A DNA stretch of 64,000 bases from an uncultured delta proteobacterium (GTDB taxonomy: Bacteria; Myxococcota; Myxococcia; Myxococcales; Myxococcaceae), in the NCBI GenBank assembly GCA_963771175.1, contig CAVYSY010000022.1, forward strand, positions 1 through 64,000, in the 5' to 3' direction. The notes under the pieces are model-generated. The model had not been told where the DNA came from. It saw only the letters and a list, made by a program, of their open reading frames with translations, and made no database searches. This document shows positions 1 through 64,000 of the stretch, one piece after another. A program made the position numbers and the translations under genes. Position 1 is the stretch's first letter. Every line of letters begins with the position of its first letter.

Positions 1-43
1 GGAGTGTCCCCGACGGGATTGGCTCCCGCCGGAGCGCGCTTCG

Positions 44-1627
44 CTACACCGGGGAGATTTCCCGGCGGCGGAAGGGGCGCTCCACTCTCTTGTTCGCCGT
101 GCGCTTGAGGGCTCGGGCCAGCAGCCGCCGCGTGTCGCGCGGGTCCACCACGTCGTCCACCATGGCCATGGCCGCTGTGCGCTCGATGCGGATGTGCTGC
201 CGCAGGCCCTCGGCCAGCTCCTTCTTCATCGCCTCGGCGGCCTCGGGGCTCTCCGCTCCCTGCAGCAGCTTGCGCGCGGCGATGGACACCATGCCCTCCG
301 GCCCCATCACGCCAATCTCCGCCCCAGGCCAGGCCACCAGCAGGTCCGGCTCGAAGGCCCGGCCGTTCATCACGTAGTAGCCCGCGCCGTAGCCCTTGCG
401 CACCACCACCGTGAGCTTGGGCACCGTGGCGCTCGCCGCCGCGTACATCATCTTCGCCCCGTGCCGGATGATGCCCTGCTGCTCCACCTTCGTGCCCACC
501 ATGAAGCCCGGCACGTCCTGCAGGAACACCAGCGGGATGTTGAAGGCGTCGCACAGGTTGATGAAGCGCGCCGCCTTGTCCGCCGCGTTCACGTCCAGGA
601 TGCCCCCCAGGAACATCGAGTTGTTCGCCACGATGCCCACCGGCCAGCCGTCGATCCGCGCCAGGCCCGTGATCAGGTTGCGCGCGAACCTCGGCTTGAG
701 CGGGAAGAACTTCCGGTCATCCACCAGCGACAGGATGACCTTGTGCATGTCGAACGCCTGCCGCGGGCTGTCCGGCACCACCTTCAACAGGTCCTCGTCC
801 CTCCGGTCGAACGGGTCCGACGACGGCTTGCGCGGAGGCTTGTCCTCGCAGTGCGAGGGGAAGAAGGACAGGTACTCGCGGATGGCGGTGATGCAGGCCG
901 CGTCGTCCGGGTACTCGGCGTCCGCCACGCCGGAGAGCTCGTTGTGGACCTTCGAGCCGCCCAGTTCCTCCTCCGTCACCTTCTCGCCCACCACGGACTC
1001 CACGAGGTACGGCCCGCCGATGGCGATGGAGCTCGTGCCCTTCACCATCGGCACGAAGTCCGCCAGCGCGGGGATGTAGGCCGTGCCGGCCGCCCCGGGG
1101 CCCACCATCGCCGCCACCTGTGGCACCACCCCGCTCATCACCACCTGCTCGCGGAAGAGGTACCCCGTGTCCGCGAAGCTCGCGAGGCGCCTCGGGTCGA
1201 TGTCGCCCCCCGCCTCGAGTCGCGCCCCCGCCGAGTCCACCAGCCACACCATCGGTATCCGGTTCTTCAGCGCGAGATCCCTGAGCCTCGCCACCTTGCG
1301 CTCGCCCACCGTCCCGATGGAGCCGCCGAACACCGTGAAGTCGTAGATGGCCGCCGCCACCGGCCGGCCGTCGATCTCTCCGACGCCCGTGATGACGCCG
1401 TCCGCCGGCGAGGGCCTGTTCGGGTCCTCCTCCTCGGGGAGGTTGCCCTCCGCTCCCGCCAGCAGCCCCATCTCCTCGAAGGTGCCCTCGTCGAACAGCC
1501 GCTTCAGGCGCTCGCGAGCGGTCAACTTCCCCTTGGCGTGCTGGCGCTCGATGCGCTCCGGCCCGCCCATGCCCTCGTTGCGCCGGCGCTGCTCCTCCAG
1601 CTTTTCCACCCGGTCCTTCATCTTCAT
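44..1627 (-). CDS. Acyl-CoA carboxylase, carboxyltransferase (beta) subunit
   Basis: 527 aa ORF with GKLTARER, ADGVITG, DFTVFGGS, DSAGAR, ARFINLCDAFNIPL, DVPGF and GIIRHGAK motifs of the PccB/MccB family. Confidence 0.95.
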   Translation of the reverse strand: MKMKDRVEKLEEQRRRNEGMGGPERIERQHAKGKLTARERLKRLFDEGTFEEMGLLAGAEGNLPEEEDPNRPSPADGVITGVGEIDGRPVAAAIYDFTVFGGSIGTVGERKVARLRDLALKNRIPMVWLVDSAGARLEAGGDIDPRRLASFADTGYLFREQVVMSGVVPQVAAMVGPGAAGTAYIPALADFVPMVKGTSSIAIGGPYLVESVVGEKVTEEELGGSKVHNELSGVADAEYPDDAACITAIREYLSFFPSHCEDKPPRKPSSDPFDRRDEDLLKVVPDSPRQAFDMHKVILSLVDDRKFFPLKPRFARNLITGLARIDGWPVGIVANNSMFLGGILDVNAADKAARFINLCDAFNIPLVFLQDVPGFMVGTKVEQQGIIRHGAKMMYAAASATVPKLTVVVRKGYGAGYYVMNGRAFEPDLLVAWPGAEIGVMGPEGMVSIAARKLLQGAESPEAAEAMKKELAEGLRQHIRIERTAAMAMVDDVVDPRDTRRLLARALKRTANKRVERPFRRREISPV

Positions 1628-1701
1628 GGTGTGGCCTCCCAGGAGAATCGGGGGCTACCTTGCCAGAGCCGCGCGCGCCCCCGGAAGGCTAGAGTGGGGC
1701 G

Positions 1702-2760
1702 GTGTCTTCCATCGCATCATGTGTTCTCGCCCTGGCTCTTGGGGCCGTGCTCGCCGGTTGTTCCGAGCCCCCCTCGGAACTCCGGCGTGCCGCCCGCGTG
1801 GAGGGCCGCGTCGAGCTGGCGGGCCTCGCTCGGGGCAATGCGTACCTGTTCCTGTTCGCTCCCGATGAGGCTCCTCCGGAGACCCGCGGCGAGCCGAGGT
1901 TCGTGGCCGCAGTGCCCGAGGTGCGTCTCGCCGCCGGGGATACTCGCTTCCGGTTCTCCGAGGTGGGCCCCGATGTGTACCGGCTGTGGGGGTTCCTCGA
2001 TTCCAATGGGGATGCGGATCTCACCGTGGACGTACTCGCGCAGCCGGGGGGAGGGGATTGGGTGCCCGCGTCCTCCGTCGAGCTGAATGTGCAGCCGGGG
2101 CAGGTGCTGCCAGCGGACCTCGTGCTGCCGCGCCGGATCCAGCGTCCGCTCCCCGCGTTCCAGGTGGTGGAGCAGGGGGAGGGGGGCGTGGTGAGTCTGA
2201 CGGACTCGGCCACGGCGATCGTCTCGTTCACCGTGAAGAGCGAGGGTCTTGGGATGCTGCGCGGGGACGCGCCCCGGTTCTTCGTCCGGCTCGCGGACGC
2301 GAATGGGGATGGGACCCCGGATGATGTGAACGGAGATGGGGTGGTCGACCTGTGGCCCCAGTTCTTCCTGCGTTTCGTGCCCAAGCCCGGACAGACCGTG
2401 CCCCTCGACAGCCTGGGGCGGCCCGCGCGGGTCATCGTGCCCCTGTTGCCCAATGCGACCCCGTTCCTCACGAGCCTCCAGGGGGATGTGGGCCGGGAGG
2501 TTGCCGTCGAGTTGCTGCAGCTCTTCGTCATCCCGTTCGCTCAGGCCATCACCGAGGAGCCTGGGACGGGGCGGGTGGTGACCACGCTCGGTGCCGTGCC
2601 GGTGGGGGATTACGAGCTGTGGGCCGTGAACGAGGAGGGGGGCTTCTGGTTTGTCCCCAATGACCTGGGCCAGCGGAGTGTGGAGCCCGTGCCGAGCCAG
2701 GCGCTGCGGTTCCGAGTGCTCCACGCCGGTGGCGCGGACGCCGGAGCGGGCTCTCCGTAG
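1702..2760 (+). CDS. Hypothetical lipoprotein with DxNGDG Ca-binding-like loops
   Basis: Hydrophobic signal with lipobox LAG-C; repeats DSNGDAD, DANGDG, DVNGDG; GC3-rich codon usage. Confidence 0.75.
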   Translation: MSSIASCVLALALGAVLAGCSEPPSELRRAARVEGRVELAGLARGNAYLFLFAPDEAPPETRGEPRFVAAVPEVRLAAGDTRFRFSEVGPDVYRLWGFLDSNGDADLTVDVLAQPGGGDWVPASSVELNVQPGQVLPADLVLPRRIQRPLPAFQVVEQGEGGVVSLTDSATAIVSFTVKSEGLGMLRGDAPRFFVRLADANGDGTPDDVNGDGVVDLWPQFFLRFVPKPGQTVPLDSLGRPARVIVPLLPNATPFLTSLQGDVGREVAVELLQLFVIPFAQAITEEPGTGRVVTTLGAVPVGDYELWAVNEEGGFWFVPNDLGQRSVEPVPSQALRFRVLHAGGADAGAGSP

Positions 2761-2859
2761 TCATCTGCAATCGAGGGGGGGCATCATGCAGCCCGGCTCT
2801 GCCACGGGTCGTCTCACCGTGGATTGCCCATCGGCCACTGACGAGCGGTTCAGGTCCCC

Positions 2860-3369
2860 TCAGGCGGTGCGATCTATCTGCTCGAAGCGCTGGAGGAGCC
2901 GGAGTGACGGCAGGTCGAGCGCGGAGCTTAGGCGGGCGCCTCGGATGACGAGCTCGGAGGGCCTCGTGACGAGGTAGAGGGCCTCCCAGGCGAAGTCGGG
3001 GCCGACGAAGCACCAACTGTCTCCGTCGGGCAGCAGCCCCACCTTCCACGCGGGCCGCACGTAGTGCTTGTAGCCCCACAGCTCGTCTCGACTCACTCCC
3101 GCCTCAAAGGGCACATGCGGATCGAGGAGCAGGGGAGCATGGTGCCCCTCGGGGTCGACCACCACGAGGCGCTCCCCCGGCGGCACGAGGGTCCGGAACG
3201 CACCGAGCACTCCCGCCTGCAGCTCGATGATCTCCTCGGCCATCGCTTCGTCATAGGGCGAGAAGTCGTCGGGGATGCGGTACCGCGCCACCTCGCCCAC
3301 CCGCTCCAGCACCGACAGGGCCGGAGCCTCTCTCGGGTCGTCGAAGTCGAGCTCGTCCCAGGCGATCAT
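2860..3369 (-). CDS. Hypothetical protein, DUF2716-like
   Basis: 169 aa ORF starting 6 bp after the upstream minus-strand gene; W..LLPDGD...F...DF segment resembles DUF2716 as recalled. Confidence 0.55.
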   Translation of the reverse strand: MIAWDELDFDDPREAPALSVLERVGEVARYRIPDDFSPYDEAMAEEIIELQAGVLGAFRTLVPPGERLVVVDPEGHHAPLLLDPHVPFEAGVSRDELWGYKHYVRPAWKVGLLPDGDSWCFVGPDFAWEALYLVTRPSELVIRGARLSSALDLPSLRLLQRFEQIDRTA

Positions 3370-3375
3370 CTTCCA

Positions 3376-4920
3376 TTACCCCGAGAGGCGGCGGACCCAG
3401 TCGAAGTACGTGGCCCTCGGATCCTCCAGCGGATTGCGGAACAGCGCCCGGAGGTCCGCCCGGTCCACCTGGTCCCCGTCGAAGCCCCGGTAGAGCGCGT
3501 CTCCCAGCTGGTAGCCCAGCGCGTGGCTGACTCCGTGGAAGAGCCGGTCCTTGCGCAGCGGCAGCAGCTTCACCGCCTCGTCCGGCACCTCCACCTCCGC
3601 CGCCTTGTGCGCCAGCACGAACGCGGCGATCTGCCGCTCCACCCCTCGTGCCTCGGCGAAGCGCAGCGCCCACTCGCCCGGCCCCGGGCAGCTCCGCCTC
3701 GGGTTCACCAGCTTCGAGCCGAAGAACCCCAGCGCCTCCTCCAGGCACCGCGCGTAGAACGCATCCGAGGCCCGACGAGGCGCCTCCATCGCATCTCCCA
3801 CCGCGCAGTGCCGCACGAAGTGCGCCGCCTCCTCGGCCGCGTGGTTCAGCGACAGCGACGCCAGGTACGCCATCCGCGCCCGGGGGATGTAGCAGCTCTC
3901 GCGCGAGAGGATGTGCCGCCGCAGCTGCACCAGCTCCCCCTGCGTGAAGCGCCCCCGCTGCTGGATGCGCATCAGCGCGTCCTCGTCCGCCGCCGTCACC
4001 ACCTCCACCTCGTCCAGCGCCCGTCCCACCGGCACTCCCGCCAGCCGGCCGATGAGGCTCGCCATCTCCCGGAAGCGCTCGGCCGCGCTCCGGTCCCTCA
4101 GCGGCGAGTCCCCGGACTCCGCCTCCAGGTAGTCCAGGAAGCTCTGCTGGCACACCACCGGCGACGCGTTCAGCAGGCACAGCGAGCCGTCCGCCAGCTC
4201 CACCGCCTGCGCCACCCCCGCCTTCCCCTCGCGCGCCAGCCGCCAGTAGACGCCCTCGGCGTTCTGGTACACCACCAGCCCGCGCAGCCCGTGCCCCTCT
4301 CCCAGTGCCCGCTCCACCTGCGCCGGAAGGTGGCAGGGCGCCACGTGGTACTGGCCCACCAGCACCAGCACCCGGGGTCGATCCTCCGCTCGTGCCGCTC
4401 GGGCGATCCGCTCCGCCGCGTACGCGTCCCGCAGCTCCAGGGAGCGCTCACCCTGGGCTCGTCGGTCGATGCCCACCACCCCCAGGTGATGACGCTTCGC
4501 GTAGGCCAGCAGCGCCCGAAGGCCGGACCAGGAGCCCGTGCCATGCCCCAGCCGGGCCAGCAACGCGCGCTCCGCGAGGCGACCCGCCAGGTAGGCATCC
4601 ACCGCCGCCTGATGCCGGCCCTCCACGCTCTCGAGCGCCAGTACCACCCGGCGGCCGGCCTCACGCACGCCCTCGACCAGCTCCTGGTACGTCTCCTGGG
4701 CCAGCGGCAGCGTGTGGTAGTCGCCCACGTACACCACGTCCGCCGCCTGCACCTGCTGGAACACCGCCGAGGCCGGCAGCACCCGCTTGTACTCGGAGGT
4801 CCGCCGACGGTAGCGGGCCTCGTAGGATCGGAAGGACGCCGACTGCCCCTCGATGGCCCGGGAGATCTGGGCCTTCTGACGGCGGAACAGGGCGAGGTGG
4901 AGGGCGAGCGACGCGCGCAT
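3376..4920 (-). CDS. ChaN/Tiki-superfamily domain protein with a C-terminal zincin-like extension
   Basis: ADVVYVGDYH, ALESV, RDAYAA and LVGQYHV match ChaN-family motifs; no signal peptide. Confidence 0.75.
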   Translation of the reverse strand: MRASLALHLALFRRQKAQISRAIEGQSASFRSYEARYRRRTSEYKRVLPASAVFQQVQAADVVYVGDYHTLPLAQETYQELVEGVREAGRRVVLALESVEGRHQAAVDAYLAGRLAERALLARLGHGTGSWSGLRALLAYAKRHHLGVVGIDRRAQGERSLELRDAYAAERIARAARAEDRPRVLVLVGQYHVAPCHLPAQVERALGEGHGLRGLVVYQNAEGVYWRLAREGKAGVAQAVELADGSLCLLNASPVVCQQSFLDYLEAESGDSPLRDRSAAERFREMASLIGRLAGVPVGRALDEVEVVTAADEDALMRIQQRGRFTQGELVQLRRHILSRESCYIPRARMAYLASLSLNHAAEEAAHFVRHCAVGDAMEAPRRASDAFYARCLEEALGFFGSKLVNPRRSCPGPGEWALRFAEARGVERQIAAFVLAHKAAEVEVPDEAVKLLPLRKDRLFHGVSHALGYQLGDALYRGFDGDQVDRADLRALFRNPLEDPRATYFDWVRRLSG

Positions 4921-5028
4921 GGGCGATCACAACTCGCACGCGCCCGCCACCCCGGCAAAAATTCGGCGGTCTGGTCCACCCCCCTTCCTTGACGCGCCGA
5001 TCCCCCCGGGAGACCATTTGGGCTACCC

Positions 5029-7828
5029 GTGAAGTCCGTTATTTCGAGCCCACGCCCCGTTCTCCTCGCGCTCGTGCTGCTGGCGGCACTGCCCGTCCAC
5101 GCCCAGGAGCAGCAGTCGTCGCTGCTCCACACCGCGCCCGCCCAGGCAGAGCCCGGGACGGCGCTCGTGGTCGATGGCGTCGTCACCGGGCCCCAGCGCA
5201 TCGCGCGTCGTCATCCGCTACCGCGGCCCTGGCGAGCCCTACTCCGAGATGCCCATGGAGTTGCAGTACGGCGACCTCTACCGGGGTGTCATCCCCGAGA
5301 TGAACATGGTTCCGCCGGGCGTCGAGTACTACGTGGAGGGCTTCACCCCCAGCGGCGACCGCGTGCCTCTCTTCAAGAGCGCCACCCGGCCCGCCCGCGT
5401 CATCATCGTCGGCCAGGTGCCCACCGCTCGCTCCCCGCTCCCCGCGTCACGGCCGGGCCAGGAGCCGCCGCCTCCCACGCGGACTCCGCCCCCGTCCTCG
5501 ACGAGCCGCACCTCCGAGCCCGTCCGCAAGGGCGAGCCCGCCCCGAGGACCGAGCGCAAGCCCGGCCGTGGCTCCGAGTCCGATGACGCCATGGCTGCCC
5601 TGACGGCCGAGCTGCCCCCCGAGAGCGACTCCTCCGCTTCCCGTCCGGCCTCCACGAGAGCCTCCCGCACCTCCGAGCCCGCGGAGCCCGCTCCGCAGCG
5701 CTCGGAATTCGAGGAGGACCTGGCGCTCTACACGGCCGAGGACACCCTGGCGCTCGCCACCCGGCACGAGGAGAAAGTGAAGAAGGTGCCCGCCATCGCC
5801 GCTTCCTTCGGGCGGGATCAGATCCGCGCGCTCGGAGCGCGCACCGTGGCGGACGTGCTGGACGTGGTGCCTGGCCTGACCATCAGTCGGGACGTGCAGG
5901 GCTTCCACCGCGTCGCCGTCCGCGGCCTGCGCAACGACGCCGAGGTGCTCTTCCTCCTCAACGGCCATCGCCTCAACAGCTTCTTCGACGGCAAGGCCTT
6001 GATGAACCTGCCGGTGGAGAACCTCGAGCGCATCGAGGTCATCCGCGGGCCCGGCTCGTCGCTGTATGGCGCCGGAGCGTTCCTCGGCGTGGTGAACATC
6101 GTCACCCACCGTGCCGAGGGCATCCTCGCCGCCGTCTCCGGCGGAGGCTTCCCCGCGCTCGATGACCGGCTCGCCACCACCTTCGATGGCCATGTGACGG
6201 GGGCCCACTCCTTCGGCGGCTTCAAGCTCTTCGGTGACGCGGACGTCTGGTACCAGGCGGGCGACTCGTCCCCCATCGAGAAGGACGCGCTCGACGCGGA
6301 GACGATCTCCCAGAAGCTGCGCGAGCCGTTGGATCCCGCCGGCTATACCCATGACGAGCGCTTCCTCCTCAACCTGGGCCTGGGGTTCGACCTCGAGGTG
6401 ACGCCCAAGGGCCACCTCAACGTCTCCGCGCGCATGCTCGCCGAGGATCGCTCCGCCCTGGTGGGCCTCTTCGATTCCGTGGGCGAGGACTCGCGCCTGG
6501 GTTGGCAGATGCTGCTCGGCGACATCACCTACGAGCACGAGCTGAGCGATCGGGCCCGCCTGCGCGCGCGCCTCTACGGCGATCAGCAGAGCACGGACCG
6601 GCTCTTCCAGATCGGCCCGGACAACTTCCGCGTCGGCCCCGACGACAACCAGCTCTTCCCCGAGGGCATGCTCGAGCAGACCCGCGTCACCGTACGCTCG
6701 CTGGGGGCCAGCATCGACTCGGACATCACCCTGTTCGAGGGCAACCGCCTCTCGCTGGGCGCCGTCTCCGAGCTGCAGATGCTGGGCGCCTACGGTTACG
6801 AGACCAACTACACCCTGGACAACCGGCGCCGGCCCTCGCTCACCACGCCCGAGGGAGTGGTGGACATCCTGAACCTCGCGGGCGGGGCGGCCTCGCGGCG
6901 CCTGTCCTTCGGCCTCTTCGCGCAGGATCAGTGGACGGTGGTGGAGCCGCTCACGCTCACCTTCGGCGTGCGCCTGGACTCCATGCAGCTCCCGACCGTG
7001 GACTCCGCCACCAACACCATTACCGGCACCCACCTGGTGACCAACATCAATCCCCGCGTGGGGCTCGTCTTCTCCGCCACGGACTCGCTCGTCCTCAAGC
7101 TGCTCTACGGCCGCGCCTTCCGTCCGCCCACGCTCCAGGAGCTGGTGGAGACCATCCCCGACAGCTACTACAACCAGGGCCGCTTCGAGGGCAACCCGGC
7201 CCTGCAGCCCGCCGTGGTGAACACGGTCGAGGCCGGCGCGGACCTCGTCCAGTCCGCCGGCGAGTCGCGCGTGCGCCTGCGCGCCAACGCCTTCTTCCAG
7301 AGCTTCTCCAACCCCATCATGGCCGTGGACACCTCGGGCAACATCGTCCCGATGCGCAACCGCGAGCTGGGGGTGCTCGTCTACGGCGTGGAGGGCGAGG
7401 CCCGCCTGGAGGCCTCCAAGCGCGCCACCGCCTGGGTCAACGCCAGCCTCTTCCGCGCCGAGGACGAGGAGCTGCCCGCCAACCACAAGTACCTCACCGA
7501 CACCCCCCAGGCGCGCTTCAACGCCGGCATGTCCATGCCCATCGGCGACTTCATCAACTTCGACCTCGTGGTGCGCGCGGGCGCCGAGCGGCGCAACAAC
7601 ACCCGCTCCGTGCTGGAGCTCATCCGCCGCTACAAGATTCCCGCCTACAGCCTCATCACCGCGCAGGTGCGCACCGAGCCCATCGGCGACCACTTCGAGC
7701 TGGCCGTCGTGGTGCAGAACGTCTTCGACTCCGATATGCGCGACGACGTCCCCCGGCCGGACCGCATGCCCAGCCTGGTTCCGCGCGAGGGCGTCTCCGC
7801 CTTCCTCACCCTGAGGGCCCGCAATTGA
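5029..7828 (+). CDS. TonB-dependent receptor with N-terminal extra domain and Pro/Ser-rich linker (one frameshift near 5205)
   Basis: Signal peptide from GTG 5029 joins ORF 5174-7828; plug motifs TVADVLDVVPGL and LERIEVIRGPGSSLYG; barrel motifs YGRAFRPPTLQEL, GNPALQP and QNVFD. Confidence 0.9.
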
Positions 7829-8667
7829 TGTCCCGCACGCTCTCCGCCGCACTCCTCGCCGTGGTCCTCGCGCCGGGCTTCGGCTGCCTCCAGTTCAACG
7901 ATCCCTGCCAGCCGCTGGTGGACGATCCGGAATCCATCGTCGGCTACCTGGCCGACGACGTCTTCCTCGACAAGCCCTTCGCCCGCCACGACAACCAGGC
8001 GCTCGGGCAGCTCGCCGCGGATGCCTTCCGCCATGCCGAGGACTCCTCGAAGGCACCCGCGGAGCTGGGCATCGTCAATGGGGGCTCCCTGCGCGCCGAG
8101 GGTCTGTGCATCACCCGCACCGTCATCCCCAAGGGCCCCCTGAAGAACGGCCTGCTGCACGAGGTGCTGCTCTTCGAGAACGCCGTGGTGACGGTGGACC
8201 TCACCGAACAGCAGCTCGTGGACATGTTCGAGCACTCGGTGGAGGGACTGTTCCCGGAGAATCAGCCCATCGTCTCGCCGTCCGGAGCCTTCCTGCAGGT
8301 GTCCGCGGGCACCACGGTGCAGGTGGACTGCTCGCTCCCCAAGGGGCAGCGCGTGGTGGGGCTGAAGGTGAACGACCGCACGGTGCCGCTGCCTCCGCGC
8401 GCGGATGCGAGCATCCGCTACCGCGTGGCCATGCCCGGCTTCCTCCTCCAGGGAGGAGACAACTACGGCACCATCTTCAAGGACGCGGCTTCGGACCTCT
8501 CGCGCAATCCGGTGACGGCGCGCACGGAGGCGGGCAGGGCCACGGACGCCAACCTCACCGAAGCCTGGATGCGGGTGAAGTACCCGAACGAGTCCCAGGC
8601 TCTCAAGGAGGAAGGCCGTGTCGTCTTCATCAACTGCGCTCGCCCCGGCCGGCCCGGGGTGAAGTAG
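7828..8667 (+). CDS. Exported protein (probable lipoprotein) consisting of a 5'-nucleotidase C-terminal domain only
   Basis: ATG overlaps the receptor TGA; signal peptide ending FG-C; motifs LGQLAADAF, NGGSLR, LLFENAVV, GAFLQVS and GGDNY. Confidence 0.85.
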   Translation: MSRTLSAALLAVVLAPGFGCLQFNDPCQPLVDDPESIVGYLADDVFLDKPFARHDNQALGQLAADAFRHAEDSSKAPAELGIVNGGSLRAEGLCITRTVIPKGPLKNGLLHEVLLFENAVVTVDLTEQQLVDMFEHSVEGLFPENQPIVSPSGAFLQVSAGTTVQVDCSLPKGQRVVGLKVNDRTVPLPPRADASIRYRVAMPGFLLQGGDNYGTIFKDAASDLSRNPVTARTEAGRATDANLTEAWMRVKYPNESQALKEEGRVVFINCARPGRPGVK

Positions 8668-8697
8668 GGCCGGCGGCGGGGGGCGCGTCCGTCTGGA

Positions 8698-8916
8698 CTA
8701 CGACGCGTCGCCCGGACCGTCGGGCTGCCCCGTCGGCGTGGGCCCGAACACGTCGTTGGGCGATGGCATCTTGCGGAGGTCGGCGCGGGCCACCTTCCAC
8801 GCCTGTTGGACGATCCACGAGAGCGAGCGGTCCTGCCGCGTCGCCTCACGCTGGATCTCCTCCAGCATGTCCTCGGGGAAGTAGAGACTCTGTTTTCGAT
8901 GATCGGTGGCTGCCAT
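8698..8916 (-). CDS. cdbB: c-di-GMP/DNA-binding ribbon-helix-helix protein CdbB (TIGR04563 family)
   Basis: RKQSLYFPEDML...RQDRSLSWIVQQAW; second gene of the tandem pair. Confidence 0.88.
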   Translation of the reverse strand: MAATDHRKQSLYFPEDMLEEIQREATRQDRSLSWIVQQAWKVARADLRKMPSPNDVFGPTPTGQPDGPGDAS

Positions 8917-8921
8917 GGGGC

Positions 8922-9134
8922 CTAGGACCTTCCTTCCTCTCGGGGATCCTGTCGCTCGTCGCCCGTTACGTCGTTGACCGCCGGGAAGGACTTGATTCGC
9001 TCACGGGCGATCTTCCAGGCCTGCTGGACGACCCACGAGAGCGAACGATCCTGGCGATTGGCCTCCTCCTGGATCTCCTTGAGCATCTCCTCGGGGAAGT
9101 AGAGGGACTGCTTACGCTTGTCGGTGCCTGCCAT
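8922..9134 (-). CDS. cdbA: c-di-GMP-binding nucleoid-associated ribbon-helix-helix protein CdbA
   Basis: 70 aa MAGTDKRKQSLYFPEEMLKEIQEE..., recognised as closely matching M. xanthus MXAN_4361; divergent from tilS as in M. xanthus. Start is 9134, not 9617. Confidence 0.92.
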   Translation of the reverse strand: MAGTDKRKQSLYFPEEMLKEIQEEANRQDRSLSWVVQQAWKIARERIKSFPAVNDVTGDERQDPREEGRS

Positions 9135-9265
9135 ACCTGGGTCTCCGGAGCGGATACGAGGTGACGACCTGAACACACCGGGGCCGTTATCCGACAGACC
9201 TTCTGACGGGTCAACGGTTTCGGAGTGCGCCCGCACCGTATGCATGCGGGCTGACGTCGTCCGGG

Positions 9266-9325
9266 AAAAAAAACACCCGCAAAAGGGAACGCCCCGGGTT
9301 CTCGACTGAGAACCCGGGGCGCTCC
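9266..9325 (-). terminator. Intrinsic terminator
   Basis: 18-bp stem GGAGCGCCCCGGGTTCTC/GAGAACCCGGGGCGTTCC with a 4-nt loop, followed by CTTTT and a later T8 run. Confidence 0.75.
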
Positions 9326-9405
9326 GGAAAGAAGGACCGCCAGGACATATCCCGGCGGCCCCGTGGGCCCAGAGGGGGAGGGGGGGGACCCCTAGGCCCA
9401 ACTCC
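9281..9405 (-). ncRNA. Candidate three-stem-loop small RNA or structured leader upstream of cdbA
   Basis: Three consecutive hairpins (9364-9400, 9333-9362, 9286-9325) followed by a U-tract; TAAAAT -10-like box at 9412-9417 on the minus strand. Confidence 0.55.
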
Positions 9406-9576
9406 GTCAAAATTTTATGTTCAGAACATTCCTGGTCGCATCCAACATTCCCCACCGCCCTCTTTTCCCCGACCCTCGCGACCTGCAGGACGATCATAAG
9501 AATCGTCTTCGGCACCTTCAACCGACCGCATCCGGTGTAACCCGAGTCGCCAGATTCTGATTCCTTCCCCTGTTCA

Positions 9577-10947
9577 ATGCCGTCCACTCCCGACGCGAGC
9601 GTCCTGTTTTCGACCACCCTGGAGCGGGCCTACCGCCATTTCGGGCTGGTGGGAGGCTCCGTGCTGCTGGCCGTCTCCGGGGGCGCGGACTCGACGGCGC
9701 TGCTCGTGGGGACGGCCGCGGTGTCCGAGCGCCTCTCGCTGAGGGTGGAGGTGGCCACGCTCGACCACGGCCTGCGCCCGGAGGCCCGAGAGGAGGTGGA
9801 GGCGGTTGCCCGGCTGGCCGCTCGCTGGGGGCTGCCCTGTCATATACGCCCGTTGCATCTGTCACCGGGTTCCGCGCTGGAGGCCCGGGCGCGCGAGGCC
9901 CGCTACACGGCGCTGGAGGCGCTCCGGCGCGAGCGGGGCCTTCAGGCGGTGGCCACGGCGCACACGGCCTCGGACCAGGCGGAGACGCTCCTCATGCGGT
10001 TGGTGCGCGGCACCGCCTTGAGAGGAGCGGCCAGCATCCACCGGGCCCGCCCCTTCCTCGTCCGCCCGCTCATCGAGCGCACGCGCGAGGAGGTGGAGGC
10101 CTTCCTCGCGGAGCAGGGTGTCTCCTTCGTGGAGGACCCGATGAACCGGGACCCCGCCTTTCTGCGCACCCGCATCCGTCATGAGGTGCTGCCGGCCCTG
10201 TCACGCGCCGCGGGCTTCCCCGTGGGGCCGCGCCTGGCCTCCTTCGCCCGGCTGGCCGCCGAGGACGAAGCCCTGCTGGGCGGGCTGGCGGACGAGGCAT
10301 GGCGCCGGCTCGCACTCGAGGACGGCAGCCTGGACGCCGTGGGAGTGCGCGCCCTGGAACCGCCCCTGCGCCGCCGGGTGCTGGCTCGCCTGCTGGCCGA
10401 GGCTGGCGCCGACGTGGACGACGCCTCCCTCTCCCGCGCGCTGGAGGCCGTGGAGACGGGCCGGGCCCGCACCTTGGGAGGCGGTCACGAGCGAGGGGGG
10501 CTCCAGCTCCGCACCTCGGGCGGACGCGTGCGCTGCGTGCGCCGCGCGGGCCCCGCCGAGCCGCCCCCCGAATTGGTGCTGGCGGGGGAGGGGGCCTCGG
10601 GTGTCCAGGCGGGCACGGGCTGGGCCTTCTCCGTGGCGCGGGCCTCGCCTCCTCCGGGCACCCTCGGCCTCGCGCTGGCCAAGGACACGCGCTGGCCCCT
10701 CCTCGTGCGGACGCGGCGGCCCGGGGACCGGGTGCGAGGGCCCGCCGGCTCGCGCAAGCTGCAGGATGTGCTGGTGGATCGGCGCATTCCCGCCGAGCGG
10801 CGCGACGGGTTGCCCGTGGTGACGGACGCCCAGGGGACCGTGCTCTGGGTCCCAGGGGTCTGGAATTCCACATCCGCGAGCGCTGTATGCCTCTTTCTGT
10901 GGGCCACCCCACCGGGCGCGAGCATGCCCGGCACCTTCCCGTTATAG
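9577..10947 (+). CDS. tilS: tRNA(Ile)-lysidine synthetase
   Basis: AVSGGADS PP-loop, DHGLR, ARYTAL, TAHTASDQAET, RPLI; TilS C-terminal domain; directly upstream of ftsH. Confidence 0.96.
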   Translation: MPSTPDASVLFSTTLERAYRHFGLVGGSVLLAVSGGADSTALLVGTAAVSERLSLRVEVATLDHGLRPEAREEVEAVARLAARWGLPCHIRPLHLSPGSALEARAREARYTALEALRRERGLQAVATAHTASDQAETLLMRLVRGTALRGAASIHRARPFLVRPLIERTREEVEAFLAEQGVSFVEDPMNRDPAFLRTRIRHEVLPALSRAAGFPVGPRLASFARLAAEDEALLGGLADEAWRRLALEDGSLDAVGVRALEPPLRRRVLARLLAEAGADVDDASLSRALEAVETGRARTLGGGHERGGLQLRTSGGRVRCVRRAGPAEPPPELVLAGEGASGVQAGTGWAFSVARASPPPGTLGLALAKDTRWPLLVRTRRPGDRVRGPAGSRKLQDVLVDRRIPAERRDGLPVVTDAQGTVLWVPGVWNSTSASAVCLFLWATPPGASMPGTFPL

Positions 10948-11128
10948 AGTGGACCACTCGGGGGGGCGGTCGGGGTTGGAACCCCCAAAATAGTTGAGGC
11001 GTTTTTGCTGTTGCTGATACCGTCCGACAAACGGGCAACATGCCCGGTGTCGTGACAAACGGTCGAAACTGCTTGGCATTTTCGCCCGTGCCCTCATCCC
11101 TGCCGAGCACCGAAAGGGCAGCTGACAC

Positions 11129-13048
<1,920 letters not shown>

Positions 13049-13076
13049 TTCGAGCCTCGCTTCCGTGTAGAACCCG

Positions 13077-13109
13077 GGCCCTCTCCACTCAGGTGGGGAG
13101 GGCCTTTTT
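13077..13109 (+). terminator. Intrinsic terminator after ftsH
   Basis: GGCCCTCTCCAC-TCAG-GTGGGGAGGGCC followed by TTTTT. Confidence 0.85.
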
Positions 13110-13128
13110 CGGTGGTAGGGCTTGAAGC

Positions 13129-13803
13129 GTGTCCATCCTCATCGTCGAAGACGAGCTGCGGGTCCGGGCCTTTCTCACTCGCGGGCTGACCGAGGAGGGC
13201 TTTCGGGTCCGGGAGTGCGCGGACGGTGTTCAGGCGCAGGAGTTGCTCCGCCACGAGCACTTCGAGCTCATCCTGCTCGACTGGATGCTCCCAGGCGTGC
13301 CCGGGATTGAGCTGCTCCGGGGGCTGCGCGCCCGACGGGACATCACCCCGGTCCTCATGCTCACGGCGCGGGACGCGGTGGCGGAGCGCATCGCGGCCCT
13401 CAATGCCGGAGCGGACGACTATCTCGTCAAGCCCTTCTCCTTCGAGGAGTTGCTCGCGCGCATGCGAGCCATTCTCCGCCGCGTCTCCAGCCGGGCCAGC
13501 CCCATCTTGAGCCATGCGGATCTGACCCTGGACCCGGTCACGCGGAAGGTCGTCCGGGCCGGGGTGGAGATCTCGCTCACCGCGCGCGAGTACGCCCTGC
13601 TCCAGTTCCTCCTCGAGCACGCGGGCGAGGTCGTCTCCCGGACGCGGATCGTCCAGGCGGTCTGGGAGCACGACTTCGAGACCTTCTCCAACGTCGTCGA
13701 GGTCTACATCCGCTACCTCCGGGCCAAGGTGGATGAGCCCTTTGGGAGCAAGCTCATCCATACGGTGCGAGGCATGGGCTATGTGCTTCGGGGCGGCACA
13801 TGA
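13129..13803 (+). CDS. OmpR/PhoB-family response regulator
   Basis: ILIVEDE, LLDWMLP, GADDYLVKPF, SNVVEVYIRYLR, IHTVRGMGY. Confidence 0.95.
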   Translation: MSILIVEDELRVRAFLTRGLTEEGFRVRECADGVQAQELLRHEHFELILLDWMLPGVPGIELLRGLRARRDITPVLMLTARDAVAERIAALNAGADDYLVKPFSFEELLARMRAILRRVSSRASPILSHADLTLDPVTRKVVRAGVEISLTAREYALLQFLLEHAGEVVSRTRIVQAVWEHDFETFSNVVEVYIRYLRAKVDEPFGSKLIHTVRGMGYVLRGGT

Positions 13804-14882
13804 GGCTCCCGAGGACCTTGCGCGCCCGCCTGACGCTCTTCTTCGCCGGCGCCGTCCTGGGCACCATCCTCCTCCATGCTGGGGTGGTGACGGTGGTGCT
13901 CATCGCGCACGAGTGGCTGGAGTGGCGCGGGCTTTCTCTTGGGCCCACCGGGGCTGGACTTCTCGAGGATGTCTATCCGGCGCTCGGGGCCATGGCCCTC
14001 GCGGCCCCGATCTCGGTGCTCGGAGCCGCGGCGCTCGGCCGTGCGCTCGCCCGTCAGGCCCTGGCTCCCATGCGCGAGGCCAGCGACCGGGCCCGGGCCG
14101 CGCGGGCCTCGGAACTGGACCTGCGCCTCCCGGTCCGCGGCACCGGCGATGAGTGGGACGAGCTGGCCTCCACGCTCAATGCGCTCCTCTCGGACGCGCG
14201 CGGCACGGTCGAACGCATCCGCCACTTCACCGCGGACGCCGCGCACGAGCTTCGCACGCCCCTCACCGTCATCATCGGCGAGACGGAAGTCGTCCTGCGC
14301 CGCGCGCGCTCGGCGGAAGAGTATCGCCGCGCGCTGGAGGTGGTGTCCTCGGAGAGCCGACGGCTCTCGGCACTGGTGGACGCACTGCTCACCCTGGCCC
14401 GCGCGGATGCCGGCACGCTCGTGATGGCCGGAGAGCCCGTGGATCTGTTCCTGCTCGCCCAGAACTCCACCCAGCGGGCCGAGCGCTTGTTGGAGGCGCA
14501 GGCGCGCTCCGCGCGAGTCGCACTCTCCGGCGGGTCCACCCTGGTTCGCGGAGATGCCGTGCTCCTGGCCCGGATCCTGGACAACCTGCTGTCCAATGCG
14601 CTCCGTCACTGCCACGGACAGGTCCGGGTCGAGGTCCACGCGACGTCCGAGGGGGCGGAGGTAGGCGTGGCGGATAACGGCCCCGGCATCGAGCCCTCGT
14701 TCGTGCCGAGGCTCTTTCAGCGGTTCGCTCGAGCTGACAGCGCGCGCGCGGGGGAGGGCACGGGACTGGGGCTCGCCATCTCCCGCGCCATCGCCGAGGC
14801 CCATGGCGGCACCCTCTCCTACGCCCGTACTCCGGGGGGCGAGAGCCTGTTCACGTTCCGGCTCCCGACGCTCGAGGGGTGA
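13800..14882 (+). CDS. Sensor histidine kinase (2 TM, HAMP, HisKA, HATPase)
   Basis: ADAAHELRTPL, NLLSNA, DNGPGI, GTGLGLAI; ATGA overlap with the regulator. Confidence 0.95.
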   Translation: MRLPRTLRARLTLFFAGAVLGTILLHAGVVTVVLIAHEWLEWRGLSLGPTGAGLLEDVYPALGAMALAAPISVLGAAALGRALARQALAPMREASDRARAARASELDLRLPVRGTGDEWDELASTLNALLSDARGTVERIRHFTADAAHELRTPLTVIIGETEVVLRRARSAEEYRRALEVVSSESRRLSALVDALLTLARADAGTLVMAGEPVDLFLLAQNSTQRAERLLEAQARSARVALSGGSTLVRGDAVLLARILDNLLSNALRHCHGQVRVEVHATSEGAEVGVADNGPGIEPSFVPRLFQRFARADSARAGEGTGLGLAISRAIAEAHGGTLSYARTPGGESLFTFRLPTLEG

Positions 14883-16434
14883 GCTGCCAGCGCTGGCAGT
14901 ACCAGAGCTGGAAGGTCGTCACGGGCCGCTCGCCCCGGTGCACCGTCACCGGGGGGAGCTCCCGCACCTCGTCGCAGTGGGGCTTCAGGCGCTCCGGCGC
15001 GTCGCGCAAGGGCTGCCGTGCGTCCGACACGACGATCGCGTCCGTCCCACCGCGCACGCGGTCCAACCAGAAGTCATAGGCCAGTCCCGAGCCCCCCAGT
15101 GCCGCATTCGACTGGGTCTCGGGGTGGCCGGGCAGGTAGAAGGCCAGCTCGCTCGCTGTCTTGTAGCCCCAGCCCACCACCAGCGGCTCCGGCTCTCCGG
15201 CGCCGGACTGCTCGCGGAAGCGCTTCACGTGGGTCGCCAGCTCGCGCCAGCCGCTCACCAGGTTGTCCCGCTCCTGAAAGGGAATGAGCGGCCACAGGGG
15301 CATCAGGTACATGCCCAGGGCCAGCAGCGCACCCACGCCCACGCTGAGGCCTCCATACCGGAGCCGCCAGCGCCCCCGCCGCGGCTCGCACCAGCCGGCC
15401 GCCGTCGCCACCATCACGCCGAGATAGGCGGGCGCCACCCAGTTCATCTTCACCCAGTGCCACGGGCTCATCGCCGAGAAGAGCACGAGCCCCGGCAGGC
15501 TCGCGAGGCACAGCAACCGGGCGCGCGCGTCTCCCTGGAGCGAGCGCCGGACGAGGAGCGCCGCCGTGACGAGCAGTGCCGGGTAGAGGAGAGGCCCCAC
15601 CGCCACCGCCTGCAATCCGAGGTACCGCCCGACCAGATGGGGTTTGAGCCCATGCACGGTTTCCACCCGCCCCCGCGTCTGGAAGGCGAAGGAGGCCCAG
15701 TCGTGTTGCACGTTCCAGATGATGACGGGAGAGAAGACGACCAGGGCCAGGGCCAGGGCGAGGTAGGGATGCGGGGTGCGGAGGGCGGCACGGCCCCGGG
15801 GAAGCAGCAGCGCCGTCACGAGGATTTGAGGCGGGAGCAGCGCGGCGGTGTACTTCGACAGCAGCGCGAGCCCGCAGAGCGCACCCAGCAAGTACCAGCG
15901 GAACGCGGCCCGTCCGGCTCCCTGTCCGTCGGGGAGCACCAGCTCGCAGAGCACCCGGAGCGCCGCCGCCCAGAACAGCACGAGGGGGACGTCCGGGGTC
16001 ATCACCACCGCCCCCAGGCCGAAGAGCACCGTGGCATTGGCGGCGAGCGCCGTGAGCGCCCCCACGGCGGGCGAGTACAGGCGCGCCCCGAGTGAATAGA
16101 GCAGCCCCGTGAGGACGGCGCTCGACAGCACCGCGGGGAGGCGGACTCCCAGCTCGTTCACCCCGAGGAGGTGCGAGGACAGGGCGATCAGCCACGCGCA
16201 CATTGGCGGGTGATCGAAGTACGACAGGTCCAGGTGGCGGGCGTATTGCCAGTAGTACGCCTCCTGAGGGGCGAGCTCCACCCGGGCCGCGTAGAGGAGC
16301 CGGAGCACGGTCAGGACGCCGCTCCCGATGAGCACCCAGTGGCCCCAGGCGGGCCCTGTGTCTTGGGGGGGGCCTTGCTGCTCGGAGGGTTGCTTGCTCA
16401 CCTGTGGCCGCGGAAACACTCCTCCCCACTTCAT
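14851..16434 (-). CDS. ArnT/PMT-like glycosyltransferase family 39
   Basis: EAYYW, SYFDHPPM, TPDVP, LSKYTA; multiple TM segments; AAGGAGG RBS before ATG 16434. Confidence 0.9.
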   Translation of the reverse strand: MKWGGVFPRPQVSKQPSEQQGPPQDTGPAWGHWVLIGSGVLTVLRLLYAARVELAPQEAYYWQYARHLDLSYFDHPPMCAWLIALSSHLLGVNELGVRLPAVLSSAVLTGLLYSLGARLYSPAVGALTALAANATVLFGLGAVVMTPDVPLVLFWAAALRVLCELVLPDGQGAGRAAFRWYLLGALCGLALLSKYTAALLPPQILVTALLLPRGRAALRTPHPYLALALALVVFSPVIIWNVQHDWASFAFQTRGRVETVHGLKPHLVGRYLGLQAVAVGPLLYPALLVTAALLVRRSLQGDARARLLCLASLPGLVLFSAMSPWHWVKMNWVAPAYLGVMVATAAGWCEPRRGRWRLRYGGLSVGVGALLALGMYLMPLWPLIPFQERDNLVSGWRELATHVKRFREQSGAGEPEPLVVGWGYKTASELAFYLPGHPETQSNAALGGSGLAYDFWLDRVRGGTDAIVVSDARQPLRDAPERLKPHCDEVRELPPVTVHRGERPVTTFQLWYCQRWQLTPRASGAGT

Positions 16435-16581
16435 GCGGTGCTCCTCCTTCAATCGCCCCGCTTCTGGCCCGGCTCGGCGCTCCACGCCAGACGCCACCGG
16501 TCAGGTGAGGAACTTCTCATCTGGCCTTCATTCCCCTGACATTCCCGTCAAAGGGCAGTGCTAAGACGAGCCCGCTCCCAC

Positions 16582-17832
16582 ATGATTCGCGCCCGCCCCG
16601 TCCGCATCGACCGTCCCGCCGACCTCGAGCCGGCCTTCCTTCGCATGGGGCTGCCCACGCCCGCCCGCGAGTACCTGCTGGAGAAGCTGCCCGCGCTGCA
16701 TGTGCTGCTCACCGGGCTCGGGCGCGAGCAGGGGCGCTTCCTCGCCGGCCTCTTCGCGGCCTCCGACGCTCCCGGGCGCGAGGAGTTCCCCTCCTGGGTG
16801 GCGGGCGACCAGCGCACCCGGCCCGGCACGGGGCTCCTCTCCGGCCGCAAGGATCAGTTCGAGCGGGTGGTGGCCGCGGCGAAGGCCCAGCCGGAGCTGG
16901 CCGAGCTGGCGGGAGCGCTGGCCCGGGTGTTGGAGGCCTCGCTGCCGCCGGCCTCGCTGGTGCTGGGCGGGCGCACCTTCGCCTTCGGGGCGCGCACCTA
17001 CGTCATGGGCGTGGTGAACGTGACGCCGGACAGCTTCTCGGACGGCGGACGGTACTTCGGTACCGAGGCCGCCGTGGCCCACGGGTTGCGACTGGCAGAG
17101 GTGGGTGCGGACATGCTGGACGTGGGCGGCGAGACCACCCGGCCGGGCTCGCCCCCCGTGTCCGCCGAGGAGGAGCTGGCGCGCATCCTCCCCGTCATCG
17201 AGGGCCTCCGGGCCCGCTCGGACGTGCCCATCTCCGTGGACACCACCAAGGCGGCGGTGGCCCGCGAGGCGCTGAAGGCCGGCGCGGCGCTCATCAACGA
17301 CATCAGCGGCTTCCACTTCGACGCGGAGCTGCCACGCGTGGTCGCCGAGGCGGGAGCGGCCTGTTGCCTGATGCACATCCAGGGCACCCCCGAGACGATG
17401 CAGAAGGAGCCCCACTACGAGGACGTGGTGGACGAGGTGCTCGCCTTCCTGGAGGAGAGCGTGGCGATGGCGGTGGCCGCGGGCGTGCCGCGCGAGCGCA
17501 TACTGGTGGACCCGGGCATCGGCTTCGGCAAGACGCTCGGGCACAACCTCTTCCTGCTGCGGCGGCTGGGCGAGCTGCGCGTGCTGGGACTGCCCGTGTT
17601 GGTGGGCACCAGCCGCAAGTCCTTCCTCGGGAGACTCGTGGGGGGCAAGCCGGCGGACGAGCGCCTGGCGGCGACCCTGGGCTCGGTGGCTGTCATGGCC
17701 GCGGCCGGGGACGCGGACTTCGTGCGCGTGCACGACGTCGCCGAGGCGCGAGACGCGCTCGCGGTGGCTGACGCGGTGCGTGCGGCGCGGGAGGGCGGGG
17801 TGCTCTACCAGTCGGGGAAGGTGCGCGGCTGA
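16582..17832 (+). CDS. folP: Dihydropteroate synthase with N-terminal extension
   Basis: MGVVNVTPDSFSDGG, DVGGETTRPG, DPGIGFGK, GTSRKSF, RVHDV. Confidence 0.95.
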   Translation: MIRARPVRIDRPADLEPAFLRMGLPTPAREYLLEKLPALHVLLTGLGREQGRFLAGLFAASDAPGREEFPSWVAGDQRTRPGTGLLSGRKDQFERVVAAAKAQPELAELAGALARVLEASLPPASLVLGGRTFAFGARTYVMGVVNVTPDSFSDGGRYFGTEAAVAHGLRLAEVGADMLDVGGETTRPGSPPVSAEEELARILPVIEGLRARSDVPISVDTTKAAVAREALKAGAALINDISGFHFDAELPRVVAEAGAACCLMHIQGTPETMQKEPHYEDVVDEVLAFLEESVAMAVAAGVPRERILVDPGIGFGKTLGHNLFLLRRLGELRVLGLPVLVGTSRKSFLGRLVGGKPADERLAATLGSVAVMAAAGDADFVRVHDVAEARDALAVADAVRAAREGGVLYQSGKVRG

Positions 17833-18022
17833 AAGAGCGCCTCCGCCAGGGGGGATGTGCGAGGTGATCCGACCCACCATGGGGTGGGCGGGCTGATTGG
17901 CCGCCAGCTTGTGCAGGGAGCGCACACTCCATAGCTTCGGCGCCTGTGGAGGGCAGGGTATAAGCCCTCGGCATGGGCGGTCCGGCTTCGCGGCCGGCCA
18001 GGGAAAGGTGGAGCGGCACTCT

Positions 18023-19425
18023 ATGGCGTACAGGATGAACATGCCCCCCAAGGAAGAGAGGGCATCTCAGCGGCTGTTCGGCACCGACGGAGTCCGGGGC
18101 GTCGCCAACGTCTACCCGATGACAGCCGAGGTCGCGATGCAGCTCGGTCGAGCGCTCGCGCACCTCATCCGCAACGGGCCTCACCGGCACCGCGTCATCA
18201 TCGGCAAGGACACGCGACTGTCCGGCTACATGCTCGAGCAGGCGCTCGCCGCCGGCATCGTCTCCATGGGCGTGGACGTGGACGCTGGTGGGTCCGCTGC
18301 CCACCCCGGGCATCGCCAACCTCACCACCTCGATGCGCGCGGACGCGGGCGCCGTCATCTCCGCCTCCCACAACCCGTACCAGGACAACGGCATCAAGTT
18401 CTTCTGGCGCGACGGCTTCAAGCTGCCGGACGAGACCGAGGCGAAGATTGAGGAGCTGGTGGCCAGCGGCACCATCGACTCCATCCGCCCCACCGCGACG
18501 AAGATCGGCCGGGCCTTCCGCCTGGAGGACGCGCGCGGTCGCTACATCGTCTTCCTCAAGACGACCTTCCCCCGCGAGCTGACGCTGGAGGGGATGACCA
18601 TCGTCGTCGACTGCGCCAACGGCGCCGCCTACAAGACGGCCCCGGCGGTGCTCGAGGAGCTGGGCGCCAAGGTCATCACCCTGGGCGTGCAGCCGGACGG
18701 CAAGAACATCAACCACAAGTGCGGCGCGCTGCTACCCGGAGAGCCTGTCGCGCGCGGTGGTGAAGCACGGCGCCCACGTGGGCATCGCGCTGGACGGCGA
18801 CGCGGACCGCCTCATCGTCGTGGACGAGAAGGGCAAGGTGGTGGACGGCGACGCCATCATGGCCATCTGCACCGGCGAGCTCGTCGACCCGCAAGGAGCT
18901 GAGGAAGAAGACGCTCGTGTCCACGGTGATGAGCAACATCGGCCTGGAGCGGGCGGTGGCGCGCTGGGGCGTGAAGGTGGTGCGCACCAAGGTGGGCGAC
19001 CGCTACGTCGTCGAGGAGATGCGCAAGAACGGCTACAACCTCGGCGGCGAGCAGAGCGGCCACCTCATCTTCCTGGACCACGCGCACCACGGGCGACGGC
19101 ACGCTGGCCGCGCTCCAGCTGCTGGCCGTCATGTGCCGCCAGCAGCAAGCCGGTGAGCGAGCTGGCCTCCATCTTCGAGCCGGTGCCGCAGACGCTGCTC
19201 AACGTGGTGGTCAAGCAGAAGCGCGAGCTGGGCGAGCTGCCCGACGGTCATGAAGGCCATCCAGGACGTGGAGAAGAAGCTGGGCAAGGACGGCCGGGTG
19301 CTGGTGCGCTTCTCCGGCACCGAGCCCAAGGCCCGCGTCCTCATCGAGGGCACCGACGCCGCGCGCAACGAGCAGTACGCCCGGGAGATCGCCGAGGCGC
19401 TCTCCGGAAGGCGCTGAACGGTTGA
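18023..19425 (+). CDS. glmM: Phosphoglucosamine mutase (several frameshifts, probably sequencing errors)
   Basis: [35 protein letters not shown] and R-x-SGTEP found across shifted frames. Confidence 0.92.
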
Positions 19426-19487
19426 CTTCCGGTCTCGGGCCGCCAATAGAAGGGCGCAGTGCGCTCCTCGCGAGGAGAGCGGCCGTG

Positions 19488-20215
19488 ATGGGACAGCGAC
19501 TGGGTGTGAATGTGGACCACGTGGCGACGCTGCGTCAGGCGCGGCGCACCACGTATCCGGATCCGGTGACGGCGGCGGCGCTCGCCGAGCTGGCCGGCGC
19601 GGGGCAGATCACCATCCACCTGCGCGAGGACCGCCGGCACATCCAGGACCGGGATCTGCGCATCCTCCGCGAGACGGTCCAGACGCTGCTCAACCTGGAG
19701 ATGGCCGCCACCCAGGAGATGGTGAAGATCGCCTACGAGCACAAGCCGGACGTGGTGACGCTGGTGCCCGAGCGGCGCGAGGAGCTCACCACCGAGGGCG
19801 GGCTCGACGTGGCCGGCCAGCGCGACCCCATCGCCAACATCATCAAGAACCTCAAGGACGGGGAGATCACCGTCTCGCTGTTCATCGACCCGGACCTGGA
19901 CCAGGTGCGGGCGGCGCACAAGGTGAACGCGGACCGGATCGAACTGCACACCGGGCGCTACTGCGAGGCGCGCAACGAGCGCGAGCGGGCGCGGGAGCTG
20001 AGCCGGATCGTGGACGCGGCCAAGGCGGCGGCCAAGCTGGGCATGAGCGTGGCCGCGGGCCACGGGCTCAACTACGACAACGTGCGGCCCATCGCGCGCA
20101 TCGCAGGAGATCGACGAGCTGAACATCGGGCACTCCATCGTCGGCGCGGGCGGTGCTGGTGGGCTTCGAGCGCGCGGTGCGCGAGATGCTCGAGCTGATG
20201 CGCAACCCGGGGTAG
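19488..20215 (+). CDS. pdxJ: Pyridoxine 5'-phosphate synthase (frameshifts near the 3' end)
   Basis: [47 protein letters not shown] in a shifted frame. Confidence 0.93.
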
Positions 20216-20221
20216 GGCACC

Positions 20222-20600
20222 ATGGCAATCCTCGGCCTGGGCATGGACATCTGCTCGGTGGAGCGCATCCAGCGCATCCTCGATGGGCCGCGCGCCGAGC
20301 GCTTCCTGGAGCGGGTGTACACGGAGGCCGAGCGCGCCCTGTGCCGCGCTCGGGCGGATGCGGCGAGCGCCTATGCGGCCCGCTTCGCCGCCAAGGAGGC
20401 CCTGGTGAAGGCGCTGGGCGCGCCGCCGGGCCTCCCTGGCAGGACATGGAGGTGGTGCGCGAGAGCGGTGCGCCCCGCTTCCGCCTCTCGGGCGTGGCGC
20501 TCGCAGGAGATGGAGAAGCGACGGGCGGAGGCCTTCCTCGCGCTCACCCATGACGCGGGGGTCGCCGCCGCGACGGTCGTCCTGCCAGGAAAGGAGCTGA
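20222..20600 (+). CDS. acpS: Holo-[acyl-carrier-protein] synthase (frameshifted)
   Basis: ILGLGMDI, ARFAAKEALVKALG, LTHD; follows pdxJ. Confidence 0.9.
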
Positions 20601-20603
20601 GCC

Positions 20604-22145
20604 ATGCGCCGTGCCCTCACCGCCGCCGAGGATGCGCGCGGCCGACCAGGCCGCCGAGTCCCGTTTCGGCATGCCGTCCGCGCTGCTGATGGAGAACGCC
20701 GGCCGGTTCCTGGCGGACGCGGCGCGCGAGCTGGGCGCTCCGGGTGGGCGGTACGTGGTGGTGTGTGGGCCGGGCAACAACGGCGGGGATGGGCTGGTGG
20801 CGGCGCGCTTCCTCCTCGCCCAGGGCCTGCGCGTGACGCTGGTGCTGGTGGGCGACAGGGCGAAGCTGACGCCCGAGTCGAAGCGCAACCTGCACGCGCT
20901 GGGGCCCTTTGGGATTCGAACCCCAGTCGCCTGGCGCGGTACCTGAGCCGCGGGCCGGGCGACGTGGTGGTGGACGCGCTGTTCGGCACGGGGCTCACCC
21001 GCGCTCCGGCGGGCGAGTTCGCCGACGGCCATCCAGCACATGCTCCGCTGGCGCGCGGCGGGGGCGAAGGTGGTGGCCGCGGACCTGCCCCTCGGGGCTG
21101 CACAGCGGACACCGGCCAGCCCTTCGAGCCCTGCGTGGAGGCGGACCTCACCGTCACCTTCGGCTTCCTCAAGCAAGGGCAGGTGCTGGAGCCCGGCGCC
21201 ACGCTGTGCGGCGAGCTTGCGGTGCGTGGACATCGGGATTCCCGCCGAGGCCGTCGAGCCCCGGGCGGGCTCGGAGATCTTCCTCGTCGAGGAGGCCGAT
21301 GCGCGCGAGGCCATCGCTCCGCGCGCGCTCGGACACGCACAAGGGCACCTACGGGCACGTGCTGGTGGTGGCCGGCAGTCGTGGCAAGACGGGCGCGGCG
21401 GCCATGTCGGCCCTGGGCGCGCTGCGCGCCGGCGCGGGACTCGTCACCGTGGCCACCCGCTCCGAGGTGCGTGGAGTCGGTGCTCGGCCACGCGCCCGAG
21501 GTGATGGGCTGGCCGCTGGCGAGCCGGGGACCGCTCGGCATGGCGGACCTGGAGCCCCTGCTGGAAGCGGCGGAGAAGAAGGACGTGCTCGTCATCGGTC
21601 CGGGCATCCCCCGGGGCGAGGAGACGACGAAGCTCCTGGGCGAGCTGCTCTCGCGGGTGCAGGCCCCCGCCGTGCTGGACGCGGACGCGCTCAACGCCGT
21701 GGCCACCGACCTGGACGTACTCCGCCGGGCGAAGGGGCCGCTGGTGCTCACCCCGCACCCGGGCGAGATGTCGCGGCTCGCGGGCGTGCCCTCGAAGGAC
21801 CTGCAGAAGGCCCGAGTGGAGGTGGCTCGGGACTTCGCGCGCACGTACGGCGTGACGTTGGTGCTCAAGGGCGCGCGGACGCTCATCGCGCACGAGGATG
21901 GCTCCGTGTACGTCAACCCCACGGGCAACCCGGGTATGGCCACCGGTGGCATGGGGGACGTGCTGAGCGGCGTCCTGGGCGCGCTGCTGGGTCAGGGCCT
22001 GAAGCTCCCCGAGGCCGCCTGGACGGCGGTGTACGCGCACGGCCTCTCGGCGGACCTGATGGTGGCCCGGCGCGGCCGGTTGGGGCTGATCGCCACGGAC
22101 GTGGCCAAGGGGATGTGCAACGTGTGGACGAGGTGGAACCGATGA
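20604..22145 (+). CDS. nnr: Bifunctional NAD(P)H-hydrate epimerase/dehydratase (frameshifted)
   Basis: LMENAG, GPGNNGGDG, DALFGTG, HKGTYG, LDADAL, TPHPGE, ATGGMGDVL. Confidence 0.92.
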   Translation: MRRALTAAEDARGRPGRRVPFRHAVRAADGERRPVPGGRGARAGRSGWAVRGGVWAGQQRRGWAGGGALPPRPGPARDAGAGGRQGEADARVEAQPARAGALWDSNPSRLARYLSRGPGDVVVDALFGTGLTRAPAGEFADGHPAHAPLARGGGEGGGRGPAPRGCTADTGQPFEPCVEADLTVTFGFLKQGQVLEPGATLCGELAVRGHRDSRRGRRAPGGLGDLPRRGGRCARGHRSARARTRTRAPTGTCWWWPAVVARRARRPCRPWARCAPARDSSPWPPAPRCVESVLGHAPEVMGWPLASRGPLGMADLEPLLEAAEKKDVLVIGPGIPRGEETTKLLGELLSRVQAPAVLDADALNAVATDLDVLRRAKGPLVLTPHPGEMSRLAGVPSKDLQKARVEVARDFARTYGVTLVLKGARTLIAHEDGSVYVNPTGNPGMATGGMGDVLSGVLGALLGQGLKLPEAAWTAVYAHGLSADLMVARRGRLGLIATDVAKGMCNVWTRWNR

Positions 22146-22627
22146 GCGCTCCCACGCTGAGCCGCACGGTGGTTTCGGGCTCGCCCGAGGAGACACACCG
22201 GTGGGGCGTGCGGCTCGGGCAGCTCCTCCAGCCCGGGGACTTCGTCGGGCTGGTGGGCGACCTGGGCGCGGGCAAGACGCACCTGGTGCGCGGCGTGGCC
22301 GAGGGCGCGGGCGTGTCGCGCTCGGAGGTGGCCAGTCCCACCTTCGCCATCGTCTACCCATACCGGGGCCGGTTGCCGCTGTACCACGCGGACCTCTACC
22401 GGCTCGCCGACTACGATGAGCTCTACGCCACGGGCTTCCTGGACCTGGTGGGCGGAGACGGCGCGGTGCTGGTGGAATGGCTGGACAGGATTCCGGAGGC
22501 CGCGCCCCGCGAGTACCTGCGCCTCACCCTGCGGGACACGGGCGAGGAGTCGCGCGAGCTCGTGGCCGAGGCCTGGGGCGCGAGGCCGGCGGAGCTGCTG
22601 AAGGCGTGGTTGTCCGCGGAAAGCTGA
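22142..22627 (+). CDS. tsaE: tRNA threonylcarbamoyladenosine biosynthesis ATPase
   Basis: GDLGAGKT, SPTF, HADLYRL, VEW; ATGA overlap with nnr. Confidence 0.95.
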   Translation: MSAPTLSRTVVSGSPEETHRWGVRLGQLLQPGDFVGLVGDLGAGKTHLVRGVAEGAGVSRSEVASPTFAIVYPYRGRLPLYHADLYRLADYDELYATGFLDLVGGDGAVLVEWLDRIPEAAPREYLRLTLRDTGEESRELVAEAWGARPAELLKAWLSAES

Positions 22628-22735
22628 GTGGCCAACAACGCAAAGTCCCCTCTCCTGGAGGACAGGTTTAGGGGTGAGCGTTGTCCCCCTGCCTGCTGAC
22701 CGGGAGGCGGTGCCCCGGGGCTATCCTGCGGGCCC

Positions 22736-23932
22736 ATGACCCTCTCCCTCGCAGCGAAGTGGCTCCTGCTCGTCCCGCTCGCCGGCGCGGTGCTGGCCGG
22801 CTGCGGTGCCTTGCAGCCGGCTCCCCATGAGCAGCCCCATGCCTCCGTCTCCTTTGACGTGACGGTCCCCGCGGACACTCCGGCCGATGCGGTCGTCACC
22901 GTGGTGGGCTCGGACCTGGCGCTTGGGAGTGATACCGCTCGGGGCTTCAGGCTCCGTCGCCAGCCGGATGGGCACTACACGGGTCTGGTCCGCATGGCAC
23001 TGGCCTCGGACGTCTCCTATGAGCTCTGGATCGGCGATGTGTGGATCCCCGAGGTCTCCGCGGAAGGCTCGCCAATGGCCCGGCACACCTTCCGCGTCGA
23101 AGGAGACATGACGGTGACCGCCACCGTGGCGCGCTGGGGCGCACCGAGCAAGGGGCCCCCGCAGGGTCACGGCCTGACCGGCCTCATCCGGTATCACCGC
23201 AACGTGTCGTCCGCGTTCCTGTCCCGCTCGCGCGAGGTCATCGTCTACCTGCCGCCCGACTACTTCGACAACCCCGAGCGCCGCTACCCGGTGCTCTACA
23301 TGCACGACGGGCAGAACCTGATGGACGCCTCCACCGCCAACTCGGGCGAGTGGCAGGTGGACGAGACCACCGAGCAGCTCATCCAGACGGGGATGGTGGA
23401 GCCCCTCATCATCGTGGGCGTCTCCAACACCGCGGACCGCATCCCCGAGTACACGCCCGTTCCGGACGCCATGCACCCGGCGGGTGGAAACGCGGACGCC
23501 TACGGCCGCTTCCTCGTCGAGGAGCTCAAGCCGATGATCGACGCCCACTACCGCACCCGACCCGGAGCCGGGGACACTGGCCTCGCGGGCTCGTCGCTCG
23601 GGGGGCTCGTGTCGCTGTACCTCGGGCTCAAGTATCCGGGGACGTTCACCCGGCTCGGCCTCATGTCGCCTTCCGTGTGGTGGGCGGACCACGACATCGT
23701 GAAGAAGGTGCAGGCGCTCGACACGAAGCCGCCGCTCCTGCTCTGGGTGGACATGGGCGCCAGCGAGGACGTGGATGCCATCGCCGATGCGCGCCTGCTC
23801 CGCGATGCCCTCGTGGCCAAGGGCTGGACGGGGGACCTGAGGTACGAGGAGGTCAACGGCGCCATGCACAACGAGGCCGCGTGGGCCTCGCGCTTCGGCG
23901 ACGTGCTGCGTTACCTGTTTCCCCCGCGCTGA
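22736..23932 (+). CDS. Lipoprotein alpha/beta-hydrolase (esterase family) with N-terminal CBM20-like domain
   Basis: Lipobox LAG-C; FDVTVPADTP domain; VYLPP, YPVLYMHDGQN, GSSLGG nucleophile motif, HNEAAW. Confidence 0.88.
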   Translation: MTLSLAAKWLLLVPLAGAVLAGCGALQPAPHEQPHASVSFDVTVPADTPADAVVTVVGSDLALGSDTARGFRLRRQPDGHYTGLVRMALASDVSYELWIGDVWIPEVSAEGSPMARHTFRVEGDMTVTATVARWGAPSKGPPQGHGLTGLIRYHRNVSSAFLSRSREVIVYLPPDYFDNPERRYPVLYMHDGQNLMDASTANSGEWQVDETTEQLIQTGMVEPLIIVGVSNTADRIPEYTPVPDAMHPAGGNADAYGRFLVEELKPMIDAHYRTRPGAGDTGLAGSSLGGLVSLYLGLKYPGTFTRLGLMSPSVWWADHDIVKKVQALDTKPPLLLWVDMGASEDVDAIADARLLRDALVAKGWTGDLRYEEVNGAMHNEAAWASRFGDVLRYLFPPR

Positions 23933-24054
23933 GGCGGCGGATGGCGAAGAGGGCCATCCGCTGGTTCGGCTCCGCGCTCAAGGTCGATCTTCTGGACTCC
24001 GCTGGGCGCTCACGCCCGCGGTTGGCGGGACTCGCAGCTGCCACAGGTCGTCCA

Positions 24055-24093
24055 TATTACTCAAAGTAATAGAGGGCGCACGGGGGGTATAAC
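24055..24093 (+). promoter_or_regulatory. AT-rich operator palindrome with a -10-like box upstream of the hybrid kinase
   Basis: TATTACT-CAA-AGTAATA (24055-24071) and TATAAC (24088-24093). Confidence 0.5.
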
Positions 24094-24298
24094 GAGGAGT
24101 CCGGCTGAATTCTCCCGCTCGGCCTGCGTGCCCGGCTTCAGGCGCCACCCCTGAGGGGGGGCCGAGCCTGCACTCGGGCGCGCTTGCTGCGAAGATATGA
24201 GGCGGTCGCCTCACCCTGGAGTGCGAAGGGGCAGGCAAGGGCGCCACAGCCACCCTCGAAATCCCTCTCGCCTCAGGTCCGCGTTGTTCCTCCACGGC

Positions 24299-27200
24299 AT
24301 GTTGAACATCCCAGGCTACACCCTCCGAGGGTCCATCAAGGCCACCGGCGCGAACCTGCTCTTCCGCGCGGTGCGCGATGCCGACGGCCTTTCCCTCATC
24401 CTCAAGATGCCCGTTGCCTCCGCCCTGGGGCCTCGAGACGTCGAGCGTTATCGCCGGGAGTTCGGCATCCTTCAGCGCCTCCGCGACGTGCGCGGCGTCA
24501 CCCGCGTTCATGCCTGCGAGCGACTCCAGGATCGCCCGGTGCTCCTCCTGGAGGAGGTGGAGGGAGAGGCCCTCTCCGAGCTCGTCGGCCGCCCCTTCGA
24601 GATGGTTCGAGCCCTGGAGCTGACTCTCTCCCTGGCGTCCACCCTGGCGGAGCTGCACCGCCGCGGTGTCATCCACAAGGACATCAAGCCCTCCAACATC
24701 ATCGTCACCCCTTCCGGTGACACCCGCCTGATCGACTTCGGTTCCGCCACCCTTCAGCTCGTCGAGCACGTGGAAGCCGCCCCCGCCTCTCTCATCGAAG
24801 GCACCCTGGCCTACATGTCTCCCGAGCAGACCGGTCGCATGAACCGCTCGGTGGACTACCGCACCGACCTCTACTCGCTGGGCGTTACCCTCTACGAGCT
24901 CCTCACGGGCAGCCGCCCCTTTCAGGGGCGTGACGCGCTCGAGTGGTTTCACGCCCACATGGCACAAGCGCCCCAGCCACCGCTGGAGCGGGTGCCGGGC
25001 CTGCCTCCCGTGCTCTCCGCCATCGTCCTCAAGCTGCTGGCCAAGGTCGCCGAGGAGCGCTACCAGAGCGTCGACGGACTCAAGGCCGACCTCGAGCGGT
25101 GCCGGGACAACCTGCTGCGGGGCGTGCACGAGGATTTCCCCCTCGGCGTACACGACCATCCCTCCCGCTTCCAGCTCCCCCAGCGCCTCTATGGGCGGGG
25201 CGCCGAGGCCACGGCCCTGCGTCAGGGATTCGAGCGCGTCGCCCAGGGTGGGCGGCCCGAGCTGTTCCTGGTCCGCGGCTACTCCGGTATCGGCAAATCC
25301 GCCGTGGTCCACGAGCTGCACAAGCCCGTGGTGCGCCAGCGTGGCTTCTTCCTCAGCGGCAAGTTCGACCAGTTCCAGCGGGACGTTCCCTACGCCACCC
25401 TGGCCCAGGCCATCCGCGGCCTGACGCAACAGCTCCTCGCGAGCACCGACGAAGAGCTGGCCCGCTGGAGTCAGCACCTGAACGAAGCCTGGGAAGGGCA
25501 GGGCCAGGTCCTCGTGGACGTGGTGCCCCAGCTCGAGCTCGTCGCCGGCAAGCAGCCCCCGGTCCAGGAGCTGCCTCCCTCCGAGGCTTGTCACCGCTTC
25601 AACCGCGTCTTTCGCAAGTTCCTCGGCGTGTTCGCCACCCCCGAGCACCCCCTCGTCGTCTTCCTGGACGACCTCCAGTGGGCGGATCTCGCCAGCCTCC
25701 AGCTCATCCACCACCTGCTCGTCCATCCGGAGACGCCTCCGGTCCTGCTCATCGGGGCCTACCGCGACAACGAGGTCGGTCCCTCCCACCCGCTGGCGCA
25801 TACGTTGGAGGGGCTGCGCAAGGCCGGTGCGCGGATGACCGAGCTTCTGCTCGAGCCGCTGCGCCTCGAAGAGGTGCGACAGCTCGTCGCCGACGCGCTC
25901 CCGGGAGCGGGGGACGCGGTCGTCGAGCCCCTCTCGGCATTGGCGCGCGAGAAGACGGGAGGCAACCCCTTCTTCCTGCTGCAGTTCATGCTGACGCTCC
26001 ACCAGGACGGGCTCCTGGTCCGCACGCCCGAGGGCCCCTGGCGCTGGGACGCCGAGGCCATTCGAGCCAGGGGCTACTCCGACAACGTCGTCGATTTCAT
26101 GGCCGGCAAGCTGCGCCAGCTCCCCCTGGACACGCAGCACCTGCTGCGGCTCGCTGCCTGTGTGGGCAACTCCTTCCCGCTCCACATGCTCAGCCTCCTC
26201 GCTCACACGCGAGAGTCCTACTCGGTGGAGCAGGGCCTCGAGCCCGCGCTCCAGGAGGGCCTGCTGATGCGTGCCGGAACGGAGGAGCAGTACCGCTTCC
26301 TCCATGACCGCATCCAGCAAGCGGCCCACGCCCTCATCCCCGAGGAGGAGCGCCAGTCCGTCCACCTGCGCATCGGCCGGCTGTTGCTGGCGAGCCTGTC
26401 GCCGGAATCGGTCCAGGAGAAGCTCTTCGACATCGTGAGTCAGCTCAACGCCGGGGCGGAGCTGATCGACAACGCCGAGGAGCGGCTGCGTGTGGCGCGT
26501 CTGAATGCCGAGGCCGGGCGGAAGGCCAAGGCCTCCACCGCGTTCCGCTCGGCCGTCGCCTATCTCACCACGGCCCTCCAACTCCTCCCGGGAGTATCCC
26601 TGGGAGACCGCCCCCGAGCTGGCCTTCAGGATTCAGCTCGACCGGGCCACCTGCGAGTTCATGAGCGGCAACGCCGTCGAGGCGCGCCGTCTGGTGGAGG
26701 AGCTCCGGCCCCGGGCCCGCACCCTCGCGGACATGGCGGCCGTCTACCGCTTGAGGAGCGGCCTCCACGTCGCCGCCAGTGAGATCCACGCGGCCATCGC
26801 CTGCCTCGTGGAGTGTCTTGCCCAGATGGGCATGCCCATGTCCCTGAACCCCTCCTGGGAGGAGGTCGTGGCCGCCAACGAGGAGGTGTGGGCCCTGCTG
26901 GGGGAGCGCCCCATCGAGAGCCTCGTCGAGCTGCCGCTCATGACGGACCCGGACATGGAGGCGGTGATGAGCGTGCTCGGCGCCCTGTTCGCGCCGGCGT
27001 ACTTCACCAATCCCCACCTGCTCATCGTCAACCTGTGCCGGATGGTCTCCCTCAGCATCCGCCACGGCAACAACGCTTCGGCGGCGCATGGCTATGCCTG
27101 GCTCGGCGTGGTGCTGGGCCCCGCCTTCAAGCGGTACCGGGAGGGCTATGCCTTCGGCCAGCTCGCCTGGAGCGTCGTCGAGCGCCACGACCTCTCCGCC

Positions 27201-29576
27201 ATCCGAGGCAAGATTCTCTACATCCAGGAGGTCATCAACAACTGGACCCAGCCCCTCGAAAGCTCACTGGAGCTCGTCCGCAGGGGCTTCCATCACTCGA
27301 TCCAGGGCAGCGATCTCCAGATCGCGAGCTTCTGCAGCACCCACATCGTCCAGATCCGGCTCACGCTGGGGCACGACCTGGAGGAGGTCTACCAGGAGAC
27401 GGTCGCCCTCCTCTCCTTCATGCGCAAGGTGAGCTTCCCGGACGTGCAAGCCCTCCTGCTCTTCCTCCAGCGCTACGTGCAGCAGCTGCGCGGCGTCCTC
27501 TACACCTCGTTCGGTTCGCTGAACGGGGAGGACTTCGACGAGAAGTCCTTCGAGGCCGGACTGACCCCCGCCCGCATGAGCACCATGCGGTGCTGCTATT
27601 GGATCGTGAAGATGCAGTCGCGCTTCCTGAGGGGCTCCTACGCCGAGGCGCGCGAGGCGGGGGTCCGGGCCGCCGAGCTGGTCTGGTCCTCGCTCGGCCT
27701 GCTCCAGCTCCTGGACTTCCACCTCTATTACGCCCTGACCCTGGCCGCCTGCTACGGGCAGATGGCACCCGAGGAGCAGCAGCAGACCCTGGAGGCCCTG
27801 CGCAAGCACCAGGAACAACTCGCCGAGTGGGCCAGCTACCAGCCCGCGACCTTTCGCGCCCCCGAGCGGATGGTCAGCGCGGAGCTGGCCCGCCTCACGG
27901 ACCGGGAAGGGGAGGCCCTCCGTGCCTACGAGGAGGCACACCAGTCCGCCCGTGAGCACGGCTTCATCCAGCACGCCGCCCAGGCCTGCGAGCTCGCCGC
28001 CCGCTTCTGGTACGAGCGGAAGTTGCCGACGCTCGCTGACACCTACGCCCTCAAGGCCCGGGTGGCCTGGCTGCGCTGGGGCGCCCAGGGCAAGGTCAAG
28101 CACCTGGACTCCCAGTGGCCGCACCTGGCCTCTTCCCTGTCGAACGAGGAGACCGTCACGGATACGGACTCCACCCAGCTCGACACGCTCACCCTCTTCA
28201 AGGCCCAGCAGGCCATCTCCGGAGAGATCGTCCTCGATCGACTGGCGGCCACGCTGCTCCACACCGCCATCGAGAACGTCGGGGCCCAGCGCGGCGCCCT
28301 GTTGCTGCCTCGCGGAGACACACTCTCGGTGGTCGCCTGCGTGGGCACGTCGCCGGAGGACTCCGCCGCCGACGCCCGGCTGCCCTGGACCCTCATCTCC
28401 TACGTCAGGCGCACCCGCGAGCACGTGCTCATCGACGACGCCTCCCGGCCCCATCCCTTCTCGTCCGATCCCTGGCTCGCGCACGGCCGCGTCCGCTCCG
28501 TGCTCTGCCTGCCCCTGCTGCTCCAGGAGGAGTTCCGCGGCGTGCTGTACCTGGAGAACAGCCTCGCCACCAACGCCTTCACCCCCTCACGCCTCGCGCT
28601 GCTCGGGCACCTCGCCTCCCAGGCCGCCATCTCCATCGAGAACGCCCGCCTCTACGCCGAGGTCCAGCGCACGGAGGCCGCTCTGCGGAGTGCCAATGAC
28701 GAGCTGGAGAAGCGCGTGGAGGAGCGCACGCGCGAGCTCAAGCAGGCCCAGGCCCGCTCGGTGGACTCCGCGCGCGCGGCCGGCATGGCCGAAGTGGCCG
28801 CCAACGTGCTCCACAACGTCGGCAACGTCCTCACCAGCGCCGTCATCAACCTCCAGACGATGAGCGAGATGGTGAACGCCTCTCGCGTCGGCCGGCTCAA
28901 GCAGGTCACCACCCTGTTCGGCGAGCACCGCGAGGAGCTGGCGGACTTCCTCACCCGCGATTCGCGGGGCACCCAGCTCCCCGTCTACCTCTCCGTGCTC
29001 AGCGACGAGCTGCTGCGCGAGCAGAAGGCGCTCCAGGACAGCATGGTGGACATGGGCAAGCACATCGAGCACATCCGAGTCATCGTCCAGGTCCAGCAGG
29101 CCTACACCCACAGCACCCTCATCACCGAGGAGTGTGACCTCGCCCAGCTCGTCGACGACGCGCTGAGCATCCAGCTTCCCTCCCTCAAGCGCCACGGCAT
29201 CACCGTCACCCGGGAGCTCGCCACCCTCCCCAAGGCGCGGCTGGACAAACACAAGGTGCTGCAGATCCTCGTCAACCTCATCAGCAACGCCAAGAACGCC
29301 ATGCACGTCCTCCCCGAGGCGCAGCGGCACCTGCACGTCAGGCTCGCGGCGGAAGGCAGCACGGCCCGCATCCAGGTGGTGGACAACGGCATGGGCATCG
29401 CGCCGGAGCTCCGCGAGCGGCTCTTCTCCCAGGGCTTCACCACCCGCGAGGGGGGGCACGGCCTGGGCCTGCACTCCAGCGCCCTCGCGGCGAAGCTGTT
29501 GAGTGGCCGCCTCACCCTGGAGAGCGAGGGGCCGGGTAGGGGGGCCACGGCTACCCTCGAGCTGCCCCTCGCGTAG
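24299..29576 (+). CDS. Trifunctional Ser/Thr kinase - P-loop ATPase - GAF - histidine kinase (one frameshift near 26595)
   Basis: HKDIKPSN, DFG, AYMSPE; GYSGIGKS, LDDLQWAD; LYLEN GAF; VLHNVGN, NLISNA, GHGLGL. Confidence 0.92.
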
Positions 29577-29617
29577 GGGACCCGCGAGAGGCGAGGCGGG
29601 CCTCCGCCGTCACGCGC

Positions 29618-30451
29618 TCAGGGCTTCGCGCAGAGGTCCTGCACGTTCCACTGACGGAAGACGAGCCGGCTGTCCACGCCGACGATGTTCTCCTCGTCGA
29701 TGGGGTGCCAGTGGTCCTCGCCCGAGAGTCGCTCGCTGGCGACCACGAGCTGCTCGAGCTGCGTGCCCGGCTTCGGTGGCCCCGAGAGGCGGTGCGGACG
29801 CCGACCCGTCTCGGGCGCCGTGTCCGACAGGAAGAGCGTGCGGTTGCGCCGCGTGGCCACCATCACGTCCCCGTTCGTCACGAGGAAGTTCATCGACGAG
29901 CGGTCCTGTCCCGGCACGTCCGTGAGGGCCGATACCAGTCCCATCGTCTCCGCCAGCGCGCAGGCGACCTTCTCCACACAGGCCGGCCCGTCGAGCGACT
30001 GTTGCTCCGCCAGCCGGGTGAGGAAGAGGTAGAAGCAGCGCTCCGAGTCCGTCGCGCCCTTGATGGAGGCGAGCAGGTCCGGACGGATGAGCGCCTCCAC
30101 CTCGGCCTTGTGCCGGGCGAAGTTCTTCACCGTGCCGTTGTGCACGAAGCACCAGTGGCCATGGATGAAGGGGTGCGTGTTGCGCTTGTCGATCGCGCCC
30201 ACCGAGGCCAGGCGGATGTGGGCCACCACCGTGCGCGAGGACACGCGGCTGCTCACCCGCTCGAAGTCCGGATCGCAGTGCGCGGGGCCGAGCCCGTGTG
30301 CGACCAGGGGCTGAGCGCCCACTTCGTACGAAGCAATCCCCCAACCGTCCTTGTGCTCCCTCGACTGCTGGAGAAGCGAGTTCTTCTCCGTGACGAGCGA
30401 GGGATGGACGGCGGCGGGTACCTCAGAGCGGAAGCCAAAGAGACGGCACAT
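29618..30451 (-). CDS. Class II glutamine amidotransferase (EgtC/YafJ-like Ntn hydrolase)
   Basis: Starts MCRLFG (catalytic Cys2); DGWG, AHIR, NTHPF, HNG, TDSE. Confidence 0.9.
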   Translation of the reverse strand: MCRLFGFRSEVPAAVHPSLVTEKNSLLQQSREHKDGWGIASYEVGAQPLVAHGLGPAHCDPDFERVSSRVSSRTVVAHIRLASVGAIDKRNTHPFIHGHWCFVHNGTVKNFARHKAEVEALIRPDLLASIKGATDSERCFYLFLTRLAEQQSLDGPACVEKVACALAETMGLVSALTDVPGQDRSSMNFLVTNGDVMVATRRNRTLFLSDTAPETGRRPHRLSGPPKPGTQLEQLVVASERLSGEDHWHPIDEENIVGVDSRLVFRQWNVQDLCAKP

Positions 30452-30521
30452 GGGTATTTGTCTAATTATAACTGCCGGCCCCGACGGGAAGTCCCGTCGT
30501 GCCACTGCTGTCCGCCTTACG

Positions 30522-31795
30522 TCACGGACAGAGGGCCCGCTCGTTTTCTATCACCACATGGCCATCTTTAATCACTATCCGCGCGTGGTTGATTCCCAGG
30601 TGATAGGGCAGGTGGCGGTAGTTTGAGCACGAAAAGACGACAAGGTTCGCCGGGTCGCCCACGGTAATCCGGCCGTATGTGTTCAAACGCGCAGTGCGAG
30701 CGCCGCCCCGCGGGTGGCGGCCCAGTAGGCCTCGGCTGCCGTCAGCCCGTTCTCCAGGCAGGCGAGCCCCATGGCGAGCGGCAGGTTCTCGCTCATGGCG
30801 GAGCCGGGGTTGAGGTTGGTGCCCGAGCGCCACGTTGACGCCGGCCTCGCGCAGCTTGCGGCCGGGGGCGTAGGGCCGCACGCGCAGGAAGAGGGTGGAG
30901 GTGGGTACGAGTACGGCGGTGACGCCCGCGTCGGCCAGGGCGCGGATGCCCGCCTCGCTCGACGTTCTCCAGGTGGTCCGCGGTGGCCGCGCCCAGCTCG
31001 GCCGCCAGCTCGGCGCCTCCGTTGGCGGTGAGCTGGTCCACGTGCAGCCGCGGCATCAGCCCCAGCTTCTTGGCGGCCACCAGGATGCGGCGCGCCTCGT
31101 CCTGGCGTGAAGGCGCCCTCCTCGACGAAGACGTCGCAGAAGCGCGCCAGCCCCTGCTCGGCCACCGCGGGGATGATCTCCTCGGACGCAGAGGTCCACG
31201 TAGGCCTCGCGCCACTCGCGGTACTCCTCCGGCACCGCGTGCGCGCACAGCAGCGTGGGCACCAGCTCCAGGGGCTGGAGCGCCGACAGCCGCTGCACCA
31301 CCTGCAGCATCTTCAGCTCGTCCTGGAGGGAGAGGCCGTAGCCGCTCTTCACCTCGGCGGTGGTGACGCCGTACTCCAGCATGCAGCTGCAGCCGGGGCA
31401 GGGCGAGCCGGATGAGGTCCTCCTCGCTGGCGAAGCGGGTGGCGCGCACGGTGTTGGCGATGCCGCCGCCGGCCTGGGCGATCTGCAGGTAGGTGGCGCC
31501 CTGGTTGCGCAGGTCGAACTCGGCCGCGCGCTCGCCCGGCGAAGACGGCGTGGGTGTGCGGATCCACGAAGCCGGGGCCGACGAACTGGCCGTGCGCGTC
31601 GATGACCCGGGTGGAGGGACCCACCGCGCCTGGAGGCAGGCCGCTCTCGGGGCCCACGTACCACACCTTGCCGCGGCGCACGCCGACGCATGCGTTCGGG
31701 CGGGGCGTGAGGGCGCGCTCGGCGGGCTCGGTGTGCGAGCCCTCCACGGTGAGTACCTCGGACGTGTTGCGGACCAGCAGCTCCAGGGTTTCCAT
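30522..31795 (-). CDS. hutI: Imidazolonepropionase (multiple frameshifts)
   Basis: [47 protein letters not shown]; directly downstream of hutU. Confidence 0.92.
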
Positions 31796-31801
31796 GGGTC
31801 G

Positions 31802-33457
31802 TTACTCGGTGATGCCAGGGATGCGCACGCCGCGGGCGCGGGCCACGTCGATGGCCTCGGGGTAGCCGGCGTCGGCGTGACGCAGCACGCCCATGGCCGG
31901 GTCCGAGGTGAGCACGCGCTCGATGCGGCGGGCGGCCTCGGGGGTTCCGTCGGCGACGATGACCTGGCCCGCGTGCAGCGAGTAGCCCATGCCCACGCCG
32001 CCGCCGTGGTGGAAGGACACCCAGGAGGCGCCGTTCACCGCGTTCACCAGCGCATTGAGGATGGGCCAGTCGGCCACCGCGTCCGTGCCGTCGCGCATGG
32101 ACTCCGTCTCGCGGTTGGGCGAAGCCACCGAGCCGCAGTCCAGGTGATCGCGCCCGATGACGATGGGGGCCTTCACCTCGCCCTTGCGCACCATCTCGTT
32201 GAAGCGCAGGCCCGCCTTGTGGCGCTCGCCGTAGCCGAGCCAGCAGATGCGGGCCGGCAGGCCCTGGAAGGCCACGCGCTCCTGCGCCATCTTGATCCAC
32301 CGGTGCAGCGACTTCTTCTCCGGGAAGAGCTCGAGCACCGCCTCGTCCGTGCGGCGGATGTCCTCGGGGTCTCCCGAGAGCGCCACCCAGCGGAAGGGCC
32401 CGAGGCCCTCGCAGAACATGGGGCGGATGTAGGCCGGCACGAAGCCGGGGAAGTCGAAGGCGTGCTCCAGCCCGGCCAGCTGCGCCTGGGCGCGGATGTT
32501 GTTGCCGTAGTCGAAGACGTGGCTGCCGGCCTTCGCGAAGTCCAGCATCGCCTGCACCTGCATGGCCATGGACTGGCGGGCCTTCTCGACGTAGCCCTTG
32601 GGATCCCTCTGGCGCAGCTCGGCGGCGGCCTCCAGCGACAGGTCCACGGGGATGTAGCCGTTGAGCGGATCGTGCGCGCTCGTCTGGTCGGTGACGAGGT
32701 CCGGCTTGATGCCGCGCCGGTACAGCTCGCGGTACACCTGGGCCGCGTTGCCGATGATGCCGATGGAGCGGCCGACGCGCTTCTGCTGGGCCTCCTTCGC
32801 CAGCGCAATCGCCTCGTCGAGGTCCTTGGCGACGACGTCGAGGTAGCGCGTCTCCACGCGGCGCTGGGCGCGGTGCGGGTCGATCTCCACGCCGAGGAAG
32901 ACGGCGTTGTTCATGGTGGCGGCCAGGGGCTGGGCGCCGCCCATGCCGCCGAGGCCGCCGGAGAGGACGAGCCGGCCGGAGAGGTCATCGGAGCCGAAGT
33001 GGACGCGGCCGGCCTGGGCGAAGGTCTCGAAGGTGCCCTGGAGGATGCCCTGGGTGCCGATGTAGATCCACGAGCCGGCCGTCATCTGGCCGTACATCAT
33101 CAGGCCCTTCTTCTCGAGCTCGAAGAAGTGGTCCCAGTTGGCCCAGTTGCCCACGAGGTTGGAGTTGGCGATGAGGACGCGCGGGGCGTCCGGGTGGGTG
33201 CGCAGGATGCCCACGGGCTTGCCGGACTGGACGAGGAGCGTCTCCTCGTCGGTGATGCGGCGCAGGCTGTCCACGATGCGATCGAACGAAGGCCAGTCAC
33301 GGGCGGCCTTGCCGATGCCGCCGTAGACGACGAGATCCTCGGGGCGCTCGGCCACGTCCGGATCCAGGTTGTTCATCAGCATCCGGAGGGCGGCTTCCTG
33401 GACCCATCCCTTGCAGGAGAGGGTCGTACCGCGAGGGGCGCGAATGGTGCGAGACAT
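31802..33457 (-). CDS. hutU: Urocanate hydratase
   Basis: [44 protein letters not shown]. Confidence 0.98.
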
Positions 33458-33546
33458 GGTTCTCCACGGAGGGTGACGGGGCGCGGAGCCTAGCCGAAGC
33501 CAGAGGGGGATGCGCGCCCGAGTTGAAGGGCTCGTGCTCTCGGTGA

Positions 33547-33933
33547 TCAAGGGGATGGCGTCTTGCGACGCAGCGCGACGAACTCCGCGGCGAAGTCGAG
33601 GAACTTCAGGGCCGCGCGCTCGTGGTCTCCCTCGCAGTCCCGCAGGTACTTCACGTGCCAGCCCTCGTACGGCATTTCGTGCTTCACCTCGTCAAGCCAA
33701 TCCAAGAAGTCCCGCCACTCCTGGTCCTTGCCTCCGTTGAACTGGGTATTGGATGCCCACCCGATGGTGAAGAAGAAGAGCGAATCGATGGTGTCGCCGC
33801 CAGTCACGGACCAGAGTCCTCGTCTCTCGAGAATTCGCCGCCGGGTGTAGAGCAGCACATCCATGAGACCGACTTTGCGCCCGCGCCACTCCTCGGGAAG
33901 CGGCTCGACCTTGCCAACTATCTTTTCACTCAT
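33547..33933 (-). CDS. Putative cognate immunity protein
   Basis: 128 aa, aromatic/acidic, lower GC, ATGA-coupled to the upstream toxin-like gene. Confidence 0.6.
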
Positions 33934-34538
33934 GGTGTTTGCACCACCTCGTAAAGAACCTGGCTCGTGGACGATGTGCTGAGCCGGGTCATGTATTCAG
34001 GCAGTGGAAGACCGGCCAGCCCTGTATAGGCGTCGATGATTTTGTCCCCGAGTTTCACGGCGAGATGTCTTCCTGTGGTCGCGAGTTGATGGTTCTTGAT
34101 CAGGACTCCATTGGAGATTTCATCGAAGCTCAGCAGCTTCACATCTCCGTCGACCCTGATGCGCAGGTACTCCGGGCGTTGTCCGAGTCTGGTCAAACCC
34201 TCATGGATGCTCTTCGCGACCTTCTCGCACTCGCCTGCCTTCCGGTTGGCGACAGCGAAGGCGTTCTGGAACGTCACCAGCCAGCCCGGTACCCGGCCGA
34301 TGTCCTCGAGCAGGAGATACTGGTCGACGACGCAGTTGAGGTCCCCCGCGAGGATGCAGGCCTTGAGCCGGGCCCGGATCGACTCGTCTCCAGGTAGGGG
34401 CGGATTGCTGAGTACCAGCGAAGGGAGGGGCGCCATCGCCGATGGGGATGACGCCAATCCCCGTACGGGCAACAGGCAGAGGAGGATGAGGAGGAGGGCG
34501 GTGGAGGCTCCGCTTCTGGCGGGTTTCGAGGCCTTCAT
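33930..34538 (-). CDS. Secreted protein with papain-fold toxin (Tox-PL2-like) domain
   Basis: Signal peptide; ECEKVA..IHEGL...G, TTGRHLAV, IIDAY..GLP give a Cys-His-Asp pattern; lower GC. Confidence 0.62.
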   Translation of the reverse strand: MKASKPARSGASTALLLILLCLLPVRGLASSPSAMAPLPSLVLSNPPLPGDESIRARLKACILAGDLNCVVDQYLLLEDIGRVPGWLVTFQNAFAVANRKAGECEKVAKSIHEGLTRLGQRPEYLRIRVDGDVKLLSFDEISNGVLIKNHQLATTGRHLAVKLGDKIIDAYTGLAGLPLPEYMTRLSTSSTSQVLYEVVQTP

Positions 34539-34550
34539 GGGACGTCGTAG

Positions 34551-35970
<1,420 letters not shown>

Positions 35971-36050
35971 GGCTTTCCTTTTTGTCCCGGTTTACCTGAG
36001 TATGGGAGCTCCCGAGCCGGGGATGAACCCCGGCGGTCAGGAGCTCCCCC

Positions 36051-37011
36051 ATGCGAACCGGACGGTTGTTGCTGCTCTCCACCCTGACGCTCGCCTCGTG
36101 CGGCCCCCTCGCTGAAGAGGAGGCGGTCACTCGGCGAGCGTGCGGATGCGCTGATCGTGGATGCCGACGCGGACGGCATCGACGATGGCCTCGAGGATCA
36201 GCTCGCCGCGAAGTTCGCGCCCGAGGTGCGGCTGGCTCCGGACTCCATCGACTGGACGCGGCCGGCCAACGTGGACTGGTACCTGGCGCGCGTGCACATG
36301 CGCTTCGACCATTCGGGGTGCTCGGACTGCGAGGTGCTCGCGCTCGCCACGCCCACGCAGAGCAACCTCTCCTCGCAGTCCCACAAGACGAAGAGTGGGC
36401 TGTTCTGCAGCCACTCCAGCACCGTCTATTACTCGAACGCGTCCCGTAAGGAGTTCTTCCTCCAGCCGCCGGATGACAACGTGCACAAGGGCACGACGTC
36501 CTCCGGGTGGCGCGTGTACGTGCACTCGAAGAAGAGCGCGCTCGTCGCGGGCGGCTACGACATCCAGTACTGGTTCTTCTACCCGTACAACGACTCCTAC
36601 GCGTCGGTGAACCACGAGGCCGACTGGGAGCACATCACCGTCACCACCGACTCGGCCGGCAACTTCTATTCGGCCTGGTACGCGGCGCACAGCGGTGGGA
36701 ATCGCTACTCGGCCTCGCAGCTCAAGTGGAACGGGACGCACCCGATCGTCTACTCGGCCGATGGCTCGCATGCGAGCTACCCCACCGCGGGGACGTATCC
36801 GACCGAGGTGCCGGGCTTCGATGACCACTCCTACGAGGGCGGCCCGGTGTGGCAGACGTGGACCAACTGGGTGAACGTGGGCGAGAAGGGCGCGCCCCGC
36901 AACGGCCAGAACTTCATCAAGTACGGTGGCCGTTGGGGCGAGATTGGCGAGCTCGACGCCACGAGCGGCCCCCAGGGCCCGTCCTTCCAGGGCTCCTGGA
37001 GCACCTACTGA
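36051..37011 (+). CDS. Vps62/NPP1-like lipoprotein (frameshift near 36130-36155)
   Basis: Lipobox LAS-C; AKFAPEV, IQYWFFYPYND, HEADWEH, GSHASY, YGGRWG, GPQGP. Confidence 0.7.
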
Positions 37012-37033
37012 CGCCGCCGCGTCCCCGCCGGGC

Positions 37034-38420
37034 TCAGTCCGCGAGCTCGACCTTCTCCAGATGCTCGGGGATGTAGGCCGGCCAGCCGCGTGCCTCCACG
37101 CGATCCTTGAGCGCCGCCAGCGCCAAGGGCTCGCCGTGGACGAGCAGCGTCTGGCGCGGCGGGGCCTCGAAGCCATCCATCCAGCGCAGCGTCTCCGTCC
37201 AGTCCGCGTGCGCCGAGAAGCCACTCACCGTGCGGATCTCCGCCTCCACGCGCACGAACTGTCCGTGGATCTTGATCTCCTTCTCGCCGTCCAGCAGGCG
37301 CCGGCCGCGCGAGCCGTCGGCCTGGTAGCCCACGAAGAGCACCGTGTTGCGCGGTTCCGGCAACCGGTACTTCAGGTGGTGGAGGATGCGGCCACCGGTC
37401 GCCATGCCCGAGGCCGAGATGATGATGCCCGGACCGTCGAGCTGGTTGAGTCGCTTGCTCTCGTGGGGCGAGGTGACGAAGCGCGTGCGCTTCGTGGCCA
37501 GCGGGGACTCGCCGCGCTTGATGATCGCGTTCATGTCCAGATCGTGCTCCTCGGCGTGCGCCATGTAGATGGGCGTGGCGTCGCAGGCCATCGGAGAGTC
37601 CACGAAGACATCCAGCTCCGGGATGCGCCGCTCCCGCTCCAGGTTGCCCAGGTGGTAGAGCAACTCCTGGGTGCGCCCGATGGAGAAGGCGGGGATGACG
37701 ACCATTCCCTTGCGCTCGAAGGCGTGCAGCACGGCCTCGCACAGCGCGTCCACGGGCCGCTGCTTTTCGTGCTCGCGGTTGCCGTAGGTGCTCTCCACCA
37801 CGAGCGTGGTGGCGGCGCGGACGTTCTGCGGATCCCTCAGGATGGGCGCCTGGTAGCGGCCCAGGTCCCCGCTGAACACGATGCGCTGGTTCGGTGCGCT
37901 CCAGGTGGAGCACGCACACCGCCGAGCCGAGGATGTGGCCCGCCCGATAGAAGGTGAGGGTGATGCCGGGGAGGATCTCCTTGGTGCGCTCGTAACCGAA
38001 GGTCTCGAAGAGGCGCAGCGCGCGATGTGCGTCCTGCACCGAGTAGAGGGGCAGGGCGGGGCTGTGCTTCGAGTAGCCCTCCTTGTTGGCGTAGCGGGCC
38101 TCTTCCTCCTGGAGGTGCGCCGAGTCCGGGAGGAGCAGCGCGGACAGGTCCCTCGTGCCGGACGTGCAGTAGACGGGTCCATGGAAGCCGTCATGCACCA
38201 CGCGGGGCAGGCCGCCCGTGTGGTCGATATGGGCATGCGTGAGGACGATGGCGTCGATGTTCCGTGCGGGGACGGGCAGCGACTGCCAGTTGCGCTGGCG
38301 CAGCTCCTTGCGTCCCTGGAAGAGACCGCAGTCGACGAGCACCCGCTTGCCGTGGTGCTCGAGGAGGAACTTGGAGCCCGTGACGGTGCCCGCCGCGCCG
38401 AGGAAGTGAATGGTGGCCAT
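37034..38420 (-). CDS. MBL-fold beta-CASP RNA-processing hydrolase (frameshift near 37895)
   Basis: GAAGTVTGS, THAHIDH, AGHILGS, SGDLG, ESTYG, FSAHAD, VHGE. Confidence 0.93.
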
Positions 38421-38472
38421 GCACGGGACTCTACCTGGGTCCGGGAGAGCGCCAATGGCGTAGTGTGACGCC

Positions 38473-39666
38473 ATGAATCCCTCCTCCCCGCAGTCCATGG
38501 GCTCCGGGTCCGACACCGCCGCGAACGCGCCGGAGTCCGTACCGATGAGCCAGCCTGCTGCCTCGAACCGGCTGGTCGCACTCGACTGGATGCGCGGGCT
38601 GGTCATGGTGTTGATGACGCTCGACCATGCCTCGGGGTCCTTCAACGCCGGACGCATTCGGAGCGATGGGGCGAGCATCTGGACGCCCGGCTCGCCGCTG
38701 CCGGTCGAGCAGTTCCTGACTCGCTGGGTGACGCACCTGTGCGCGCCCACCTTCGTCTTCCTGGCGGGGGCCGCGCTGGCGCTGTCCCTCCACAAGCGTC
38801 TGCGAGCCGGTGAGTCGCCCCGGAGTCTGGATGGGTTTCACTTGCGGCGAGGGTTGTTCATCGCCCTGGTGGATCCGCTCTGGATGTCGTGGGCCTTCCT
38901 GCAGCCGGGCCGCGTCCTCCTGCAGGTGATGTACGCGCTGGGCCTGTCCATGGTGTGCATGGTGCCGCTGCGCCGGCTGGGGTCGCGGACGCTGCTGGGC
39001 CTGGGCCTGCTCCTGCTGGTCGGGGGCGAGGCGATCATTGGACTGTTCCTGACGGGGAAGTCGCCCTCGCTGCCGTTGGCGCTGCTGGCCAGTGGCGGGT
39101 TCTTCAACGAGGGCCGGTTCATCGCCGCCTACCCGCTGCTGCCCTGGCTGGGGATGATGTGCCTGGGCTGGGTCTTCGGGCGCTCCCTGGTGGATGAGCG
39201 CGAGAAGGCCCTCCGGCGGCTGGTGGGGTGGGGCATGGCGGCGCTCGCGGTGTTCGTGCTCGTGCGCGGCCTGAACGGCTACGGCAACGTCCTGCTCTAC
39301 CGCGACGACGGCTCGCTGGTGCAGTGGCTGCACGTGAGCAAGTACCCGCCGAGCCTGTCCTATGCCTCGCTGGAGCTGGGCCTGATGGCGCTCCTGCTGG
39401 CGGGCTTCTGGTGGGTGGAGGCGCGCTGGGGCCAGGTGAAGGTGCTCGCCCCGCTGCGGGTGCTGGGCCAGACGGCGCTGTTCTTCTACCTGCTCCACGT
39501 CCACCTGCTGGAGGGCGCGGCTTCGGTGCTGGGTGTGAAGAAGCAGCTCGGCCTGGGCGCGACGTACCTGGGGACAGTGGCCGTGCTGGCGGTGCTCTAC
39601 CCGGCGTGCGCCTGGTACCGGCGTTACAAGGCCGCCCACCCGCACGGGTGGACCCGGTACGTGTGA
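38473..39666 (+). CDS. DUF1624 / HGSNAT-like membrane protein
   Basis: RLVALDWMRG...DH, THLCAPTFVFLAG, YPLLPW, KYPPS; the start could instead be 38545. Confidence 0.85.
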   Translation: MNPSSPQSMGSGSDTAANAPESVPMSQPAASNRLVALDWMRGLVMVLMTLDHASGSFNAGRIRSDGASIWTPGSPLPVEQFLTRWVTHLCAPTFVFLAGAALALSLHKRLRAGESPRSLDGFHLRRGLFIALVDPLWMSWAFLQPGRVLLQVMYALGLSMVCMVPLRRLGSRTLLGLGLLLLVGGEAIIGLFLTGKSPSLPLALLASGGFFNEGRFIAAYPLLPWLGMMCLGWVFGRSLVDEREKALRRLVGWGMAALAVFVLVRGLNGYGNVLLYRDDGSLVQWLHVSKYPPSLSYASLELGLMALLLAGFWWVEARWGQVKVLAPLRVLGQTALFFYLLHVHLLEGAASVLGVKKQLGLGATYLGTVAVLAVLYPACAWYRRYKAAHPHGWTRYV

Positions 39667-39721
39667 GAGGAGCGGGGCCCATCCGCTCTTCTACCAGGGC
39701 GGGTGAGTCTCCCGCCGTGCG

Positions 39722-40851
39722 TCACTCCGCTCGCATGAAGAGCCGGTACACCGTGGCGAAGCCCACCGCCACCAGTCCCGTCAGGAACAGCAGCGGCCCC
39801 AGCTGCAGCCCGCCGTTCACGAGCGCCCAGACGATACCGAGCACCACCACGCCGATGGGCGCGAAGCGCGTCCAATCGGGCCTTGGGACCTCCGGGCGCA
39901 GCGCCATGAATCCCAGCACGGCCAGGAGCAGCATCTCCATCGTCACCGAGAACGACAGGTCCCAGCCCTTGTCGTAGCTCTCGTCGAAGAAGCTGTAGAC
40001 GGAGTCGCTCGACGGGCGCGGTGCATCCACCACGCGGAGCTGCGGCGGCGCCCGCGGGCACCGGCGCCGAGCCCGAATACCGCGTGCCCTTCACCGGCGT
40101 CCAGGTGAGGAACAGCGCCACCAGGCACAGCGCCACGCCCCCGAGTGCCACCGGAGCCATCCCACGCAGCAACTGGCGCGGCTCGAAGAAGCGGCCGAAG
40201 CCCTCCTCTCCCACGTACACCTTGCGGTACTGGTCGTAGCCGAGCAGCCCCGCGCCTCCCAGCCACAGCAGCGGCGTCAGGCCGATACCGAGCATCCGGA
40301 TCGCCAGCCCCGCCGTCACCGCCGCGTACACCGCCGGCACCGCCGGGTGCAGCAGGGCAGGGGGGACCCAGTCCACCAGCGGGTGCTGCTCACCGGCCGC
40401 GCGCAGCTCCCGCGCCGTCACCAGCCACCCGCCCGCGAACACCACCAGCGACCAGAAGGGCCCCACCCCCGCGAAGAAGGGGAGGATCGAGAGCACCAGT
40501 CCCACCGCCAGCAGCCCCACGCCCGCCACGCTCGGCGAGTGTCCTGGCACGTGCGCCAGCCACACCGGCCCGTCGTAGGGCGGGGACGCGGAACCGACCT
40601 GGATCCGTGTGCTCCTCCACGTCCCCCGGATGCACCGCGCGCAGGCCCGGATCCGTGTCCTCGGCCTCGTCCCGGGTGGGGACGGCTCGAGCCGCCGTGC
40701 TCCGTATGCGGCCCGTCGTCTGGGGGGCGACGGCTCCGGGAGAGGTCCGGCGGACCGCTCCAGGGGGGGGCGTGGGCATCTTCGCCCCGCAGTTCTCGCA
40801 GTAGCGCAGGTTGCGATCCTGCGCGATCTCTCCGCACTCCTTGCACCGCAT
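39722..40851 (-). CDS. Zinc-ribbon N-terminal multi-pass membrane protein (frameshifted)
   Basis: MRCKECG...YCENCG followed by several TM segments in shifted frames. Confidence 0.7.
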
Positions 40852-40959
40852 GGGCTACGGCCTCCGGCTCCCGGGCCTCGGGCCCTGGGGTCATGCGGCT
40901 GGGAGTCTAGCGGATTTCCCGGGGGGAAGATCCGCCCCCCCGGCCAGCCAGGGGAGGGG

Positions 40960-41503
40960 TTACTGCTGCTGCGCGGTGGGGGCTCCCGCGGACAGCTCCT
41001 TGATCCAGCTCGACAGCGACTGCGGATCGATCGGGCCCACGTGCTTGCCCCGGATGACGCCATTCGCGTCGATGAAGTAGGTCTCCGGCACGCCCGCGAC
41101 CGCGTAGTCCACGGCGATCGACGAGTTCGGATCCACGAGCTGCGGGAAGCTCGCGCCCGTCTGCGCAGGAAGCGCCGGGCGTTCTCCTCGGTGTCCTCGA
41201 AGACGATGCCGAGGAACACCGCCTGGCCGCCGAACTCCCGCGCGCCCCACTCGAGCACCGGGTGCTCCATCTTGCAGGGCCCGCACCAGCGTCGCCCAGA
41301 AGTTGATGACCACCGGCTGGCCCTTGAGCTGCGCCAGGCTCACCGGCTGCCCGCTGTCCAGTCGCGCGCAGCGTGAAGTCCGGCGCGGGCTTGCCCTGCA
41401 GCATGAAGGGCACCGCGTGCGGATCGCTGCCGAAGCCCTTGAGAGCACCGCCAGCAGTCCCAGGCACACGACGACGAAGCACGAGCGTGCAGCGCCACTT
41501 CAT
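40960..41503 (-). CDS. ccmG: TlpA/CcmG thiol:disulfide oxidoreductase (frameshifted)
   Basis: GKPAPDF, INFWAT-WCGPC, GVPETYFID; last gene of the ccm run. Confidence 0.8.
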
Positions 41504-43556
41504 GCCGCACCTCGGTTCGTTTCACGGCCCGCCTCGGGACGGCGCTCGCCGCCGGCGTCTGCGGCCTCGGCCGCCCGCGGCTCGCCGCGCGCGGCCACAG
41601 CGCGATGAGCGTGCCCAGCACCAGCAGGGGAATGCTCCACCAGATCCACCCCACCAGCGGGAAGATCCAGGCGTTGAAGCTCGCCGTGTTCCGCTCGCTC
41701 GGAGAAGGCCAGCAGCGAGACGTAGAGGTCCTCGCACGGACGCTCGAGCGCACCGCCGGCGTGCCGACCGGATCCGTCGATGCGCTCGTAGTAGTTCATC
41801 CGCGGCGCGTCGCCAGCTCGCTGACCGTCCCGGCCGGGGGCGCGATCACCGTCCAGCCGCGTGGCCACGATAGTCGCGGTGCGGCTCCTGGCCGCTGGCC
41901 AGCCCCAGGCGCACCTGGTAGTCGCCCACCTTCATGCGTCTCGCCCTCGGCGCAGCGTGCCGGTGGTGTGCATCACGTAGGCGCTGCGAGGCGGCCACGG
42001 CGACGATGATGATCACGATGCCCAGGTGCACGACGTAGCCGCCGAAGCGCCGCCGGGCGCGGTGGCGCTGCCCAGGAGCGCGCGGTGACGAGCCCTCCTT
42101 GCTGCTCGCTCATGCGCACGCTGCGCCGGCAGGCACAGCTCGCGCAGGGTGATGACCGTGACGAAGCCCGCCAGCCCGAAGGTGAGCAGCGGGTAGAAGC
42201 CCCGCAGTCCCGCCCGCCAGCACGCGGCCGCCACCGCCACGCCCACGCCCGCCGGCACCGCAGAAGCGCTGGCGCGCACCGTCCTCGGATCGCGAGCTGC
42301 CCCACGGCAGCATCGGGCCCACGCCCATCAGGAAGAGCACCACGATGCCAGCCGGGCACCGCCATCTGGTTGAAGTAGGGCTCGCCCACGCTGACTCGCA
42401 CCCCGCGCACCGCCTCGGTGATGAGCGGGTAGAGCGTGCCCAGCAGCACCGTGAAGGTGATGGCCACGAACACCAGGTTGTTCACCAGGATGGTCGCCCT
42501 CGCGCGAAGCGCCGCGGCTCGAGGCGGCCCTCGGCCACCAGCAGGTGCCCGCGCACGGCCAGCAGCGCGACGGACACGAAGAGCAGCACGCGCGATGAAG
42601 CACCAGGAAGGTGGGCCCGATGTCCGACTGGGTGAAGGCGTGCACCGAGTTGAAGACGCCCGCTGCGCGTCATGAAGGTGCCGAGGATGGTGAGCACGAA
42701 GCTGCGCCAGCGCCAGCGCCAGCGTCCACAGCTTCAGCATCTTCTTGCGCTCCTGCACCATCGTGGAGTGCATGAACGCGGTGGCCGTCAGCCACGGCAG
42801 GAAGCGACGCGTTCTCCACCGGATCCCACGCCCAGTAGCCGCCCCAGCCGAGCACCGCGTACGCCCACCAGGCGCCGAGGATGATGCCGACGGAGAGGAA
42901 GATCCAGGCGACGAGCGTCCAGCGGCGCAGCGGCGCCATCCACGCGTCGCCCAGCTCGCCGCGCAGCAGCGCGGCCACGGCGATGCCGAACGGCACCGTC
43001 ATGCCCACGTAGCCCAGGTAGAGCATGGGCGGGTGGATGATCATCAGGAGGTGGTTCTGCAGCAGCGGGTTGGGGCCCGGCCCGTCCGAGCGGCACCGGG
43101 GACATCGCGTGGAACGGGTTGGCCGGCCCGGCGATGAGGAAGGCGAAGAAGACGCCCACCGCCAGCATCGTGCCCAGCGCCAGCGGACATGTAGCGGCGC
43201 GTGCTCGCGCTGGTGCGACCAGCGCGAAGGCGAACACGTAGCCGCCCATGATGAGCGCCCCAGAAGAGGATCGAGCCCTCGAGCGCGCTCCACAGCGAGA
43301 CGATGGTGAAGATCGTCGGCGTCGCGCGGCTGCCCACCTGCGCCACGTACTTCACGGAGAAGTCGTGCGTGAGCAGCGCGTACACCATCACCAGGTTGGC
43401 GCCGAGCATGCAGGCGAAGAAGCCGTACACGCGCGCTGCACCCACGGGTAGGCCGCGTCGTTGCGGCGCAGCCCGGCTCACCAGGCCCACCAGCGCGCCG
43501 AAGCTCGCGAACGCGAGCCCGCCGAGCACCAGGCCGTAGCCGAGCGTTCCGTTCAC
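41500..43556 (-). CDS. ccmF: Cytochrome c heme lyase CcmF (heavily frameshifted)
   Basis: [47 protein letters not shown]. Confidence 0.92.
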
Positions 43557-44047
43557 TGAGTCCTCGCCGCGGCCGGTGGTGGCTTCCTGCTTCTGCATGT
43601 CCTCGAACATCTTCTTCACGTCGTCGCCCGTCTTCGGCGCGCGGTACTCGTTGGAGTGGTTCACCATCAGCCGGCTCGAGCTCGAAGACCTGCGACTTGT
43701 CGAAGGTGCCCTCCACCACCACGCCGATGCCCTCGCGGAACATCTGCGGGGGCACCTCGGTGGTGCGCACCAGCACGCTGGGCCGCGCCGGGCTGTGGCA
43801 CTGTCCGCGACCCGGAAGGTGAGGGTGGTGTGCTGCTCGTCCCACTGGATGCTGCCCGGCTGCACCACGCCGCCCAGGCGGATGGTGGGGCCGTAGGCCT
43901 TCTCGCCCTGGGCCAGCATCTCCGAGGGCCTCCAGTAGTAGACGAGGTTCTCGCCGATGTTGCCGAAGGCCACCAGCGCGAGGCCGGCACCGGCGACCAG
44001 CAGGGCGCACGACGGCGAGGAGTCGGTTGCGGTTCGTGCTGCGTCAT
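43553..44047 (-). CDS. ccmE: Heme chaperone CcmE (frameshifted)
   Basis: NLVYY, IRLGGVV.PGS, PQMFREG.GVVVEG, HSNEY (HxxxY). Confidence 0.9.
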
Positions 44048-44050
44048 GGC

Positions 44051-44223
44051 TCACTCCTGCGGGGCGTTGGCGGCCTCGCGCGGGCCGGCGCAGCCAGAGG
44101 GACAGGGCATAGAGCGAGAGCGACGCCCAGGCGATGCCGTAGGCGGCCCAGACGTACTCCCAGCCACCCTGGAGGCGACCCGCGCCCACCTGCGGCGAGC
44201 AGCGCGTACGTCACCGTCGACAT
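44051..44223 (-). CDS. ccmD: Small heme exporter subunit CcmD-like (frameshifted)
   Basis: GGWEYVWAAYGIA..L single TM segment between ccmC and ccmE. Confidence 0.7.
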
Positions 44224-44224
44224 G

Positions 44225-45049
44225 TCAGGCCACCTCCGAAGTGTTGCGCGATGCAGGCGCGTCCGGGCGGCAGCGCCTCGGGCAGGGCCACCTCCGCCTC
44301 GCGCGTGGCGAGGGCGATCCGGTAGCGGTGCAGCAGGAAGAGGGTGAGGATGATGAGCGAGGCCGCAGGCGTTGACGCGCAGCGCCAGCGCCATGTCCGG
44401 GTCCACCGTCTTCGGGGTGGACTGCACCTGGTGCAGGCTGCGCCACCAGCGCACCGAGAACCAGACGATGGGCAGGTTGACGAAGGCGATGATGCCCACC
44501 ACGGCGCTCCAGACCGCCCGCCGCTCCGGGTCCTCCACGAAGCGGCGCAGCGCCATGTAGCCCACGTAGGTGACCAGCATGATGGCCATGGCGGTGAGCC
44601 GCGGATCCCAGTCCCAGTAGACGCCCCAGGTGGGCTTGCCCCAGATGGAGCCCAGCAACAGCCCGTAGGCGCCGAAGAGCAGGCCCACCTCGCCCGAGGC
44701 CTCGGCCAGCGCGTCCGTCTTCCAGCTCGACTTGAAGAGGTAGGCCAGGCAGCAGCCGAAGTTCAGCGTCAGCGCCAGGATGCGCCATCCACATGGCCGG
44801 CACGTGGACGTACATGATGCGGTACACGTCGCCCATCTCTCGCTCGGGCGGCGTCCACGCCAGCCCCAGCCAGTTGCCCAGTGCCAGCAGCACCACCGCC
44901 GCCGCCGTCATTCCGGCCAGCACCGGCCGCGCGTTGAAGCGCGAGCCCGGAGGGGCCCACTTCCGGCCCAGCCAGACTCCCAGACCCACGGACGACAGGG
45001 CCGCCGCCGCCGAGCCCACCTGCAGCAACGTCTTGATGAGACCGCTCAT
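44225..45049 (-). CDS. ccmC: Heme exporter CcmC (frameshifted)
   Basis: RIMYVHVP, WGKPTWGVYWDWDPRLT (WWD), WWRSLHQ. Confidence 0.92.
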   Translation of the reverse strand: MSGLIKTLLQVGSAAAALSSVGLGVWLGRKWAPPGSRFNARPVLAGMTAAAVVLLALGNWLGLAWTPPEREMGDVYRIMYVHVPAMWMAHPGADAELRLLPGLPLQVELEDGRAGRGLGRGGPALRRLRAVAGLHLGQAHLGRLLGLGSAAHRHGHHAGHLRGLHGAAPLRGGPGAAGGLERRGGHHRLRQPAHRLVLGALVAQPAPGAVHPEDGGPGHGAGAARQRLRPRSSSSPSSCCTATGSPSPRARRRWPCPRRCRPDAPASRNTSEVA

Positions 45050-45053
45050 GACC

Positions 45054-45748
45054 TCAGTCCTCGATCACCCGGGGAAACAGCACGAATCCCAGGCCCCAGT
45101 AAATCAGATTGAACCCGCTGAGCAGCCCGAACCATGAGGGAAGCTGATTCATCGGGTCTCCTTGCAACACGAGCGATGTCGCCTTCGCGGCCGCGAGCAG
45201 CGCTGGAATGATGAGCGGGAACAGCAGCAGCGGGAGCAGCACGTCCCGTGCCCGCGCGTTGCTGGCGATGGCCGAGTACACCGTGCCCGGCGCGCTGATG
45301 GCCATGCAGCCAAGCACCAGGGTGGTGGCGAAAGGACCCACACCCATGACGAGCTGCACCTCGTAGAGCGCCACCATCACGGGAATCAGCAGGGCGCCCA
45401 GGCCCGTGAGCAGCAGGGCGTTGCCCACCGCCTTGGAGAGGAAGATGGCGCGTGCGTCCGCTGGGGCCAGCCGCAGCCCGTCCAGGGTGAGGTTCTCCTG
45501 CTCCACCCGGAAGGACTCGCCCAGCGCGAGCACGCTGGCGAAGAGGAGCGCCAGCCACAGGTAGCCGCCCGCGTTGCGGCGAGCAGCTTCGTGTCCGGGC
45601 CCACCGCGAACGAGAAGAGCAGCAGGGTGGCCAGCGCGAAGAAGATGAGCGCGTTGAGCCGCGCGCGGGTGCGCCACTCGATCAACAGATCCTTGGCCAG
45701 CAGCACCCCCACCGTCTTCAGCAGGGAGATGGGACGTCCGCGCTTCAT
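45054..45748 (-). CDS. ccmB: Heme exporter permease CcmB (frameshift near 45580)
   Basis: KDLLIEWR, FSFAVGP, LLPLLLFPLIIP. Confidence 0.9.
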
Positions 45749-46407
45749 GCCGCCACCGCCCGGCCCTCTTGCAGGTGCAGGCGCTCCTCGCACAGGGACA
45801 GGCCCTGCTCGATGAGGTGCGTGGCCAGCACCACGGTGACGCCCGAGTCCTTCAGCTCACCGATGATCTTCTCCATGTCCCGGATGCCCGAGGGATCCAG
45901 CTCGCCGAAGGGCTCGTCCAGCAGCGCCACCGCCGGGGCCTTCATCAGCAGGCGGGCGATGGCCAGGCGCTTGCGCATGCCCGCGGAGAACTGGCGCACC
46001 GGGCTGTCCGAGCGCTTCGTCAGCCCCACCTTGGTGAGGAGCTGGCCCGTCACGTCCAGGGGCGAATCGAGCCCCAGCAGCCGAGCCAGCACCAGCAGGT
46101 TCTGGTGCGCGGTGAGGTCCTCATAAAGGAAGCTCGCGTGCGACAGGAGGGCCACCTCGCGGCGGACGGTGTCGCGCTGCTGCACGCAGTCGTTGCCGCG
46201 CACCTCCACCCGGCCGTGGGTGGGCGTGAGCGCGGTGGCCACCAGCCGCATCAGGGTCGTCTTCCCGGAGCCGTTGTGACCGGTGAGCAGCAGGGAGCGA
46301 CCCTGGGGGAGGGTGTAGCTGAGACGCGCGACCGCCCAGTGTCGGCCATAGCGCTTGCTGACATCGTGAATGGCGAGCGCGGGGGGCGCTACGGAGGGAG
46401 CTTCCAT
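45745..46407 (-). CDS. ccmA: Heme exporter ATPase CcmA
   Basis: GHNGSGKT, FSAGM, LLDEP; first gene of the ccm run. Confidence 0.92.
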   Translation of the reverse strand: MEAPSVAPPALAIHDVSKRYGRHWAVARLSYTLPQGRSLLLTGHNGSGKTTLMRLVATALTPTHGRVEVRGNDCVQQRDTVRREVALLSHASFLYEDLTAHQNLLVLARLLGLDSPLDVTGQLLTKVGLTKRSDSPVRQFSAGMRKRLAIARLLMKAPAVALLDEPFGELDPSGIRDMEKIIGELKDSGVTVVLATHLIEQGLSLCEERLHLQEGRAVAA

Positions 46408-46855
46408 CGGCGGGAGCGTTCGTAACTGGAAACTTCTCCGTACTCCAGAGAAAGCAGGCTCGGCTGCCTGGTCGGGTGCCTGGAGGCGGGACGCCGGGAC
46501 GTCACCCATGCCCCTCGGGCGACATCTCGGGCCCCAGCGAGTTGGCTGGGGTACAGGGAGGGCTTACCGGGGTCCTGGAAGGGAAATCCTCTGGCACGGA
46601 CCGGGTCCTTCCTGGGGAGGCCTGCCCCGGCACGGGCGGGAAGGTTTTTACAGTCCGAGGGCGCCCGTCTTCGACGCGGAGCGCCACCCGGTCTCACACG
46701 AGGCTGGATGCCGGCACCTGTCTGGGGCGGAACGGAAGATCTTTCGACCCGCTGACGCCGTGGTTGCGCCGCTCCTGACCCGTGGACGTAGCGGATGGGA
46801 ACGGACTTACCTTCCCAGGGAGGTTCAGCCTTCCAGGCTGCTCCCCCCGGGCGTG

Positions 46856-46871
46856 TGGCACCCCGCATGCA
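46856..46871 (+). promoter_or_regulatory. Sigma54 -24/-12 promoter of the exoL-P operon
   Basis: TGGCAC-CCCGC-ATGCA with GG and GC exactly 12 bp apart, 50 bp upstream of ATG 46922. Confidence 0.75.
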
Positions 46872-46921
46872 AACGACCCAGGGCGAGGAGTCTGGGCGAC
46901 GGCACCTGGGAGGAAGCAACA

Positions 46922-48100
46922 ATGGATGGGCGGGGAATGGTGCGGAGGGCGATGAAATCCGTGGCGGCGGGGGTGCTTCATCACAGTGGCCTTCGCAAGG
47001 CGATGTCGACGTGGCAACGGCACCAGTCGGGTGGGCGGCGCATCCTCATCGTCAGTTATCACCGGGTCGTGAACGACTTCATGGGCGAGCTCCAGCGCTC
47101 CATTCCGGGCCTGCTCATCTCGCGGGAGACCTTTCGCCGGCACCTGGAGGAGCTCTCCGCCGCTGGCTACGACCTCGTCAGCCTCGGGGATGCCCTGGAC
47201 GTGATGGGCGGGCGCCGCGCGGCGAAGAAGGACCTGTGCGTCGTCTCCTTCGACGACGGTTACCGCGACGTGTACTGGCACGCCTACCCCATCCTCAAGG
47301 AGCTGGGGGTGCCGGCGATGATCTACCTGCCAGCGGAGCTCATCGGCACCGACCGGCGCTTCAACCATGATCGGCTCTTCCACCTGCTGCGGCTCGCGCG
47401 GGCCCGGGGTGACCAGCCGCGGTTCGACGTGCTGCCCGCGCCCACCGCGGAGCTGCTGGAGACCGTGCTCTCCGGCCGCATGCGGGTGTCGGCGGCGCTC
47501 GACGACTTCATCGGCCAGCACCCCACCACCACGCTCGTGGAGACGATCCACGCGCTGGAGGATCGGCTCGGCCCCGGTCCAGACCTCTTGCCCGAGCAGG
47601 GGGAACTGATGGGCTGGGACGAGGTGCGGCGCATGGTGAAGGATGGCTTCGAGTTCGGCGCGCACACCCTGGGCCACCTCGTGCTGACGCACGAGCCGCT
47701 CGACGTGGTGGAGCGAGAGGTTCGCGAGTCCAAGGCCATCATCGAGCGCGAGACCGGCCTCTCCGTGCGTGACTTCGCCTACTGCAATGGCTGGTACTCG
47801 GACGAGCTCATCGGCGTGCTGAAGCGCAACGGCTTCCGCTCGGCCGTCACCACCGAGGACATGCCCAACCGCATCGGTGGCGACCCGTTCACCCTCAAGC
47901 GCAAGGTGCTCTGGGAGAACTTCAGCCGGGGCCTGGGTGGCGAGTACTCGTCGTGCCTCACCGCGTGCCAGCTCGATGACTGCTTCGGGATGCTGGGCAT
48001 GCGCAGCCCCGTGCTGGGCCGGCGCCCGCAGCGGACAAGGGATTCGTCCACCACCGCCACCGTGAGCCGCACCGGCTCGCCGGCGGAGGTGACCTGGTGA
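46922..48100 (+). CDS. exoL: Polysaccharide deacetylase (spore-coat ExoL-like)
   Basis: SYHRV, SFDDGY, GAHTLGH, FAYCNG; gene order matches M. xanthus MXAN_3259-3263. Confidence 0.85.
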   Translation: MDGRGMVRRAMKSVAAGVLHHSGLRKAMSTWQRHQSGGRRILIVSYHRVVNDFMGELQRSIPGLLISRETFRRHLEELSAAGYDLVSLGDALDVMGGRRAAKKDLCVVSFDDGYRDVYWHAYPILKELGVPAMIYLPAELIGTDRRFNHDRLFHLLRLARARGDQPRFDVLPAPTAELLETVLSGRMRVSAALDDFIGQHPTTTLVETIHALEDRLGPGPDLLPEQGELMGWDEVRRMVKDGFEFGAHTLGHLVLTHEPLDVVEREVRESKAIIERETGLSVRDFAYCNGWYSDELIGVLKRNGFRSAVTTEDMPNRIGGDPFTLKRKVLWENFSRGLGGEYSSCLTACQLDDCFGMLGMRSPVLGRRPQRTRDSSTTATVSRTGSPAEVTW

Positions 48101-49617
48101 ACGGAAGCCCGGCGCGAGCCGCGCCCGCCGCTTCGTTCCTGGGGAAGGCGGGCCCCCTGGTCCTCGCCCGGCTGTTCACCGCCGGGCTCACGGTGTTCAT
48201 TCCCCTCGTCCTGGCGCGGGTGCTGAGCCTCGAGGAGTACGGCACCTACTACCAGCTCTTCCTCATCGCCACGACGCTCTACCATGTGCTGCCCTTCGGG
48301 GTGGTGCAGAGCCTCTACTACTTCCTGCCTCGCGCCGAGGAGAAGCGACCCTGGCTGGGCCAGACGTTGCTCTTCATGACTGGCGCGGGGCTGTTGGGCG
48401 CGGCGCTCGTGTGGGGGCTGCTCGGGCCCGTTGCGGGGCTGTTCGACAACCCGGCGCTGCTCGAGTACCGGGGCGCGCTCGCCGCCTATACCGGGCTGTG
48501 GCTCGGCTCCTTCCCGCTGGAGATCTCCCTCACCAGCCAGGGCCGGACGAAGCAGTCCGCGCTCGTGTACCTGGTGTCGGACGCGTTGCGCTCGGCGACC
48601 ATGGTGGTGCCGTGCCTGCTGGGCGCCGGGCTGCGGGGGATGATGCTGGCGGTGGTGGGCTTCGCCGCCCTGCGCTACGTGGCCACCTGGGCGGTGGTGC
48701 CGCGGGGGACCACCGGACCGCTGGTGCGCCCGGGGCTATGGCGCGAGCAGCTCGTCTACGCGGCGCCCTTCGGCGCGGCCATGTTGCTCGCCAATCCCCA
48801 GCAGAACGCCCACTTCTATGTGGTGGCGGGCTCGGTGGCTCCAGCCCTCTACGCCCTCTACCGCGTGGGCTGCTTCCAGCTCCCCGTGGTGGACCTGTTC
48901 TACACGCCCACCAGTGAGGTGCTCATGGTGCGCCTGGGCGAGCTGGAGAAGCAGGGGCGTCTGGAGGAGGGCGTGGGGGCCTTCCGCGAGGCCGCGGGCA
49001 GGCTGGCCTTCGCCTTCCTCCCCCTGGCCGCGTTCCTCTTCTCCGCCGCGCCCGAGTTCATCGGTGCGCTCTTCGGCACGAAGTTCCTCCCGGCCGTTCC
49101 CATCTTCCGGGTGAGCGTGCTGGGCGTGGTGCTCGCCATCCTTCCCATGGACGGCGTACTGCGCGCTCGCGGGCACACGCGGGCCATCCTTCTCTCGTAC
49201 CTGCTCAAGGCGGTGGTGACGGTGCCGCTCCTCTGGTGGGGCGTGCGCCAGTTCGGAACGCTGGGAGGGATCGGGTCCTGGGCCATCGCCGAGGTGGTGG
49301 GCAAGAGCGCGCTGCTCGCCCGCGTGCCGGCGGCGCTGTCCTCCCCGGCGCGGGCCCTGCGCATCCGGGACGTCATCCCCTGGCGCGAGCTGGGCAAGGC
49401 CTCGCTCGCGGCCGTGGCGGCGGCCGTGGCTGTCTTCCTGCTGCGCGCCAGCATGGTGCACGTCTGGGCCGGTCTTCCCGAGGGCATCCTCTGGAGGGCC
49501 CTGCCGCTCGCGCTCGCCGGCCTGCTGTTCCTCGTGGGTTACATGGGCGTCCTCCATGCCACCGGGGTGAGGCCGCTGAGCGTCCTCGCCAGTCCGCGTG
49601 CCCGCCGCGCCGGGTGA
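48097..49617 (+). CDS. exoM: Wzx-type polysaccharide flippase (ExoM-like)
   Basis: LARVLSLEEYG, many TM segments, GTGA overlap with the deacetylase gene. Confidence 0.85.
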   Translation: MNGSPARAAPAASFLGKAGPLVLARLFTAGLTVFIPLVLARVLSLEEYGTYYQLFLIATTLYHVLPFGVVQSLYYFLPRAEEKRPWLGQTLLFMTGAGLLGAALVWGLLGPVAGLFDNPALLEYRGALAAYTGLWLGSFPLEISLTSQGRTKQSALVYLVSDALRSATMVVPCLLGAGLRGMMLAVVGFAALRYVATWAVVPRGTTGPLVRPGLWREQLVYAAPFGAAMLLANPQQNAHFYVVAGSVAPALYALYRVGCFQLPVVDLFYTPTSEVLMVRLGELEKQGRLEEGVGAFREAAGRLAFAFLPLAAFLFSAAPEFIGALFGTKFLPAVPIFRVSVLGVVLAILPMDGVLRARGHTRAILLSYLLKAVVTVPLLWWGVRQFGTLGGIGSWAIAEVVGKSALLARVPAALSSPARALRIRDVIPWRELGKASLAAVAAAVAVFLLRASMVHVWAGLPEGILWRALPLALAGLLFLVGYMGVLHATGVRPLSVLASPRARRAG

Positions 49618-49726
49618 GCCCCCGAGCACATGTAGGTGATGGACGCTTGGGGGCCGGGGGGACTCCCGCCCTGGATGGCCGGTACCTAGCTTGGGGGTGC
49701 GAATCGACAGGGAGAGGAGCGGCGTG

Positions 49727-50258
49727 ATGGGCATCGATGCGATGATGCTGTACCGGATGGGCCGCGAGCTGTACCTGCGGGGCATCCCCGTGTTGCCTGC
49801 CGTGCTGCGCAAGGCCATCCACTGTCTGCATGGCTCGTACATCCCGTTCGAGGCGGAGATCGGCGAGGGCACGCAGCTCGGCTACGGCGGCATGGGCATC
49901 GTCATCCACAAGGACGCGAGGATCGGCCGGCACTGCCTGCATCTCCCACCAGGTGACCATTGGTGGACGCTCGGGGCTCAAGGAGCTGCCGGTGATCGGC
50001 GACTACGTGCGTATCGGCGCGGGCGCCAAGATTCTCGGCAATATCCACATTGGAGACTTCGCCGTGATCGGCGCCAACGCGGTGGTGGTGAAGGACGTGG
50101 CTCCCGGCGCGGTGGTGGGCGGCATCCCGGCCAGGGAGATCCGCAGGGATCCGGATCCGCTCGCCACCTACGAGCGCGAGATGGGGCTGTGCCCGCAACC
50201 GACGCGGCGCCCCGAGGTCGTCCAGTCCGTTTCGCCAGTGTCGTCCACCGCGCAGTAA
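49727..50258 (+). CDS. exoN: Serine O-acetyltransferase-like hexapeptide-repeat protein (ExoN-like; frameshift near 49940)
   Basis: [19 protein letters not shown]...IGANAVV, GIPA. Confidence 0.82.
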
Positions 50259-50270
50259 AGGGTGCCGAGC

Positions 50271-51330
50271 ATGCGAGTGCTCCTCGTCGGTGACCATCCA
50301 CCCCCGCACGGAGGTGTGGCGGTGCACGTCCAGCAGCTCCACGGGTACCTGCGTGACCATGGGGTGGAGGCGAGGGTGCTGGATATCGGGAAGGGTGGCC
50401 ATCCGGCTCCGGACGTCATCCCGGTGCGCACCCCGACTCAATACGGCACGCGGCTGGCGGGCTTCCTCCGTGAGGGGTGGACGGTCCACGTCCACACCAG
50501 CGGCAACAACCCGAAGTCCTGGATGCTCGCGGCCACCGCGGGCATCCGGGCGCGCGCGCCCCGTGTCATCACCCTGCACTCGGGGCTGCTGCCGGACTAC
50601 CTGGCCTCCTCGCTGTCGCGCCGGGCCTTCGCCCGGGTGGCCCTGGCCGGCTACTCGCGCGTGGTGGCCGTGTCCGAGGCGGTGCGCGAGGCGCTCCTCC
50701 GCTGCGGCACTCCCGAGGAGAAGCTCGTGGTGTACCCGGCCTTCTGCGGCTCGCAGGTGCGGCCGGGGCCGGTGACGCAGGCGGTGCAGGAGGCGCGGAT
50801 CCGCCGCAAGCCCCTGCTGGCCATGGCGCACCACCCGTCACCCGTCTATGGGCGCAAGCTGATGTTCCGCGCGCTGCGGATGATCGCGGACGAGCTGCCC
50901 GGGGTGGGGCTCGCCGTCTTCGGGCTCGGCACCCGCTCGGAGGAGTTCCTCCGCGATGCCCGGGAGTTCCAGGTGGAGGAGTTCCTCGATGACCTGGGCG
51001 AGCTGGAGCACCCGCGGGCGCTCGCGTTGATGGCGCGCTGCGATGCCTTCATCCGGCCCACCACGCACGATGGGGATGCCATCTCCGGTGCGCGAGGCGC
51101 TCGCGCTCGGCGTGCCGTGCGTGGCCAGCGACGTGTGCGCGCGGCCTCATGGGGCCTACACCTTCCGCGCCGGCAACGCGGTGGACCTGACGGACCAGGT
51201 GCACCATGCGCTCGAGCACGGACCCGCGCAGGTGGTGTCACCGGACGCCGGACCGGTGCTGCTGAAGCTGTACGGCGATCTGGCGCAACCCACGATTCTG
51301 GGAGGAGGCGAGACTCATGCGGCGCATTGA
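50271..51330 (+). CDS. exoO: GT4-type glycosyltransferase (ExoO-like; frameshift near 51085)
   Basis: PPPHGGV, VITLH, VAVSE, REALALGVPCVASD. Confidence 0.82.
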
Positions 51331-52531
51331 GGACCTGGAGCTGGCCCGCCGGGCGCTTCGAGGCAGGGACCTGGTGGTCTTCTCCAACGACTGGGATGGG
51401 GACCCGCTGTCCAAGGTCCACATCATGCGGATTCTCTCCAGGGACAACCGCGTCCTCTGGGTCAACAGCATCGGCAACCGCGCGCCGAAGGCCAATGCGC
51501 ACGACGTGAAGCGCATCTGGAACAAGCTGGCCGCGCTTCACCGAGGGCATCCGCGAGGTCGAGCCGAACCTCTTCGTGCTCGCGCCGCTGGCGATTCCCT
51601 TCTACGGCTCGGAGCTGGTGCGCGCGGCCAACCGCACGCCTGCTGCGGGCTGCAGGTGCTGCGGGCCATGCGGCAGCTCCACTTCAAGCGGCCCATCTCC
51701 TGGTCCTTCCTGCCGGCCTCGGCGCCGGTGTCCGGCACGCTGGGCGAGGAGTTCGTCGTCTACCACTGCGTGGACGAGTTCTCCGCCTTCAGCGACACCA
51801 ACGGCGCGCCACATCGCGCGAGATGGAGGAGCAGCTGCTGCGCCGGGCGGACCTCGTCATCACCTCGGCGGAGCGGCTGCGCGACAACAAGGTGAAGGTC
51901 AACCCGAACACGGTGCTGGTGCGCCACGGCGTGGACTTCGACCACTTCGTGAAGGCGTGCGACCCGGCCACGAAGATTCCCGAGGACATCGCGAACCTGC
52001 CCAGGCCCGTCTTCGGCTTCTTCGGGCTGGTGGCGGACTGGGTGGACCTGGAGGCGATCGCCGCGACGGCGCGGGCGCATCCCGAGGGCTCGGTGGTGGT
52101 GATCGGCAAGGTGGCGCCGGACGTGGACCACGTCGGCGCTGAGGGCCGAGCCCAACATCCACCTGCTGGGCCGCAAGCCGCTACGTGGAGCTGCCGGGCT
52201 ACTGCCGCGGCCTTCGACGTGGCGCTCATGCCCTTCAACGGTCGAACGAGCTCACGCTCAACGCCAACCCGCTGAAGGTGCGCGAGTACCTGGCCGCGGG
52301 CCTGCCGGTGGTGTCCACGGACATCCCCGAGGTGCGCAAGGTGGGCCTGTGCAAGGTGGCGCAGCGACACCGAGGACTTCGTCCGGAAGGTGGACGAGTG
52401 CCTCGCCGAGGGCGCCGGCCCGACCGCGAGCGCGCCGAGCCGCATCCGCCACGAGAGCTGGGAGGCCAAGGTCGAGGAGATCCGCCGGCTTCGTGGGCGA
52501 GGCCATGGTGAAGGCCGGACGCGGGTTGTAG
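51317..52531 (+). CDS. exoP: Glycosyltransferase (ExoP-like; multiple frameshifts)
   Basis: YHCVDE, HGVDFDHF, FDVALMPF, NPLKVREYLAAGLPVVST, ESWE. Confidence 0.82.
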
Positions 52532-52658
52532 ACAGACGGGAGCCCCGATTGCCTGGGAAGGAGATTGCTGCAGGACTCCTTCCTCCGGCATCCTTTGGCT
52601 CATGTCCGCTGAGAGAGACCTCATTGAGCCTGCGCGTTACATTTGCTTGAGCCGGACC

Positions 52659-53590
52659 ATGAGGGCTTGGCCCTTGGCGTGGGGGCTGCTGTTGGCGTGC
52701 GCCTGTGCAACGGACGGCGGCCAGCGGGAAGGCCGTGAGCCGGAGGTCGCGAATGCGCTTGCCTGTGAGTCGGTGCAGGGGCCCGCACGAGTGATGCTGG
52801 AGGCTCCTTCGGGCACCCTGGTGGCCCTACACTCGCTGACCCAGCGCGCGCCGGTGGAATTGCAGCCGGGCCCAGTTCGAGCAAGTCATGGCGCGATTGG
52901 TAGCCGAGCTGCCGGGTTCACCTGCGCCTTTCCTGATGCGGTTGGACCTGAGAATGGGCACCGCCGGGAGCACGGGCAGAGCAGCAAGGAGTGGTGCGCG
53001 ACTACCAGGACTGGTGCGTTCAAGGAGGGCGCGGCACTGACTGTCTGTCCCTACTGGGAGAGGATCTGTACCTCGACGAGGACGAGCGGACGGACATGGC
53101 ACTGATGCTCGCCTTGCGAGAATTTGTGGCCAGGGGTGGAGGCGGTGGTGAAGGCCTCGGTGGAGCCCGACCAGCTCCGGATGGCGGTATTCACCTCACT
53201 CTCCGTGTATCTGGGGCTGCTGCTACTCCCAGAGCCGACCTCGAAGCTGGTGGCAGTGTCGATGACAGGCGTGCTCCTGGCCTATCTGGGGGCGGAGACT
53301 TCTCAGGCCTCGTGGAGGGGTATAGGCAACTCAAGGCCGATGCACGGCGGGCACGCAGTTTCGGGGAGCTGAGGGCCGCCGGGGAGCGCTACGGCCGAAT
53401 CATTGGGGAGCGGGTGGGGCAGGTGCTGGTGATGGCGGCGACGGCGGTGGTGGGGTGGGGGAGCCACATGACGATTTATTCCTGGCACCACCATCAGGAC
53501 GTTGGCCGGATGCAGCTCATCACCGATAGTGCTCATGATCTTGCGAAGCCGCATACGGGCGGAATGGCCATCTGGGGTGGCGGGTATTGA
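52659..53590 (+). pseudogene. SitA-type lipoprotein toxin remnant ending in a WHH/HNH nuclease tail
   Basis: Lipobox-like LLACAC; WC...DCLSLL, LLLPEPTSK, AGERYG carrier motifs joined directly to YSWHHHQD.GRMQLI...H...PHTGG. Confidence 0.72.
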
Positions 53591-53609
53591 CGGTTTCATC
53601 GAGGGTTCA

Positions 53610-54057
53610 ATGATGGATATCCGCTGGGAGAGCTACGTCTGGAAGGAGCCACGTCCTGTTGATTCCTCCGAGGTCGAGCGGCTCGAAGCCTTGTGGCAGG
53701 TCTCGTTGCCTGGTGAATTCAGAGAAGGTTGTCGCAGCCCATCAGGGCATGGCTCCCGAGCCTTGTGTCTTCAGAGGTGGGCGAGAGGCGCCAATGTATT
53801 CAGCGTTCTCTTGACGGTGACCAGGGATGCTGAGCGCGCGAGCTACTCCATCCAGGATTCATACGACGTTCGCAGTCCGCTCCCATGTCCCTTTGGGGAT
53901 CTATCCGTTTGGGAAGACGCCGGGTGGAGAGTACCTTTGCTTTGACTACAGAGGTTCCGCCAATCCGCCCCGGGTGGTCCTGGTAACGGTCGGGATGTCT
54001 GTTATCCCTGTGGCCAGTAGCTTCCAGGAACTGCTGGAGGGGTTGCATGACGATTGA
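53610..54057 (+). CDS. SMI1/KNR4 (SUKH) family immunity protein (frameshifted)
   Basis: EVERLEALWQVSLPGEFR, PFGKTPGGEYLCFDYR, VASSFQELLE. Confidence 0.85.
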
Positions 54058-54231
54058 GGGCGAACGCATGAGCGCCAGGGGCCCTTCGGTTCATGTGGGC
54101 CGTGGAGCATCCGACGGAGCCCGGGCGCCGCGTGTCTCCTGCCCGTCATTCTCCTGGCGCGCGCTGGCTGCTCGGCGGCCCCATGCACAGATTCCCTGGC
54201 ACTCGACTCGGCGGAGGGGAGAAGCGGGCGC

Positions 54232-54780
54232 ATGGAGCGAAGCAGGTCAACGGCGAGGGTGTGGGGGCTCCTGCTGGGCGCGATGCTGATCGCGTGCGCG
54301 GCGGAGGCCCGGCAGGTGGCGGGTGTGCAGATGCCGGACTCGCTCACGCTGGCCGGGCGGCGCATCTCGCTGGCCCACATGGAGCTGAAGGAGAAGCTCT
54401 TCGTCAATGTCTACGTCTGGTCGCTCTACCTGGAGCAGCTACCCCGGCACGAGTCCGAGGCCATCGACACCAACTGCATCAAGCGGCTTCAATTCCGCTT
54501 CCTGCGCACGGTGCGGAAGGAGCAGCTCGTGGAGGCCTTCCGCGAAGGCCTCTCCACCAACTCCGCCATGCGGAGCCCTTCCATGCAGAAGAACCTGGAA
54601 CTGCTGCTCTCCTCGCTGCGGGACGTGGGCGAGGGCCAGGAGCTCGTCCTCACCTACGTTCCCGGCGGGGGGCTCCAGGTCTCCGGCGATGCCTCCGGTG
54701 GCCTCAGTATTCCAGGCAAGCCCTTCGCGGACGCGCTCTTCGCCTCCTGGCTGGAGATGCACCCCATCTTCCCCCGCTGA
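54232..54780 (+). CDS. Chalcone isomerase-like exported protein
   Basis: Signal peptide; VAGVQMPD, FVNVYV..LYL, FADALF..WL. Confidence 0.8.
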   Translation: MERSRSTARVWGLLLGAMLIACAAEARQVAGVQMPDSLTLAGRRISLAHMELKEKLFVNVYVWSLYLEQLPRHESEAIDTNCIKRLQFRFLRTVRKEQLVEAFREGLSTNSAMRSPSMQKNLELLLSSLRDVGEGQELVLTYVPGGGLQVSGDASGGLSIPGKPFADALFASWLEMHPIFPR

Positions 54781-54801
54781 GCCGGAGGGGGCGCGCCAGG
54801 T

Positions 54802-55536
54802 CTAGAGAATGCCGCCGGTGGGTCGGACGTTCTGTGCGCTCAACCACCGGGCATCGTTCGAGGCCAGGAAGCCAACGACGTCGGCGATGTCCTCGGGCTG
54901 TCCCAGCCGCCCCAGCGGCGTCATGGCGATCGTCCGAGCGAGCACCTCCTTCGACATGCTCAGGGCGTCCGTCTCGACGGCTCCGGGCGAGACGATGTTG
55001 ACCGTCACCTGCCGGGCCCCAAGCTCCTTGGCCAGCGCGAGGGCGAACAGCTCGGTGGCGGACTTGCTGCCCGAGTAGAGGCCCGCGCCCGGCACCGCCC
55101 GGGCCGTCCCCCCGGTCGAGACCAGGATGATGCGTCCGCCGTCGCGCACCCGCCTCGCCGCCTCCTGCAGCACGAAGAACGCGCCCCGGGTGTTCAGCGC
55201 GAACACCCGATCGAAGTCCTCCTCGGTGACCTCGAGCGTGGGCTTGAAGAGGCCAATCGCCGCGTTGACCACCACGATGTCGAGGTGCCCGAAGGTGCGC
55301 TCGGCTTCGTCGAAGAGCGCGCGGATGTCGGCGACCTTCGCCATGTCACCCCGCACGGCGATCGCTCGGCGGTCGAGCGTGGCGAGTGTCCGCACGACCT
55401 CCTCCGCCTTCTCCTGGTTGCTGGCGTAGTTGACGACCACGTTCGCGCCGTCCTTCGCGAGGCGCAGGGCAATGGCCCGGCCAATACCCCGCGATGCTCC
55501 CGTGATCAGCGCCGTCTTTCCCTTCAGCTGTCCCAT
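54802..55536 (-). CDS. SDR family oxidoreductase
   Basis: TGASRGIG, YSGSK, VSPGAVET, PLGRLG.PED. Confidence 0.95.
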   Translation of the reverse strand: MGQLKGKTALITGASRGIGRAIALRLAKDGANVVVNYASNQEKAEEVVRTLATLDRRAIAVRGDMAKVADIRALFDEAERTFGHLDIVVVNAAIGLFKPTLEVTEEDFDRVFALNTRGAFFVLQEAARRVRDGGRIILVSTGGTARAVPGAGLYSGSKSATELFALALAKELGARQVTVNIVSPGAVETDALSMSKEVLARTIAMTPLGRLGQPEDIADVVGFLASNDARWLSAQNVRPTGGIL

Positions 55537-55624
55537 GCCGCTTCTTTCTCGATGGAGGAAAAAGGCGGCATGCTACCCAGCGGCCCGGCCGCGCGGGGTC
55601 CGCCAACAGGCGGACCCCCTGGGA

Positions 55625-56131
55625 TTACGCGAGGAACCAGGAGATACGCGCGAGCGGAGTGGCGCTCCGGCGGCGCAACAGGCCCAGGCCCCGACGGCGG
55701 CTCACCCGCGGTAGCAGGGCCTGGTGGACGGACACCTTGCCGGGGCCCGCCAGCAGGAGCCCGAGTGCCGCGGCGATCAGGGACAGGTTGAACTCATACC
55801 CGCCCTTCTGGGCGTCGAAGCCCTTGGAGGCATGCACCTTCGCGATGGCCACGGTCTGCGTGACGATGATGGACAGGGCCGCCGCGCGGGTGCCGATGCC
55901 CAGGAGGTTGAGGGCACCGGCCAGGAGCTCGGTCCAGCCCGTCGCGAGCGCCCAGGGCCGTCCAGGCTTGATGCCGATGTTCTCGAAGAAGCCCGCCGTC
56001 TGCTCCACGCCCTCTTTCTTCAGCTTGGAGAGGCCGTGGTAGACCATCGTCGAGCCGAGCGTGGCCCGTAGGGGCAGTGTGGAGTGCTTCGCCAGAAGTC
56101 CGTTCAACGCCATCGTCCCTGCCACGGCCAT
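55625..56131 (-). CDS. DoxX family membrane protein
   Basis: LR..LG...HG..K, ELLAG, GGYEFNL, GPGKVS. Confidence 0.88.
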   Translation of the reverse strand: MAVAGTMALNGLLAKHSTLPLRATLGSTMVYHGLSKLKKEGVEQTAGFFENIGIKPGRPWALATGWTELLAGALNLLGIGTRAAALSIIVTQTVAIAKVHASKGFDAQKGGYEFNLSLIAAALGLLLAGPGKVSVHQALLPRVSRRRGLGLLRRRSATPLARISWFLA

Positions 56132-56332
56132 GGTGTCCCTCCCGGGAATGTTTGCTCCGGTCACCGTCCGCATTGAAGCCCCTGGCGGCAATCCAGCCCA
56201 GGCGGGTGGATGAGCGCTCGCGTGCCTCCTCGGCATGCCAGCTTGAAGGTGAATGCGAGGTTCGTGCCCGGAGGACTGGTGTGTCGAGGAGGGCGTCTCC
56301 ACCCTGGAAGAACTAGGGCTTCCCCTGTTTCC

Positions 56333-56761
56333 ATGGTGGACGAGGTGCAACTGGTCCACCCGCAGCGGCGCATCGACGTGGTGGCCCAGGGCGACGGCCG
56401 GGGAGAGTGGGATCCGGATCGCCTGGCTCAGGTGCTCACCAACCTCCTCTCCAACGCCCTGAGCTACAGCCCGCCCGACACGCCCGTGACGGTGCGCACG
56501 CGCGGCACCGAGAGCGAGCTGGTGCTGGAGGTACACAACAGGGGCGCGCCCATTCCCGCGGAGCAGCTGCCCCTGCTGTTCGAGCCCCTGGCGCGCGGCG
56601 CCTCGCAGCAGGACCGGATGGGCCGCAGCATCGGCCTGGGCCTCTTCATCGTCCGGCACATCGTGGAGGCGCACGGGGGCTCCATCACCGTGCGCTCGGA
56701 GGAGGAGGGGACGACCTTCACCGTCCACCTGCCTCGCCAGGGCGCTGGGAAACCCACCTGA
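56333..56761 (+). pseudogene. Orphan HATPase_c domain (truncated histidine kinase)
   Basis: DPDRLAQVLTNLLSNA, N.G.PI, LFEP, GLGLFIV..I...HGG; no upstream HisKA H-box seen. Confidence 0.75.
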
Positions 56762-56815
56762 AACCCGCCCACACTCAACCCCGCGCGGCGCTCGCCTGCC
56801 TGGTGCATCCAGTGC

Positions 56816-56867
56816 TTGACATCTCCCCCCACCCCCGGATTAGTTAGTTTGCGGTCACTAACTTATC
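56816..56867 (+). promoter_or_regulatory. Sigma70-type -35 box and overlapping operator palindrome of the RND operon
   Basis: TTGACA at 56816-56821; GATTAGTTAGT-N8-ACTAACTTATC inverted repeat at 56838-56867. Confidence 0.7.
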
Positions 56868-56923
56868 TCGGGCCTGGGAAATCCCCCCTCTTGGAGGGAA
56901 CTCAGGCGCACGGGAGCACGGGT

Positions 56924-58053
56924 ATGCAGAAGCTTCATCGGCAGGGACAGAAGGGCAAGGCGCCAGTGTGGAAGGTGCTGGTGGCGGGCGGGCTGGTGCT
57001 GACGCTGGGCGGCGGTTGTGGCTCGCGAGGGGATGCGGCGCAGACGAAGAGCGCGGCGCAGCAGTCCGCGGCGCCCGAGTCCGCGGTGAAGGCGGACACG
57101 GTGGAGGTGGGCGAGGCGAAGGTTCCGCGCTTCCTCACGCTCACCGGTTCGCTGTCGGCCTACGAGGACTCGGACGTGGCGGCTGGCGCCGACGGGCAAG
57201 GTGGTGTCCGTGCACGTCGAGCGCGGCTCGGTGGTGAGCAAGGGCGACGTGCTGGTGAAGCTGGACGCGCGCGCGGCGTCGGCGAGCCTCGAGGAGGCCC
57301 GGGCCCAGATGACCCTGGCGAAGTCGCAACTGGAGCTGGCCAACGCCGAGTGCGAGCGCAACGAGAAGCTCTTCGAGGGCGGCACCGTCTCCACGGCCGA
57401 CCATGATCGCGCCCAGGCCCAGTGCCGCAACGCGGCGGCGCAGGCCGCCTCCGTCGCCGCGCGCCTGTCGCTGCTGGAGATCAACGCGACGGACACCACC
57501 ATCCGCGCCCCCTTCGACGGCGTGGTGGCCGAGCGCGTGGTGTCCGTGGGCGAGTTCGTCCGTCAGGACTCGCAAGGTGGTGACGCTGGTGTCGCTGGAT
57601 CCGCTGCGGCTGGAGCTCACCGTGCCGGAGTCCTCGGCGGCCTTCATCCAGAAGGAGCAGGCGGTGGAGTTCACCCTGACGGCGGCGCCGAGCGTGGTGC
57701 ACCAGACGAAGGTGTCCTTCGTGGGCGCGGGCCTGCGCCGGGCACGCAGGGATCTGGTGGTGGAGGCGCTCGTGCCCAACAAGGAGCGCGCGCTGCTGCC
57801 GGGCCAGTTCGCCACCGCGAAGGCTGCAGCTGGGCGAGCAGCCGCTGCCGGTGGTGCCGCGCACGGCGGTGCGTGGGGGAGGGCGCTCGCCGCAAGCGTC
57901 TTCGTGGTGAGCGACGGCCGGCTCGAGGAGCGCCTGGTGCAGGTCGGCGAGTCCGCTGGGGACTCGCTGGGCGTGATGGCAGGCGTTCGCGCCGGCGAGC
58001 GCGTGGTGGCGGTGGCGCGGGACGACCTGCGCGACGGCCAGAAGCTGCAGTAG
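56924..58053 (+). CDS. RND efflux periplasmic adaptor (frameshifted)
   Basis: V..G..V.KGD.L..LD, IRAPFDG.V, LLPGQF, G.RAGERVV. Confidence 0.9.
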
Positions 58054-58069
58054 GCGAGGGCTACCTCAC

Positions 58070-61000
58070 ATGCAGTGGCTCGCGAGCATCTGTGTCCGTA
58101 AGCCCGTCTTCGCGTCGGTGCTCATCCTGTTCATCTGCGTGCTCGGCGTCGCCGGGTACGTCGAAGCTCAGCGTCGACCGCTTCCCCAAGATCGACTTCC
58201 CCGTCGTGGTGGTGGTGACGCGCCTGCCGGGCGCCGCTCCCGAGGAGATGGAGACGGACGTCACCGAGAAGATCGAGGAGGCGGTCAACACCATCTCCGG
58301 CATCGACGAGATGACCTCCATCACCTCCGAGGGCGTCAGCCAGGTGCTGATCACCTTCGTCCTGGAGAAGGACGTCGACGTGGCCGTGCAGGAGGTGCGC
58401 GACCGCATCGGCCAGATCATCCCCGACCTGCCGCGCGACGCGGAGACGCCGGTGGTGCAGAAGTTCGATCCGGACGCCGTGCCGGTCGTCATCCTGGCGC
58501 GTCCACGGCGGAGCGGCCCGTGCGGGAGATCACCGAGTACGCGGACCGCGTGCTGCGCCGGAGGCTGGAGACGGTGCAGGGCGTGGGCCAGGTGACGCTC
58601 ATCGGTGGCCGCAAGCGCCAGGTGAACGTGTGGATGGACCCGGTGAAGCATGCGGGCGGCGGGCGTGAGCGCGGCGGAGGTGCAGCGCGCCTGGCCGGGC
58701 AGAACCTGTCGATGCCCGGCGGCAGCATCGAGACGGGCCCGGAGCGCCTCACCGCTGCGTCTGCGCGGGCGCGTGCAGCAGCGTGGAGGAGCTGGGCCAG
58801 CTGGTGCTGCGCGAGAGCGACGGCCACATCCTGCGCGTGCGGGACGTGGCCCGGGTGGAGGACGGCGAGGAGGAGGCGGAGACGGCGGCGCCAGCCGCGA
58901 CGGCAAGCCCGCGGTGCTCCTGTCCATCCGCAAGCAGTCCGGTGAGAACACCGTGGCGCTGGTGGAGGAGGTGCGCCGAGCGCGTGGAGCGAGCTGCAGC
59001 CCGACGCTGCCGCGCGGGCTACTCGCTGGAGGTGGTGCGCGACAACTCGGAGACCACCCTCACCAGCGTGAACGCGGTGAAGGAGCACCTGCTGCTGGGC
59101 GGTATCTTCGCCGCCCTGGTGGTGCTGCTCTTCCTGGGAAGCTGGCGCAGCACCCTCATCGCCGCGCTCGCCATCCCCACCTCCATCATCGGCACCTTCG
59201 CGGCTGATGAGCGCGATGGGCCTCAACCTCAACACCATCAGCCTGCTGGCGCTCGCGCTGGCGGTGGGCATCGTCATCGACGACGCCATCGTGGTGCTGG
59301 AGAACATCCACCGCTTCATCCACGAGAAGAAGCTCAAGCCCTTCCCGGCCGCCATCCTGGCCACCAAGGAGATCGGCCTCGCGGTGCTCGCGACCACGCT
59401 GTCGCTCATCGCGGTGTTCCTCCCGGTGGCCTTCATGGGCGGCATCCCCGGGCGCTTCCTGAGCAGCTTCGGCTGGACGATGGCCTTCTCCATCGCCGTG
59501 TCGCTGCTGGTGTCCTTCACCCTCACGCCCATGCTGTGCGGCGCGCTGGCTGATGGGCGGCCGATGGGCCCCGAGCGACGGCCACCACCGCAAGCCGCTG
59601 CTCGAGCGCCTCACCGACAAGGTCTACCTGCCCATCGAGCGCGCCTACGAGCGCTCCCTGCGCTGGGTGATGGCGCACCGCTGGGTGGTGGTGGTGGCGT
59701 CGCTCGCCACGCTCGGCTCGTGCGTGCCTCTCATGGGGGCGGTGCCCAAGGGCTTCCTGCCCAAGAGCGACGAGGCCCTGTTCCAGGTGACCATCCGCGC
59801 TGCCGGAGGGCACCAGCCTGGACTCCACCCGCCTCGTCGCCGAGCGCGTGGCGCGCGACATCCGCGAGAAGCTGCCGGAGACGACGCTCCACGCTCATCA
59901 CCATCGGCGACAACACGGAGCGCGCGCCCAACGTGGCCGGCATCTTCGTGAAGGTCGTCGACCCCGAGCAGCGCACGGACAGCCAGGACGAGCTCATGGG
60001 CCGGGTGCGTCGGGAGATCACCTCCAAGCTGCCCAAGGAGCTGCCGCGTGTCAGCGTGTCCAACGCGCCCCTCTTCAGCGGCGGCGGCTCGCAGGCGGCG
60101 GTCATGTACGTGGTGACGGGCGCCGGACTTCGACGAGCTGGGCAAGCAGGCCAGCATGCTGCTGGAGAAGCTGAAGACGATCCCCGGCGTGGTGGATGCG
60201 GACAGCAACCTCATCGTCGGCAAGCCCGAGGTGAGCGCGTACATCGACCGCTCGCGCGCCGCGGACCTGGGCGTGCAGGTGCCCGGACGTGGCCAGCACG
60301 CTGCAGCTGTTCGTGGGCGGCCTCGACGTGTCCACCTACGTGGAGAACGGCAACCTGTACGACGTGCGCGCTGCGCGCCGAGCCGGGTTCCGCGAGACAG
60401 CCTGGAGGCCCTCGCCCAGCTCACCGTGCCCACCCCGCGGCTCGGGCACCGTGCCGCTGATGGACGTGGTGCGCCTGCAGCGCGAGGAGGGCCCCTCGCA
60501 GCATCAACCGCATGCAACCGCCAGCGGCAGGTGATGCTTATCGGCCAACACCGCGCCCGGCGTGGCTCGGGCCAGATCGTGGACGCAGTTCGACAAGGTC
60601 ATCGCGGAGTCGAAGCTGCCGGCCGGCTACGTCGGCGAAGCCCGTGGGTCAGTCGCGAGATCGGCCGCACGGTGCAGGAACTTCGCTCCTCGCCTTCGCG
60701 CTGTCCTTCATCTTCATGTACCTGATCCTCGCCGCGCAGTTCGAGAGCTGGATCCACCCCATCACCATCCTCCTGTCGCCTGCCGCTCACGGTGCCCTTC
60801 GCGCTGGTGTCGCTGCTCGTGTTCAGGCAGGCGCTCGACATGTACTCGATGCTCGGGCCTGCTGGTGCTCTTCGGCGTGGTGAAGAAGAACTCGATTCTG
60901 CAGATCGACCACACCAACCAGCTGCGGCAGCGAGGGCACTGTCTCGGCTGGAGGCCATCGTCCACGGCAGCCGGACCGTCTGCGTCCCATCCTCATGACC

Positions 61001-61298
61001 ACGCTGTCCTTCGTGGCGGGCATGATTCCGCTGCTGACTGTCCACGGGCATCGGCGCGAGCTTCAACCGCGCCACCGCCGGCGTGGTGGTGGGTGGGCAG
61101 ACGCTGTCGCTGGTGCTCACTCTGCTGGTGACGCCGGTGGCCTACTCGCTGTTGGATGACGTGTCGGCGTGGTTCAAGCGCAAGTTCGGCTCCAAGCGCT
61201 CTCCAGAGGAGACGGGCGAGGCCGAGGTGGCGCGTGCCTATGGCGGCGACTCGCTCGGCGAGCTGCGGCCCGTACACAATAATGAGGAGGCGGCATGA
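58070..61298 (+). CDS. RND efflux permease, AcrB family (heavily frameshifted)
   Basis: [54 protein letters not shown]. Confidence 0.92.
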
Positions 61299-62563
61299 TT
61301 TCCCTGCTCGCACTGACCCTGTCCCTGACCGTGAGCGCCGCGACGCCGGTGCTCACGCTGGATGAGGCGCTCCAGGCGGCCCGGCAGGACAACCTGGACT
61401 TGAAGGTGGCGCGGGCCCGGCTGGAGCAGTCGGCGCTGCTGTCCCGCCGGGCGTGGGCTGGCTACCTACCGACGGTCTCGGTGGGTGGCGCCTACACCCG
61501 CAACTCCAACGAAGCGGTGGTGGCGTTCCCCGGGGCCCCGGAGGAGATCGTCATCCAGCCATACGACCAGTTCTCCGCCCAGGCCGAGGTGCGGCAGGCG
61601 ATCATCGCCCCGTCGCTCTGGCCCGCCATCCGCAGCGCGGGCATCGCCGAGGACGTGGCGGAGCTGAACACGGAGAACGTGCGGAGGGAGATCCTCTTCG
61701 CCGTGGCCCAGGCCTACTTCGGGGCGGCGAGCTTCCAGGAGGCCATCCGCGCCGCGCAGTTCCTGCTGGAGGTGAACACGGCGCGCGAGTCGGATACGCA
61801 GAAGCGCTTCGACGCGGGCACGGTGACGCGGGTGGCGCTCCTCCGGGCGCAGCTCGACCGGGCGCGCGCCGAGCAGGATCTGCTGCGGGCCCGCAACGCC
61901 TACTCCTCCTCGCGGCTGGCGCTCGCCACCCTCATCCAGCGGCCGCCGGACTTCACGCTGGAGCTGCCGCCGGTGCCTCAGGTGCCGGCCTCGAACGAGG
62001 ACCTCACGAAGCAGGCCCTGGAGCAGCGGCCGGACGTGGCCGCCGCGCGCCGCAACCTGGACCTGGCGTTGAGCCGCCGGCAGGGCGTGTGGTTCTCCTA
62101 CGCGCCCTCGGTGGGCTTCTCCGGCATCTACCGGGTCAGCAATGCCGCGGGCTTCGCGGGGCGGAGCGACGTGTGGGCCCTGACGCTCAGCGCGCAGTGG
62201 ACGCTGTGGGACGGTGGCTTGCGGGAGGTCAACATGCGCGAGGAGTCCGCTCGCGTGGCCGAGGCCACGGCCCTGCAGAAGCAGTCGGAGTCGCGTGCCA
62301 CGGAGGAGGTGGCCCGTGCCCGGCTGGACTACGAGAGCGCCCGGGCCAACCTGGCCAAGGCCGAGGAGGCGCTGGGACTGGCGCGTGAGACGCAGCGCCT
62401 CACGGAGATCAGCTTCAAGGCGGGCGTGGCCACGTACCTCGAGGTGGCGGACGCCAACGCCGCGCTGACGAGCTCCGAGGTGGGCGCCATCTCCGAGCGC
62501 CTGCAGACGTCGCTGGCGGCCCTGAGACTGCTCCGGGCGGCCGGCCTCTTCATGGCGGAGTAG
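61295..62563 (+). CDS. TolC-family outer membrane efflux protein
   Basis: Signal peptide, LTLDEAL, RPDV, WTLWDGG, helical repeats; ATGA-coupled to the permease. Confidence 0.92.
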   Translation: MISLLALTLSLTVSAATPVLTLDEALQAARQDNLDLKVARARLEQSALLSRRAWAGYLPTVSVGGAYTRNSNEAVVAFPGAPEEIVIQPYDQFSAQAEVRQAIIAPSLWPAIRSAGIAEDVAELNTENVRREILFAVAQAYFGAASFQEAIRAAQFLLEVNTARESDTQKRFDAGTVTRVALLRAQLDRARAEQDLLRARNAYSSSRLALATLIQRPPDFTLELPPVPQVPASNEDLTKQALEQRPDVAAARRNLDLALSRRQGVWFSYAPSVGFSGIYRVSNAAGFAGRSDVWALTLSAQWTLWDGGLREVNMREESARVAEATALQKQSESRATEEVARARLDYESARANLAKAEEALGLARETQRLTEISFKAGVATYLEVADANAALTSSEVGAISERLQTSLAALRLLRAAGLFMAE

Positions 62564-62590
62564 GGGAGGGCCGCGAGGCCCCCGGGTGCC

Positions 62591-62621
62591 GAGGGCTCCG
62601 CTCCACGTGGGCGGGGCCCTC
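62591..62621. terminator. GC hairpin between convergent genes
   Basis: 13-bp stem GAGGGCTCCGCTC/GGGCGGGGCCCTC (two G-U pairs) with no clear U-tract. Confidence 0.4.
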
Positions 62622-62623
62622 TC

Positions 62624-63211
62624 TCATTCCCAGGACAGCTCGTACACGGTGTCGAGCGGTCCCGTCGGTCGCGCGTGGATCTCCACCCCCCGCACCTGGG
62701 CGGCGGCGAACGTGGCCTCCAGCCCGGCATGCGTGTAGGGGCGGGGCATGAAGTCGCGGTTGTAGGTGAAGAGGGCGCTGTGCGGCCCCGTCAATCGGGC
62801 CGAGACCTCCGCGTCCTTCCTCGTGAGCTTGAAGGCGGGGGGGAGGGCATGGAGCAGCCGCGCCGGGCCTCCCCGGGCCAGCAGCAGCACCGTCCTTCCG
62901 GCCGTGGACCCGTTGAATCTCGCCGCCGTCTGGTGGCCCATGTGCCACACCGCCTGATCGAAGCTCCCAAACCTGCCACCCAGGAGCCACGCCGCGCTGT
63001 AGGTCATCTGGACGAGCGAGCCCATGGGGTAGTTGAAGAAGTCCATGAAGCGCCGCTCACCGGCCGCCTCGAGGCACTGCTCCACGGCGCGCTCATCCGC
63101 CAGTTGCCGCACCGTCTCCAGCACGCTGTTGAACACGATCCCGCGCACGGTCACCGAGGAATCGACGAGGGACAGCCGCCACTGCAGCTCTTCTTTCGAG
63201 CCGACGTCCAT
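62624..63211 (-). CDS. Myxobacterial TIGR02265 / DUF2378 family protein
   Basis: TVRGIVF, FFNYP, STAGRT, Y..GL.......G, YELSW C-terminus. Confidence 0.88.
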   Translation of the reverse strand: MDVGSKEELQWRLSLVDSSVTVRGIVFNSVLETVRQLADERAVEQCLEAAGERRFMDFFNYPMGSLVQMTYSAAWLLGGRFGSFDQAVWHMGHQTAARFNGSTAGRTVLLLARGGPARLLHALPPAFKLTRKDAEVSARLTGPHSALFTYNRDFMPRPYTHAGLEATFAAAQVRGVEIHARPTGPLDTVYELSWE

Positions 63212-63344
63212 CAGCAGCCTTTCGCCTGGAAGGCCCGAGCCGCCTCGGGTCTCCAGATGGGCCCACACGGGGTGGCCCGAGAGTGTGGAACACTCCCCCC
63301 ACCCTCAGCCTACGTCGTTGTGCCGGGTGCCGGTAAGGGGGGCC

Positions 63345-64000
63345 CTATTGTCCACGGCCCGTGACGATGGCCTCGAAGCGCGCGTAGCGCCGGGCCAGGC
63401 GCGAGTAGTCGCTCGGGCGGATGTCGCGCTGGTCCAGCGTCCGGGCCAGGTCCTCCCGAGCGGCGAGGTAGTCCGCGGCCGGCAGCCCACAGGCCTGCTC
63501 CAGGGCCCGTGCCGCCTCGTCCTCCGGCAGCGTGAGGGGGATGCCCAGCCGCTCATGCATCCGCCGACGGAGTTGCCGTGCCAGCTCCGGCACCAGCTCG
63601 TGCTCCACCTTCGAGCGCCGTGCCAGCCAACCCAGCGAGTGGACATACTCCAGCGCCGAGCGGTGCTTCTCCACCACCAGCGGCCTCGGGGGACCGAAGC
63701 GCGTGCCGCGCGACACCCCGTAGATCAGCCCCACCAGCAGGGCCTGCGCCGCGAACACCCACAGGCCGCGGGCCGAGGGGGGTTCCTTCCGAGGACCCAG
63801 GCCGTGGTGGTACTCGTCGAACACCAGGGGGCCCCGCGCCGCCAGCGCGTCCCAGAAGCGCAGGTTGTCGAGCAGCTCCAGCCGCCGGTTCTCCGCCAGG
63901 TCCGCGCCCGCCAGCACGTACACCTCGCCGACTCCCTCTGGCATCCGCCACAGCACCGCGGAGCCTCGCGCTCCCGCGAGCGGGACCGCTTCCGGCCGGC
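63345..64000 (-). CDS. DUF4350-like membrane protein, 3' part (runs off the window)
   Basis: FDEYHHG, TM segment, RFGPP, EYVHSLG..L. Confidence 0.7.
   Translation of the reverse strand, partial: RPEAVPLAGARGSAVLWRMPEGVGEVYVLAGADLAENRRLELLDNLRFWDALAARGPLVFDEYHHGLGPRKEPPSARGLWVFAAQALLVGLIYGVSRGTRFGPPRPLVVEKHRSALEYVHSLGWLARRSKVEHELVPELARQLRRRMHERLGIPLTLPEDEAARALEQACGLPAADYLAAREDLARTLDQRDIRPSDYSRLARRYARFEAIVTGRGQ

Follow-up and report, generated by a model that had tools for sequence, protein, structure and literature searches.

The cuckoo RNAs of Alphaproteobacteria (RcsR1, CcsR) are built of stem-loops carrying anti-Shine-Dalgarno loops of the CCUCC type, followed by a terminator hairpin, and they occur as repeated gene copies. 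The 6C RNA of Actinobacteria (6C/B11 in M. tuberculosis) is a short sRNA of a high-GC host, made of two abutting hairpins that each bear a C-rich loop, and a run of at least six C residues in the apical loop pairs with G-rich mRNA sites chaperone-free (PMC6486639). Among the myxobacteria, Pxr is the sole sRNA to have been studied functionally in the literature that we searched, besides the unnamed M. xanthus candidates of a 2025 interactome preprint, which lie at other locus tags and are reported there together with one called 'MXnc1' (10.1101/2025.09.11.675593). Three stem-loops are predicted for Pxr, the first two conserved and the third variable (PMC5684412); the RNA is encoded at the pxrA locus (MXAN_1078/1079), next to MXAN_1079 and downstream of MXAN_1078 (PMC11928866), and it blocks development during growth. 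According to the same preprint, M. xanthus has no Hfq, and the targets of Pxr were unknown before that work (10.1101/2025.09.11.675593).

The RNA described here is encoded between tilS and cdbA in a stretch of 64,000 nucleotides, referred to below as the 64-kb window, and constitutes a new family within a known class of regulators, with no match in Rfam and none in the literature searched. No Rfam family, in fact, reached its gathering score anywhere in the 64-kb window, and under relaxed cut-offs the locus drew weak hits alone, to RcsR1, 6C, Pxr and others. The best match below threshold, over the first two hairpins (SL1-SL2), was to RcsR1 (RF02552), with 22.3 bits and E 0.077 against a gathering score of 60 and with a poor alignment of SL1. 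The 6C model (RF01066) gave 21.1 bits and E 5 against a gathering score of 47, cmscan aligning SL1-SL2 to the whole of it, C-run included, and Pxr (RF01812) gave 19.1 bits and E 1.4 against 80, over SL2-SL3 only (9282-9365). Membership of the Pxr, 6C and RcsR1 families is therefore rejected, all three scores lying far below the gathering score. The initial annotation had called the RNA Pxr-like and had proposed a scan against Rfam including Pxr; the scan went against it, and the label survives only as a loose analogy, in that both are myxobacterial sRNAs of ~100-130 nt with three stem-loops and a tie to development. A C-rich loop is found in SL1 only, the locus is not pxrA, and the start sites of the RNA rise in development, whereas Pxr acts during growth to block it. 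6C, for its part, carries C-rich loops on both of its hairpins, lacks the third (terminator) hairpin present here, and belongs to another phylum and genomic context; compared with the cuckoo RNAs, the RNA is single-copy per locus and of another lineage. In function, the nearest analogues of the RNA are nonetheless found outside its phylum, among the sRNAs with C-rich loops (6C, RcsR1/cuckoo). The literature searched held no description of the RNA, no paper with its loop sequence, no relevant myxobacterial C-rich sRNA, and no M. xanthus sRNA catalogue covering the tilS-cdbA locus.

A conserved three-hairpin RNA divergent from tilS

The RNA is read from the minus strand, divergent from tilS (9577..10947, plus strand, with ftsH next after it) and upstream of cdbA (9134..8922, minus strand) and its paralogue cdbB (8916..8698, minus strand), both of which encode ribbon-helix-helix proteins. 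The 155 nt at 9420-9266 of the minus strand fold into three abutting hairpins with a minimum free energy of -89.4 kcal/mol, against a mean of -63.6 (sd 4.6) for shuffled sequences (z -5.67; 0 of 200 shuffles as low), and this three-hairpin structure is real and not a product of chance. SL1 (9364..9400) has a 12-bp stem and a 13-nt loop, UCCCCCCCCUCCC, at 9388-9376, with CCUCC inside it, which is the proposed seed; SL2 (9333..9362) has a 13-bp stem and a variable loop, UAUG in the 64-kb window. A CU-rich single-stranded linker follows (9326..9332), which together with its flanking stem bases reads CC(U/C)UCUUUCC and represents a second anti-Shine-Dalgarno-like stretch, and then SL3 (9286..9325), an 18-bp GC-rich stem with CCUUUUGCGGGUGUUUUUUUU directly after it, so that SL3 and its U-runs make up an intrinsic terminator (9267..9325), as would be expected of a free-standing sRNA. 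The hairpin positions and stem lengths given in the initial annotation, as well as the anti-Shine-Dalgarno motif that it had placed in the SL1 loop, are all borne out by the sequence and by the fold. The loop of SL1 is predicted to be unpaired with a probability of ~0.9 or more in both the window RNA and the M. xanthus RNA, and the linker is likewise predicted to be unpaired.

SL3 escaped a simple terminator scan (0 found); its predicted stem draws in the initial U residues, and the U-run that follows is not continuous. A U-rich tail, taken as an 8-nt stretch with 5 or more T immediately past SL3, nonetheless recurs in every one of the 67 full-length homologues. The U-runs follow SL3 on the strand of the RNA only, the opposite side being GGAAAGAGG, which is A/G-rich, and on that opposite strand the covariance model described below matches only the palindromic SL3, with 27.3 bits compared to 131.2 bits for the whole element. 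The G-U pairs of SL1, which had been taken to mark the strand, are retained in relatives, as UG in 46 and as GU in 56 of 62 distinct rows. The fold, the model and the U-tail thus all support the earlier proposal of an unannotated, strand-specific RNA of three stem-loops with a terminator of its own. The sole same-strand ORF that overlaps it (45 aa, 9348..9211) begins with an AUG that falls within the loop of SL2 and is absent from relatives, and no conserved reading frame is apparent.

Relatives were collected through a CdbA scan with one genome per species, and the best 80 of 366 confirmed loci were used; these come from Archangium, Cystobacter, Vitiosangium, Citreicoccus, Myxococcus, Corallococcus, Hyalangium, Pyxidicoccus and many MAGs. 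The element was found by blastn in most of the 80 loci, always on the strand of cdbA. Judged by the identity of its CdbA and of the RNA, the organism of the 64-kb window is itself an Archangium-like myxobacterium. A covariance model (R1) was built from 42 sequences with the window's fold as its structure, and in the 64-kb window it matched a single copy, the core of the RNA from SL1 to the first U-run (9280..9404, minus strand), with 131.2 bits and E 9e-26. The RNA was found once per locus in 69 of the best 80 of 366 cdbA loci, and the named genera represented number at least 8. Of these matches, 67 were full-length (65.9-132 bits), one had its 5' end cut off (L053, 55.9 bits) and one was divergent (L078, 29.5 bits, loop ACCCCCUCCCCC). 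As for the 11 loci of the 80 with no match, 4 offer less than 200 nt upstream of cdbA, 5 end within an intervening gene, and 2 lack the RNA within the 2.5 kb of upstream flank, L077 having another gene upstream and L079 a low-GC tilS-cdbA spacer. Second copies were sought with R1 in the 64-kb window and in the loci, and none was found there beyond the single copy of each. A mobile or phage origin was likewise rejected, as blastn found no match to the RNA among phages or plasmids. To judge from these loci, the RNA is conserved in Myxococcaceae/Archangiaceae, always beside tilS and divergent from it, and the R1 model could provide the seed alignment of an entry in an RNA-family database.

Two alignments bear on the nature of this conservation. 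Standard pairs fill 96.6% of the cells of the model-fitted alignment (68 rows, 62 distinct), which leans toward the model's own structure, against 84.2% with shuffled partners (a level attained by 0 of 500 shuffles) and 34-62% with slid partners. Compensatory change on both sides occurs in 31 of 43 pairs (4 of 12 in SL1, 9 of 13 in SL2 and 18 of 18 in SL3), and one pair of the SL1 stem, for example, is GC 41 times, AU 19 times and UA once; such covariation without a conserved reading frame is again what a free-standing sRNA should display. The second alignment, made with plain MAFFT and RNAalifold and independent of the structure, gave 18 compensatory pairs of 34, with SL1 free of gaps. Judged by these substitutions, selection at the RNA level acts on the structure. 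The letters themselves are under unequal constraint. The stretch GGGGU..CCCCCUCCCC is invariant in 64 aligned sequences, and a 22-nt block is without substitution in most of them. There is next to no variation in GGGGU-C(6-9)-UCCCC and in the linker CC(C/U)UCUUUCC, in contrast to the loop of SL2 (in sequence and length) and the top of SL3, which are free to change. Among ten sequences at the genus level, the RNA core has an identity of 0.74-1.00 and the SL1 loop and linker are the most conserved letters of the intergenic region (0.95-1.00, with 0.95 for the linker), compared to 0.05-0.5 for the flanks (0.05-0.5 in the 80 nt upstream and 0.32-0.49 in the stretch from the terminator to the cdbA promoter). 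The conservation of SL1 and the linker also exceeds that of the upper stem of SL3. The check that had been proposed for the annotation, namely folding together with the conservation of the stems and of the C-rich loop in related genomes, thus came out in its favor.

A putative anti-Shine-Dalgarno regulator

We consider it probable that the element is a conserved, free-standing sRNA of ~125-145 nt with its own start and terminator, most likely a trans-acting, Hfq-independent anti-Shine-Dalgarno regulator and probably a developmental one. Transcription would start within ~20 nt upstream of SL1 and end at SL3, as extrapolated to this organism from M. xanthus. The C-rich loop of SL1 and the CU-rich linker would then pair with the G-rich Shine-Dalgarno regions of target mRNAs and block the initiation of translation, with SL2 serving as a structural spacer and SL3 as terminator and stabiliser. 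The role of seed is predicted for the loop because of its invariance, its predicted accessibility and the analogy with C-rich-loop sRNAs. Starvation-induced start sites near a peak of the regulator MrpC, discussed below, suggest that such a regulator is probably induced in development. A second myxobacterial sRNA, and one with a candidate seed, would offer a tractable entry to Hfq-independent RNA regulation in high-GC bacteria.

The 64-kb window shows no enrichment of loop complements, of which 14 were found and 21.9 expected. Over 10 nt, the linker of the window RNA is complementary to the ribosome-binding site of cdbB, which is rich in purines (-14.7 kcal/mol). When this pairing was followed across loci, with 13 skipped for want of a recognisable cdbB start or linker, 11 rows of the Archangium clade gave z values of -3.1 to -4.8 and the other 37 rows gave -1.3 to +1.4, all of them to be read with the proviso that shuffling a ribosome-binding site inflates z. 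As a conserved target of the linker, cdbB is consequently rejected outside the Archangium clade and is kept as a weak lead only.

The same conserved letters could serve a different end. The poly-C loop and the linker might be bound by a protein of the poly(C)-binding or S1-like type, or they might mimic the 3' end of 16S rRNA and titrate Shine-Dalgarno sequences globally, which would make of the RNA a protein- or ribosome-binding sponge or decoy rather than a regulator acting by base pairing. The strictness of the 22-nt block, which exceeds that of many mRNA seeds, speaks for this explanation, as does the apparent resemblance of the linker to the CCUCCUUUC end of 16S rRNA. No rRNA gene is found within the 64-kb window. 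On the other hand, no conserved gene beside the RNA codes for a candidate protein partner, the neighbours being tilS, cdbA or a gene for an Ig-like protein; moreover, the known sRNAs with C-rich loops act by base pairing (PMC6486639). We regard such a sponge as unlikely.

Transcription of the RNA and its relation to cdbA

The initial annotation had left two possibilities side by side, an sRNA or an attenuating leader of the cdbAB operon. The latter would be cis-acting, with transcripts from upstream stopping at SL3 or reading through to cdbAB depending on c-di-GMP, CdbA or the state of the ribosome. Its appeal lies in the arrangement of the locus: in 48 of 69 loci the RNA precedes cdbA on a shared strand, with 76-225 nt between them, and in the 64-kb window the cdbA start at 9134 is 133-152 nt past the 3' end region of the RNA, in agreement with the ~130-150 nt that had been given for the distance from the terminator. 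The fragment that CdbA binds in EMSA was, in addition, described as the 'cdbAB promoter' (PMC7156744).

This arrangement, however, does not hold throughout the family. In the remaining 21 of the 69 loci the RNA ends 2.1-2.4 kb before cdbA, and an opposite-strand gene for an Ig-like/PKD protein of ~700 aa parts the two, the RNA being fully conserved there; 5 further loci hold the same gene and stop before its end. The protein has 39-64% identity to that of L065 across these loci, and the gene, convergent with the RNA, ends shortly past it (about 24 nt in L065). Divergent tilS is still found upstream in these far loci, with SGGADS-motif N-termini in L062 and L064, which tells us that the RNA travels with the tilS side, with no same-strand gene downstream of it. 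The RNA, therefore, does not always lie in a 5' UTR of cdbA, downstream of a cdbA start, as a leader should.

Start sites in M. xanthus DK1622 point in the same direction. They were determined with Cappable-seq by Kuzmich et al. in 2022, and what follows concerns the cdbA rows of their Table S2B/C (PMC8844925). The strongest starts of cdbA (MXAN_4361, MXAN_RS21170) are at -44, with a relative read score of about 95.5/143 at 0 h, and at -54 (PMC8844925). A second cluster on the same strand comprises -307, -302/-301, -294 and -287, all of which the authors assigned to cdbA (PMC8844925), an assignment that would favor a leader. We could place these positions on our M. xanthus locus (L042), whose tilS-cdbA spacer has the 455 bp listed for DK1622. 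The -44 start falls 8 nt past a promoter, TTGACC-N17-GATAAC, that is found at 9186..9214 (minus strand) in the 64-kb window, where it belongs to the context of the RNA and not to the RNA itself, and that has an identity of 0.63-1.0 across genera; the main starts of cdbA thus lie downstream of the SL3 terminator. The GUUGG with which SL1 opens begins at -286, which puts the upstream cluster 1-21 nt before SL1. A start of the RNA separate from those of its neighbour genes is accordingly seen in the M. xanthus orthologue only, and the corresponding 5' end zone in the 64-kb window, placed from these starts relative to SL1, is expected at 9403..9423 (minus strand).

The two sets of starts also behave in opposite ways. 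In the cdbA rows, the -287 start is unlisted at 0 h and is the top one at 6, 12, 18 and 24 h (32/16, 30/39, 24/18 and 22/10), the -44 start falls to 14-28 in development, and the mRNAs of cdbA and cdbB are reported as down-regulated in development (PMC8844925). A rise of the upstream starts alongside a falling cdbA mRNA is in keeping with termination at SL3. The minimum free energy fold and the centroid further agree on three separate, independent hairpins with no rival antiterminator. A riboswitch (c-di-GMP-I/II or other) was considered and rejected, as no riboswitch family appeared in the Rfam search of 8600-10000 with E up to 10, and the conserved residues sit in an apical loop and not in a junction or internal loop. 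The attenuator reading is disfavoured, though it may still apply to transcripts that read through SL3, and we hold a cis-acting leader to be quite unlikely; the free-standing sRNA fits the evidence better. As to the simplest explanation, namely that the element is a mere terminator or insulator in which SL3 stops transcription between divergent or convergent genes and SL1 and SL2 are incidental GC-rich structure, the strong palindrome of SL3, weakly matched on both strands (15-30 bits on the opposite strand across loci), and the convergent gene end shortly after SL3 in the 21 far loci would agree with it, but it is highly improbable given that SL1 and the linker outconserve the upper stem of SL3, that the pairing of SL1 and SL2 is maintained by compensatory change, that U-runs are confined to one strand, and that the start sites map just before SL1.

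Upstream motifs and the MrpC peak

Upstream of the free-standing sRNA that we propose, two motifs recur among 57 distinct upstream regions, none shorter than 150 nt, counted after dropping L002, L031 and L038, in which the anchor matched twice. The first, P1, came from a promoter scan and is sigma-70-like (TTGAAG-N17-TATGAT, 9493..9521, minus strand, pointing at the RNA). Its pattern, TTGNNN-N16-18-TANNNT, mostly in the form TTGAAG/TTGCYS-N17-TATGAT, is present in 47 of the 57 regions, as against 3.85 on average in shuffles, with TATGAT itself in 39; it sits 85-142 nt before SL1 and persists in the far loci, which have the RNA alone downstream of it. A start from P1 would fall about 80 nt farther upstream than the M. 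xanthus starts, and the cdbA rows of the M. xanthus start-site table list none between 5367300 and 5367499, and hence none for P1, in a table that does not state how far upstream it reaches (PMC8844925); the activity of P1 is to that extent unsupported. A longer isoform that masks itself was also considered, as the G-rich leader of a P1 transcript is predicted to pair with the SL1 loop in the 64-kb window, but it was rejected for lack of support across loci: over 49 distinct loci the duplex of leader and loop had a mean z of -0.01 relative to shuffled leaders, with 2 of 49 below -1.64.

The second motif, P2 (GGAAT-N17/18-TGTT, 9425..9451, minus strand), is the more widespread, its pattern G(G/A)AA(A/T)-N15-20-(C/T/G)GTT occurring in 54 of the 57 regions, 43-59 nt before SL1, against a shuffle mean of 0.75. 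In M. xanthus the -307 and -302 starts lie 2-8 nt past the end of the 3' half of P2 (TGTTCT), and the MrpC peak covers its 5' half; P2 is a candidate promoter of an alternative-sigma-like type or else a candidate site for a regulator. Closer to SL1, the TAAAAT box that had been noted at 9417-9412 is indeed present, within the expected 5' end zone, but the hexamer is not conserved, being replaced by GTAAAT, GTGGAT or TCGAAT in relatives, and only an A/T-rich patch is kept. As it aligns with the TCGAAT located 8 nt before -287, the strongest developmental start of M. xanthus, it may be a -10 element.

The MrpC peak itself was mapped by ChIP-seq to -332, 25-45 bp from the starts of the RNA, and cdbA was a candidate MrpC target, yet it is not among the 9 of 18 candidate genes reported as changed in the mrpC mutant (PMC8844925). 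We infer, within the limited resolution of ChIP, that the peak serves the RNA rather than cdbA. A bolder scenario, which we put forward as tentative and rather doubtful, is that of an sRNA activated by MrpC and induced by starvation, whose poly-C loop and 16S-3'-end-like linker would act as an anti-Shine-Dalgarno mimic and silence mRNAs with a strong Shine-Dalgarno lead at the entry into fruiting-body formation, possibly with cdbB and growth-phase functions among them, and which would thereby be a second developmental riboregulator alongside Pxr. Apart from this scenario, the region upstream of cdbA can be reread, in that its developmental starts and its MrpC peak probably belong to the RNA. 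Both the fall of the cdbA mRNA in development and its independence of MrpC could be explained in this way, because neither the starts nor the peak would then be those of cdbA.

Conserved motifs upstream of the RNA and of cdbA

The cdbA promoter, TTGACC-N17-GATAAC (minus strand, window 9186-9214; 2421-2449 in L042, the M. xanthus locus), is well conserved, as is the cdbA 5' untranslated region, where identity ranges between 0.76 and 1.0, and the placement of this promoter agrees with the M. xanthus cdbA start site reported at -44 relative to cdbA (PMC8844925). Further upstream, a sigma-70-like motif oriented toward the RNA, TTGAAG-N17-TATGAT (minus strand, window 9493-9521; L042 2100-2128), was kept in 47 of the 57 distinct regions preceding the RNA. 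The published M. xanthus start-site table gives no transcription start for this motif, which may represent a promoter active under other conditions, or the source of a longer precursor.

A bipartite motif, GGAAT-N17/18-TGTT, is also conserved upstream of the RNA (minus strand, window 9425-9451), being present in 54/57 of these regions. GGAATGTT occurs twice within it, at 9451-9444 and 9432-9425 on the minus strand, and in some MAG loci the site becomes a perfect inverted repeat (GGAACA-N10-TGTTCC in the related locus L062). In M. xanthus, the bipartite motif falls at the MrpC ChIP-seq peak located at -332 (PMC8844925).

Linker complementarity and transcript level of cdbB

The purine-rich ribosome-binding region of cdbB, GAGGAAGGAAGG (minus strand, window 8917-8946), which precedes the gene's start at 8916 and doubles as coding sequence for the CdbA C-terminus, shows a 10-nt complementarity to the linker between SL2 and SL3 of the RNA, CCUUCUUUCC. 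This complementarity is strong in 11 rows of the Archangium clade (z -3.1 to -4.8) and absent from the remaining 37 rows.

In M. xanthus, normalised RNA-seq counts at 0 h are about 3700-3960 for cdbB and about 210-250 for cdbA (PMC8844925, Table S1A), a roughly 16-fold difference, yet both genes are described as a single operon. The cdbB excess could result from a stable downstream fragment or from differential decay.

Intervening genes and variant loci

In 21 loci (L065 and 20 others of the L048-L080 group), an opposite-strand gene of ~700 aa with Ig-like/PKD domains separates the RNA from cdbA; in L065 it occupies 310-2448 on the minus strand and ends ~24 nt past the RNA's terminator. Five further loci, whose sequence is incomplete there, also carry such a gene. 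It may have been gained by insertion in these loci or lost from the other lineage.

Departures from the three-hairpin form were seen in L068 (200-281), where the model match stops after SL2 and a U-run follows immediately, giving a two-hairpin form without SL3, and in L061 (205-327), where U-runs lie 3' of SL2 as well as of SL3. Finally, L033 (BNCN01000007.1), labelled Comamonas sp. KCTC 72670, holds a Myxococcus-type tilS-RNA-cdbA locus, with a 97% identical CdbA and an RNA scoring 119 bits; this assembly is probably mislabelled or contaminated.
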